Assembly (NCBI GenBank): GCA_025603075.1
Contig: MU626281.1
Coordinates: 62,001 to 126,000 of the forward strand
DNA from: Neoconidiobolus thromboides FSU 785
Lineage: Eukaryota > Fungi > Entomophthoromycota
Length of the DNA stretch: 64,000 nucleotides
Direction of reading: 5' to 3'
A program made the position numbers and the translations under genes. Below the pieces are notes generated by a model, which saw only the letters and a list, made by a program, of their open reading frames with translations, did no database searches and was not told the origin of the DNA. Shown in pieces: positions 1 to 64,000 of the stretch. The first letter of the stretch is position 1. Each line of letters starts with the position of its first letter.

Positions 1-29
1 ATTTTATATTAACATTTGAGAAAACATAT

Positions 30-116
30 GGGGATGTATTTTTGTATTTAAGGATTTTACTAACAATTTTTCCGCTTAAAAATGGAAAAAATAATGAAGT
101 CAAAAAAAACACTCCC
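30..116 (+). mobile_element. GGGG-MITE copy (family A)
   Basis: GGGGATGTATTTTTG...AAAACACTCCC, flanked by ATAT (26-29) and ATAT (117-120); same internal core as the other copies. Confidence 0.85.
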
Positions 117-138
117 ATATCTTTTTTAAGAATTTTAG

Positions 139-602
139 TGTGAAATCTGGTACTCAGGGTTTGGAGTCAAGAACAGCTATTGCTGGGTTGACTACACTAT
201 AAGTCGAAAGGTCTTAGTTTATGTGACTAAGATAGACTTGGATTATAAAGAATAGCACGTAATAGGTTACAAGCTATATAAGACAAATAGAATAGACAAT
301 ACTAATGTAAAATCTACGTAAAATACTATTAAGAAAACTTAGTGGCTTTATTAAATGTTCGAGATATCAGGGAATAATTCAGTTAAAAAGCCTCGAACTA
401 TTATACTCTGTAAACCCTTTTATACTCTCAAAAGTAGAAATATCAAAATGAGAAGATAATATTCTTTTGGATGGAGCTAGAAATTCTCATAACAAATCAA
501 AATAAGAACATGGGATTGATTTCCTCTGAGCTCGAGAACACAACAGCTTAGGCGATTGTTATGTTATAATTAATCATGGGACTGACAAAGGGATATTTCA
601 CA
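139..602 (+). mobile_element. 464-bp solo-LTR-like element
   Basis: TGTGAAAT...ATTTCACA termini; 4-bp duplication TTAG (135-138 / 603-606); roughly 90% similar by eye to copies at 13637 and 19729. Confidence 0.8.
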
Positions 603-1022
603 TTAGTTAAAAAATTAGTTAATAAAAATTAAACAATAATTTTAAATTTAAATAAAATATAGAAATAAAAATAAGTCCTGATCTAATAAATTTAAATCAT
701 TGTAATAAATAAGCTATATCAAAATTAGGTTTTGGTATCTTATATTTAAAAAAGAACGAAATAATAGGCAAAGTTTATTTTAATTATTTATATAAAATAC
801 TAAATCATGATTTAACATATACAAGAAACTGTTTGATTAATTTAATATAAAAAAGAAGTATTTAAAAAGCTTATGAAAGTTAATATATAAGCAGATATAA
901 AGAACTTTTTAAAATTTTAAATTTTTTAGATTATATATTTGAAAAAATTATAAGCTATATAATAGTTTAAATTATAATTAATAAACATCAAAACTTTTGA
1001 TAACAAAAAAGAGTTTTAAAGC

Positions 1023-1448
1023 TGTAAAATCCGGCACTCAGTAGTTGGAATCAAAAAAATTTTTGGTCTACATAGATAGGGTAGACTTGAATTATGAAGA
1101 ATAGCATATAGAAGGCTATAAACTATGTAAAACAAATATAACAGATAATATTACTGTAAAATCTAGGTAAAATACTATCAAAAAGATTTACTGACTTTAT
1201 TAAAACATAATATTAAGGAATAATTCAGTTGAAAAGCCTCAAATTATTATGTTCTAAAACCTGTTTTATACTCCAAGGATAGATATTAAAACAGGAAGAT
1301 AATGTCCTTCAGAATCACATGGCAGAAATTCTCATAGTAAATTGAAATAAAAGACTCAAGATTAATTCTGTCTAAACTTGAGAACATAATGACTTAAGTG
1401 GTTGTTATGTTATAGTCAATCATAAAACTGACAAAGCGATATTTCACA
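1023..1448 (+). mobile_element. Diverged solo-LTR-like copy
   Basis: TGTAAAAT...GCGATATTTCACA; 4-bp duplication AAGC (1019-1022 / 1449-1452); colinear with the 139-602 copy. Confidence 0.75.
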
Positions 1449-2030
1449 AAGCATCAAACAATAAAATCAATTGTTAAATATTAACATTGTTTAAGTTATT
1501 GATAGCTAAGTTGACAAACAATCAAAAAAACAAGTAGTTATAATAATAAATAAAAACTATTATTATATTATTTATATTATATAGAAATAGTTAATTATAG
1601 TTTTAAAGTCAACTACTCTTTATTATATGAGTATTTGTTAATTTGATGATATGTTAGTAATGTAATTTTAATAATAAAATAATTAGTTTATAATTTAAGT
1701 AAATTAAAAAACTTTTTAAATAAAATTTTTGCTAATTCATAGTATACATTAAATAAAGTAATTTAAAAACTGGCTAAAAAATGAAATCAATTTAGACATC
1801 CCCATATCATTGATAAGAACAGTAAAAGTTCTTTATTTTTTTTCGAATCTTTAAAATAGAAAAACGGAGTAATTTGAGCCCTATAACAAGGACTCAAATT
1901 CATCCGATTTTTTTAAATTTACCTTTTTTTCTTTCTTTAATTTAATTATTTAAATATCATATAATCACTTCAACAGTAAATATAGATAGATCATTATATA
2001 TATCATCACTATTAATATTATCATCACTGA

Positions 2031-2775
2031 ATGACATCAATAATTGATTTTCAAACCATAATACTTGGTGATAGTATTTATTTAATAGGAGGCAAACAAC
2101 AACTTAGTGATAACAAGTATGAATATAATGATAATATATATGAATTAAAATTAACGGAAGGGGATGTATCTAAAATGAAATTCAAGCCCATAATAACGAA
2201 TTCAAAATTAAATGTGGGCATAAAGAAAGTCATTACTATGACTAATGATAAATTGATATTATTAACCGATAAATTTAATCTTATTGAAATTGGAATTAAG
2301 AATAAAGAAATAAAAGAGATTCAAACGGAAGGAGATAAACCGTATTTAACAAATCATTTAACATGTTATTATAAAAATAAGCAAGAATTTTTCATCTTTG
2401 GCGGTTCAGATGAATATTTTTATCCCAGTTATAAGTTATATAAAGTAGATGTTAGAAGTAGGAAGATAAATAAAGTAAAATCAAGTATATTAAATAAATC
2501 ACCTAATTTTTATCCATCAAATGTGATATGCGATGATAATGATAATAAGATGTTTGTGTTTGGGAATCACAATCCGAAAGTATATAAATTAGACATGGTA
2601 AAAGAGCATTGGAAATCACAGAAGATAAATGGATTTGAAAAAATTCATGTTAATTCAATTGGAATACAATATAATTCAACTAATTGGTATTTAATTAAAG
2701 ATAAGTTTAATATTTATATTTATAATCAACAACAAAATATAATAATTGATAAATCAAATTATGTATTTAAAAGAG

Positions 2776-2809
<34 letters not shown>

Positions 2810-3656
2810 TAATAATAATGATAATGATAATAATGATAATTATATATTAAATAATAATTATGATTATTTTCAACCCGTAATAAAAGATAATAATTTATTT
2901 TTTATTAATAATTTAAACAATATTAATTTATTTACTATTAATAATGAATCCATGAATTTAAATAGACAAAATTACTTTATACCTTTAAACAATCAATTTT
3001 TAAAACAAAATAGTACAACTGAACAAACTATATCTCCAGCCCTAGCTCCCATTCCATTAACAGATGAGCAAAAAGATACTATTGTCACTTCCGGTGCTTT
3101 ACTAGGTAACCTCATTGCCATTGGACTTAGTTTCCTTATTCTCTTTCTCTACCTATTCTACAAATTATATAAATTCCATCGAATCAAAACATATCAAAAT
3201 ATAATTAAACAACAAAATGATCGGAATAATATGTCCTCATTATTTGATTTAAATAACAAAGAAAGAATCGATTCTTTTTCTTCTTGTGATGAAGTTAATT
3301 TTAATACTATTGAATCCAATATTGCTAGTTTAATATTAGATCCACCACCTGAAATAAGAGAGAGGAAAGGTGAGAATGGGAGATTACTACAAGATCATGA
3401 TGCTTCACTTCCATTGCGAGTAGATATATTAAATAGGAATGATAGTAATCCAGAGGATGTAATTAGTCCATTACTAGATAGAAAAATGTCTATTCCATTA
3501 GAAATTGATGTATCTTTTAGTACAAGTAATAAGAATAGGAAATCATATGATCTTAATCAATTTTCAGCATCAAGAGGGAATTCTCTATTAAACAACCAAT
3601 CTATTAATGAAAATTCATTATTAAGAGTAGCAGATGAGAATTATACTTCACTTTAA
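2031..3656 (+). CDS. Kelch-repeat protein with one transmembrane helix (541 aa)
   Basis: Kelch-type motifs SIYLIGG, FFIFGGSD and MFVFGN; poly-Asn (AAT)n tract; hydrophobic segment GALLGNLIAIGLSFLILFLYLFY followed by basic residues. Confidence 0.7.
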
Positions 3657-3844
3657 TGTTATTATAAGTTTATTAGTTTATTAGTAGTGAGAAGAGGAGG
3701 AGGGGATTTGAAATATAGTTTTTTTTTGATTGGCGTTTTTTTAAAGAATAAAATCTAAAAAAATGAAATCATTTATTTTTAATAAAATTAGTAAATTTAT
3801 TTGTATAGATTTTTAATTCTTTTTTAATTAATATTTGAGTTCTA

Positions 3845-5293
3845 ATGACAAAATTAAAGGTGGACAATAATAGTAATAAACAATGTAATATTCAATTAAA
3901 AATATTAATCAATTTCAACCTTATTTTAGTAGATAATTCAAGTAAAACAAAAAATGTTCCAACTTATTCATTAAAATCTCAAAAAAAAATCAATAAAGCT
4001 AAAAAATTAGCTCGTTCATGTAATTATTTATTATCCTCTATGTCTTTCCCTTTCAACTAACTCTTTCTTCTTTCAACTAGCTCTTCCAATTGATAAATGG
4101 AATCAACATTCCTATTATCAACAAAACTGGTATATGGATCCCAAATTAGATAAATTAAAAAGAATCGATTATATATCAACTTCTCGTGAAGAATTTATTG
4201 AAAAGTATGAAAAACTAAACATACCTGTAATTATTAAAGGATTAACGGATCTTTGGCCAGCAAAAAATAAATGGAATGAAGAGGTAAAACAAGATTATTT
4301 AATATTATTTTAATATGAAATAGTTGAATAATTATGTGTTGTTAATTTTAATTTTTATCTTGTAGTATTTTACTCAAGTTTATGCTAATGAAAAATTTCG
4401 TGTTGGTCATGATGATAAAAATAATGGTGTTTATATTAAAATGAAACATTATTTTAGTTACTTAAAAACAGAAGGAATAACAGATGATTCTCCATTATAT
4501 GTATTTGATTCTTCAGTAACTAGGAAAAAGGATTTAAAAAAAAAGAAGAATAACAATAATAATAAACGAAAAATAAATGGAGAGGATAAAGATATAGTTA
4601 AAAAAGAAAATTTATTAAATGATTTTTTTATACCAAAATTTTTTGATATTGATCTGTTTCATTTAACTGGTAATCGTAGACCACCATATCGTTGGATTGT
4701 TATTGGAGCTGCTAGATCGGGTACTGAGTAAGTTTTATATTATATTATATTAATATTATATCATCATTCATTTTTATTTGTTTATTTATTATTCAGTATA
4801 CATATAGATCCATTAGGTAATAATTAAGATTAATGTATAAATTATATTGATATTTAAATTTATTTTTTAGGTACAAGTGCATGGAATGCTTTAATTAAGG
4901 GATATAAAAGGTAAATTTATATTATAATAATATCAATAAATTTAATTGACCATCTTCTGTTTTATTTAGATGGGTTCTCTTCCCACCAAACACAGATAAA
5001 AATTTAATTGATCCAAGTAATGGTAGAAAAGATCGAGAAGCTATTAATTGGTTTTCAGATGTATTTCCTAAATTTTTATTACCTGCTAGAATATCTTCTA
5101 ATTTAAAACAAGAGGAATTTATGGATCCAGTATTAGATCCTACATTAGGCAAAATATTAAAAATGCAACAAGTATTACAAAGGCCTGGAGAAACTATATT
5201 TGTACCTGGTGGTTGGAGTCATATTGTTATTAATGTTGGTAAGTTTCTAAATTTAGAATAGAATAACTAATTATTATTATGATTATTATTATG

Positions 5294-5360
<67 letters not shown>

Positions 5361-5724
5361 TTGTTTCTTTTATTATATAGATTTTACTATAGCTATTACT
5401 CAAAATTTTTGTTCCCCAACAAACCTTGAATATGTTTATTTAAAAACCCGTTATGCTCGACCTAAATTAGCTTTAAAATTAATTCACTCCCTAGATACTT
5501 TAGCAAAACTCTCACAAAGTAAAAGAATGAAATTACCCCCTCCATACGGTGATTATGATGGCAATTTTTATTATAAATTAGCTAGTTCAATTAGAAAATT
5601 ACAAACGATACCTAGATTATACTCAAGTGATAGTGGGAATAGTTCATCAAGTTCTGAAGAAGAGAGTGAGGGAGAGAATGAAGATGAAATGAGAATTGTT
5701 AAAGCTATAAAAAAGGCAGAGTAA
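3845..5724 (+). CDS. JMJD6: JmjC-domain arginine demethylase/lysyl hydroxylase, multi-exon
   Basis: Spliced by eye: [95 protein letters not shown]; includes a ~22-nt micro-exon near 4796-4817. Confidence 0.85.
5271..5356. repeat. (TTA)n microsatellite in a JMJD6 intron
   Basis: Near-perfect TTA array seen directly. Confidence 0.95.
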
Positions 5725-6416
5725 AGTGGGAATTGAAATTGATTTTTGTTATATTTTTGATATACGAAAATATTATTTATGTAAATAAGTTGATATCGAA
5801 TTAGTGGTTAGGATAACGATATTGACTTGTCAATTGTTTTTTTATTATATAGAAATATAGAATTATAGAATTAGATGATTATTTAAATGATTTTTTTAAC
5901 TATTATTTTGTTATTTGTAAAACGAAGTTTTAATTTTATTAATGTTATTTATTTCAGTGAATGTTGTTATTATTTCAAATATTCAATAAGGAAATAAAAA
6001 TTCTATGATTTTGGTAAATCTTTTTAATATAATTTTCTATTCAATATTATTAAAGTATATTTTATATTGTCATTAAATAGAAATTAAAGTTTTAGCCATC
6101 TATTTGATCAAATGAATATGTTATTATTTTGGTGGCTATATTGATAGTCATTGAGTTAATCTGGATTTTTGTCTAACTCGCTTTTGGTGGCTGAAAAAAG
6201 TAAGTTTTTGGTTAGCTTAATTTTTACTTTATGATTGGTTAGATAAAATACTGACCAATAAAATTAGTATTGTATAAGATTGAAAATTCAAATGGTTATA
6301 AATTAGGTCAGCTGAAAAAGATTTAGTAAAATATAAAACGAAAAAAAAAATTCAGATTAAGACAATTTATTTTAAATAAGATAAAGCAAATCAACTAAAA
6401 GTAAAATAAAGTAAAG

Positions 6417-9400
6417 ATGAGTTATGTAGAAACATTCATGGTAAGTTAATATCAGATACATCTTAATTATTATTGATCTTAATGAAATATACTAATACTA
6501 ATTTGGATTTATTAGAAAGAAAAACCCAAAATTGGGTTAGAAATCATGGGAGCAAGAGTCAAAAAAAGTAAACAATTAGATGAAGAGTTATCTGATTTTT
6601 TTAGAGAAAGGTAAAACAATAAACTAATAATAACGAACAATTGAATTAAACTAAGTTAACTATTATTATCTATAAAGGGCCCAAATTGAAGAATTATATT
6701 CCAAACAATTATTAAAATTAGCAAAGAAAAGTTATATCACAGAAAAAGGAATGTTTAAGTAAGTCATCTTCCTTTGTTTTATATAAATTCAAACATTTAT
6801 TTAAAACATTAGTTATTAATTATTAATTATAATAGTCACTTGGATTCTATCCTTAGTAAATTACAAAAAGAAGTTGAAGAAATATCGATTAATCATCAAA
6901 CTTTATCCCAAAATATCACTAAAAAAGTGGATAAAATTGTAAGAGAATCTACAAATATTCATTTGGATTCATCAAGTATTCGATTGGTAAATAAAGAAAC
7001 AGAATATTTTATTGAATTTTTATTAAATTTGAATATTTTAGATTGAAGGTAATTCACAGAGACTTACAAAAGAATATGAAGAAAAAAGTGCTAAGATTGC
7101 AAAAGTAAGTTTTTAAAAGAGAAGTTGATATTGCATTTTATTAATTATTTAGTTGCAAAAATCAATTAAGAGTAAATCAAGAAAAAACGAAACTACGAGT
7201 AAAATTATAATTTATGAAAATTCAATAGTGTTTTAATCGATTTTTTAGATGAAAAAATTGTTGAATTATCTAGAGCTTTAGAAGAGATTCGGGTGACTTT
7301 AGATTCAGAAATTAAAAGGTTTTATGAGGTAATTATAATAATACATAATTTATTATTAGAAGGATATAAGCTTAATATTAATATTAATATTAATTCTTTT
7401 TTAGCAACATGAAAGAGTAGATCAATCTCGTTTAGAAACTTTAAAAAAAGCATTAAGCAATTATGAAAATTTTCAAATTGAAAGTTTACAAAATAATTTA
7501 AATGTAAGTTAATAATATTAAGAGCAGTTATTATTTTTATATTATATTATATTATATTATATTATATTATATTATATTATATTATATTATATTATATTAT
7601 TATGAAAAGATATTCACTTTATTTTAGATGGCTCAAAATTCCTTGCAAAGTATTACTTCATTAGATACTAAGGAACAATTATTAGATTTCGCTACTGGCT
7701 ATAGAGATTTGAATTTAGTCAATAACAGTAATTTATATTATAATGATAATTATTTAGCACTAATTAATAATTATTTCATTTTTAAGACTCTAACAATTCC
7801 CTTAAATTAACTAGTAAAATTGATTGTAAGTTCATGTTAATAATAGTTTAATTTAATTTAGTCTAATTTAATAATTAATTAGCTGGTTTTGGTTCTTGGA
7901 TATTAAGACCTAGAAAAAATTCGAATTTAAATATAGCGTAAGTATTTTATAATTATTATTATAATTTATATATTTATATATTTATATATTATATATTTAT
8001 ATCTAATATTTTAAAGTAATACAATCAATAATACCTTCGAACCCCCGTCAAAAGATAGTCCATCTGAAACAATAAGTTTAAGTGGATCTGAAGTTTATTC
8101 TCAAGTAAAATTAATATTTATAAGATAAATTATAGTTAGTTGATTAATTTTAATAGAAATCAAATCAAGTAGATGAAGAAGGATATACCATTCCCCCACA
8201 TGAAAAAGTTAAAAAAGATTCTATATCAATTGAAAAAGAAAGCTTAAATATTAATTCAGATTCTGAAAATGAAGAAAATAATACATTACAAAAAGTAAAA
8301 TTTGATATTCGAGATGAAGTAATTCAAGAAGATCCAAATGATGTAGCTAAAGCTATGTCTAATATGTCTAATTCATTAAAAATGTCACCAGTAGTAACAA
8401 AACGTCAAGGTAGAACTCGAAGAGAAAGAAAAAATTTAGAAGGATCTAAATTATTTGAACAAGAAAACATAAGACCAATGTCTGAAATTAACATGTCAGA
8501 TAATCATTCCTTTGGATTTAATAGAAGTCCACAACCTTTAAGACCTATTTCAGAATTTACTTCATTTAATAATAATCAACCTGAAAAAGAATTAATTAAA
8601 CTTTATTCTAATGAAATTATAGATGGTATAATTACTTGTAATGAAGAAAACCAATTGCAAATTAGTGGAGAAATTCAAATATTAATAAATCATCAAATTC
8701 AATTAGAAGATTTGATTAATTATAAATTACAATTGAATTTCAATGAAGAACAAAAAATTCAATTATATCACAATAATAAAGTAATTCAAAAACTCAATAA
8801 TGAAAATTACGAATTTATAAAAGATTCATTAGATCTTATTAAAGAAAAACAAATTACTTTATTTAAATATAAATTACAATCAACTGCAAATTCATCTCAT
8901 CTCAATTTACCATTCTTTATAAAATCTATATTTCATAAACAAACATTAGATAATTCACAATATCAACATAAATTAGCTTTTATAGCTACTTGTAAGCCCA
9001 TAATACAACAAGTGAATTTTGTTAAATTATCTACTCAATTATTATCTTCATATGATATTAAATCTATTCCAAATCCCGAATGGAATTCTTCTACTAGAGA
9101 ATTAACATGGGAAACTAATAATCCACAATTACACATAGCTACTTTATTCGAATCGTCCAATCCACAACCACCTTTATTTGCTTTCAATTTTAACGTAAAT
9201 TGTACTACATCATTAGCTCCAATTCAATTAACATTTAATAATAATAATAATAATAATAATAGTATAATAGCTAATGTTAAAGCAGGTACTTTATTAATTT
9301 GTAGTAAACAAATGAAAGATATAGATAATTTATTTTATGATGACCATTCCGTTTATTCAACTGCTAAAGAGGCTGTATTCTCTAAACAAGAATCAATTGG

Positions 9401-9971
9401 TAAGGAAAAAGAGGATAAAGAGCTGGAGACTATTGGGGAAGATAAAGAGGAGATGGAAATCGAGATGGAAAAGGAAGGAATTATTGGAAATATCAAAGGA
9501 GTAGAAAAAGAGATTGAAGATGTAAAAGAAAAACAAGGAATTATTGATGATCGAAAAGAAAAAATAGAGATTATGAATGGGACTAATGAAGTAGAAGAAG
9601 TTAATGAGGATGTAGAAGAACAACAAATTATTAATGAAGTTAAAAAAGAAGCAGAAGTAGAAGCAGAAGTAGAAGTAGAAGCAGAAGTAGAAGAGGTTAA
9701 TGAGGATGTAAAAGAACAAGAAGCTATTAATGAAATCAAAGAAGAAGAACAAGTTAGCAATGAAATTAAAGAAGAACAAGTTAGTAATGAATTCAAAGAA
9801 GATGCAAGTGAAGAAAAATTAAATGATATTAAATTAGATGATATTAGTGAAAATACAATTAAAATAAGCGAAAAGAAAGAAGAGATTTTGAATAGTCCAA
9901 TATCATTAAAAGAAATGTTATCTGATCAGGAATCAGTGATGACCATCAAAGCTAGTGAAATGAATAAATAA
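6417..9971 (+). CDS. F-BAR / muniscin-type (FCHo/Syp1-like) endocytic protein, multi-exon
   Basis: N-terminal exons give MSYVETFM-KEKPKIGLEIMGARVKKSKQLDEELSDFFRERAQIEELYSKQLLKLAKK (F-BAR start). The last exon (ORF 8355-9971) has a beta-rich mu-homology-like region and an acidic tail. Confidence 0.7.
7538..7603. repeat. (ATTAT)n intronic microsatellite
   Basis: Perfect pentanucleotide array seen directly. Confidence 0.95.
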
Positions 9972-10702
9972 ATCCAGTAAATTAAGGCTATTTTTTAAGT
10001 TTTTGATTTTTTTTTGATTGGGTTAGCTTTTTTCAATGATTTTAATTGTTTTTTTGTGGCTTTTTTTATGAGGTGGTTATCTTGATGATGTGGTTTACTT
10101 GACGCTTTTAAGCCTTTTTTTATGATATCAAACTATTTCAAATGATTTCTAATATTATTAATTTAGAAACATATTATTTTTTTATATTTAGAAAATAAAT
10201 TGTAACATTTTAAAAAAAATTATTTTGATTATTTTGATTATTTTAATTTCTCTCAAAACAAAGAATTAATATGAAACTTAATTTTAAAAATATTTTAAAA
10301 ATAAAAATAAAATGTTCATTTTTATTTCTCCGTTCTTAGTCAATTTACTATAAATTAAATTTTAATATATGAAAATTATGAAACCATATTAAAATTCATA
10401 TTACAAAATCCAAATTTTAAAAATAATAGATTTCATGTTTTTTGTTGGTCAATCTAGTTATTAAATTTTTATATTAACTAAACTGGAAAAGTACTATTAT
10501 TTCAGTTAAAGATAAATAAAATACTAAAAGTTCAACTGAATCAAACAAATATTCCCCCCCACTTAATTTGAAAAATTAACAAATGAAAATCAAAAAAGCT
10601 TAAAAAAGATAAAAAAATTTAAATGGGCTTTAATCTCAATTTATAAAAAGCAAAAACAAAAAGTTAGATAATAAAAGTACAACACATATTCCACTATCTT
10701 AA

Positions 10703-11324
10703 TTAATCAATACGTGTAAATGAATTTCCCGCTGTTGGTTTAGAATGAAGTTTAGGATTACGTTGTGCAAGTACATCTTTATCTTGTTTAGCAATATCAA
10801 CTTCGCAACTATGATTTTCTGGTTGTCTATGGTTATCACAGAATATAAGTTCTATTAATATTGTTTAATATTCTCATCTTCATATAAAATACTATATTAA
10901 AAACTTACTGCATTTACATTTATTTGTAGTTCTCTTTATCAATGATACTTTAGCTTTACATTGATAACAACGACCAGGGTTAGGTTGTTTAACTTCAGGT
11001 GTAAGCTGTTTTTCTTCAGTAAATATAGGTTCATTAGTTGGCTTAAGTTCATGATGTTCTATAGCTGGTTTAGCAACTGTTGAAGCCAAATTACTTTGTC
11101 TAACATTGGCAGTTGTAGTTGTAGCTAATTCTTTGATCATATTTTTGCTCTCTTCGGCTTTTTTTTGTTCTTTGTAACATTTGGAGCACATACTATTGAA
11201 TAGTGGATTACTAAAAATATAAAGCGTTAATTATTATAATATAAATAAATGATTATTGAATTTACCTATAAAAACCACAGCCATTGGAGCAGAATTCGAT
11301 TTTATTAGCAGTATCTTTTTCCAT
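10703..11324 (-). CDS. A20/AN1 zinc-finger protein (ZFAND5/6-like), 3 exons
   Basis: MEKDTANKIEFCSNGCGFY..NPLFNSMCSKCY (A20) and RCYQCKAKV...CKC..FCDNHRQPENHSC (AN1); stop TAA at 10703-10705. Confidence 0.85.
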
Positions 11325-11799
11325 TATGATAGTTAATTAAAGTAGATTGATAAAAGTAAAGAGAGAGAACTGATATAGTTTTAATAAAAATAAATGAAAC
11401 TGTGGTTTATAAAAAACTATTAAAATAGATTTTCAATTAATAAAATTAAAAAAAATAAAAAGAAATTGTAAGTTGTGATTTTTGGTTTCTTAGTTTTATA
11501 CCCTTTTCTTTCAGCTTGATTTTGATAAGTTCTAAGCCAATGATTGGGGGTGGGGATTTTAAAATGCCTTAATTTGGTTTGCTTAAGCTCATTGAAAAAC
11601 CTCTAATTCAGCTATTCTTTTGTTGCTTAAAAATTACACTCTGTGCTTAGCCAAGTGACTCATTGACTCTTTAAGTTTATGATTGGTTCAATAAGGTTTA
11701 GATCGCTTGTTGATTTGCTATAAACAAAATCTAAAAATAACTGAATTATTAATACAGATCGTTACCTCATAATTTTCTAAAAAATAAAAGAATGAACTT

Positions 11800-12250
11800 G
11801 AGTTATCCAGATTAAAGTTGATATTAACTAAATTTGGTATTGTCAGAAAGTTATGAGCTAATTTGTTTTAAACATAAAACTGAGATTGATTTGGGGGATT
11901 GAATCATATTTAATCTCCTTGAACCAATTAAAGCTAATGAATCATCTTAATTGACCATGTGATAGGGAGGAACTGATAACTTTAATAAATTAAATAATTT
12001 ATTAGAATTTTAATAGGAGTATCTATCCCTTAATAATGGTAAAATTTATTACTATTTATTAGCAATTAGCCTTATAGTCACTATTAAAAAGGTGTAGTAA
12101 TTTGCCTTAACCTGGTTTAACTTTTGGTCTTAATTAAAGAAGTTAATCAATATTAATTATTAAAATTAGGTCATTACAATAGAAAACAACTAATAAACAC
12201 ATTCTTGATATTTGACTTAGTCCCTTTTATTACCTCATATTAGCTAATTC
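11800..12250 (-). pseudogene. Possible highly degenerate LTR-retrotransposon integrase core
   Basis: Minus-strand frame reads ..LILINFFN*..LLRDRYSY*NSNKLFNLLKLSVPPYH.., weakly resembling ILVAIDYFTK..SDRGxQF..LFxLLG..TAYH; many stops. Confidence 0.3.
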
Positions 12251-13636
12251 TATTTAGCTAGGCTAGTATAAACTTATTTTTAATATTAAATATTTTTACA
12301 CTTTAATCTAGATAGGAAAGTGTGAGATAAGCTAAAAGCATCAATTAATATTTGCTTAATAATATAAGCTTATAAAACTAGTTTGACATTTATAAATGTA
12401 TCTGTGGTTTATTTAGCAGTAAAGAACATATATTATTATATTATTAAGCAAAAGGCAAAAATATTGATTATCTTTATTAAACATGTCAGGTTTAGCAGTA
12501 ATCTACAACTATCATTCCATAATTATTAAGCAATAAAGCCAGAATCATCCCTTAGTTTCAGGAAGTAAATTTAATATTCGGCGATCTAGCTTTTAGCATA
12601 AAGATTATGCACTTAAAATCAATAAGGTTGTATGGGTACTACGGATTTCAATTACCAAAAGAATAGAGAGAACAGATGGTGTTTCTAATAAAATTTTAAT
12701 TTATACTAAATCCGCCTATCACCACATTCAATCAATTCTACTATTTTAGGTCAATATTTATATATTTTTTAAACTTTGTCCATAATACCACTTACTTTGT
12801 CATTTTAACTTTGGCAAAGTTTATTTTTTGATTTATAAGAAAGTTTCAAGTTTTTAAAAAAAATAGATATTCTATTGCTCAAGAATAAAACCTATATAAA
12901 ACGCCGCAGTATGATGTCAAAGTATTTTAAGGAGAAGTCACTCATTTAATTTAAAAAATTTATATCCCTAATCTTAAGTTGTTTTAAATTGACATTTTTT
13001 ATTTTTGTTTAATCTTAATGTTTTATAAAGTATTTATAAGTAAAGAATTAAGATATAGTTTTTATTTTGTTATGTTTTTTAGATCATTTTATTTTAGTAG
13101 TTTGACTTATAAGAACAATAGAAAGTAAATTTGGTTTTAAATCATTTTATGATGAAACAGCTTTTTTTATAAAAAATCTCTTTTTTTCATAAATAAATAT
13201 ATTTATTTTTAATATTGTATAATTATTCTTTAGTAAATAGAATTCAGTAATTGAAAACAATATCATAAATGAGGAAATAGTTTGAGTTCTATTTTTGAAG
13301 CATTTATTGTATTAAACAAAGTAATACTATTATAAAAAGTTGGTGCATTTATAGAATTTTATAAAATATTAACTGCTTTTTAAAGCTGTACAAAAAACAA
13401 ATCATAGCTCTAAGATAACAATCTATATTTTGAGTGATTATATAACTCCTTTTCTCTTTGTGTATTATGTATATTATGATATTGAATTATTATTTAATCA
13501 AAAGGCTTAAGTATATATGATAAAACTAAAATTATATTCCGATATAATACTAATTTTAAAAAATAATAGTTTATTAATACAAAATACTAACTAGTTATTT
13601 TTATATTAATAAACATAGCATTCGTAAATACATCAA

Positions 13637-14100
13637 TGTGAAATCTGGTGCCCAGTGATTGAAGTCAAAAACAGCTACTGGCTGGTTGGCTACACTATAA
13701 GTCGAAAGGTCTTAGTTTATGTGACTGTGATAGACTTGGATTATTAGGAATAGCTCGTAATAGGCTATAGACTATGTAAGACAAATAGCATAGACAATAC
13801 TAATGTAAAATCTACGTAAAATACTATTAAGAAAACCTAGTGGCTTTATTAAATGTTTGAGATATCAGGGAATAATTCAGTTAAAAAGCCTCGAGCTACC
13901 ATACTCTGTAAACTCTTTTATACTCTGAAAAGTACAAATATCAAAATGAGAAGATAATGTTCTTTGGGATGGAGCTAGAAATTCTCATAACAAATCAAAA
14001 TAAGAACGTGGAATTGATTTTCTCTGAACTCGAGAACACAACAGCTTAGACGATTGTTATGCTATAATTAACCATGGGACTAACAAAGCGATATTTCACA
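13637..14100 (+). mobile_element. 464-bp solo-LTR-like element
   Basis: TGTGAAAT...ATTTCACA; about a dozen differences from the 19729 copy, mostly transitions; flanks ATCAA/ATCAG; no PBS seen. Confidence 0.85.
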
Positions 14101-14232
14101 ATCAGCATTGAAAGTTATCAATTATAATAAAATAAACAAACATATGGGAATGTATTTTTGTTTGATTAAAAATTATAGAAATAATAAACATTAAAAGAAT
14201 TTAAAAAACTTATATTACCAAAAAAGTATATA

Positions 14233-14326
14233 GGGGGTGTTTTTTTGATTTCATCATTTTTCCATCTTTAAGCGCTGTTTGGGTGGAAAATTGTTAATAA
14301 AATTCTTAAACACAAAAATACATCCC
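14233..14326 (-). mobile_element. GGGG-MITE copy
   Basis: Reverse orientation; TATA/TATA flanks. Confidence 0.85.
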
Positions 14327-14559
14327 TATATATTTGTTTATTTTATTATAATTTTTAATTAAATATTTACTATAAAATACCTATATTGTCAAAAAAACAA
14401 ATTCTATTAATTCATCAATAAAATAAATAATAAAATTATAATAAAATAAATAAATGTACTAAATTAAAGTATACAAGATATTGATTTATTAATTTTATAG
14501 TTAATTTAACTATTATTTATGTAATAAATTTAAGTAGCTTTAGGTGATTTTCCCATCAA

Positions 14560-14806
14560 AAGCTATTATGTTTTTAAATTTAGATATAATTAATTTAAGA
14601 CTTTTTATTAAATTATTCCTTAATATTATACTTTTCAATAAAGCTATTGGACTTTGTAATATTTGATATAATTTATAGCTTATCATATATTATTTCTATG
14701 AGTCTAAATTTATTTTAAACATATAAACTAAGATTTTTTGGCTTACAACCAATTAATTAAACAAAAACTGCATTTGATTTTAATTACTAAATACTAGTTT
14801 TTATGA
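14560..14806 (-). mobile_element. Heavily C>T/G>A-mutated partial copy of the solo-LTR-like element
   Basis: 14591-14626 and 14785-14797 align to the reverse complement of the 13637 copy. Confidence 0.65.
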
Positions 14807-14854
14807 TATTTTAGTTGTGAAATATCGCTTTATCAGCTCTATGATTGACTATAA

Positions 14855-14947
14855 GGGGATGTGTTTTTTTTTAAGAATTTTACTACAACCTTTCCACTCA
14901 AATAACGCTTAAAAATGGAAAAATAATGAAACCAAAAAAAACAGCCC
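14855..14947 (+). mobile_element. GGGG-MITE nested in LTR-like element
   Basis: ATAA/ATAA duplication. Confidence 0.9.
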
Positions 14948-15080
14948 ATAACACAACAATCACTTAAGTCGTTGTGTTCTCAAGTTTAGACACAATCAAT
15001 CTTAGGCCTCTTATTTTGATTTACTATGAGAATTTCTGTCATATGATCCCGAAGGATATTATCTCTTCATTTTGATATAT

Positions 15081-15161
15081 GGGAATGTATTTTTAGGTTC
15101 AAAAATTTTACTAATAAAATTTCCGCTCAAATAGTGCTTAAAGGATGGAAAAAGCATTCTC
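15081..15161 (+). mobile_element. GGGG-MITE (internally deleted) nested in LTR-like element
   Basis: ATAT/ATAT duplication. Confidence 0.8.
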
Positions 15162-15231
15162 ATATATACTTGTCAGAGTATAAAAGATATTTTAGAACAT
15201 AGTAACTCGAAACTTTTGAATTGAACTATTT

Positions 15232-15326
15232 GGGGATATATTTTTGTATTTAAGGATTTTACTAACAATTTTCCACCCAAATAGCGCTTAAAGATGGAAA
15301 AATAATGAAGTTAAAAAAACATCCCC
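15232..15326 (+). mobile_element. GGGG-MITE nested in LTR-like element
   Basis: ATTT/ATTT duplication. Confidence 0.9.
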
Positions 15327-15601
15327 ATTTCTTGATATTGTAACTTTAAAAAAGCCATTAGATTTTGTTGATAGTGTTTTAAGTAGGTTTTACAATATTA
15401 TTGTCTACTCTATTTGACTTACATAGTCTGTAGTCTATTATGTGTTGTTCTTCATAATTCAGGTCTATCTTAGTTCCATAAAATAGGATCTTTGGATTTA
15501 CGGATAGTCAATCAGCCAAGAACTGCTTTTGACTCCAGCCACTGAGTACCAGATTTCACATAATGTAAATGTTCTATATGTATATTTTATTACTACTATA
15601 T

Positions 15602-15700
15602 AGGTGTGTTTTTTTTGACTTCATTATTTTTTCCATTTTTTAAGCGTTATTTAAGCGGAAAATTTGTTAGCAAAATTCTTAAACACAAAAATACATCCCC
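15602..15700 (-). mobile_element. GGGG-MITE copy
   Basis: ATAT/ATAT duplication. Confidence 0.85.
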
Positions 15701-15845
15701 ATATTATTCTATATTTTATTGAATAACTTTTTCTAATATTATATCCATTTTTTAATAAGTTATTATAAGCTTTTTTTAACTTTTAGCTTTTTATAAATAA
15801 TATAAAGCAATTAAACTCTGACCATCAGATTTTGTGATAATAAAT

Positions 15846-15924
15846 GGGGATGTATTTTTTCGTTTAAGCATTATTTGAGTGGAAAAACTGTTGGTAAAGT
15901 TCTTAAACATAAAAACACATCCTC
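15846..15924. mobile_element. MITE variant with two left-type ends
   Basis: GGGGATGTATTTTTT...AAAAACACATCCTC; flanks AAAT/ATAT. Confidence 0.65.
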
Positions 15925-16005
15925 ATATTAAAAAGCTCAAACTGGTAAGATTAATAAAATTTTATAGTGATTTAAGCCTAAATTTTGCAAAATTAACAAG
16001 AATTC

Positions 16006-16104
16006 GGGGATGTATTTTTGTGTTTAAGAATTTTACTAATAATTTTTCCACTCAAATAGTGCTTGAAAGATGGAAAAAATAATGAAGCCAAAAAAAACAG
16101 CTCC
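16006..16104 (+). mobile_element. GGGG-MITE copy
   Basis: ATTC/ATTC duplication. Confidence 0.9.
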
Positions 16105-16430
16105 ATTCGTTGATTTAACATTTCAACTATTTTCTATCTAAGACAAAATTTGAGGAATACTATAGTATTACAGCTTGCTTTGTTAAAAAAATTAAACGTG
16201 TTGTTGGTGAGATTAAATTTTTCAGAAGACTGGTTTATCTAATTTCTTTTTACTTGTATATTAAATCTTATCATCATATTGAAAGATTTTAAACAACATT
16301 CGCAAAACTTTTTAGTTTACACATTTTTTATTTTAAATTTTTATTTTGCACAAAAATAAATAGCATAATAAAAGGAAAAATAGTTTTATCTATTTTGGTC
16401 AAAACTTGATAGCCTTGTTATTGTTTATAT

Positions 16431-16528
16431 GCGGATGTATTTTTGTGTTTAAGAATTTTACTAATAATTTTTCCACTCAAAGAATGCTTAAAAGATAGAG
16501 AAAGTAATAAAGTCAAAAAAACACTCCT
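16431..16528 (+). mobile_element. GGGG-MITE copy
   Basis: ATAT/ATAT duplication. Confidence 0.85.
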
Positions 16529-17224
16529 ATATTCTGAAAACTACAGCAATTTATTTCAATAGCGCTTTTATACTAAAGCATTTATATTTATTTATCTGTA
16601 TGTTTTTATTATGTGTTTTTTAATAATAGACAATTAACCTATACAAGTGCTGTTTTTTTCTTTTTTCCTTTTTCCATTTCTTAAGCTTAAAATTAAATAA
16701 ATTATTAGTTAAAGTGATAGTCAAAAAAACATTATCATATTTATTTTAAATATAAATTTAATAATAAACCAATATATAAAAGTTAATAAAGTGTGGTAGA
16801 CCATTCGAAGAAATTTAACTCATAATCTGTAAGAAAAAATCTAATGAATCTATCAAATATAAGAGATTTAATAACGAATTTTGATGTGTATTGGACATAC
16901 TCAAAATACTCTAACCACGAATTACTTTACAACACAAATATAGTAAAAAAAACTATTAAACTGGAATATTCTTGCTTTCATGTTCCATCTTTTTGGTGGC
17001 ATAATTTCATGAAAAATTTAGAAAATGATATAGTAAAGCCTAGATACTATTGGCTACAAGTATAAAACCAGCAAATCAATTTTGTTGATAAGCTATTCTT
17101 ATGAAATATCTTATGAAGTTAAATAAAAACAATAAATTTATTCAGAGTAAAAAATAATTAAATTAATACCATATTGAGATTGATCCATATACTACAAGTT
17201 CAATATAGATCCAGATAACGATAA

Positions 17225-17785
17225 TTATTTACCGTGATAAGCTCCTTGATTATTTTCAAAATAAGAGTCCAAATCAACAAACTCAACATCAAATGGATCT
17301 CTCGAAGATCCTAGTTCAAAATCGGATTCTTTTATTTTGTCATTGAATCCTTGTCTCTTTGTTAACCCATAAGTACTAGCATCGTCCAAACTACGGCGAT
17401 GGGTGTCAACAAAGTTATCTTGGAAAAAGTCGCTTTGGTTGCTAGAATTAGAATAACTAGCAGTAGTAGCGCTTGCTTTGGGCCTTGTTTCCTTAGGAGG
17501 TGCAGCTTTAGGTGTAAACAGCTTTATACCAATGTAATCTTCAATAGCTTTAAGGTCTCGTTCAGCCTTCTGAGTCTTATTCAGTTTATTTTTTTTTGTG
17601 GATTTTTTAGTTGGATTTGTGGGTCTGGTGTATTGTTCCGTAAGTACTTCCTTTTGAATATAATTCATGATTACTTCAGCATCTGACATACTGTTGCTTC
17701 TGTTAGTAGTCCTCCTTTTAGTGTATTTACCTACTTCAAGATGTGTTGCAATATAACTATTTTTAAACCAATCTGTCAATCCCAT
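17225..17785 (-). CDS. Hypothetical protein (~186 aa from ATG 17785)
   Basis: Single open frame with higher GC than its flanks; MGLTDWFKNSYIATHLEVGKYTKRR N-terminus; no domain recognised. Confidence 0.65.
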   Translation of the reverse strand: MGLTDWFKNSYIATHLEVGKYTKRRTTNRSNSMSDAEVIMNYIQKEVLTEQYTRPTNPTKKSTKKNKLNKTQKAERDLKAIEDYIGIKLFTPKAAPPKETRPKASATTASYSNSSNQSDFFQDNFVDTHRRSLDDASTYGLTKRQGFNDKIKESDFELGSSRDPFDVEFVDLDSYFENNQGAYHGK

Positions 17786-19728
17786 TTTATGAAAAAACTT
17801 AATATTAAATCTACACATTTAATCCTATTTATAGTTCTCCTCATCTTTAAAGTGACCTTACATGCAACCAATCATAAGTGTTCCGAATCATTTCGCCTAA
17901 ACTGGTGTAACGTGATATAACAGGGATTAAGCATCACTTAATTAGAGCAGTAATGTTGCAAATAAAGAAAAATGCCTGATAAATATACCACATGAAAGAG
18001 TACCTTTTAAATGTTCCATATGGAATTACTTGTTTATTATTTTTTTTAAAACCTCTATTAAGTCATGGATCAACCAAACAAGTTATAAGTAAAACTTTGA
18101 ATTTATGGTTTTAACAGTTTTCCAGTATAAATTGTAAACTGTATAGGCATAATTTATATCTTAAAGAATAAATTCTGAGCTGAATACATGCTCTGAAGAT
18201 TTTAGTTTTAAGTCAAATTTGAATGTGTTTTAGAAGAGCAATTAATTTATCTTAATCTACAAAATGTTTTAAATAAAACTTTCAAAAATAATAAATATAA
18301 AATATAGGTATTAACCATATATGAAATTTCAACCTTATAAACCTTAATTAAACTATTGTTATTGAAAATATATTATTTCAAAACTGAAGTTAAATAAGAT
18401 TAATGCATAAAGAAAGATAGAATGGGGTAAAACAAGCCATTATGCCATGAATTTAAATGTCATACTGTAAACTCAACTTAAACTAATATTTAATCTACTT
18501 ATAGATGTCCCAAAAGCACTAGTGCAATTTAATAAAATGACTGGGAGGCTTGTATTAGTTCATAACACAGTTAACGTTACCATTAATATGAGAAGATTAC
18601 ATCTGATTCTCTAAAATAGCAAAAGTTTTGATATAAAATTGGGATAGTAAAATAACGATAGTTTATAGACATCACTATATTTCAAGTGTTTCATAATAGT
18701 TTGATAAAAAGCAAAAGGATGTATTGCTAATCTGATAGTTATAAATTCATTAAATTAATTTACAGGTATGCTTTTTTCGTTTAAGAATTTAACAAAGTTT
18801 TTTTTATAACAAATGTAAAAAATAGATACAATATTGAAACGATGAGAAGTTTACACATAAGTTTTTTGGTTTCATCTTTTTGTCCATTTATTATTCATAC
18901 TAAGGGGAAAAACTGCTAATAAAATTTTTATGTAAAACTACACTCATATACTACCTATAGTACTGCGGTTTAAATCTAAAGCTTTGTATGAGCATGTTTT
19001 TTTGATTTCATCACTTTTTCCATTTTTTAAGCATTATTTAGAAAAATCTTTACTATTTCACCTCGAATTAAACTGAAAAAGGTATTAAAATAGTGCAAAT
19101 GAAACTAATTCTAAATATATAGGGATATCTCTTTTTGTTAAGAATTTTATTAAAGTTTTGTTTACTACTTATCTTTAATAAGGAATTCATTCACTTTATA
19201 GTCTTTTATTAATTTAAATGATAATTTTAGACATATACAACCCTACTTAAAATAAAGGAAACTGATTTATCAAATAGCTCTTAGTAAACAGTCTCGTTTG
19301 TTTTGAGCAGAGTTATATTTAGACTTTGGCTATGTTTATGAAGTGATTTTATACTTTTTTGCACATTGCTAGGTTTTTATATAAAATTGTTTATACAGTA
19401 AACATAAAACTCTCGGAATTTCAAAAAATTGACTTTTAATGTTAACTTCTCAGTAAAGAAGAGTTAAAAGTTAATATTTCATACACATATTATTGAATAT
19501 ATACAATGTAAAGGTAATGATATTAAAAGTCAACCTTTTGAAATTTTAAGACAGCTTTTACATTACTATTTGTGTTTTATAAATAAATCTGGGTACACTT
19601 TTATATAAAAATAGTATCTTTTGCCTCTAATCAATATTTTCCTATTTTTTTGTACAGCAATTTTGACCACTTGTTTACAAGATTATTAATTTGAAAAAAT
19701 ATAATTACCATTTTTTGATATATGGGGA

Positions 19729-20192
19729 TGTGAACTCTGGTACCCGGCGATTGAAGTTAAAAACAGCTACTGGCTGGTTGACTACACTATAAGTCGAAAG
19801 GTCTTAGTTTATGTGACTGTGATAGACTTGGATTATTAGGAATAGCTCGTGATAGGCTATAGACTATGTAAGACAAATAGCATAGACAATACTAATGTAA
19901 AATCTACGTAAAATACTATTAAGAAAACTTAGTGGCTTTATTAAATGTTTGAGATATCAGTAAATAATTCAGTTAAAAAGCCTCGAGCTACCATACTCTG
20001 TAAACTCTTTTATACTCTGAAAAGTACAAATATCAAAATGAGAAGATAATGTTCTTTGGGATGGAGCTAGAAATTCTCATAACAAATCAAAATAAGGACG
20101 TGGAATTGATTTTCTCTGAACTCGAGAACACAACAGCTTAGACGATTGTTATGCTATAATTAACCATGGGACTGACAAAGCGATATTTCACA
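19729..20192 (+). mobile_element. 464-bp solo-LTR-like element
   Basis: Near-identical to 13637-14100; flanks (GGGA/GTAA) do not match each other. Confidence 0.85.
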
Positions 20193-21394
20193 GTAATATA
20201 TTAATAATATAACTATAGCATTAGAACTATTTATTTGATAGTAAATTCGTAATATTAACCATAAAACAGCCAATGATAAATATTTCTTAATGAAGTTTTA
20301 TAGGAGTATATGTTTATTTGCATACTACAGCTTTGATTAATAACAATATATATATTATATTGATAAAAGCCTTACTATTCTGGGAAGTTCTATTAAATTT
20401 AGTAGAAATCTTACTAACTCACAATATAAATTATAATAAAATATTTAAAAATTGGATAAAAAAATGAAACCAATTTGAATATCCCCATATGTCGTTTTGA
20501 AGTTGTCATATTATTATGCAAAACATCGAGTATTTTCTATGGCTAATAAAGGGATTACAAATTGCGTCAGATTTTAAAAGTTTGTATAATATTATAACTT
20601 TAATTTTCATTGAATTAATGCCGTTAAGTAGCATTTTTTGTAATAAGCTGGACTGCTTATCAAATTTAATAATAAAGTTTGATAATTTCAATCAGTTTAT
20701 CTAAGTTTATTTTTTATAAACTACATTATTTAAATTGATAAATGCGAAATTTTTACTCTCTGAGTGAAACTTTTTATGCTCTACAATACTTTATAAATAA
20801 AATACTGTTTGAGATACAAAAAGCTATCGTATCAAAAGATACTAAAGCTAGATATTTATAATTGAGTATTCGCTTAATTCTATAGTTTCTAAAGTAATAG
20901 TACTTTGGGTTATTATTTTTATTTAGCTTGAAATTTTTCGGCTCTATTTTTTTACAAAACTTTATAGTATATACTGTGATTTAAACCTAAGGTAATAAAA
21001 TTAAACAACATTGGCATTTAAAATTAACAAAAAGTCGAGAATACTGCCAATCGATGTTTGTACTAAACTAAATAAACATTTAATTTGAAGTTTCAGGGTA
21101 AACACAGACTATAGCTAAAAATTTAATTCAATTTTAATTAAAGAATACTAAAAAAAGGGGAAGAGTAAAAAAAATGAAATCAACTTTTTAATTCTCCCAC
21201 TTTTAAGATCATGAAGTTCAACCCTTTAAAAATTCTAGCATATGTATATTATACATTTGTATAACCTAATATTATATGGCATTTAAGTTAAAATTAAGCT
21301 GTTCAGTTGGGTAATAGCGAGTTTGATTATAAGCTCCTGTACTCTTTTGTTTAATAAAAACATGCTAATTATACTAAAAACAAGCATCTTTTTT

Positions 21395-21494
21395 GGGGGG
21401 GTGTTTTTTGATTTCATCACTTTTTTCCATTTTTTAAACACTGTTTGAGTGGAAAAGCTATTAGTAAAATTCTTAAACAAAAAAACACATCCCC
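21395..21494 (-). mobile_element. GGGG-MITE copy
   Basis: TTTT/TTTT duplication. Confidence 0.85.
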
Positions 21495-23915
21495 TTTTAT
21501 ATAATATGGCTTTTGCTAAGAGTTAAGAGAGAAATAATAAATCGATATAAGTGGTATTTATTTTATGATAAATGTATTTATATTTGAAATCGACCTTTTT
21601 ATTCACTATGGTATAAATTTATCCTATGGGTAGTATTAACGTATTCATGGTATTAAGCCTTAAGTAGATTAAGCTACAAATTACAGTTTACATTAAAGCT
21701 ATACAATGTATGTTTAAATAGCTTGTGTGTTTAAACTGTTACTTTTACTAAAAATAGTAGAAAAAATTACAAATAGAATTGTAATTAAGGTTTTAACTAC
21801 CTAATAATGTCCTGTTAAAAAGTTTACTTAAATCAAAAATAGATATATTTTTCAGTAAACTAATAAAGGAAAAAATTAATCAAAATCGAACTCATATGTA
21901 TTATATTCTATGTTTTAGTTTTATTCAATTAATTAATAGTTTGATATATATAATGCTTAGAATTGCTAACTTCAATTATATTCGTATATTCTTTAAAGTA
22001 ATAATAAGCCATATAGTATGTTTTTTATTATTTCAAAATTATATTAGTTTTCTTATTAAAATCAAAACTCTAAAAAACATTATTTTAAATGCTAACGTCA
22101 TAATTATATATTATACAAGAAGTAATAATAATGGCAAAACTTTATTTTTTATGTAATTAAACAAAAAATGCTGTAAGCTTACAAGCTATCCACACAAAAC
22201 TAACTTTTGTTAACAATTAGATTTAAGTTCATTGGAGAGATTTAATTACAAAGGTGTATTAATCTTACATTTCATAAATAAAACATTCACTTGGTATAAA
22301 AATATATTTATCGAACTAAACTTGAAACTTTTTTCTAAAATTTATTAAATCATAATTAGAATAAATAATATGATTGTAAATAATATGTTAAATTACTAGG
22401 AAAAATTAATTTAAAAGGTGTATAACTAAACTATTTATAAACTATAATCAATGTGTTTTTAGATAAATATTTAAAAACTCTCCTTTAACAAGTAACAGGT
22501 TTAATTAAACTTAACTTTAGGGGTTAACTTATCATTTTGGTTAGTAATAAACTTTTAGCCAGTGAAATTTATGGAGTAATATCAAATAATATGGGGTAAC
22601 CTTAATTTAAGATCGGTCTCATTACCTTTTTAATGATAACAAAATACTACATCTAAAATACCTATCTTTTACTTTTAAGGATAGAGTTTTAGCAGTTAAC
22701 AAAAGTAATAAGTTTGAATCTATACAATTTAAAGGCTTTTTAAACTTTATTAAATTAAATTAATTTTATAACTTTAAAATTAAGTATTCTTCTTACACTT
22801 TTACCACTTTATTTTAGTTGTTAGACTTAGTAAATGTGTCAAGCTAAAGTAAGATTTTAAAATAAGTTATTCCCTATACTTATTAGTTAAATATTTTATA
22901 AGTTTCCAAAACAATTCAGATGTTAAAATAATATAACTTTTCTTAAATAAATTAATAATGAACAGGATTTGAATTATTAATTTTATACCTAAATTTAGAA
23001 AATTTTATAGATGTTAAGAATCTGGTTTGGATTTATGATGTGAGTTGTATATTTTTAATGTAAGTAGCTAGTTTTCTATACAAATTAAGGAAAAAATAAT
23101 CTAATAGAGGATCATAACATAACTCGTTTATTAAACTCTTATTTTATTTGATAAAATTGAGGCTTAAAGTTTTATTATCATCTATATAATTCTAATTTTA
23201 AAATTCTACTTTTATTTTACCTTTATTCTTTAGAATATAATAGCTGCTAATACATAAGACGCAATTTGTAACCTTATCATTGCTATAATAAAGTACAAAA
23301 TGTTTTATACTCCGAGTTTCAATGAACAGGCCTAGATTTTATATGGAAAGTAAAGTGTGAAATAGAATTAAATATCTAAATAAAGTTTAACTATATCGGA
23401 GATGGGTATACCATCATTTTAAGACCCTTCAATGAAACTGTCCTTTTTTATTTTGCTCTAAAAACACACCCAAAACAATAAAAAAAGGAATAAAGATAAC
23501 TTTTTCACACTAAAGGGCATGCTTAATTAAAAAGATTATAGTAACAAATGAAAACGGAATTGTTTGGATAATACACTTTAAAAAACGGTATTTTATTAAT
23601 TAATGGGTGTTAACTTCTCTCAAAGTATTTTCAAGGCTCATATACATAGCTTAATTTCTCCTTATTTTATAATCAATAGTTTATTGAAAGGGAAATATTA
23701 TTAAGGATAAGGTTGCCATAAAAAGTTAATCTAATTCTTTAACTAACTAAATTGGTATAATATTTTATAATTAATGACATTAACTAAAACTAAATATAAC
23801 TTTTATAAGATTAAACCCTTAAATTAAGCATACGTTTAGAAAGTAAATCTAATATAAAAGGATAGAATAGTGAATTCTTTTCCATATTTTTTTTGAAAAT
23901 TGTTTACTTGACAAA

Positions 23916-24338
23916 ATGAAATTGACACATATATTAAATCAAGATTCTACTCAAAGTTGCAATAGCACAAACCTCCCTTCAATTAGATTCCTTTTCCCTT
24001 CTACATTTACTTCAAGTAGAGAAATTCTCCCATCTTTTGATTTTGGTACCACAAGTTATAGCGGTAATCAAAGTTATATCGTAGATACACGTTCAACCTC
24101 TCCTGAGGATAACCAAGAACAAAAAGTAAAAATAAGGAACCGCAGAAAGTATATAGAAATAGAAAGGGTATTCAAATGTAATCATACAGGCTGTACAAAA
24201 TCGTATGGTGCCTTAAATCATCTTAACACTCATGTTATATTGAAAAACCACGGACCAAAGAGGTCGCCCCAAGAATTTAAAAAGTTCAAAAAATGCATGA
24301 GAATGGTTCAATTTAACTATTCTCTTGCTTATAATTAA
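23916..24338 (+). CDS. CON7: Con7-type single C2H2 zinc-finger transcription factor (140 aa, intronless)
   Basis: RRKYIEIERVFKCNHTGCTKSYGALNHLNTHVILKNHGPKRSPQEFK matches the fungal Con7 finger signature. Confidence 0.75.
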   Translation: MKLTHILNQDSTQSCNSTNLPSIRFLFPSTFTSSREILPSFDFGTTSYSGNQSYIVDTRSTSPEDNQEQKVKIRNRRKYIEIERVFKCNHTGCTKSYGALNHLNTHVILKNHGPKRSPQEFKKFKKCMRMVQFNYSLAYN

Positions 24339-25915
24339 CATTCAATCTCTTCATCTTTAAATCATTTAAATTTTGTATTTCTGACAAATTTAACACACTT
24401 TATAATAAAACATATGTTTAAAATAGTTTAAGATTATAACATTATAGTTCCTTTAAAATAATATCTTAAATATTTATTATCAATCCTCATTGAAAATAAT
24501 CAAACATCTCATTATCTTTGAACAGTAGTAGTATAAAGTAGTATTAAAATTAACCTTTTAATCAAGAAATTGGCATCAGTAAATTTTTAAATTTACTAAA
24601 TACTTAAATTTCATTTCTTAAATTTTTTAAATACTATTTAAAAATTAAAAGGATCAAAGTTAGTTTTAATACTTTTAGGCCCCTGGTCTTTAAGGATTTG
24701 ATAATATCCTCATTTTATTTTAGTTTTTATTTCTAATAAATGTATTATGGTTAGTAGTAAAGTAAACGTTTAAGTTGTCAATTAACTATTTGTGGTGCTT
24801 TAAAACAATATACTTTATATTTTACTTTCCAAATAAATTGAATCAAAATATCATTTTTTCACATTTGTTTAAAATCATAATACTAGTTTATTTATTTTGA
24901 ATGAATTAAATGGAAATTAATTTTTTTATACATATTATGAAGCAATGATAGAAAGAATTTAATGATAATGAGTACTGTTATGACAATTAAAAATAAAACT
25001 GTTAGCAATATTTAATTTTAGCTTGGGTTGGTAGTAGCGAAAATAGTATTTTTTTAATGAATCCTATCATGATACAAACTATCCCTTTGATTTTGCTTGT
25101 AGTTTTTAAAACTCAAACATTTACTTCCTTGCAAAATTTCTTCGGCTAGTATTTATTTAGATACTTTTTTTAAACCCCAGCTCTATGGTTTAGTAAAGTT
25201 TATGTCTAAATTTTTTATTCTTAAATGAACAATTAGCTATTGCATAGTTGAGATTTGACAACTATATTGGGGAATAAAGGGGGTTTTGAGCTTTATTTTG
25301 TAAAAAAAACAACCCCTGAAAGTTAAATATGTTTAAAAATGCTGACAAAGCCAAAACTAATTATTAGTGGATTCTTCTAAAAGAATTAAGTTTATTTTGC
25401 ATAGTAAATCTTGCAACATAGATTGAATTTTTGAGTAATAAATTATAGAATCAATAACGTTAAAATACTAATTAACATAATCAATTTTTCATAGTAAAAT
25501 GTTAATTTTTAATCTTTTAACTTTTTCCTTACTATCTAACACATCTATTATTATGATCGTTATAATATTATAAGCTTATATATAGTTGTTGACTCTGGTA
25601 TTGAATGCTCTCATTCAAACTTAAAGCTAAATTGCTATTTTCAATACTACGTTAAAACACTATATTATCTAATGTGTATAATATAATAAAAAATTGATTA
25701 GAATTCAAGATAAACCAGCAGATAAGTAGGCTTAGATTTATTAAAAATTAAAAATGGTTGCATAGCTGAAAAGTAATTTAATTTCAAAGTTTGCTTTTAA
25801 TTACATTTGATTATATTAAATTGATTTATAGGATATACTCTAGATTATGCGCGATTAAAAATGTGTATTAAAGAGAAGATATAATTCCTGCTTCGATTAA
25901 AAGCCCTTTCGACGC

Positions 25916-28092
25916 TTAAGGGCTGGTTAGACTGCTAAATTTAAGCCAGAAATTGATTAATACAGCGATAAAAATAACAGCAACTAAAAGTATAGGACCT
26001 GCCCTATCATCGTAAGGACCAGGTTCCCGACGGCGAATCTTTTCCGCACGCCATTGGAAAACGAACAGTGCGTAAACCATAACAAGTAATGCAATTATGG
26101 TAAAAATTAAGCCTGAGATTTGACCAACCCAATCACCAAAATTTAAAAGACCTAAAGCTAAACCTCCTAAAACTAAAGCAAAATTTAACCAAGATAAGAA
26201 GGTACGTTCATTAGCAAAGAACACTTTAGGTTCAACTCGAACTGGAATGGATATTCTTTTATCCACCACTTTATTTCTGTCATTTTGGGCTACTTGATTC
26301 CTTACACTAGTACTTTGCTTTGAAAACAAGTTACTGAATAGGCCTGAACTTGATGTTTGCTCTTGATGTTTTCCATTAAGAAGTAATGGAGCGCGTTCGT
26401 CACTGTTGTTTTGAGCTTTAATAGAGTGACCATTAGACTTCGCTTGTGATTTATTGAAGGTAGAGTAAGATTGAGTAGGTTCATACATATCAATACGTAC
26501 TTCACCATCACGGGATACAGTACTGGGAGTGTCATTAGAAATAGATTGAGATGAATTATCACGAGTAGATGTACCATGGGAAGAAAGTTTGAACGATGGA
26601 GAAGGAGCTCTGCGTATATCCTTGTCCATTTGTGGAAGCCAGAAAGGTAAAAGAGAAACTCTGTTTTCCATAAGAGAGGCAATACCATGGATATACTTGG
26701 AAAAGTTAGGAACTGGCTCAACTAGATGAGAGTTAACCAAATTGTCAACCCATTTAGGAGTAGGGCCTCCAGCACTAGTTTCTAATTTGACTTCAAGGAT
26801 AGAGTAAGGGAAACGCACGATATCAGATGATGGGAGATTACCAAAAGGATATTTGGCTCCTAAATCAGTACGGCGCCAATTATCACCGCGTCGTTGTTTA
26901 TCTAAATTATCTTCTCTAATCATTGCTACTTCTGAATCAAGAGTTATTCTAACAGAAGAATCTCCGGGCATTTGGAAAGCGGTACGGTTATAGAAAGTAC
27001 GAAGTACTGGCTTAAGTTGGCGTTGGGTAATTGCGAGTTGGATCTCATCAGAGAGCTGCTCAATAGCCTCGATTTGGTCTTCAGGAAGTTCATTAGAATC
27101 TTTTAACTTACCTATTGCTCGTTCCATAACCTTTTCATCATTAAGGAAACCATTGACGTACTTCTCTTTGATACGGAATTGTTGTTTGGTATGTGTCTCT
27201 CCCATCCAACCTTCTCTAAGCGATTTCTTTTCAACAAATATTTCACTATTATCTTCACCTCCGAACCAGGTAAGGCAATAAGTTGTTGAATTTTCTTTTT
27301 TCTCAATACGATCATTATAGACATCAAAATTATCATTATCTAAATAAATGGAAGAAGTTCTTGGATCTACTTTTCCTGTTTGGTTGGATTTTCCATTGTA
27401 AACTAATACTGGGAGATTCTTCAATACGTAGAGTTTGAGTTCCATAACGTTATCAGGGTGTACCCAATACTTAACGGTTCGACAGATTCTAGTTTGTGGA
27501 CCATGGGATGGTTGGCCATTCATAATAGGAACGTCGTTACGAACAATAGCATACAATTTAGAAAGCTTCAAGAGAAGCGCATCGAAGTTCTCTTTAAAGA
27601 AAGGTTTACTATTTAAACGAACCAAAAACATTGGCTTTAAGATGTACCCAGCATACTTATCATGCTTTTTGATAATCTTCAAAAACCCAGTATAATTCAA
27701 ACGAGTAAACTTGGCAAGTTCATTAACTTCTGGTATGACTCTATTAATTTCATCCTCTGCATTCTGAATTTCAGAAGAGCTGGCATCGGGATTTGATGCA
27801 ATCCCATTGACCAAAACTTCGCAATGCTGTATACGACGATTAATTTCCCCAGTTTTTATACTTTGAAAAGCAGAAACCTGGTGTCTTTAATAACTGATTT
27901 AAATACAATAGAATTAACAAAGCTTACTTTTTCTAAGTCCTTTTCAAGGAATTCCACAAACCTTGCTTCATCGTCTTCATTAAACTGGGAGGAATCTTTC
28001 GTCCTTATCAAACGTTTAAGACCATCATAGTCAATGTAATAGAATCGCCATTCTGAATACAATGAATTATTAAGCTGTTGACCAAACTTCAT
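25916..28092 (-). CDS. VTC4: Vacuolar polyphosphate polymerase catalytic subunit (SPX-VTC-DUF202, ~708 aa)
   Basis: Exon 28092-27928 ([15 protein letters not shown]), 50-nt intron, exon 27877-25916 ([44 protein letters not shown] plus 3 TM helices). Confidence 0.92.
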
Positions 28093-29530
28093 AATGCTAA
28101 AATATCTTTTATTAAATTTAAAGTTAAGATGTAAAAGATGAAAAAGATGAAAAAGATGAAAATTAAATAAATTTCTACTTCTTATTTAAATTTAATTTAG
28201 AGAGATAATTGGTGTAACGTAACCACAATCTTAGTAGATATTATGCTTAAAAATGAAATTAGAAAATGACCGCGACTTCTTTTTTTTTATTACTATTTTT
28301 GGGGATTTGGGTCATATTGCTAAGGTATCATTTTTACACAAATAGTTCTATTTTTTGTGATTTTTAAATCATCAAAGAATATGATTGCATATTTGTTTCA
28401 ACATGAAATGTATATTGTTATATACTATATTAAAGCTTTAATTTTATGATACTATAAAAATATGATATGATATTTATAATACCAACAATACTAATATATT
28501 AGTGTATGATGTTTATTCTAAAATTATTATATCAAATTAATCAAAGGGCGACAGTTAATTAAAGGGTGAAACCAAGGTTATCTAAATAAAATGAAATGTT
28601 AAGTCATAGAATATGCTTTAATACCATCCCCCTACGATTATTTTTAGTTTACTATTTAGAGCCGATATTCTCAAAAGGTATATCGCTTCAATGTATATAA
28701 TTACGGTTTAGCCATTATAGTAAAGGTTACAGATATTTCAACAACTAATAATAAATATATTCCAACTTTTGAAAAAAAAATACTATTTTGTGCAACAAAA
28801 GTTCCACCTCAGAAAATAATAAAAGGTGGAATTATACAATTCTCGCATCTAATATACTCTAATAAGCCTATCTATATTTTATACACAATTTAATTTGTTC
28901 GATTAATAGAGTGCATTATTAAATAGTTATATTCCTTCATTAAATATGTAATAAAAAATATTAACAAAATGGAATTAAATATATTATGAGTATACTTTAA
29001 AGCGTTTTATATCATGAGTAGGTCACAATCAAAGGGATTTAACTTTAATTTTAAAAATAGATAAAAAAATATCACAAGTTTTATTAAAAAACAATTAAAG
29101 ATTAGGTCTTAAAAAAACCTCGGCCTTCTATATTCATGGATGGTTGTACTCATTATACTTAATTTATTTTTTAAATTATTAATTTTGATTAAACTGTCCC
29201 TTTTTCAATTAAAGTGGTTTGGGCCTTAGTGGAGTCGAAAAGGAGTCATTATCTTTTAAAGAAAGCTGGTTTCTCAATATCTTTAAAACTAAAATACTCA
29301 TCAAAGAATTTCTGCAATCCTCTAACACTCTATTCAGTTCTTCAAATATCTTCATTCCTAAATAAACTATACCTCTCATCATTAGTGTGTAATCAAAAAA
29401 AATGGGTTTATCAAATAAAATTAAGCATAAAATTGAAGATTGTCAATGATTTGTTAACTTTATAATTTAATAAAAAAATAATTTTAAATAAAAAGTTCAA
29501 AAGGGAATTTGATTTTTTTATTGTATTACA

Positions 29531-29996
29531 ATGACTCAAAATTTCTTACAGAATGTATTAGCTCAGTTAGGGTTTTCAGGCTATGAAAGAATAAACGAAA
29601 ATGTAACCCCACCAACAAGTAAACCCCCTAATCCAAAAGGATTTTTTGCTAATGAGAGAACGTTTTTATCATGGTTGAAATTCTCTCTAATCTTAGGCTC
29701 ATTATCAATAGCATTATTAAATTATTCCGATACCCCAGCTGGGTTTTACTCTGCTTCTACTTTTGCTATCCTTTCAGTTGCGCTTATGGTATACTCTTAT
29801 ATAGTTTTCCGCTGGAGAGCAAATAAGATCAGTAATAAGGAGATTGGCTTTTATGGTAATTTAATTTAATTCAATTTTTGAAAACTTATTGACTCATTTT
29901 TTAGATGAAAGATTGGGACCTATAATATTAATTATTTCAGTTATCTTAGGAGTCTCTATTAACTTTTGGCTAAACTTTGCAGCTTCTTTATTATAA
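29531..29996 (+). CDS. VTC1: VTC complex small membrane subunit (DUF202, ~138 aa)
   Basis: Exons 29531-29855 and 29905-29996; [19 protein letters not shown](E)RLGP with three TM helices. Confidence 0.88.
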
Positions 29997-30350
29997 ACGA
30001 CTAACTCCAACCTAACAATCCTTGCTTTGAATAGAGCTAATTTAAACAACTGCATTAATAAAATGTAATATTAATAATAAACATCTTTTTAGAAACTAAA
30101 TGTATAAATTTGAGAACTTGATATTATTATGTAATAAATTCTTTAATATAATATGAAAGGATTAATTCCGTTTTTATTTTTATTTTTATTTTATATTGAA
30201 TATTAGGTTAAATCGAAGTTATTACACTTTAGTTAAAGATACAATGATAACAATTATTGAGGTGAGATATCCCTCAATCATATTTTGTTTGTAAATTAGG
30301 TTCCTATTGTATTACTGATTCATGTTGTTTGTTATTATATTGATTATAAT

Positions 30351-30446
30351 AGAGGGTGTTTTTTGGTTTCATCATTTTTTCCATTCTTCAGATGCTATTT
30401 AAGTGAAAAATTAGTAGCAAAATCAATAAACAAAAAAAGACATTTC
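30351..30446 (-). mobile_element. Degenerate GGGG-MITE copy
   Basis: Core TTTCATCATTTTTTCCATT...TAGCAAAAT recognisable; ends eroded. Confidence 0.65.
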
Positions 30447-30787
30447 ATAAAGCAATTTTGTATTGACTTTAATAGAATAACTTCATATTAACTCTAATGA
30501 GTGATGGTGTATATGAATTTTAAAGCTAAATTATAAAATACTAATCAATTATTAAATCATTTTATTAGTATAAATATTACAATTATTTAATAATAAAACT
30601 TATTAAAATCTGGAGCTAAATCTTATTCTAATAGGAAATGTAGAACATTAATGATAGATTTTTGAAATCTATTAGTCATATTATCTGTACCATCATTTAT
30701 ACAATATATACAGGTTGTTTCTTATAATCATGAAGAAATTTCTATTTTACTTTAAACATAAATTCTTTTGAATTATATATAGCATAT

Positions 30788-30884
30788 GGGGATGGATTTT
30801 TTTGTTTAAGAATTTTACTACAACCTTTCCACTCAAATAGTGCTTAAAAAATGGAAAAATAATGAAACCAAAAAAAACAGCCCC
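30788..30884 (+). mobile_element. GGGG-MITE copy (young)
   Basis: ATAT/ATAT; one mismatch to the 35544 copy. Confidence 0.92.
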
Positions 30885-31534
30885 ATATAGTAATTGAATT
30901 TTTATAACTATTGGAATATATGATATAAATAAGAGTATTTATTTTTAGTTCAATCATTATAATGATATATATGGCTAGCATCTATTTTCCAAAAGAACAT
31001 CTTTATACAATCATTAGGTTTTATTAATATTATACCAGTACTTAAATGTCTTTAATACCACTTCAAATTTTTTAAAATACGGGATTATAAAAACCTCAAG
31101 TTGGTAAGCTGAACATTTGGATAGTTAAAACCCTCCCGAACAGCATCTACTTTATTCTAAACCTAGTATATTTACACTTAATAAAAACTTGATAAATGTA
31201 GTAAGACTATTATCTCGTTTTAGAATACTTTTTTAATCTCAAGGAGAGCTTAGAAGTTATTAAACAAAAGTTAGAAGCTGGAAATAAAGAAATTAAAAAC
31301 TAGAAAAAGACTAGATCTTATTAAACTCAAAGAAGTCTAAAAGCAATAAATTCAAGGATGGTTTTAATACTATAAAAATAATTACGTATCTATTATTTAG
31401 AAATATCGGTATCTATTACAATAACTTTGTTCTAAAAGACTTTATTTTAAATCAAACAAATTCATGTGTTTTATTAAAGATAAAGTTTTTATATTTTTTA
31501 ATAAAAGTAGACTATGAAAATATTATTAGTATAT

Positions 31535-31632
31535 GGGGATGTTTTTTTGATTTCATTACTTTTTCCATGTTTTAAGCGCTATTTGAGTAGAATAATTGTT
31601 AGTAAAATTCTTAAGCAAAAAAATACATCCCT
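31535..31632 (-). mobile_element. GGGG-MITE copy
   Basis: ATAT/ATAT duplication. Confidence 0.85.
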
Positions 31633-31834
31633 ATATTATAAATTGATTAGAGTTTTTTTTATTTAGTTTTATTGTATTGATAATATTAATGCGGAGAAAG
31701 TTGTTCGAAATTACCGTGAACTATGAGAATATTGTATAAATTTATTTTAAAAGGATACTAGAAGTTCAATAACTATATCATTTTATGTAATATCATTTAT
31801 GATGTAGCAAAGCTATAGAATGTGAAAGTAATAT

Positions 31835-31925
31835 AGTAATGTCTTTTCTGTTTCAGCATTTAGCTAGTGATTTTTAATTTTATACTACACAAAAATATAC
31901 AAAACTGAAACAGAGAGACATCCAC
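31835..31925. mobile_element. MITE variant with symmetric TIRs
   Basis: ATGTCTTTTCTGTTTCAG ... CTGAAACAGAGAGACAT inverted repeat, ATAT/ATAT flanks, different internal sequence. Confidence 0.6.
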
Positions 31926-32337
31926 ATATGTATCTATTAAGATAAACGCATTTTCGAATAAGCATTAATTTGAGTTATTTTGTTAAATCTTAGATCATTG
32001 ATCTTAAAACATATTATCTATAGTTTTTATTGGGAAAATTACCAAATCACTCTATATATATCACAAAGCCTTGATAAACGAACCCATTTATCCACCTTCT
32101 CTACGCTTAAACTACCATTATATTTTAGCCTACCAAACTAATTACCGTAGAATCTAAATGATTGGATAAAAATGAAAAATTTCAGAATTAGCCTATTGTT
32201 TAAGCGAATTCAATCTGCGAGTAAACCAATCATTAGTAATAAAGGATAAACTCCAAGACTAAATAAAAAGGTGCGGGAATTGATCTAATCTTTGATCTTT
32301 AATCAATCTTCATTGTTTAAATCTATAGTTAAATACA

Positions 32338-32918
32338 ATGTCTAAAGTCTTTACTAAACAAGAGGTTAGCGCTCACTCATCTGACTCAGATCTTTATCTT
32401 ATTGTAAATGGAAATGTTTATGATGTTACCAAGTTTATTCAAGAAGTAAATATTATTATTATTATTATTTTTTCACATTGATTTATATTTTTAGCATCCA
32501 GGAGGTGAAGAGGTTCTCCTTGAGCTTGGTGGTCAAGATGCTACCGAAGCTTATTTAGATATTGGTCATTCCGAATCTGCTGATAAGCTCCTTGAAAGTT
32601 ATAAAGTCGGGACTATTGATCCAGATTCAGAAGTAAATATAGTTATTTCTTATCAAGAATTCTAACTTAATTTTTATAGCCAGTAAAATCTGAAGCAAAA
32701 GAGCAAGTTAAATCAGCTGCTCAACACTCAACAGGAGGATCAAAGTAAGTTTTTTATACTAATTTATAAACATTATTTTTATTGTAAAAAGGTGCATATT
32801 GTGTTAACATACACTTTATTCGAAAACTAAACTAAATAAATCTATTTTTAGTATTATCCCTCTTCTTATCCCAGTTATCGTTGCTATCCTTTTCTATGCA
32901 TACAAGAATTTTGCTTGA
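32338..32918 (+). CDS. CYB5: Cytochrome b5, tail-anchored, 4 exons
   Basis: [39 protein letters not shown]; C-terminal hydrophobic IIPLLIPVIVAILFYAYK. Confidence 0.93.
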
Positions 32919-34992
32919 TTTAAAATCTCATCATGAAACCCTAACGATATTAGAGGTGTCTCCGTAATAAAATTTACTTTTAATTTTTATAAATGATCTA
33001 TCAGCTTTTGTTTGAAGGTAAACTGATGCATTTTATATACTGACATTACATAGATAGGCGTGTCAATTGAAAATGTCATACTTTTTATTTTTTATTCAAA
33101 AGGCTCTACAATTATAGGTTATATAAATGGTTACTTTTTTATGCTGAATTACGTCCTGATATTTACGGTAATTTACTATAACCAGCTTTATTATATTTAA
33201 ATAACATCTATAAATCAAAGCTGTTTCAAATACAATCAACGTTTTTTAACTTGTCCTTTAGTTTTTACAAAGCATAAAATTGAAGACATAGTAGCAGTGT
33301 TCAAAATTACAATACAGTGGTAGCGATATCGTTATAAGGTATTTATATATGATAAGTAGTAACAAATTGCATTAGATAAGCATTAGAATAAACTCGGTAG
33401 TAAATATTAGATTTATGTTAAATCAAATCAACTAAAATAGAGTATAAGTTAATTTTATTGATATTTAGTATGGAAATCTGATTTTTGTCAAATTAAATAT
33501 CGCTGATATTATATATTAAAGTTTAATAAGCTAGTAGCTTTCAATTTTCTCATGTAGAAAACCTCCAGCCTTTACAGGAAAGTATTTGATAAATCTAACA
33601 AGTATTAAAGATGGCCAAGGGTACTCATGCTGTTTAATGGGGGATTCATAGCTTTGGTTATTATCGACAAATCGTTGATAAACCAAGGTGTTTATCAATA
33701 TAAAATGTTAGCCATTCAAGGCGTAAGGCAAGAAAATCTGCTACCTATCCTTAGTCCCTAAAAGAGTTAATACAATGGGAAAATCGGAAAATATGGTAAT
33801 ATAAATACAAACCGATTTTACTATCTATTCATTACAATCATAAGCTATGAAGATTAATAAAATTTATAAAATAATAAAGTTTCAAAGCTTGATTATGAGT
33901 TTATTTTTAAAGTAACTCTTAAGATTTTAAGAACTTTGAAAAGAACAATTTTTGGGCATTTTTTGTTTAAGAATTTCGCCAATTTTTTAAATTTTAAGCT
34001 TAAATAATGCACAAAATATTTTAAATATGGCAATAGCTAAAAGTAAGTCTATATAAAATATTTTTTGTGATTTTTAATAATATTCTAGAAAACCATATTT
34101 AATATTCTGAATATATAGCCTTACTTTCAGCCAAGTATGCTGATTAAATGCCAAGGATATGCCCTATAAATCTCAAAATTAGCTGTAACATAGACTCACT
34201 TTTATCCATCACTATATTTAAATATTTTCATCTGATAAATAAAATAGATTAAATAATATCACAGATTCTGGCCTAGAGTTGCTGTGTATTTTAGTATAAT
34301 TAAGATAGTTAGATATTGAACCAAATAAACTAAAAGCATTAAATCCAAGAAAAAAAGTTGAAATATTAAGTATATAACAAACAAAATAAATATCTTGTAA
34401 TAAATTAGTTTATAAAAAAATAAACATAGTTTTAAATTTTATTTAAAATCCAAATTTATAATTAATTTATACAAACAATAAACTAAGTTAAATTATTAGA
34501 TTAGATATTTAATAGAAAAAACAAAAATAAAAAATAAAAAATAAAAAGTTTACTGCTTTATTACGTTTCACATAATTTTTATATATTTACTTAGTTTAAA
34601 ATGGCACAAAGCTGAACATAGATTAACCATCTTCAACTAAATCTGTTTAGGAGTAGTAGCTCTTAAACTAAGTACCTTTCGATAATTGTACAATTCAGAT
34701 TTTACCATACTCTAAGCCTTACATTTTCTTCCTTCGTTACCCTTAAACTGATTAGGCTCTATTGCTACTTCTATTAAAAAAAAAGTAATAAAACACCTGA
34801 GAGTCTTTGGGTTAACCAAGATTCTTCTAATTTTATTTTGTTAGTAAAATTATCTGTTAATCTACAATATTTTATTATATCGAAATGCTTTATCTATTGT
34901 CCTTTTTTTGTTATTTTTTAAAGTTTAGAAATTAATTCCTAAATTTTTAAAAATAAAAAGGACACAATTGGTAAAAAAATATCGCCCCATAT

Positions 34993-35089
34993 GGAGATGT
35001 TTTTTTTGATTCCATTACTTTATATTTTTTAAGCGCTATTTGAATGGAAAAATTGTTAGTAAAATTCTTAAACACAAAAATACATCCCC
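34993..35089 (-). mobile_element. GGGG-MITE copy
   Basis: ATAT/ATAT duplication. Confidence 0.85.
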
Positions 35090-35543
35090 ATATATTATTG
35101 AATATCAAATACTACTATGGCCAAAATTTGAACTATATTTTATGAAAATCAAAACTAGAATTTGTAAAAATCGTTCATTCTTTGGCTTAATTCAGTCCTA
35201 ACACCTTTATACACGTCATAGCGACAATTAAACAAAAGTAAAATTGTGATTTTGACAATTTATTAAAATTAGCATAGTAATTAAGCAAAAAAAGAAACCT
35301 AGGTTTAAATAATTTACTATTTTTAAAGTTAAAGCTTTTTACCCTTAAAGTTTTTATTGAAAAACAGCTTACAAAGAAACACAGATCAATCTTTTTAGTG
35401 CTAAATTTTAGCTCGACTAATTTAAGATTGTAAAAAGCTACATTTTTTTTAAAGGGAAAACACTAATTTTAAGAAAACTTGAAAAATAGCCTAAAGGTAA
35501 ACATTTAACAGAAAAAAACTGAATTCTTATAAATGAAGGATTT

Positions 35544-35640
35544 GGGGATGTATTTTTTTGTTTAAGAATTTTACTACAACCTTTCCACTCAAATAGTGCT
35601 TAAAAAATGGAAAAATAATGAAACCAAAAAAAACAGCCCC
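35544..35640 (+). mobile_element. GGGG-MITE copy (young)
   Basis: ATTT/ATTT duplication. Confidence 0.92.
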
Positions 35641-38421
35641 ATTTATTTCTAAATTAAGGGGATGTTGGTTTGTCTACATTAGTCTATTTCGCTGTTATAA
35701 ATAGTATAAATAAATTAATTTATATAAGCTTCCATTTATTAGAAGTTATTATAGATTTAGGAAGATTTCTTAAACTGGCAAATGGATCAATTTTATTGAA
35801 CCTTTGTTCGAAATTTCCTAACATACTTTTAAATGCGGCAATAGCTAATTTTACTACCACTCTGTATGATTCCCATCCCCTTAAGTAAAACTTTTATGAA
35901 GCTATAATGAACACATTTTTCATCAGTCAATTAACTTCAAACAAAATTTAGGCTAGACAAATATATGGTGCGAATAATTATAGAAGTAAGTAGTTTTTTT
36001 TAGCAATAAAATGCGCAACAGAGTTTTAGACTCACAAGTAGCGTGAAGATGTTCTTCATATATAAAGTTAAAGTTGCTAAAATAAACAATAAAGGTGTAG
36101 TGGCTTTTAAATTTGTAACAAGATTTATCTTTATGTATAGTTCTTTAAAAGCCTGCTTTGTTATGGAGTCAGATTGAATATTTAACCTTAATAGCTTTAT
36201 CAAATCAGTACGACTTTAAACTAGACCAATTCTATTCTGTTTGACATAGGCCATGGAAATAAATTCCTCGATTATCTTCAAATGAGTTGTACTTGTTATA
36301 TTAAATAAGTATGAGCTATAAAATTCTCTCTATTTGGAATATTCACTTTTTTGAGTAGTCAAAAATGTTTGAGATTATTGCATATTAGATCATTATAATT
36401 ACTTAAACCAAACTATAACCCATTTTTTAGACATTTTTAATTATACAGGCTTGGTAGAAAGAACATTTTAGTATAATATTTGGCAAGTATACTTCGGCTT
36501 TAAGTGAGGTATGAATCAATTCCATCAAATATTTAAGGCTGACTAAGATTCCAATAATAATGCTTGGTAACTACATGTATCTATACTTGAATCCTTTTTG
36601 AATTAATCCTTAAAATGAGCACAGCACCATAACAAATAAAAATTAGAGCTTGTTTATTTCGCTATTAACTCCATGTTGTTAGATAGTTCTGTTTATTTTA
36701 TGGCATGTGAAAAATGTAAGTTGAGTATAGATATAGTTAACTGTTTTACTAAGGTATTGGGTTACCTATTATGCAAAACCTTCTATCTAAGAAAGCAGCT
36801 TCAATATATTAGTAATTTAATAGGTATATATTAGAAATAGAGCTGTTTCGTTTAATTTACTACCTATAATATTTTGAAATTCCAATTTATCTCAGGAGTC
36901 TGGTTTTGGGGTAGTTTTTTCATTGCGTTATAGCATTTGTTATTCTAGCTATTAGGTTTGGTGCCTTTATTGGTTATATTAATGCATTAGGCCAATCAAA
37001 TGATATGTAATCCAATTTATAATGTAATGTATTCGGTATTGAGAAAAATATGAATTAATACCCTGTCTACTTTAACTTTAAAAAAGCTACCAAAGAACTT
37101 ATTTAGTTTTAAAGTTAGTCACATTTTAATTCTAGTAATACCTTTAATTCAAAAAACGCTTACTTTGTTTACACAAGTCTACATACCCTTTCCATTAGTG
37201 TTAAATGTTTACAGTTTACTACCCTGTCAAACTAAAGTAGAAAAAATCTATTTTTTTTATTTTGCCCCAAAAATGATTTGTATATTGATAAGAACATGGG
37301 TCATGATAAAGCACCATTCTACGATCATATGGGTTTTGATAGTGAGAAGAATACTAGATAATCAACATGTAATTGGTACAGCAGATACTGCAAATGTTTC
37401 TTTCTAAAATTTGCTATGTACAATTCTGTTTCATCCTTTTAATTTTAATATATTGTCCAAATATATTGAAATCCCAATTAAAAAAATTAATCACCTGAAC
37501 TTTTTTTAATTTTTATGAAATAATTCAAATGTTGTTTTTTAGCTGTATTTATGTACAACTTTAATATCATTCCATTTCTAAATAGGCTTTTGTAATATTC
37601 AGAAATAGAATAAAACAAAAAATTTCACAGAGTACTTCACAGACTTATATTAGTTTATACTCTGGTACTTAGAAACTAAATCATTAGAATTATTTGTTTT
37701 GTTCTTGAAGCTTTAAACTTAGTCTATCTTACTTTAGATCCCAACTATTTAATAGGTCTCGGTTCACTTATAAGAAGCTAAATAATAATTTTTTATCAGT
37801 GCTCCAGAAAACAATTATTGGGAGATATAATTGATTTGAGTTAACAATACCGCTTTTATCTAATATAACTTAAACAAAGCCATAATCTCAACTATTAGTT
37901 TTTAATACGTAAACCTGATAGAAATAAAATTAGGATCTAACAAAATCTATACTTCCAAATTTATGTTTATAATATTACAAAAGTTTATATAAATGTAAAT
38001 TTTTTATTGTTTTAAATACAAGAAAATATATATTTAGGAAACTAGGGACTTAATGATGTAAGCTCCAATACATTATTTATTCGCTATAGTTTAAATCTTT
38101 GGGGCAGCTTTTACCTAAATAATAGGTTTTTTGAGGGACTAAACTGGATATTTCCAATTTAACACTATTGAATAGTCAAGTTTAGAAAAAGAGGTAATCT
38201 AAAAATGAGTAACACGCAAAATAGCTTAATTTGTCACTATTTATGGAATAGCATTAAAAATTCTTAAGTTTAATTTAAGTTAGGTAATACAGCGTATAAA
38301 CTTTAAATACATCACTTCAAGTAATAAATGCTTAAATTTGAAACAAGGAACTAAAAATACGGGACATCAATCAATCAATAAAAAGTTTTTCTTATGTTTT
38401 CTCTCTTTTTAACATTCCATC

Positions 38422-39057
38422 ATGAATTCCAAAAACGATCCTGGTAGTTTTATTAAAAAAGAGTCCCATCATTATCATCCATACCAACCTCATCCTTCCA
38501 CCATTCAAAATTCTCCTGATAATAATCCAAATTATGAAGATGAAAGGGTATGCCCAATCCCAAAGCTACTTCATAAAGCTGACACGACGCTCCCATCTTT
38601 ATCTGAGACTTTACCCGAGTTTTTCCCCAGATATACAGGAATATCAAGGAGAAATTCAAACATGGAGATGTATAATATAAACCGTGATATGCTTCCCCCT
38701 TTTTCAGAAATAGACAGAAACTTCCAAATTGGAAAAGGCCATTCTCAACCATTTAAAATGGAGGTAGATTCAATATTCTCGATGGAGGAGGGGAAAAAAC
38801 CTAGACCAAGAAGAAAATACGAGGAAGTACAACGCCTTTATTTTTGTATATATCCAGGTTGTAACAAATCGTATGGGGCTTTGAATCATTTGAATTCTCA
38901 TATCGTAACAAAAGGGCATGGTAAAAAAAGGCTCCCACAGGAATTTGAAGAGATGAGAAGGAAACTGAAGTTACAAACTATGGAAATGGAAGAGGCTAGA
39001 AATCAGCCTCAAAGAGGATTGAACGAGTACAACCCTTATTACTCAAAAAGTGCTTGA
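38422..39057 (+). CDS. CON7: Con7-type C2H2 zinc-finger transcription factor (211 aa, intronless)
   Basis: RPRRKYEEVQRLYFCIYPGCNKSYGALNHLNSHIVTKGHGKKRLPQEFEEMRRK. Confidence 0.78.
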   Translation: MNSKNDPGSFIKKESHHYHPYQPHPSTIQNSPDNNPNYEDERVCPIPKLLHKADTTLPSLSETLPEFFPRYTGISRRNSNMEMYNINRDMLPPFSEIDRNFQIGKGHSQPFKMEVDSIFSMEEGKKPRPRRKYEEVQRLYFCIYPGCNKSYGALNHLNSHIVTKGHGKKRLPQEFEEMRRKLKLQTMEMEEARNQPQRGLNEYNPYYSKSA

Positions 39058-40845
39058 TCTTTTAAATAATCCTTGTTTTTTAATTTTTTTAGAAGGGTTG
39101 CTATGTAGTCATATTAATTAAAATATAATCTCTTTTAAGTTTGAAATCCAAAATAGATATTTTATATCTATGCTGTTTCCTTTTTTATTTTATACGTATT
39201 TGAATATAGTTAGGTTTGCAGTATAACGATTATTAATATGACTAATAAGCATTTAATTCTATATCTCTTAACCCGATGGTGCCTTCGTAAATGATATTGT
39301 GCAATATAATTCATAGATAACAGTAAACGAGTTTTAACATCATATTCTTGACATCCATGTTTTATTCTTTAACCTTATACTTATTTGAATTGATACTATA
39401 TAAAATGGTTAATTAATTTGGTGCTTAACACAAATCAATAAAAACTACTTATTTTCTATCAAATCGCACTATTTTTAAAGTTTATTCTTTAAAAAAAGTA
39501 TACTTTATTCATTATAATTTTATTTTCTTAAATTTTTACCAGGTTACTTTTGATTTAATGTAAATCTTAAATTTCAATTGCTTTACCTTTCTTATGATCT
39601 AGGGCGTAGGAAAAAGTAGGGAGTGATATTTTACATGGATGTCTTCTTTTAAAATAGATCAACTAACAGTTATCCAACTTAATTAGGAGACACAAGACTA
39701 TTTTTCATCAACGCTATATACAGAAAGACTCGGAAATATTTTAGTTTTACCAACTTTGTACATGAAGGGATTCGGAAATATTTTATCTTTATTATATTGA
39801 TTGATAAACACCACACAAATTAACCAAGATCACTACATATTCTAAAGTGCGGATTAAATGACACAAACTAGAGGAGCTTCAAATCTATATATGTATTCTA
39901 TAAGGTAAATTTTTTATAAATGATAAACTGATATTTTAGAATATAAAGTCAAAGTATTATAGCTCAAAAACAAGTAAATTATCATTATTATCATGTTTTA
40001 TTTAGTATAATTTGTTTTATGTTGTTTGATTCTTTAGAGCTTTAGTATAGTATAAAGAAAGACACAATATACCACTGGTTTTGTCGTTATTAAGCTTATT
40101 AAAGTTAGAGCTTTCGATAGTATATGTTTCTTAATTTAAATTAAGTTACGGTTTATATTAAGTGGTTCCAAATTAAAGACATTATAACACAGATTCATAA
40201 AATCATCCACTTTTCCAACGGCCATTTTATACAATATGAGTTTAAAATTTTCAATAAATCAAAAAAGGAATATTTAAAGCAATTTTAGATGTTACACAGA
40301 ATAAACAAAATCATCCCAAAATGCTATTCCAATATTCAAATAAGCTATTTTAGTGCTAAAAAAATCAATGTTAAACCCTTTATGTAAGGGAAAAAAGTAT
40401 TAAATTTTATTTAAAAGCGTGATAGCTTTTGTACTCGAATTATAAAATCGATAGTTTACTAGAATGATCAAATACCCGAGTTTAAGGTCACAATGGTTTT
40501 ATTTAATCTATAAAATCAAATAAGATTAAAAAGGCTATTGAAGTAGAGTAAAAGATATACAATGATGTTTAGGGAAAGGTAAAGCGAATCAATCTACAAA
40601 TCATGTATTTATTTTCATCTTTATTTTACACTAAACTTTTTTTACTATACTAAAATGATAGTATACTAATCCTAGCATAGTTAGTGGCCGATATATAATA
40701 TCTTACTATCACTACTATTTTAAAGTATCAAGTAAGGTGGAAAATGTATTAAAGATCATCTATAAAATAAATATGTATGTTTAATATTTAAAATTTTAGA
40801 CTTTCAAAATAAATTAGCAACAAATGTTCTTATTAATATAGATAT

Positions 40846-40938
40846 GTGGGTATCTTTTTTGTTTGGGAATTTTATCAACATTTTTCAACTCAATAGCATC
40901 TAAAAATAGAAAAAGTAATGAAACCAAAAAACATACTC
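40846..40938 (+). mobile_element. Degenerate GGGG-MITE copy
   Basis: ATAT/ATAG flanks; core recognisable. Confidence 0.65.
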
Positions 40939-41169
40939 ATAGTTAAATTTTAAATAGCAATGAGTTCTGTGGTTTTTAAATATACTACGAGTTTAAAATA
41001 AACGTGTTTTTTTTATAATTTGAAGTTGTCACAATCTAAACATAACTATGTAATTAGAATAAGTCATAATCACTAACTGTGTTTAGATTGTAATAACTTC
41101 AAGTTACAGCAAAATCCTTGTTTAGATTGAATTAATAGTAGTAATTTTTATTATATTTAAAATAATTAT

Positions 41170-41680
41170 AACCACATTTTATTTAAAAATAGTAAATAAT
41201 GAGAAATAAAGTTAGAAATCTGGTCAGTGACGTTGATGTTTTCAAGAACATTGTTATGATTGTCAATTTCACCACTTACTGCTTGAACAATATTACACCT
41301 CAATTCTTTTAAATGAGCGGGAAATTTATATGCTTGTTCAAAATCTACTAAAGTATATTGTCTAAGATTTGCAAATATAATTAGATAATCAATTATAATT
41401 CATATGCTTTGAGCTCCTTTTTTAAACAAATACAATTAGTACTTTCTTTCATGCATTTAAATTATCTCAAACCATTAGTACAGTATATACATTAGTCAAT
41501 GTAAAATTTTAAATATACAATCAATAAATTCCTTTTTTAATTTTTTTATTTGAACTAGTTTATACTATCACCAGTATAGCGATTAGTATTTCATATCTTT
41601 AAAATAGATAACAGATTTACCATATTTTTCTTCTTATAGGCTCCAACTTATGTAAGCTTCCTTAGACACTTTTGATGAAA
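41170..41680 (-). pseudogene. Decayed orphan-family ORF, copy A
   Basis: Reads ..MNYN*LSNY..DFEQAYKFPAHLKELRCNIVQ..VLENINVTDQISNFISHYLLFLNK, homologous to copy C; stops and frameshifts. Confidence 0.7.
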
Positions 41681-42019
41681 ATATTTAGGGGCTTTTTTTA
41701 CTTTCACCACTTCTCCACTTTTAAGTGACATTGAGTAAAAAATGCCGAGAAAATTCAAAAAGACAACTATTTCTTTTTATTTTCCTTTTTTTAACTATAG
41801 CCTTCCTCTCATGTACAAACCTCCTCTTAATTAAGTCGCTTTCTCTTGGACAAAAGGAGTTGTATATATAGGAAATTATATTCTGCTAAATTTGATAGTT
41901 TCATCAATTAAATGTTGTTATGTGATTAGTAAAGCTATAACTGCATAGGAGCATTTAATTGATAAAACTATCAAATTTATCAGCATATAAGAACCAACTT
42001 AACATTTGGATAAGTATAT

Positions 42020-42117
42020 GAGTATGTTTTTTTGATTTCATCACTTTTTCTATCTTTTAAGCGCTATTTGAGTGGAAAAATTGTTAGTAAAATCCTTAAA
42101 TCCTTAAATACATTCCC
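42020..42117 (-). mobile_element. GGGG-MITE copy
   Basis: ATAT/ATAT; followed directly by a second degenerate copy (42122-42215). Confidence 0.85.
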
Positions 42118-42244
42118 ATATAGTAATGTTTTTTAGTCTCACCACTTTTTCCATTTTCCAAGCGCTATCCGAGTGGAATAACCATTAGTAAGATTCTTCA
42201 AAAAAATACATCTTCACATTGTCTAAAAATTTTGGTGTTTTTTC

Positions 42245-42840
42245 TAGCTATAGCCTCTATCTTTGTGTTATCTCCTTCAGATTATCAACTTATTTTTCTT
42301 GAAAAAATACAGTAAATAGTTGCCAATGTAATCAGTGCTTAAACAAACCTTATTGTATCTATATGGACTAGTATAATATTTGTAACTTGGCTCAATAAAT
42401 CTTCCAAATGAATTGAATACTTATGTTCGATGTTTAGTTTCTTTGACTTGATCCATGACGTAAAATATAAAGAGTAGTATTTTCTTTGATGGACCTATAA
42501 GCCACCTTCATGCTCTGTTCAATCCCCCTCATTACCTCAAACAACTCCTTTTAACTAATCTGCTAATAGATAATACTTAATGTTTAGTTTTGAAGCAATC
42601 AAATGACAATAATTATATTAATTACCATAGTGATTCTATTTTGATAAACAGATAATCCTACATGGATTTCCAGCATTAAGTAATTGTTTACTATATTTCT
42701 CATGTTATTATTGAAGTGATACATAGTGTTGATAATATAATATAAGCAAATTTTATGTTTAATTTTATATCTAGTTACCTTATATTGGGACTCATTACAC
42801 TTATTAGTATTGTTGTAATTCTATTGACTTTGTTTTGTAT
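42245..42840 (-). pseudogene. Decayed orphan-family ORF, copy B
   Basis: Reads LDIKLNIKFAYIILSTLCITSI..IASKLNIKYYLLAD*LKG..SMKVAYRSIKENTTLYILRH..KYSIHLEDLLSQVTNI..CLSTDYIGNYL, homologous to copy C. Confidence 0.7.
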
Positions 42841-42936
42841 ATGCTCAATAACACTTTTGCTAAAAAATTTATAAAAAAAGTATATTTTTGTTTAAATTCC
42901 AAGTTTATATAGAATTTGGTTTATAAACTATCATAT

Positions 42937-43035
42937 GGGTGATGTTTTTTTGGCTTTATCACTTTTTTTATCTTTTAGACGCCATTTGAGCGGAAAAATT
43001 GTTAGTAAAACTATTAAACATAAAAACACATCCTC
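42937..43035 (-). mobile_element. GGGG-MITE copy
   Basis: ATAT/ATAT duplication. Confidence 0.85.
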
Positions 43036-43621
43036 ATATTATCATTTTATTTTTCAACTCGAAATATCTAGCTATTTAAAATGGGTAAATTTAAACCTAA
43101 GGTTCAACTTTTTTCCGATTTTAGTTTATTGAAAAAAATCCATTATAACCAACATCCTATTGTACTACAAATGTAATGAAATCCTCTTTTCGTATAAAAC
43201 TCTAGTAACTGAATGCAAAATGTTTTCTACAAAGAGTTTAATCTCATGTACCACAAGTCCAAATACGGGTTTTAAGTAACCAGTCTATCTCCAGACTTTA
43301 GATTGAACTTCGGGTATAAAAGTAGTTCACCTTTTTTTATTAAGAATGCATTCTTTTTATCACTTTTTTATTATTTATGTATATCAGACGGTTTGATTTA
43401 TTAAAGACAGTTTAAGAATCTGAATAACATTAATATGTAAAACATCTAAATAAAGTTTAGAAGATTTAGAAGATTTAGAAGATATAGGAATACTGTAATG
43501 TGTAAATCGGAATTTCCCTTACTTTAACAGATAATATAAACTCCAGTTCTTTGATGGATAATAGATGCTTCTTTGGCCAGACCAAAGCCTTCCTTATCAT
43601 CAACTCTTACTTATTTTAAGG

Positions 43622-44800
43622 CTTTTTCCTTGAGATAAACATGATATGTTGAAAGTGCTATATTTTTATTATAAATTTGAAAACCAAAGGTGCTTTGGTC
43701 AAATTGAAGAACACTAAGGATAAATTTCAGAGGAAGGGGGCTCAAAAGACGAAATTATTAAAAGGTTGTAGTGACTTGTTAAAGCTTTATGATAGTAAAA
43801 TTATCAAAGAGGATAAAAGTCTGTTCATTGATATATTAATACTCTTAATTACAAAAGCATAATAATTGAATTTTAGTAATTAGATTTAAAAATAAATCCA
43901 AAATGTATTTTATTATCTACATTATGGACCACTTCGATTAATAGTGTGTGTGATAGGATGATAAAAGGCAATTTAACTTGAAGAACACATGTAGAGCTCA
44001 TTGTTACTTTAGAATATAAATACGATTCGGATTAAAACAACCTTTATAAGATGGTTCCTGCAAAACTAGACGTCAAGGGTTCATTCTTGTTAATTTGAGT
44101 ATTAGATGGTGCCTGGATTACTAAAAATGTTCAACTAAGTTTAAGTACGGCCTATGAATTAGCTTAAAAGAATAAAACTACCACTGTTTTACGTCACAAA
44201 TTAGGTGAAAAAGATGAAGAATCTAGTATTAAGCATTCTGATCACTTGAAAGACTTGTTAAATGGGTCCACTAATGTTGCGCTTAGCTTAAAGAAATTTA
44301 GTGAAATTTATTTAGGAAGTCATTCTGTTGGTGATTATTTAAGTGCTTCAATGGTATTGGATGCTAGTAGTTATACTAATAGTATTAAACAATTGAATCA
44401 AATCAAATAAATCAGAAGCGTTATTCCTGTTGATGATATATTTGACATTCCTTTATTAGTTAAGGAATCTGAAGGATACAAGGATAAATATATTATATTA
44501 ACTTTTGGGAATAATGTATATAAATGAAAAAAAGTATCACATCAACTTGTTTCAAAGCAGCCCTTAAATATGATGAGTCATAACCAATTGGCTAATTATT
44601 TGTCAATTGATTACAAGCAAAATATTGTAGCCAATTTGGAACAAGCTGTTGAATTTGTATCTCATCTGAGGGAACTAAGATTTAACAATGTAAGAATATT
44701 AAACAGTAATACTGGGGATTATGATTGTATTCTACAAAACGGAAACACTGTTGGCCAGATGACTTTATTTCATAAATTTTTTTTGTTAAATCTAAAGTGA
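43622..44800 (+). pseudogene. Decayed orphan-family ORF, copy C
   Basis: One frame without apparent frameshift ending in track ORF 44570-44800; only 6 stops between 43922 and 44797 (~290 codons), far fewer than expected at this AT content. The 5' limit is uncertain. Confidence 0.72.
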
Positions 44801-44835
44801 GTGAGTGCTTTTTCTAAAATAATCTCAATTTATAT

Positions 44836-44932
44836 GGGGCTGTTTTTTTAGTTTCATTATTTTTCCATTTTTTAAGCGCTATTTGGGTGGAAAGATTGTA
44901 GTAAAATTCTTAAACAAAAAAACACTCCCCCC
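44836..44932 (-). mobile_element. GGGG-MITE copy
   Basis: ATAT/ATAT duplication. Confidence 0.9.
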
Positions 44933-45683
44933 ATATGTTCAGATCTATATATTTTTACTAATAAAATAATAAATTATTAGCGTTCTTTCATATAACTTCA
45001 TGGGCAGGATACAACGACAGTTGATAATTTAATGCCCTAATTTAAAATAAAACATATAAAAAGTTGGGGAACGTTAAAAGATCCCTTATATTCATTAGTT
45101 AGTATTCTATAAACTAAACTGTATATCAAGTTTTTCAAATACAGAACAAAAGCCAAAACAATCGAAGATTTCTAGAAAAAAGCCAAGAAATAACAAATTA
45201 CCAACTTAATGTAGTGGGAAATAATGTCTAAAATCGAAACTTTTAATTTTTTATCATTTTTGGCTTTTACTATAAAAAATAAGATATTTGAATACAAATA
45301 TCTCTTGCATTATGAAGAGATTAACTACATAAGTCTATCTTTTACTGAATAATATAGCTTATGATAAAACTTAATAAAAAAATTTATGGAAAAAAGCATA
45401 GGCAATAATTAATAAGAGGATGAAATATGACTAAAACGAATAACTTTCAAAATTAAATAAACAGCAGTAAATGAGAGTAATAATTTAATAGCGATATATA
45501 TACAAACAAGTGAAAAACATGAGTTTTAGATAATTTTTTAATAGTTTTGTCTTATCAGTTAGATTTTTTACCATCATTTATACCATTAGTTATACACAAA
45601 TTCAATTTGTTATTATACTAAAGCAGGTAGAGATAATAATAAGGGCCCGATTGCCAATCATGTCAAATAAATAAAATATATAT

Positions 45684-45782
45684 GGGAGTGTTTTTTTTGA
45701 TTTCATTATTTTTTCCATTTTTTAGGTACTAATTGAGTGGAAAGATTGTTAGTAAAATTCTTAAACACAAAAAAACACCCCC
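45684..45782 (-). mobile_element. GGGG-MITE copy
   Basis: ATAT/ATAT duplication. Confidence 0.9.
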
Positions 45783-46717
45783 ATATGGTTTAGTTTACAA
45801 CTATCCATAACCTACTAAAGTAAAAGTTATCTACAAAACTTATAAGACTAGATTACTATTGTGAAAGTTATAGCTTATATTTAAAAACTGTAGTCATAAT
45901 CTTAAAAAATGCTATTTCTTATTAAGGTATCAATATAGCTTGGCTGTAAACCTTGCCCTAACTATATTAAGTTAAATCATTTCTTTATTGTTTTGTTTTG
46001 TTTAAAGGATGATTATCTTAAGATCTATATAATAGTTATACTTGGCATTCATTACTACTAGTTGACTTTCCTCAATAACAAGGATTTAAAGGTCCTATAC
46101 TCGATCTCATTAATTAATTATTCTTATAAATATTCAAAAAAAAACACTACTATAACCTTCATATTTAATAAATGATTTTTTTGATTTGTTTTTCTTAAAA
46201 AAAGAACTATTTGTAAAATCATATTAACTTTTGTTATCCCTTCTTCGGATCTTTTTTCAATCTTCATTATATCACATCATTAGTTTGGCTTATTATTTCT
46301 AAATTGGCAATGAACTTTTGATTTCTAGCCTTGGCTATTTTCTTGGCAGGACAAATGGTAGATTTAGTTTCCGTTTAAGAGAATAAATGGTACCAAAATA
46401 GTAGCGTGTTTGAAATTATAATTTATATTCAAATTAATAAAGCTCAAATCCCTATTAACTACCTTATATCCATTCTTATTATTCTTTAATTTAAATTCGC
46501 CAAGAGATTTAATATTCAATTAAAGCATCAATTTAAGAAATTGATACTCTCAAGTTCCCTTTTAAATACCAACAACTTTCTCATTTTTAATGATTGCCTA
46601 GAAAAGGCTAAGAATTTATACAATGTTCTTTATTAAATGACTTTAAATAATCGATATAAATACTACTACTTTTCAATCAGATATTTACAAAATTAAAATA
46701 TAAAATACAAAATTAAA

Positions 46718-47215
46718 ATGCATATCTGTGAATGGAATGATTGTAAAATTCAATTTGGGGATGCTCAAGAATTACAAGCTCATCTTGTAGTTCATCATAT
46801 TGGCCGAAAAGTTACTCGAAATTTATGTTTAAATTGTCATTGGAGAAATTGTACTTCTATTTTTCATAAAAGAGATCATATTATTTCTCATATCAAAATT
46901 CATTTGGATCACAAACCATATATGTGTAGAGTAAGTTTTCTTCTTTTAATATTGTAGTTTAATTATTAATCTTTTATTTAGGATTGTCCAAAAAAGTTCA
47001 AAAGGCCACAAGATTTAAAAAAACATGAAATAAGGAGGCATAAGGAGAGAGTTTATACTAGTGATACAAGGCCAAGCTCAGAAGAAAAGAGTAGTGAAAT
47101 CCATAGTATGGATCTATTAAGTTTAATCAAAACTGACGAATCCCATCTAATAAATAAGGAGCAATCCGAATTTTACTCATATAAAAGTCCAACAATAAGT
47201 TTTATTATCAATTAG
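46718..47215 (+). CDS. pacC: Short PacC/Rim101-like triple C2H2 zinc-finger protein (148 aa, 2 exons)
   Basis: Exons 46718-46930 and 46982-47215; [52 protein letters not shown] matches the PacC fingers. Confidence 0.75.
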
Positions 47216-48294
47216 TTGTATCTTTCTATAATAAATAGCGTTTTTATTTAAGTAATTGTTAATTTTACAATATTATTTTAATATTGCACTAATAATAGAA
47301 CTAAATAAAATGGTATAAAATTCAATTTATAATAATAATGATGTTGTAATAAATATGTTACAAAATCTAGATTCTATTAAAACAAAAACAAAAATAAAAG
47401 AAATAATGGGGAAGATATGTAAACTGCTTACTCTTCAAAAACTACCAAAAGTAGCTAATTATAAAAAATCCGTTCAACGATTTTAAATTAACTCTTTATA
47501 GTTAAAAAAACAAGTCAATAACTTTTATAAATTTAATTTAAGTTAGTTCATAGACAATGGCTAAGTTTAAAGTGAATAGAAGCTGCAGAATAATAAAATT
47601 AAGAGGTGTCGATAAAAGCCGAATTGTTAATTACACTTTACTTTTCACTATTGTTTTATTTCTGTCTATATTTAAAGCTATGCTTAAATATTCCCAGGTT
47701 TCAAACCATGCAAATTATATAATTTGATAAAAATATATAAAATAATAGTTTATATTGAATTTTTTTAATGAATATCGGTTTATTTATCTCATGATCTTAT
47801 CTTCCTGAGTAGTAAAAATAAAAAATTAAAACAAAGATAAAATTACATATTTGATAGCATTTTAATAGCATTCCAATACTAGTAAATATTTAATAGACAT
47901 TAAATTCATGTTCAATTTAAATTTAATATGTTTTAGAAATCCTAATAGTTTTGAATAAAATTATAGATATGTGGTTAAGTTTAAATAGGAATCATAGGTC
48001 GATTTTACACCAATCATCATCATGTTCACTGTGTAACGGAAATAACATTGGTTCCATAATGAAAATAATCCACTAATATGCCAAAATCTATGTTATTAAT
48101 TTAATTGATTGGTTCTAACTTCCAATTAGAGAAATTTTTAAATTCATAGTAAATATGTTAATGAATAAGATGTGCCACTTTTGACTCCAATAATTTGCAG
48201 TTTGATACCAATTAAAAATCATTTTTTATTTCAAATTTTACTAATTGCTTTTAAATTAATATTTTTTTAACTCTTAATTATTTTATGGAATAAT

Positions 48295-51200
48295 ATGACC
48301 GCTTATAATGTTACCAATAGGAGGCAACCAAAAGGTAATAATACTCACAATTCCCGTCCACATACCGTATTTGGTTCCCAATCGTTAAACTCAATGTTCG
48401 GAAAAAGTCCAAACGGTCATATGTCAAGATTGGAAGACTTACCAGAAGAAGGTGAGTTGAGTTATAACCGCAAAAATTCAACTTCTTCCGTAAACACCTT
48501 TAATGGCGTTCAATATGCCGATCGCTCTTTTTCAAGTGGTCAATCCAATTTAGCAATTAAACTTGGAAACGCCAATTATAGCTTGGAAAGCCTTAATTCT
48601 ATTAGCTCGAATGCCGAAGAAAATACATTAGCAAAATTAACAAGTAAAAATAAACATGAAAGTTCAACATCAATCATTAAAGAAGGTTACTTAAATAAAA
48701 AGGTGGATATGATACCTGGTTCAGTTACTAATACATTAACGAGAAGCTGGAAATTATACTATGTTACTTTACTTGGTGCTAAACTTTCATTTTATAAACC
48801 ACCGACCGAAGCGGAAGTACGTAATTCAATTGCTTTTTCAACTAGTAGCCTTGGTTCTAGTTCCCCTCTATCTTCCTCCCCATCAAGTGTCTTTTCGAAA
48901 ACTTCAAGGAGTCCTTCGTCCACTGGTATGCCCTTAATTCCCGCCACATTCGATTCTAATGCAAGATCACTCCTATTTTCATCAACAAGGACTTCTAAGC
49001 CACTATCAGAAAAATATGTTTATGGTGATATTTTTACCGAGGTGGATGTTTTGCATTTTAAATTTAAACGATATACCTGTTTACTTATATTTGATGAACT
49101 TTTAATGGTATTTAAAAGACGATGGATTCGTAACAATCGTACAAGTATTTTTAATGCGGTTAATGATGCTTTAAAAATTGGTAGTCCTGGAAATTTAAAT
49201 GAAGAGATGGATCCTAGTAAAGGTTCATTTACAAAATGGAAACATCATGCAACGTACAAATTGAAGGATTGTGACGTCATTGATGCTTCATCAACAGTAT
49301 TTAATACAGGTAACGGTTCTAGTCGTAATCCAATGTTTAGTCATACTAATTCTTCCGCCTCATCGATATCTACACTTACTCCACAAAACGATTATTCTAC
49401 CCCATTAGCATCAGGAAAAGTCCAAGCTTTCCAACTTTTTATTTTAGATAAAGTAAGGACAACTAGACTTTTTGTAGCTCCAAATTCAGAATCTAAATTA
49501 GCATGGACGTCTCGTTTATCTGCTTCAAAAGAACTACCAGCTTCTGAAGTACTTCCAATGTCTTTACCAGATGAAAGTATGATGAATGAAATGAATTCTT
49601 CATTTTCTAGAGGCGATGGTGCATCCTTTACTTCAGAAGCATTATCAACTGTCGATCCTAACCAATCGAAACAAATTTCTACTTTAGATTCACATCCAGA
49701 ATTACTCTTTAATTGTGCATCAGAAAATGCTCATAGTTTATCTAGATTTATTATAGAATCTGGAACCGTTGACGCACTTATTCATGAAGCTATTTTTGCA
49801 TCCAAAACATATAAAAATGGAACGAATTACCGTGAAGTATTTTTATTCACTTATCCTTTATTCACTACTTCATCAGCTATATTGGATATGTTAAAACATT
49901 ATAGAGAATTACTTCCAAGAAATGAAGTTGATTTCACAAGTGAAGATCAAGAAATTAATTTAAGAATTGCTGAATTTATTGCTGCTTGGTTATCATTAAG
50001 TTCCTTTATTATTTGTGAAGATACATTTATTAATCTAGAAAGTTTCATAAAACAAAATTTAATATCAATTGAATCAAGATTTAATTTATTATCAATTTAT
50101 ACCAATTTAAAAACCAAATTTGAACATTTACAAAATGAAGTATTAGATAGCCCAAATCCAACAGATCCAGGAATAGCGGAAGTTAATCAAAACAACTTAT
50201 CATCTTTAATAAAAACTGGTTTAACACCTTCCGTATTTTTGAAAATGGATCCACAGGAATTAGCTCAACAATTATACGCTTTTCATTATCAAGTGATCGG
50301 TAAATATTCAGAAAGCTTAGGGGATCCAAAATTAATATTAGGTTTAATTAATAGTGGTCTTAATATATTTTCTTATTCTTCACCAAAACATCATTTTTTA
50401 ACTAAATTGATTTATCATCATTTATTTTTTGCAACTCCTTCTTCAGCACCCTCTCGTAGAGCAGCTATTTTAAATCAATGGATTCAAGTGGGCCATATGG
50501 CGCGTGATTTAGGTGATATGACTTCATGGATAGCTATTGCAATTGCTATTTGTTCTCCAGTAGTTACTAGGTTAAGTGAAACTTGGCGAAGTGTAGATAA
50601 GCGATTAATTAAATTAGTAACTAAACGATGGGTACCTGTGTTGTTAGATTTGGGATTATATTCACCTTTACATCCAGGTAAACCGAATCCACCTAAATGT
50701 ATGGTATTATTGCAAGAACCAAGTGCTAAAAGATCACCCACTAAATTTATTATACCTTATTTTGGAGCATTAAAGCATTTTGTTTTGAAAGTGGTGAAAA
50801 AAAATAGCCAAGTCGATAATTTTAATGAACAAAATGGGATGCGATATGAATTTAATGGGTTTCATGAAGTTTATTCGATTGCCCAAGCATTACAAAGTCA
50901 ATGGCCATATTCTTTAAGTCATGAAGCTTATAAAAATACAACGTGTCCATTTAAAATTAAAAAAGTTTATTTTGATTATTTTGAAAGTATAAGTTCAACA
51001 AATAATAAAGATCAAGGTTCATTTGGTGGTGAAATCGGATCGGATTATCTTCAAGAAAGTTTACACAAAAGATCTTTAATTTGTGAAATGTCCTTTGTAG
51101 ATGATTATATTACTAATGAAAAAAATCCATCCCGATTAATCTCAGCAATTGTGTCTTTAAAATTTCCAAAATCATTACCCAATTCACCTTTATTTATTGA

Positions 51201-54200
51201 TTTAATTTCCTCTCACTTTCCACTTAATAATAGTAACATTGGCTTAGACAATAGTAATTTTGGAGCTGGAAATAATAATAATGAAAATGGGTTATTTAGA
51301 AAACGTACCCAATCAGTTCCTGTTTCTGCTTATTCAAGTCCAGTTTCAAGAGAATCCGCTAGAAAAGTGAGTTCCAATCAATTTGATAACTATGACAATA
51401 AATTAGCATTGAGTAAATTGGGAGCTTTAAAAGAATCCCTCTTATTAGTTAAAGACCATTCTTTAATTTTATTTAAAGTACCAAAAAAGGAATCGGCTCA
51501 AGGTAAATTTTTATAATAACTATTTAACAGTTTATTATATTTTAATATTCAATTATTAATTTTTATTTTTATTAGATCCATTAGAAGATTTAAATCATCT
51601 TTCATTAGGAAATTCGACGATTAATGATAATTTAATTGAAGTTCAAGTATGTTCTGGTAAAATTGAAGAATTAGTAGAAATACTAGTTTATGGATTGAAT
51701 CAATATTCACCTTATTTATTAAATTATAAAGAAAATCCATTATATGGAGGATCTAATTTATTAAAGTTTGATAGTGAAGAATACCGAGAAATCTTTTTTT
51801 GTACATTTCGAAGTATAACAACACCAAAAAGATTATTTGAATTATTAAAAGAGTGTTTTAATAAATCTTTGTCAAAAGTTATGACGAATTCCAAACCAAG
51901 TGAAGATCTATTTCAACAAAGTGTCAAAGAAGAAGCTCAAATATTAGATATATTTAAATTTTGGATTACTTATCATTTTCATGATTTCCTTGATTCTCCT
52001 GATTTATTAGAGTTAATATTTATCTTTTTACATTCTTTAAGTGAAAGAATGAGTAATATATTAGATAAATCCATTTCAGAAGCTGCTTCCGAATTACATA
52101 TTTTATGTGAAACACGTTCATTAACACCCATTGTAAGTTCAGGTAATAAAGTAAAAGAAGAAAGAAATGAACCTGTATTTCGTACACCATATGCATTAAT
52201 GAATTCACCTGCTGGTTCTACTGAAAATTTATTAGCTGCAACTGCATCAGTACCATACCAAGTATCTTCATGGGACTTAGATTTATATACTGAAAATCAA
52301 TTATTAGATGCTTTTCATCATTTTATTGCACCAATGCTTAAAAAAGCTACCCCTAAAGATTATTTATTAAGTAGTTCGTTATTAGAAGCACAAAGTATAA
52401 GTAATTGGTCATGGTTAAGTTCAAGTAAACCATTGTCCTATTCAGAAGATGAAACAGCAATTTCAGATATATTTAGTTTATTGGAGAATTGTAGAAGAAG
52501 ATGTACTATATTAAATTCCACTAATAATTCTACTCAAAATCAAAATCAAACTTCATTAACTTGTGATCGAGTGTTAGTATCTTTATTTCCAAGACCAATT
52601 GCTGATCTTTGGCAATTTAGAGATAAAATAAGAACGTGGGCTATTCAACAAGTTTCAATTGAATTAAAAATAGAAGAAAGAATTGAAAGAATTATTAAAT
52701 TAATTAAAATGGTTATTATTTGTCGAAGAAAAATGATAGATTTAGCTAGCTCCCATTATCAATTATTAGCTGAATTAATGTCATTGCCTCAAGAAGAAAT
52801 TGAAAAATTACTAAAAAATTATCAATTACCTTCTTTTGTTGAAAGAGGTTTATTAAGTGGTTTAATTAGTCCAGAGAGTAGGTGTTTCAATCGAGCTTGG
52901 AATGAAATCGCATCAAAATATAATGTACCAATTGATGATTTAAACCCATTAATTGAGGCTATTGAACGTACACTTGAAGAAGATCTACCACAAATTGAAA
53001 TTGTAACTCCTTGTGTAGGTTATGTATTTGAAAGTATTTGTTCTATTATAAGATCTTTACCAGACCATTCAGCAGCTTCAACATCCATATTAAATTTTTC
53101 AAAGAGAACAGTTATCTATAAGTTGTTACAATGTTTTACAGAATGGGTCGGTATAGCTACAGTTAATCCACCTAACCGTAAAGGTTTTGATACAATGAAA
53201 TTATTATCTGGTTTAGAAGCATTAAAGAAGCCGGATTGGGTAATGGTCAAACAAATAGCATCTGCAGAAAATGGTAATACACACTCGAACTATGCCACTA
53301 GTATCTATCATTATGCCACAGGAACCGGTTCTTTTAGACGAATTTTTGGAACTATTGTAAGTGAACAGTTGGAAAAACAAAAATTAGAAAATCGAGAAAG
53401 GGAAAAAGTAATGCGAGAAGTGAAAGCTCATCAATTAGAAATGTTAAAAAAACAACAAGAACAAGCTAAGTTGTATGATAAACAACAAAAAGAACAGCAA
53501 GTTCGTAAAGCAAAAACAAAAGAATTGATGAAAATGGCCTCCCTCTATAAAACCGTTCAATCTTCAGGTGATACTTCTTTATCACTTTCGAAATTTTCAA
53601 GTATTACTTCCAAAAAACCAGTGCATGTTATTAAGCTCATTAATTCAACTACTATCGTGGATGAAGGTTATACAAAAAGGGATTTTGTTATTCGAATTAT
53701 TACTGAGGAAGGAGGGGAATATTTAATTCAATGTTTAGATAAAGTGGATATGGATGAATGGGTACATGTAATCAATGTAGCAGCTCAACAAGCAGCAGCT
53801 AGAAGAGTTACTTTATTAGCTCAAGATTTAAGTTCATTAAATGAAGAAGATAATTCTACTTCAATTGTTACAGCAAAATCAAGGAATTCAGGTAACTTTT
53901 TTTAAATTTTTATTTGTATCTATTATGAACTGAGATTTTAATGTATTATTTTTTATTAGTGTTTGGTGTTGAATTGAGTAAAGTTATGAAAGATAAAGAA
54001 TTACCATTAGTAGTAAAAAAATGTATTGCTGAAGTTGAAAAAAGAGGATTAGATGAGGTAGGTATCTATCGAGTACCTGGCTCAGCTTCAAGAATTAGTG
54101 CTTTATGTAAAGCATTTGATGAAGGTAAGATTTAAATTAGAATGAATGATTAATGGGATATAATATTAATTGTATTTTCAATTAGATTCCGAAAGTATGG

Positions 54201-54801
54201 ATTTAACACAAGATGAATGGGGAGATATTAATGTAGTTGCATGTACCTTAAAACAATATCTAAGAGATCTACCAGAACCTATAGCTACTTACGAACTGTA
54301 TGATAGTTTTATTAGTGCTGTTAGTAAGTATTTTTTTATTTCAATATTAATTTAAAAGTAAGGTATTAATAATGAATTTAGCTGTTGAAGATTATGATGA
54401 GCGCTTATTTGCAATTAAAGATGTGTTACCAAAATTACCAGAACAAAATTACATCTTTTTAAAAACATTAATTGAACATTTGGAACAGTAAGTTTTGATT
54501 AAATTTAATATGTAAACAATAACTTAATTATTCGTTATTTCCTCTTAGTGTCACCGATTTTGAAGAAACAAATCATATGTATGCAACTAATTTAGCTATT
54601 GTATTTGGTCCCACTATCTTTCGACCACCACCAAGTGAGTCCAGCTTTGCTTTATCTATGGCTAATTTAGGTCATCAACAAAATTTAGTTAAAAATTTAA
54701 TATTACAATACCATTGGTTATTTGATGTGGAGGCAGAAGTGGAAGAAAGCCATGATGATACAATGATTACCATTACAGAACCAATGGAAGGGGAACATTA
54801 A
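48295..54801 (+). CDS. BEM2: Large PH-RasGEF-PH-RhoGAP signalling protein (Bem2-like, ~2000 aa, multi-exon)
   Basis: PH (KEGYLNKK..RSWKLYYVTL), RasGEF-N (SGTVDALI), RasGEF (ELAQQL..RAAILNQWI), second PH (KRDFVIRI..DMDEWV), RhoGAP (LPLVVKKCIAEVEKRGLDEVGIYRVPGS..NHMYATNLAIVFGPT). First intron 51503-51575. Confidence 0.78.
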
Positions 54802-55320
54802 GGATATAATGGAATAAACAGCATTGAGTATGTTATTGATTATTTGAGGATTTAATAAGATATTTGGCATTGAAAAAGAAGGATTGGATGTACGATGGAT
54901 TGGGAATAAGGACGAGAATGATTGATTGATTGAATGGTCAATAATCAATTTTATATTTTTTTATTTTTTTATAGTATATATATTAACGATAAATAATCTA
55001 ATTTAAATTTCTTTATTAATAAATTTTTAATATCTTTTTAATGTATTCTTTTTATTCTTGATTTTTTTAATAGGTTATTATTCTTTCTGATAACGTTTAA
55101 AGTATTAAATATTTAAATAATTAAGCTGGATTTCTCAAATCCTTACTAATGGGATCTTAATTTAAGAATCAACCATTGATTGGCTCTCTCCGATTTGTAA
55201 GAAAATTTTTTTCTCAAAATTTTTATAAATTTGAAAGTTTCATTATCATAGAAAATCACTTTTTGAATCGAATTTGTAAGTAAACTATTAACTACTTTAA
55301 TAAAAAAATTTCATTAAAAT

Positions 55321-55407
55321 CCCAATGATGATCCAACAACATACCGGTTTTGATATTTTTTATAAAAATAAATGATGGACCAACTATCTCTAAGAAGCCC
55401 TGAGTTC
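55321..55407 (+). ncRNA. Box C/D snoRNA, SNORD61(U61)-like guide
   Basis: Box C ATGATGA 55325-55331, D' TTGA 55350-55353, C' ATGATGG 55372-55378, box D CTGA 55400-55403; guide CTCTAAGAAG is antisense to conserved 18S CUUCUUAGAG. Confidence 0.75.
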
Positions 55408-55561
55408 TTTTAAATGTTAACAAAACAATGATCTAGTGTCACTTATTAATCTTCATTTCTTTAGTTTTTCCACATATATCAATGATTGTACAAAAAATCA
55501 TTTATATTCGGTCTATCAGTAAAAACTAATAGGTAAGTGGTTTTTTTATCTGATCTATGAT

Positions 55562-55665
55562 AACAATAGCATGATGAAATAAAATTTTTAATTTAATCTG
55601 TCAATCCGCTGAAAACGCCCAGGTTGCTGGAGTTTATTGACGAGTATAATGATTCTGAAATTGTT
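55562..55665 (+). ncRNA. Box C/D snoRNA, SNORD110-like guide
   Basis: Box C ATGATGA 55571-55577, D' CTGA 55609-55612 preceded by AATCTGTCAATCC (antisense to 18S GGAUUGACAGAUU), box D CTGA 55655-55658, terminal stem AACAAT/ATTGTT. Confidence 0.8.
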
Positions 55666-55971
55666 TTATTACTCTTATTTTGATTTTATGTAAGCATCTT
55701 ATTAACCTGCTTGTTTTTTTATAGATACCCTTGTCTTACCTTATGTACTATATATTTGTAAATTATGAAATAAAATAAACCTTAATTAATATACTCTTTT
55801 TATTTGTCCCAATTTTTTAAATAAAGGCACCTGTTTGAATTTAAATAACTTAATTTACCTTAGATTTCTATCAATATCTAAAACTAGAAACTTCAAAAAA
55901 ATAAAGTCAAATATTAAATTTTCAAATAACTGCCATTTATTTATACTAACAATTCAAAAAAAATTATTTTT

Positions 55972-56587
55972 TCATTCCATGGCTTCTTCTTTAACTTCTT
56001 CTTTTAATTCTTCATCAGCTCCACGGATATATAATACATTATTACACCTAATAATTAAAATAAAATTATTAATACACATTCCGAGATAAAAAATTCAACT
56101 TTTTACCTTATCAATACTTCCCCAACTTGAGCACCTATTCCATCTTCAAATTCTTCAGCTGAGTTTAACTATAAAAATTCAAATATTAATAGGTAATAAA
56201 AATAAAAAAATAAAAATAAAATTAACAATAAAAAACAAGTAGAAACAATAACCATGTAGATAAATCAATTATTACTAATAATGCTTACTTGTAAATTCAT
56301 ATAAGAATCAACCGAAGTTAAAAAACCTTTGTATTCTAAACCCCACTTGAGTTTGACTACTACGGCTTTTCCAGTTAAATTTTGTAAAAAGGGTTTGGGA
56401 TTGACGGGGATTAACTAATAAATAGAGAAATGAGATTAGCATTTGTTGTTTTGTGAGTGGATTTTTCAATGAGATTGATAGCTTGGTTATTTGAAATTTG
56501 AAGTTGTGGTTTTTTAGTGTTGAGTTTTGAAAACGATTTTGCTAAAACCGTGAATATGCGGTATATAATTATACTTACACTTGACAT
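55972..56587 (-). CDS. SNRPF: Small nuclear ribonucleoprotein SmF, 4 exons
   Basis: [68 protein letters not shown]. Confidence 0.92.
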
Positions 56588-56810
56588 AGTCTGATTATTG
56601 TTTTACTTTTTTTAACTTTTGGTTAAAGAATGAATTTGATTTCTAAAAATTGAATTTGAATGAATCTAAAAATCCAAAATAAACTTCATTTATGCAGCTT
56701 TATTTTAGGACTTTGGGACTTAAGTTCCTTTTTTTGCAATTCATTTTTTTAGGAATTTTAGTTTTGAAATTTCCAGTTACTATTTTTATTCAATCAAAGT
56801 AAATAAATAA

Positions 56811-58725
56811 ATGGATTTGACAACAATCAAAAAAGGGATAGAAGATATTGAAGGTAGATACTAGATAGTAGCCAATACGAAAAAGATCATTTTAAAAAAA
56901 ATTCCTAATAGATAATGCCACCGCTCCAAAATCTCGAGCTAGTAACCGTCGATTATGGAACCAAATACCAGAAGATATATTAAATGATGAGTTGTTAAAT
57001 ATGGCAATAAAACAAGTATGTATTATTTATTTAATAAAAAATTTAAAAAATAGTAATCAATTTGACAAAAATTAGTTACCTTCCAATTATAACTTTGAAA
57101 TTCACAAGAGTATTTGGCAAATTAAAAAATTTGGAGCTACAAAAGGTAATAATATACATATATATCTTATTAAACTAGTTTATTATTATCAATATCAAAA
57201 AACTAATCCCTATCCTTTATAGTGGCTTTACAATTCCCTGAAGGTATATTAATGTTTGCTTGTACTATAGCGGATATATTGGAAAGGTAAATAAAAAATA
57301 GCTTTTAATAAGAAATATTTAACTTAAATATTTAACTAGATTCTGTGACGTAAAGACAGTAATAATGGGGGATGTAACTTATGGTGCATGTTGTGTAGAT
57401 GATTTCACAGCTAAAGCATTAAAGTGTGATTTTTTATTACATTATGGACATTCTTGTTTAGGTAAATGAATTTAAAATATTTCATTTCATTTTTGTTAAT
57501 TTATTTTATTAAATTCTATATTCTAATTTTAAAAATTTATTAGTTCCTGTTGATATTACTAGTATAAAGACATTATACATCTTTGTTGATATCAGTATTA
57601 ATATCCAACATTTCATTGATACTGTAGAATATAATTTTGAAGTTGGTAGTAAATTAGCCTTAGTAGGTACAATTCAATTTGGTACTGCTTTACAAGTAAG
57701 TATTTTATCAACGTTTATTATTAAACCATCAAATTATTATTATTTATTTATTTTTAAAATAATAATTAGGCTTCATATCAATTACTTTCTAAAAATTATC
57801 AAATTTTAATACCACAAAGTAAACCATTAAGTCCTGGTGAAATATTAGGTTGTACGGCACCAAAAATTAACTCACAAGATGCATTGATGTAAGTGTAATA
57901 TGCCCTCTTCCTAGTAATTTAATACAATTCTAATATCTTCCATAAAATACTAGCTACCTAGGTGATGGTCGGTTTCATTTAGAAGCTGCTATGATAGCTA
58001 ATCCTGATTTACCAGCTTATCGATATGACCCATATAATCAAAAATTTACTAGAGAATATTATAACCATAGTGAAATGCATGAAATAAGAGAGTTTGCAAT
58101 CCAACAAAGCAAAAAAGCCAAAAATTTTGGTATCATTTTAGGTACCCTTGGTAGACAGGGTAGTAATCGAGTTTTAGAAGTAAGGATTTTTCTATAGTAG
58201 AGATTTTAATTGATAATGTTTTATTTCTAGGCATTGAAAGAGAAGATTGAAGATAAGGGATTAAACTATAGTATTATTTTATTATCTGAAATCTTTCCAA
58301 CCAAATTAAATGAGTTTGAAAATATTGATGTGTAAGTATTAACAGCTATAACACTATTAGTCAACTAATTAATCTTTTTGATTTTGTTAATTATTAGTTT
58401 TGTTCAAATAGCTTGTCCTCGGTTAAGTATTGATTGGGGTTATGCATTTAATAAGCCCTTATTAACTCCTTATGAAGTTAATGTTGCTTTAGATAATATT
58501 GAATTTCAAGATGTTTATCCAATGGACTTTTATGCTAATGAATCTTTAGGAAATTGGACACCAAATCATAATAATCATTTAAAAAATAAAAATAGAAATA
58601 AGAAGAATGAGAAAGTACTAAGTACAAAGAATAAGACGAGTGAGAAAGATAAGGAGGATAATGGATGTTGTGGAAGTAAAAATAAAAAAGAAGAAGGTGG
58701 GTGTTGTGGTCGTAAGGTGGTGTAA
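56811..58725 (+). CDS. DPH1: Diphthamide biosynthesis protein 1, multi-exon
   Basis: [98 protein letters not shown]. Confidence 0.92.
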
Positions 58726-59083
58726 GATCAGTAGGGAGTTTATTTATAAATAAATATAATTTTTGAATAAAAGTAATTTTTGTTTAATTGATATGAAATG
58801 TTTTTTACTTATTTTTCTATAATGCCAATATATTGAAGAAATTAATTTCCTAAATTAAATTAGTAAGATAAAAGATCAAAGCTTATGATTGGTTGTTATT
58901 AAACCAAATTTCACATTTGATTAATTTTTAATATTTGTTATTTTTTATTTTTTAAGAAAATAGTATAATACTTGTATATATTTTTATATCAACAATAGAA
59001 GATATTATTTCTTTAAACTTCAACTAGGACTCGCATAAGCCCACTTTTAAATTAAATACAAATAGTCAATTATCATATCGAAT

Positions 59084-59680
59084 ATGTTATTAACACGATT
59101 AACTACAAGTATTAAACCAACGAAACTAAAAAGTACATTCCATTTTAATAATAATTTATTAATCAAACGAACATTATTTGAAAAAATATCTCCACATCCA
59201 AAGAACTCATTGTTATTCTATAAAGATTTTATATTAATTATGGGCATCTTTGCTATCACTGGCTCCACTTCAGTTTATATTTCAAGACCTTTATTAAATA
59301 ATCTCTTTGGCTTAAAAGGTAAGGAACAATTTGATCTAGTTTTAGCAATAGATATAGATTCATTTTATAATACAATGTTTTTTTAAATATTACCACTACT
59401 AAATTAAAAAACAATTTCAATGAATTAGTAATTAATAGCATATAAAAAAAGAGTATTAAGTGAACTAAGCATTTATCTTTTTTATATAGGTTCCTTAAAA
59501 GAAGGCCCATGGAGTTATCGAATAAGTTCTGTATTATTAGGATTACCAACTTATTCATTATTATTATTTACGTTTTCTAATTTATTTGGTAAAAATGTTT
59601 ATTTTTATCCAATATTAAAAAGAATGTGGAGTCGATTTTTACCTAAAAAATGGAGTAATAAATTGACTATGCTAAAGTAG
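59084..59680 (+). CDS. Small membrane protein with mitochondrial-type presequence, DUF6787-like
   Basis: Exons 59084-59318 and 59490-59680; basic/hydroxylated N-terminus; IFAITGSTSV..GSLKEGPWSYR..PTYSLLL..LFG..KRMWSRF. Confidence 0.6.
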
Positions 59681-59719
59681 TTAAATAAATAAATAAACTA
59701 AAGTGATTTTTATATATAT

Positions 59720-59816
59720 GGGGATGTATTATTTTATTTAAGAATTTTATTAACAACCTTTCCACTACAAATAGCACAAAAAATGAAAAAGTAATGAAAC
59801 CAAAGAAAACGTCCCC
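59720..59816 (+). mobile_element. GGGG-MITE copy
   Basis: ATAT/ATAC flanks. Confidence 0.8.
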
Positions 59817-60031
59817 ATACAATACATTGATGTTATATAATATTGAATTGTTATATTATATATAGTTTAATTCAATAAGATTGATTCTCAATATTAAAAA
59901 TAGATTATAATAATTTTTAGTAGAAAATAGTTTATTTTATTCGAAAGCATCAACAAGAATAAAAAATTAATAAGCTAAATAAAGATCACCTATTACATAA
60001 TCAAAAACATCTTTTAAACTTTAATATCAGT

Positions 60032-61116
60032 TTAAATTTGGCATTGGGCATCATTACAATGACGTACTAAAACTTCGTCTTTATGCTACAATAAATAAAT
60101 AACAATAATTAATTAATATAATAATAAAATAAATAATATCTACATCAATAATATTAGGATCCCCACCAGCAGCAAATATAACTTCTTTTAAACTTGGATA
60201 ATCACCATAGCCTTTTTGTTTAAATTCATATAATATCTCACCACCTTGATCAAGTAAATAAGTACCACCTAATTGACTATTTAAAAAACAAATGTTATGT
60301 TAATAATTGTATTATTTTGTTATATTAAGATAGTTAATTATTACAATCCATCACCAACCTAAACAAAAATAGATTATTAATAAATTATCAATAAATTATT
60401 AATAGATTATTAATAAAATACTAATTATACTTACCAACATATTACCAGTGATACCACGTTCTTTACAAGCTCTAGAAGCTCTTTCTATAAATAAAAGACA
60501 AATAAATAAATTGTATTTATTAATAATAGTAATATACTTACGTTCTTCATCGCCAAATAAAGTAACAATACCGGACCAATAATTATGACGATTAAAATTC
60601 AAATATTTATATAAAGTTCTTGGTTTGTCCATATATAATTCATAATCCCAAAATTTATTTTCAGTCCATTCCTATTATAAAATAGAATATTTTATTAATA
60701 TTATGTTTATACATTAACAATAATATTATTATTACTTTTAAACCTAATTCATCAAATCCAATACCAATAACACGAACGTTTAATTTTTCTATTAAAAATA
60801 AACAAATAAACAAAATTATTATAATAAAATAGAAATAAATTTACCAAACTCTTTTTTATAATTAGAAAGTACTTTAGCTTCTAAACTAAAATGAAAAAGC
60901 ATAAACATATTATATTATAAAAAGATATGATAGCATTAGATTCTTATTTTCTACTTACCGACATAAGGGACACCCAAATCTTCGAAATATTTTAAATAAT
61001 ACTTTTTGATGATCCCAAGCGGAATTTAATTTGACAATTTCTTCTGGTTTATCCCAGGGATTGACTTCAATATTTAAATTAATTTTTTGTCCGATTAAAC
61101 TCTTTTCGGTAGTCAT
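60032..61116 (-). CDS. Peroxiredoxin-like 2 (AhpC/TSA-2, FAM213-type) protein, paralog 1, multi-exon
   Basis: IFRRFGCPLCR (CxxC)..RVIGIG..LYMDKPRTLYKYL..QLGGTYLLD..YGDYP..; last exon HKDEVLVRHCNDAQCQI. Confidence 0.8.
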
Positions 61117-62195
61117 TGTTATATGTTTCTTCTGTTAATATAGAAATAGATAGAATCGATTTATTTAATACAAATAATCAATGTTTGGAGTTGAGTTTCA
61201 TATTTATACTTAATTTTTTAATTATTACTCCCTTACTCGCTTCGCATTTTTTTAAAATTTTGTTAGTCAATTAGCCTATTTTATCTAGTTATCCGCCTAG
61301 CATAATTTCATTTTTTGAATTATGGTTTTTTTTAATCGATGGACAAATTTAGTAATTTAATGGCCTTTAACATCGTAACTTGTGTTTAACACATTGCTGT
61401 TAAGTCATAGCAATCCGTTTTTGAAGTTGAGGTTAAAATGAACTTATAACATATTAATAATTTTCAACCAATTAAATTAAGTTCATCTCGTTTTATAAAT
61501 CAATTCAATTAGTTAAATTTGCTTTAGTGTGGCTAAAGTCCAAACTTAATATCTATAAATAAAATCGCCCGACAACAATATGTTAATATCGTAATTATTG
61601 AGATGAAATTGGAATTTGGATTTATTTCATTTTTAACAGTATTTATTCTTAGGGTAATTAGTCGATTTTTTTTAGTTTTATTAAATAATTTAGCCATACT
61701 TGAATTTTTTATAAAAAAATTAACCATGGTGCTACATATTAGTAATTATACTATTAAAATGATTGTGAAAGAATATTTAATAAAATAGGATAACGATGAC
61801 AATGTTATTAAGTTTTTTCATGTTTTATTTGAAAATAAAGAGATTATTATTCATAAAGTTTTTTTAAATTTTTGTTAAAGAATTAATTTTATGGGTTAAA
61901 TAAAATCCTAACAAATATAATTGCTTTTTTATTCTGATTGTTTTTTTGATCAAAATTTCTATTGTCTAGAACAAAACTTTATTAAGAATTTTCAGCATTT
62001 TCATTTTATAAATCAACTAATATATTTAAATCTAGAAAATAAGTCTTTGAAAAAGTTAATAATGAATAAAAAATACATCACTTAAAAATTGATACAAAAT
62101 AATAGAGTATAAAGTACAAATGATACAAAATAATGCAATAAATTACAAGATATAAATGACATAAAATAACGCAAAATTAAATGGCTTAGAAAAGA

Positions 62196-63163
62196 CTATA
62201 GTTTATTATCATGATATACTGGGAAATGGGGAGAGATAGTATTCTAAAAGAAACATTAACAATAACCAGTAATCTCAAGTATAAAATCTTACCTCAATGA
62301 CATTAGAATTACCCCCAATCAATTCAATCATCTTCTTGATATCTGGATAATCACTGCCCGTTACCTGCTCAAATTTATAAATTAACTCTTGATTATCAAA
62401 TAATAGTGTGGCTCCTAATTGGCTATTAAAATATATTAAAAAACGTTCCATTTATACAATTGATGAATTAAAATTACAAGCCATCGCCTTTCTAAATAAA
62501 CATCAAACTATGTTAATACTTAATTATTAAAAAATAGTGTTTAATTACCGTATAATTTCCACCAACACCCATTTCTTTAGCCTGTTTTAAAGAGTTCACT
62601 ACACAGTTTTAAAAAAATCTATTAAAATAAAACAAAATAAAATAACTTACAAGTAGTTGGACTGGTAAAAGCAAATATAGCATTAAATAAAGTCACTCTC
62701 TTTAAATTAAAATATTCATATACTTTTTTTTCTTGATCTAAATACAATTCTCCATCCCAATAGTTACCTTGTTCGAATTCCTTATTTGGTTTAAATATTT
62801 AGATTATAATAAAGATTATTCAAAAGAAGAAAAACCTACTTTATACCCATTAATATCAAACCCAATGCCAATTAACTTTACATTGTATTTGTCTATAAAT
62901 AAAGATGATTAATATATCTAATTCTTATCACATTAATCAACTCCAATCGAACTATCATAATCAATTAAAATATCTTTTTCTCTCATTAACTTACCAAAAA
63001 TTGGTTTATAACTTGACAATGCTTTCGCTTCCATCCTACATAATGGACAACCAAATCGACGCATTAATTTCACTACCACTTTCCCATTTAATATTTCAGA
63101 TAAATGTATTTTCTTCATCCCATTTTTGGTTACTTGAGTTACTAATAATTGCTCAAGGCTCAT
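62196..63163 (-). CDS. Peroxiredoxin-like 2 protein, paralog 2, multi-exon
   Basis: VKLMRRFGCPLCRMEAK..KVIGIG..QLGATLLFD..GSDYP..; ends HFPVYHDNKL. Confidence 0.8.
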
Positions 63164-63392
63164 CTTTATTTGATTTTTTTTAATTAGATGTTGCTTTAAT
63201 TTTATTAAAACTGATAATTGTCAATAATTTTACGATTATTAAACACACATTCTCCCTTTTTATTAAGTCATAATGTTGGAATTTCGTATCCCTTTCTTTT
63301 TGACCGTTTAGAAAATGTGGCTTTTTATTCATAAAAAAATTCATATGTAGACTGATTATAATTAAGTTATTTGTTTAAATTTCGGTAACATA

Positions 63393-63475
63393 GATCAGGT
63401 GGCCGAGTTGGTCTAAGGCGCCGTGTTAAGGCCGCGGTCTCTTCGGAGGCGTGGGTTCGAATCCCATCCTGATCA
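63393..63475 (+). tRNA. tRNA-Leu(AAG), intronless
   Basis: Acceptor stem GATCAGG/CCTGATC, D-arm TGGCCGAGTTGGTCTAAGGCG, anticodon loop TTAAGGC, long variable arm, T-arm GGTTCGAATCC, downstream T-run terminator. Confidence 0.95.
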
Positions 63476-64000
63476 TATTATCAACTTTTTTCCAATTTTA
63501 TTGACTGGTAATGGAGATCTAATTGTGAATTCTACAACCAAAAATTGAAACTTCAAATAAAATTGGGTGTAGTGGCAATCGAGACCAATGAAAAGGCTTG
63601 ATTTGGGTTAAGTGGCTTAAGAAAGTTGCAATTATGCATGGTTACTACTATGCTTTTTAGACACATCGATTTATTGAATTTAGTCATCAGTTCTTTATTT
63701 CACACATCACAAACTATCAACTGTTTGATAGTTCAAACTGAATATAAAAATATTAAATTTGACTGAATTTATATAAAGTCAAACTAAACTATATTATTTC
63801 ATTTAAAGTTCATAAGGTAAAAGTAATTTTAAAACTCCACTTTAAAGTTAAATGAAAACTAGGATTTTTAAAGTTTAACATTATCTATCACTCTGTTTTA
63901 AGTTTACTTCAAAATTTTCAACCTCAGTTGCTTTTTTTATAATTAGAAATTTAATTTATATATTTTTATAACTGAGTTTTAGGGTTATTATAATAATGGG

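Follow-up and report, generated by a model that had tools for sequence, protein, structure and literature searches.

The forward-strand region at about 55170-55810, between a Bem2-like RhoGAP gene and the SmF gene of Neoconidiobolus thromboides FSU 785, probably holds a short RNA polymerase II gene that encodes no protein and delivers two box C/D snoRNAs. The original prediction had described a spliced non-coding host with one snoRNA per intron, and all the sequence-level tests made here agree with it. We infer the transcription of this gene, its splicing, its processing route and the ends of its transcript, as well as the methylation itself. The window, i.e. the whole stretch of 64 kb that was analysed, corresponds to positions 62001-126000 of contig C24, and the assembly searched comprises 24.6 Mb with 26% G+C.

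Setting and promoter-like module of the candidate gene

Upstream, the candidate gene is preceded on the same strand by a giant RhoGAP/Bem2-like gene, the last ORF of which closes with a TAA at 54799-54801. Downstream lies SmF, read on the minus strand as four exons from the ATG at 56587 to the stop at 55972-55974, and exon 3 of the candidate gene and SmF converge at their 3′ ends. The RhoGAP/Bem2-like gene presents an ORF of 736 aa in the window, its whole protein being of about 2100 aa, and every gene neighbouring the locus is spliced. A search of the assembly showed the locus to be single-copy. A 631 aa VTC4 exon in the window matches the VTC4 of N. thromboides FSU 785 with 100% identity, followed by those of Entomophthora muscae, the nearest relative available, with 64%, and Basidiobolus, with 53-54%; conserved microsynteny is unlikely, as even a conserved protein is no more than about 64% identical in the nearest relatives.

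The TGATTGG box noted in the original prediction was located at 55177-55183, and its core ATTGG (55179-55183), a CCAAT box in reverse, is a possible promoter element. It is followed by two RRPE-like elements (55202-55224), AAAATTTTTTTC at 55202 and AAAATTTTT at 55216, a putative ribosome-biogenesis promoter motif, and by TATAAA at 55224-55229, a possible TATA box. Within the 260 nt examined, the offsets from the first splice donor are −97 for ATTGG, −74 for AAAATTTTTTTC, −60 for AAAATTTTT and −52 for TATAAA. The RRPE is a motif that was known beforehand. Counting both strands, the 64 kb contain the motif AAAATTTTTT only 3 times, a count that is indicative only, as are all the statistics of this motif, since it was picked after inspecting the loci. 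With the same reserve, the composite AAAATTTTTT-N30-200-GTAAGT-N28-45-RTGATGA was found four times in the genome compared to none in the reversed control. The four sites, each with a CCAAT nearby, are the host locus on C24 and one each on C12, C30 and C125; at the three other snoRNA hosts about 10-35 nt separate the CCAAT from AAAATTTTTT. C12 and C125 share a longer block, consisting of GCAAAATTTTTTC then ACCAATTAAAAGCTTT.

By itself CCAAT/ATTGG, with 149 copies in 64 kb, is common and not significant, and the CCAAT box carries weight only through its recurrence beside AAAATTTTTT at the other snoRNA hosts. TATAAA is also observed at −54 in the U25-type host on C125 and at −63 on C63; as this hexamer is common in AT-rich DNA, it is only suggestive. 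CCAAT, TATAAA and AAAATTTT were also considered as lone promoter signals and rejected, each being no commoner than expected by chance.

These upstream elements bear on a first alternative, namely that the Bem2-like RhoGAP mRNA has a long 3′ UTR which is itself spliced and contains both snoRNA introns. The unit is indeed on the same strand as the RhoGAP gene, and only 475 nt separate the stop of the latter from the first donor. Nevertheless, AATAAA signals and a very AT-rich stretch with T-runs are present within 54820-55130, the AAAATTTTTT/CCAAT/TATAAA module stands 50-100 nt upstream of the first donor, and the composite also stands before three other snoRNA-intron units, with no occurrence in the controls. 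Considering that the module is common to these three other snoRNA hosts, it points to a separate transcription unit rather than to the 3′ UTR of the upstream gene, and we consider the 3′ UTR origin unlikely. The data support, for the short non-coding gene proposed here, a putative promoter of its own that includes an RRPE-like element of the ribosome-biogenesis kind.

Predicted exons and introns and their spacing

The predicted gene consists of three exons and two introns on the forward strand. Exon 1 (55230-55275), the 5′ end of which would lie somewhere within about 55190-55265, ends at the GTAAGT donor at 55276. Intron 1 (55276-55464, 189 nt) contains the branch motif TTAAT at 55446-55450 and closes with the acceptor TTTAG. 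Exon 2 (55465-55532, 68 nt) ends in TAG, which followed by GTAAGT fits the donor consensus, and intron 2 (55533-55724, 192 nt) has its donor GTAAGT at 55533, the branch motif TTAAC at 55702-55706 and the acceptor TATAG. Exon 3 (55725 to approximately 55800) carries overlapping AATAAA signals at 55769-55779. Both perfect donors, the two acceptors with their TTAAT and TTAAC motifs, and the middle exon of 68 nt had been read in the same places in the original prediction, and its claim of one complete box C/D unit per intron is borne out, with a single box C and a single box D in each intron.

The introns had also been described as 3-4 times longer than most introns in the window. This is roughly right, their 189 and 192 nt comparing with typical lengths of 50-75 nt, but introns of 117-240 nt devoid of snoRNAs are also present, e.g. 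in SmF. In the typical introns of the window, TTAAT, CTAAT or TTAAC precedes the AG by about 15-25 nt; as they share the same donor, branch and acceptor, both candidate introns carry the species' own signals, at about three times the usual length.

In the gap initially described as ORF-less, no ORF of more than 15 codons was found in the exons. In an exon-by-exon check, exon 1 presented no ATG between 55185 and 55275, exon 2 only one ATG ORF, of 15 codons, and exon 3 a longest ATG ORF of 11 codons, the last two both closing within their exon. The exons are thus without protein-coding capacity, as are those of UHG-like hosts, and each snoRNA is flanked, as in a host gene, by its own canonical splice signals (GTAAGT, TTAAT/TTAAC and YAG). 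In intron 1, 49 nt separate the donor from box C and 61 nt the end of box D from the 3′ splice site, the presumed branch A lying about 46 nt from the end of box D. The corresponding values for intron 2 are 38 nt, 66 nt and about 47 nt.

The same arrangement was searched for across the genome. The pattern GTAAGT-N28-45-RTGATGA occurs 78 times compared to 45 in the reversed control, and tandem GTAAGT/box C pairs were found at four loci, on C12, C24 (the host locus), C63 and C157. On C12, U14 and a second snoRNA, the latter with a candidate guide to 18S near position 389, each occupy their own candidate intron, with an exon of about 86 nt between them. C63 contains two nearly identical snoRNAs in tandem candidate introns and C157 three tandem candidate snoRNA introns, while a U25/snR56-type snoRNA is present on C125. 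A pattern match on C139 (L123) was dismissed as a snoRNA, being without box C.

Spacing was compared over 11 candidate snoRNA introns from five loci (C24 together with C12, C63, C125 and C157). In all 11 of them, the 3′ splice site follows box D after 60-67 nt. The distance from the donor to box C is 34-49 nt overall with one value of 63 nt, and 34-40 nt in eight of the nine candidate introns of the other four loci, the ninth giving the 63 nt. A spacing this fixed is predicted by splicing-coupled snoRNP assembly.

The two snoRNAs could also be real and be produced without splicing, by endonucleases and exonucleases cutting an independent or dicistronic precursor, the splice signals being incidental. 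Many budding yeast and plant snoRNAs are produced in this way (PMC2780460). Against this stand the perfect GTAAGT, the species-typical branch motif and the YAG found at both units. GTAAGT is rare (41 copies on both strands of the 64 kb), and of random intervals of 75-95 nt in the window, 0.28% have both a donor 30-60 nt upstream and a branch motif and YAG 45-85 nt downstream, which gives a chance of about 8e-6 for paired splice signals at both units. Moreover, a box D held at so constant a distance from the 3′ splice site would be hard to understand unless splicing were important. A splicing-free origin is for these reasons very unlikely, and the spliced host gene is retained as the preferred reading.

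The two box C/D units and their predicted 18S targets

The rDNA of N. thromboides itself is absent from the assembly, neither four universal rRNA patterns nor the SSU and LSU models of Rfam giving a match, and the pairing of both units was therefore tested on reference rDNAs. These were L033, L004 and L019, complete eukaryotic units from a metagenome scan that were delimited with Rfam and whose 18S and 28S lengths differ from the human ones. A partial 18S on the IMG/VR contig L002 was used as an extra reference; an LSU pattern search of the viral contigs gave no match. In a home-made screen of the snoscan type, the check suggested together with the original prediction, C...D pairs with anchored complementarity were sought on both strands of the 64 kb (128 kb of strand). 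Only for these two pairs did the complementarity come to 10 bp or more in each of the three reference rDNAs, with best values of 15 bp for snoRNA 2 and 11 bp for snoRNA 1, compared to a maximum of 8 for the background and 7 for the reversed controls. In both, as is characteristic of the class, the antisense element has at least 10 nt, a gap of 1-3 nt separates it from D or D′, and the target nucleotide faces position 5.

SnoRNA 1, of the U61/SNORD61 type, extends on the forward strand from about 55320 to 55408. It presents a box C (ATGATGA, 55325-55331), a D′-like UUGA (55350-55353), a C′-like UGAUGG (55373-55378) and a box D (CTGA, 55400-55403), with a C-to-D span of 79 nt that lies within the 70-120 nt of box C/D RNAs. 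A possible outer stem, an offset 6 bp A/U helix UUAAAA/UUUUAA, is weak and absent from the MFE fold. The antisense element preceding box D (55387-55398) forms 11-12 bp with the 18S segment CUUCUUAGAGG of the three reference rDNAs, from guide position 2-3, and the predicted methyl site, opposite position 5, is the second U of CUU in CUUCUUAGAGG. This pairing designates the 18S uridine equivalent to human Um1442, which is guided by U61/SNORD61 (PMC11550049). The equivalent in Arabidopsis is Um1381, with AtU61 as guide, and budding yeast is without an equivalent site (PMC3511168); in Dictyostelium the U61 site is guided by CD1 (PMC8817022). The target is the same for the U61-type guides of these three species, i.e. 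human Um1442 = At Um1381 = Dd Um1456 (PMC3511168; PMC8817022), the site equivalences and the human numbering resting on these two sources.

The Rfam consensus sequences of SNORD61, snoR01 and DdR1 share with snoRNA 1 the element CUCUAAGAAG-NN-CUGA, the two positions adjoining box D being CC in snoRNA 1 and UU in the family. The SNORD61 score is 23.4 bits, below the gathering threshold of 43. The matches outside clan CL00067, which have the same guide, reach 29.7 against 55 for snoR01 and 25.3 against 70 for DdR1. SnoRNA 1 is, in terms of its predicted pairing, a functional equivalent of U61 whose sequence scores below the Rfam family threshold of CL00067. The Neurospora table lists no fungal member of the U61 type (PMC2780460).

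The D′ region of snoRNA 1 showed no conserved, correctly anchored target in the reference rDNAs. It resembles the U25-type guide of DdR1, the full-length alignment of which with snoRNA 1 includes the D′ region, and owing to two mismatches and the UUGA box this element is probably dead. As a separate U25/snR56-type snoRNA is present on C125, the region is probably a relic; it looks like a degenerate version of the U25-type guide, which in Dictyostelium CD1/DdR1 is retained next to the U61-type guide.

SnoRNA 2, of the SNORD110/HBII-55/snoR14/Nc CD44 type, spans approximately 55566-55663 on the forward strand, with a box C (ATGATGA, 55571-55577), a D′ (CTGA, 55609-55612), a C′-like UGACGA (55638-55643) and a box D (CTGA, 55655-55658). 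Its C-to-D span of 88 nt also falls in the 70-120 nt range, and a terminal stem of 6 bp, AACAAU/AUUGUU, is present in both the MFE and the centroid folds. The antisense element upstream of D′ (55593-55607) forms 15-16 bp, 14 of them Watson-Crick, with the 18S segment GGAUUGACAGAUUGA in the three reference rDNAs and in L002. Position 5 falls on the first U of GGAUUGACAGAUUGA, i.e. at 1230-1234 in the two reference 18S of usual length. The site predicted from this guide, which is placed upstream of D′ as in Nc CD44, is that of SNORD110, snoR14 and Nc CD44 (human Um1288 = Nc Um1227 = At Um1232). The second guide, before box D, gave no conserved, correctly anchored rRNA target in the reference rDNAs. 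The element UCUGUCAAUCC-N-CUGA is common to snoRNA 2 and the snoR14 consensus of Rfam, and the snoR14 score is 15.9 bits against a gathering threshold of 40, which leaves snoRNA 2 below the Rfam limit for clan CL00076.

In human, Um1288 is guided by HBII-55/SNORD110 (PMC11550049); the Arabidopsis equivalent is Um1232, guided by AtsnoR14, and budding yeast is without an equivalent site (PMC3511168). In Neurospora crassa, the intronic CD44 has a D′ guide of 15 bp (15/0) to 18S-Um1227, with S. pombe snR82, At snoR14 and HBII-55 given as its homologues (PMC2780460, Table 1). SnoRNA 2 has the same layout, with a 15 bp guide to 18S upstream of D′ and an intronic location, here predicted; the D guide of CD44 has a predicted 26S-Cm776 target, whereas that of snoRNA 2 is without a conserved target. 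An assignment of snoRNA 2 to snR55/U33 was dropped, the Neurospora table and the site tables leading to the SNORD110 type.

Neither snoRNA has a better folding energy than its shuffled sequences, which is usual for box C/D RNAs. In the Rfam check that had been proposed, no snoRNA was matched at the gathering threshold, a tRNA being the only match in the window, and the sub-threshold matches share the guides. That boxes and guides arose by chance in an AT-rich intergenic sequence with nothing functional, as the folding energies and the Rfam result at the gathering threshold would allow, is extremely unlikely in view of the 14 Watson-Crick bp anchored at position 2 before CUGA in a universally conserved 18S segment, the 11 bp guide common to the consensus of the U61-type family, a background of at most 8 bp in the 128 kb of strand searched and an identical architecture in both units. 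Both box C/D units look real on these comparisons.

Proposed pathway and relation to known snoRNA hosts

In the proposed pathway, the primary transcript would start just 3′ of the AAAATTTTTT (RRPE-like)/CCAAT/TATAAA region near 55180-55230, would be spliced at 55275/55465 and 55532/55725 and would be polyadenylated near 55790-55810. As the branch point follows each snoRNA after about 46-47 nt, boxes C and D would be bound by the snoRNP proteins while splicing is under way. The debranched lariat would be trimmed by exonucleases to the protected snoRNPs, of about 88 and 97 nt, and the spliced three-exon RNA, probably of about 150-250 nt, would be a by-product. SnoRNA 1 would then direct 2′-O-methylation at the 18S uridine equivalent to human Um1442, and snoRNA 2 at the one equivalent to human Um1288, the first U of GGAUUGACAG.

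With this locus the N. thromboides genome, whose public gene calls are proteins as far as they were consulted, gains two probable guides for rRNA methylation and one candidate non-coding gene. The locus also suggests that two 18S methylations conserved in animals and plants, and missing in budding yeast, have been kept in Entomophthoromycotina. Together with the other loci read, it provides a finder rule for this and related AT-rich fungal genomes (GTAAGT, about 35-50 nt, box C...box D, 60-67 nt, YAG), the units being often preceded by AAAATTTTTT and CCAAT, which could serve to locate the remaining snoRNAs and their hosts. The knowledge of how snoRNAs are made is left unchanged.

A broader reading, which we hold only tentatively as a whole, joins a genome-wide class of dedicated hosts, a shared module, the 60-67 nt rule, an ancient coupling to splicing and a first fungal U61 with its U25 relic. 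If it were true, the snoRNA hosts of an early-diverging fungus would be driven by a common RRPE-like/CCAAT module, and both the vertebrate-style, splicing-coupled assembly of snoRNPs and the co-regulation of non-coding hosts with ribosome biogenesis would have existed since early in the evolution of fungi. SnoRNA 1 would in addition give Fungi their first recorded guide of the U61 type, and its decayed U25-type D′ the relic of an ancestral double guide, intact in Dictyostelium CD1/DdR1.

Among known systems, the polycistronic clusters of S. cerevisiae and plants likewise provide several snoRNAs from one dedicated non-coding precursor, but there the snoRNAs are released by endonucleases without splicing, whereas here splice signals frame each snoRNA at a fixed spacing. 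The vertebrate hosts UHG, GAS5 and SNHG also carry one snoRNA per intron and yield a spliced RNA without coding capacity. A fixed distance to the branch point is another common trait, and Hirose and Steitz are said to have placed its optimum in mammalian cells, in 2001, at about 50 nt upstream of the branch point. On the other hand, the vertebrate hosts are larger than the N. thromboides unit, which has about 0.6 kb and three tiny exons, there is no sequence relation, and their 5′TOP start contrasts with the RRPE-like and CCAAT module.

Non-coding hosts with one snoRNA per intron are established in animals and, among the fungi, in Neurospora (PMC2780460), the original prediction having named both fungi and animals. 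In N. crassa, the UHG-like hosts of clusters I-V are non-coding, carry one snoRNA per intron and were confirmed by RT-PCR (Liu et al. 2009, PMC2780460), their snoRNAs lying 41-60 nt from the 5′ splice site (PMC2780460), a distance with which the spacing in N. thromboides agrees. The U61 and SNORD110 pair is not among these clusters, CD44 being listed simply as intronic (PMC2780460). They belong to a different lineage from the present host, which is of the Entomophthoromycotina, and were established by RT-PCR, whereas the present host is predicted from sequence signals. Cluster V, in which an snR190-type snoRNA and U14 are co-transcribed from a non-coding host according to RT-PCR (PMC2780460), is mirrored by the U14 locus of N. 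thromboides on C12. Like the Neurospora hosts, the predicted N. thromboides gene has several exons and canonical splice sites, its ORFs are all short, and each of its introns carries a single box C/D snoRNA. By this predicted architecture, the N. thromboides host belongs to an already known kind, that of the UHG-like hosts of Neurospora.

Further candidate intronic snoRNA loci in N. thromboides

On contig C12 of the N. thromboides assembly (G000), we found a two-intron snoRNA host on the minus strand at ~165.8-166.6 kb (L120:1300-2080), which is apparently non-coding. The snoRNA in its first intron carries a candidate D' guide of 10 bp to the 18S rRNA near 389, while the second intron contains U14, with a guide of 14 bp to the 18S rRNA near 417. 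The exon between both introns measures ~86 nt, and the spacing of this U14 host is that of the two-snoRNA host of the window.

A single-intron unit with a U25/snR56-type snoRNA was located on the minus strand of contig C125, at ~27.85-28.16 kb (L122:1400-1660). Its D' guide pairs over 9 bp with the 18S sequence ACAGGUCUG, and the flanks of the unit look non-coding. The plus strand of contig C157, at 16800-17900 (L125), presents three tandem introns with snoRNAs, of 172, 169 and 209 nt, whose candidate guides, each of 9 bp, would target the 18S around 125 and 370 and the 28S around 2535, in reference numbering.

On the minus strand of contig C63, at 39700-41000 (L124), two tandem introns, 186 and 188 nt long, carry nearly identical box C/D units of 84 nt each. 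An intron together with its snoRNA may recently have been duplicated in tandem here. The guide-complementarity screen returned no rRNA target of at least 9 bp for these units; they are possibly orphan snoRNAs or guides for a non-rRNA target.

In the window, the first intron of SmF (56415-56578, minus strand), at 164 nt, is a long one by the standards of this genome. Only three codons of the gene precede this intron, and inspection of it revealed no snoRNA boxes.

A candidate promoter module

The composite AAAATTTTTT-N30-200-GTAAGT-N28-45-box C exhibits 4 copies genome-wide, compared to 0 in the reversed control. These are located at C12:166373-166613, C30:22312-22459, C125:27940-28159 and window 55202-55331, all four with a CCAAT box close by. 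The block ACCAATTAAAAGCTTT is common to C12 and C125, and upstream of the C125 unit there are GCAAAATTTTTTC, two CCAAT boxes and TATAAA. The AAAATTTTTT motif is absent upstream of the three-intron locus on C157. The composite, together with CCAAT, is a candidate promoter module of snoRNA hosts.

rRNA sources and the D' region of snoRNA 1

Nuclear 18S/28S rDNA was not found in the 24.6 Mb assembly using Rfam models and four universal patterns; therefore, guide-target tests for N. thromboides need rRNA borrowed from elsewhere. At the end (3632-4543) of a 4543 bp contig labelled 'viral' in IMG/VR (L002) lies the 3' portion of an 18S rRNA gene, eukaryotic and carrying an unusual insertion; the contig is probably misclassified or chimeric.

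The D' region of snoRNA 1 (window 55332-55353) reads ACAUACCGGUU followed by UUGA. It can be aligned with the D' guide of U25 type in Dictyostelium DdR1 (ACAGACCUG-au-CUGA), but mismatches 18S at two positions, and probably represents the relic of a double guide.
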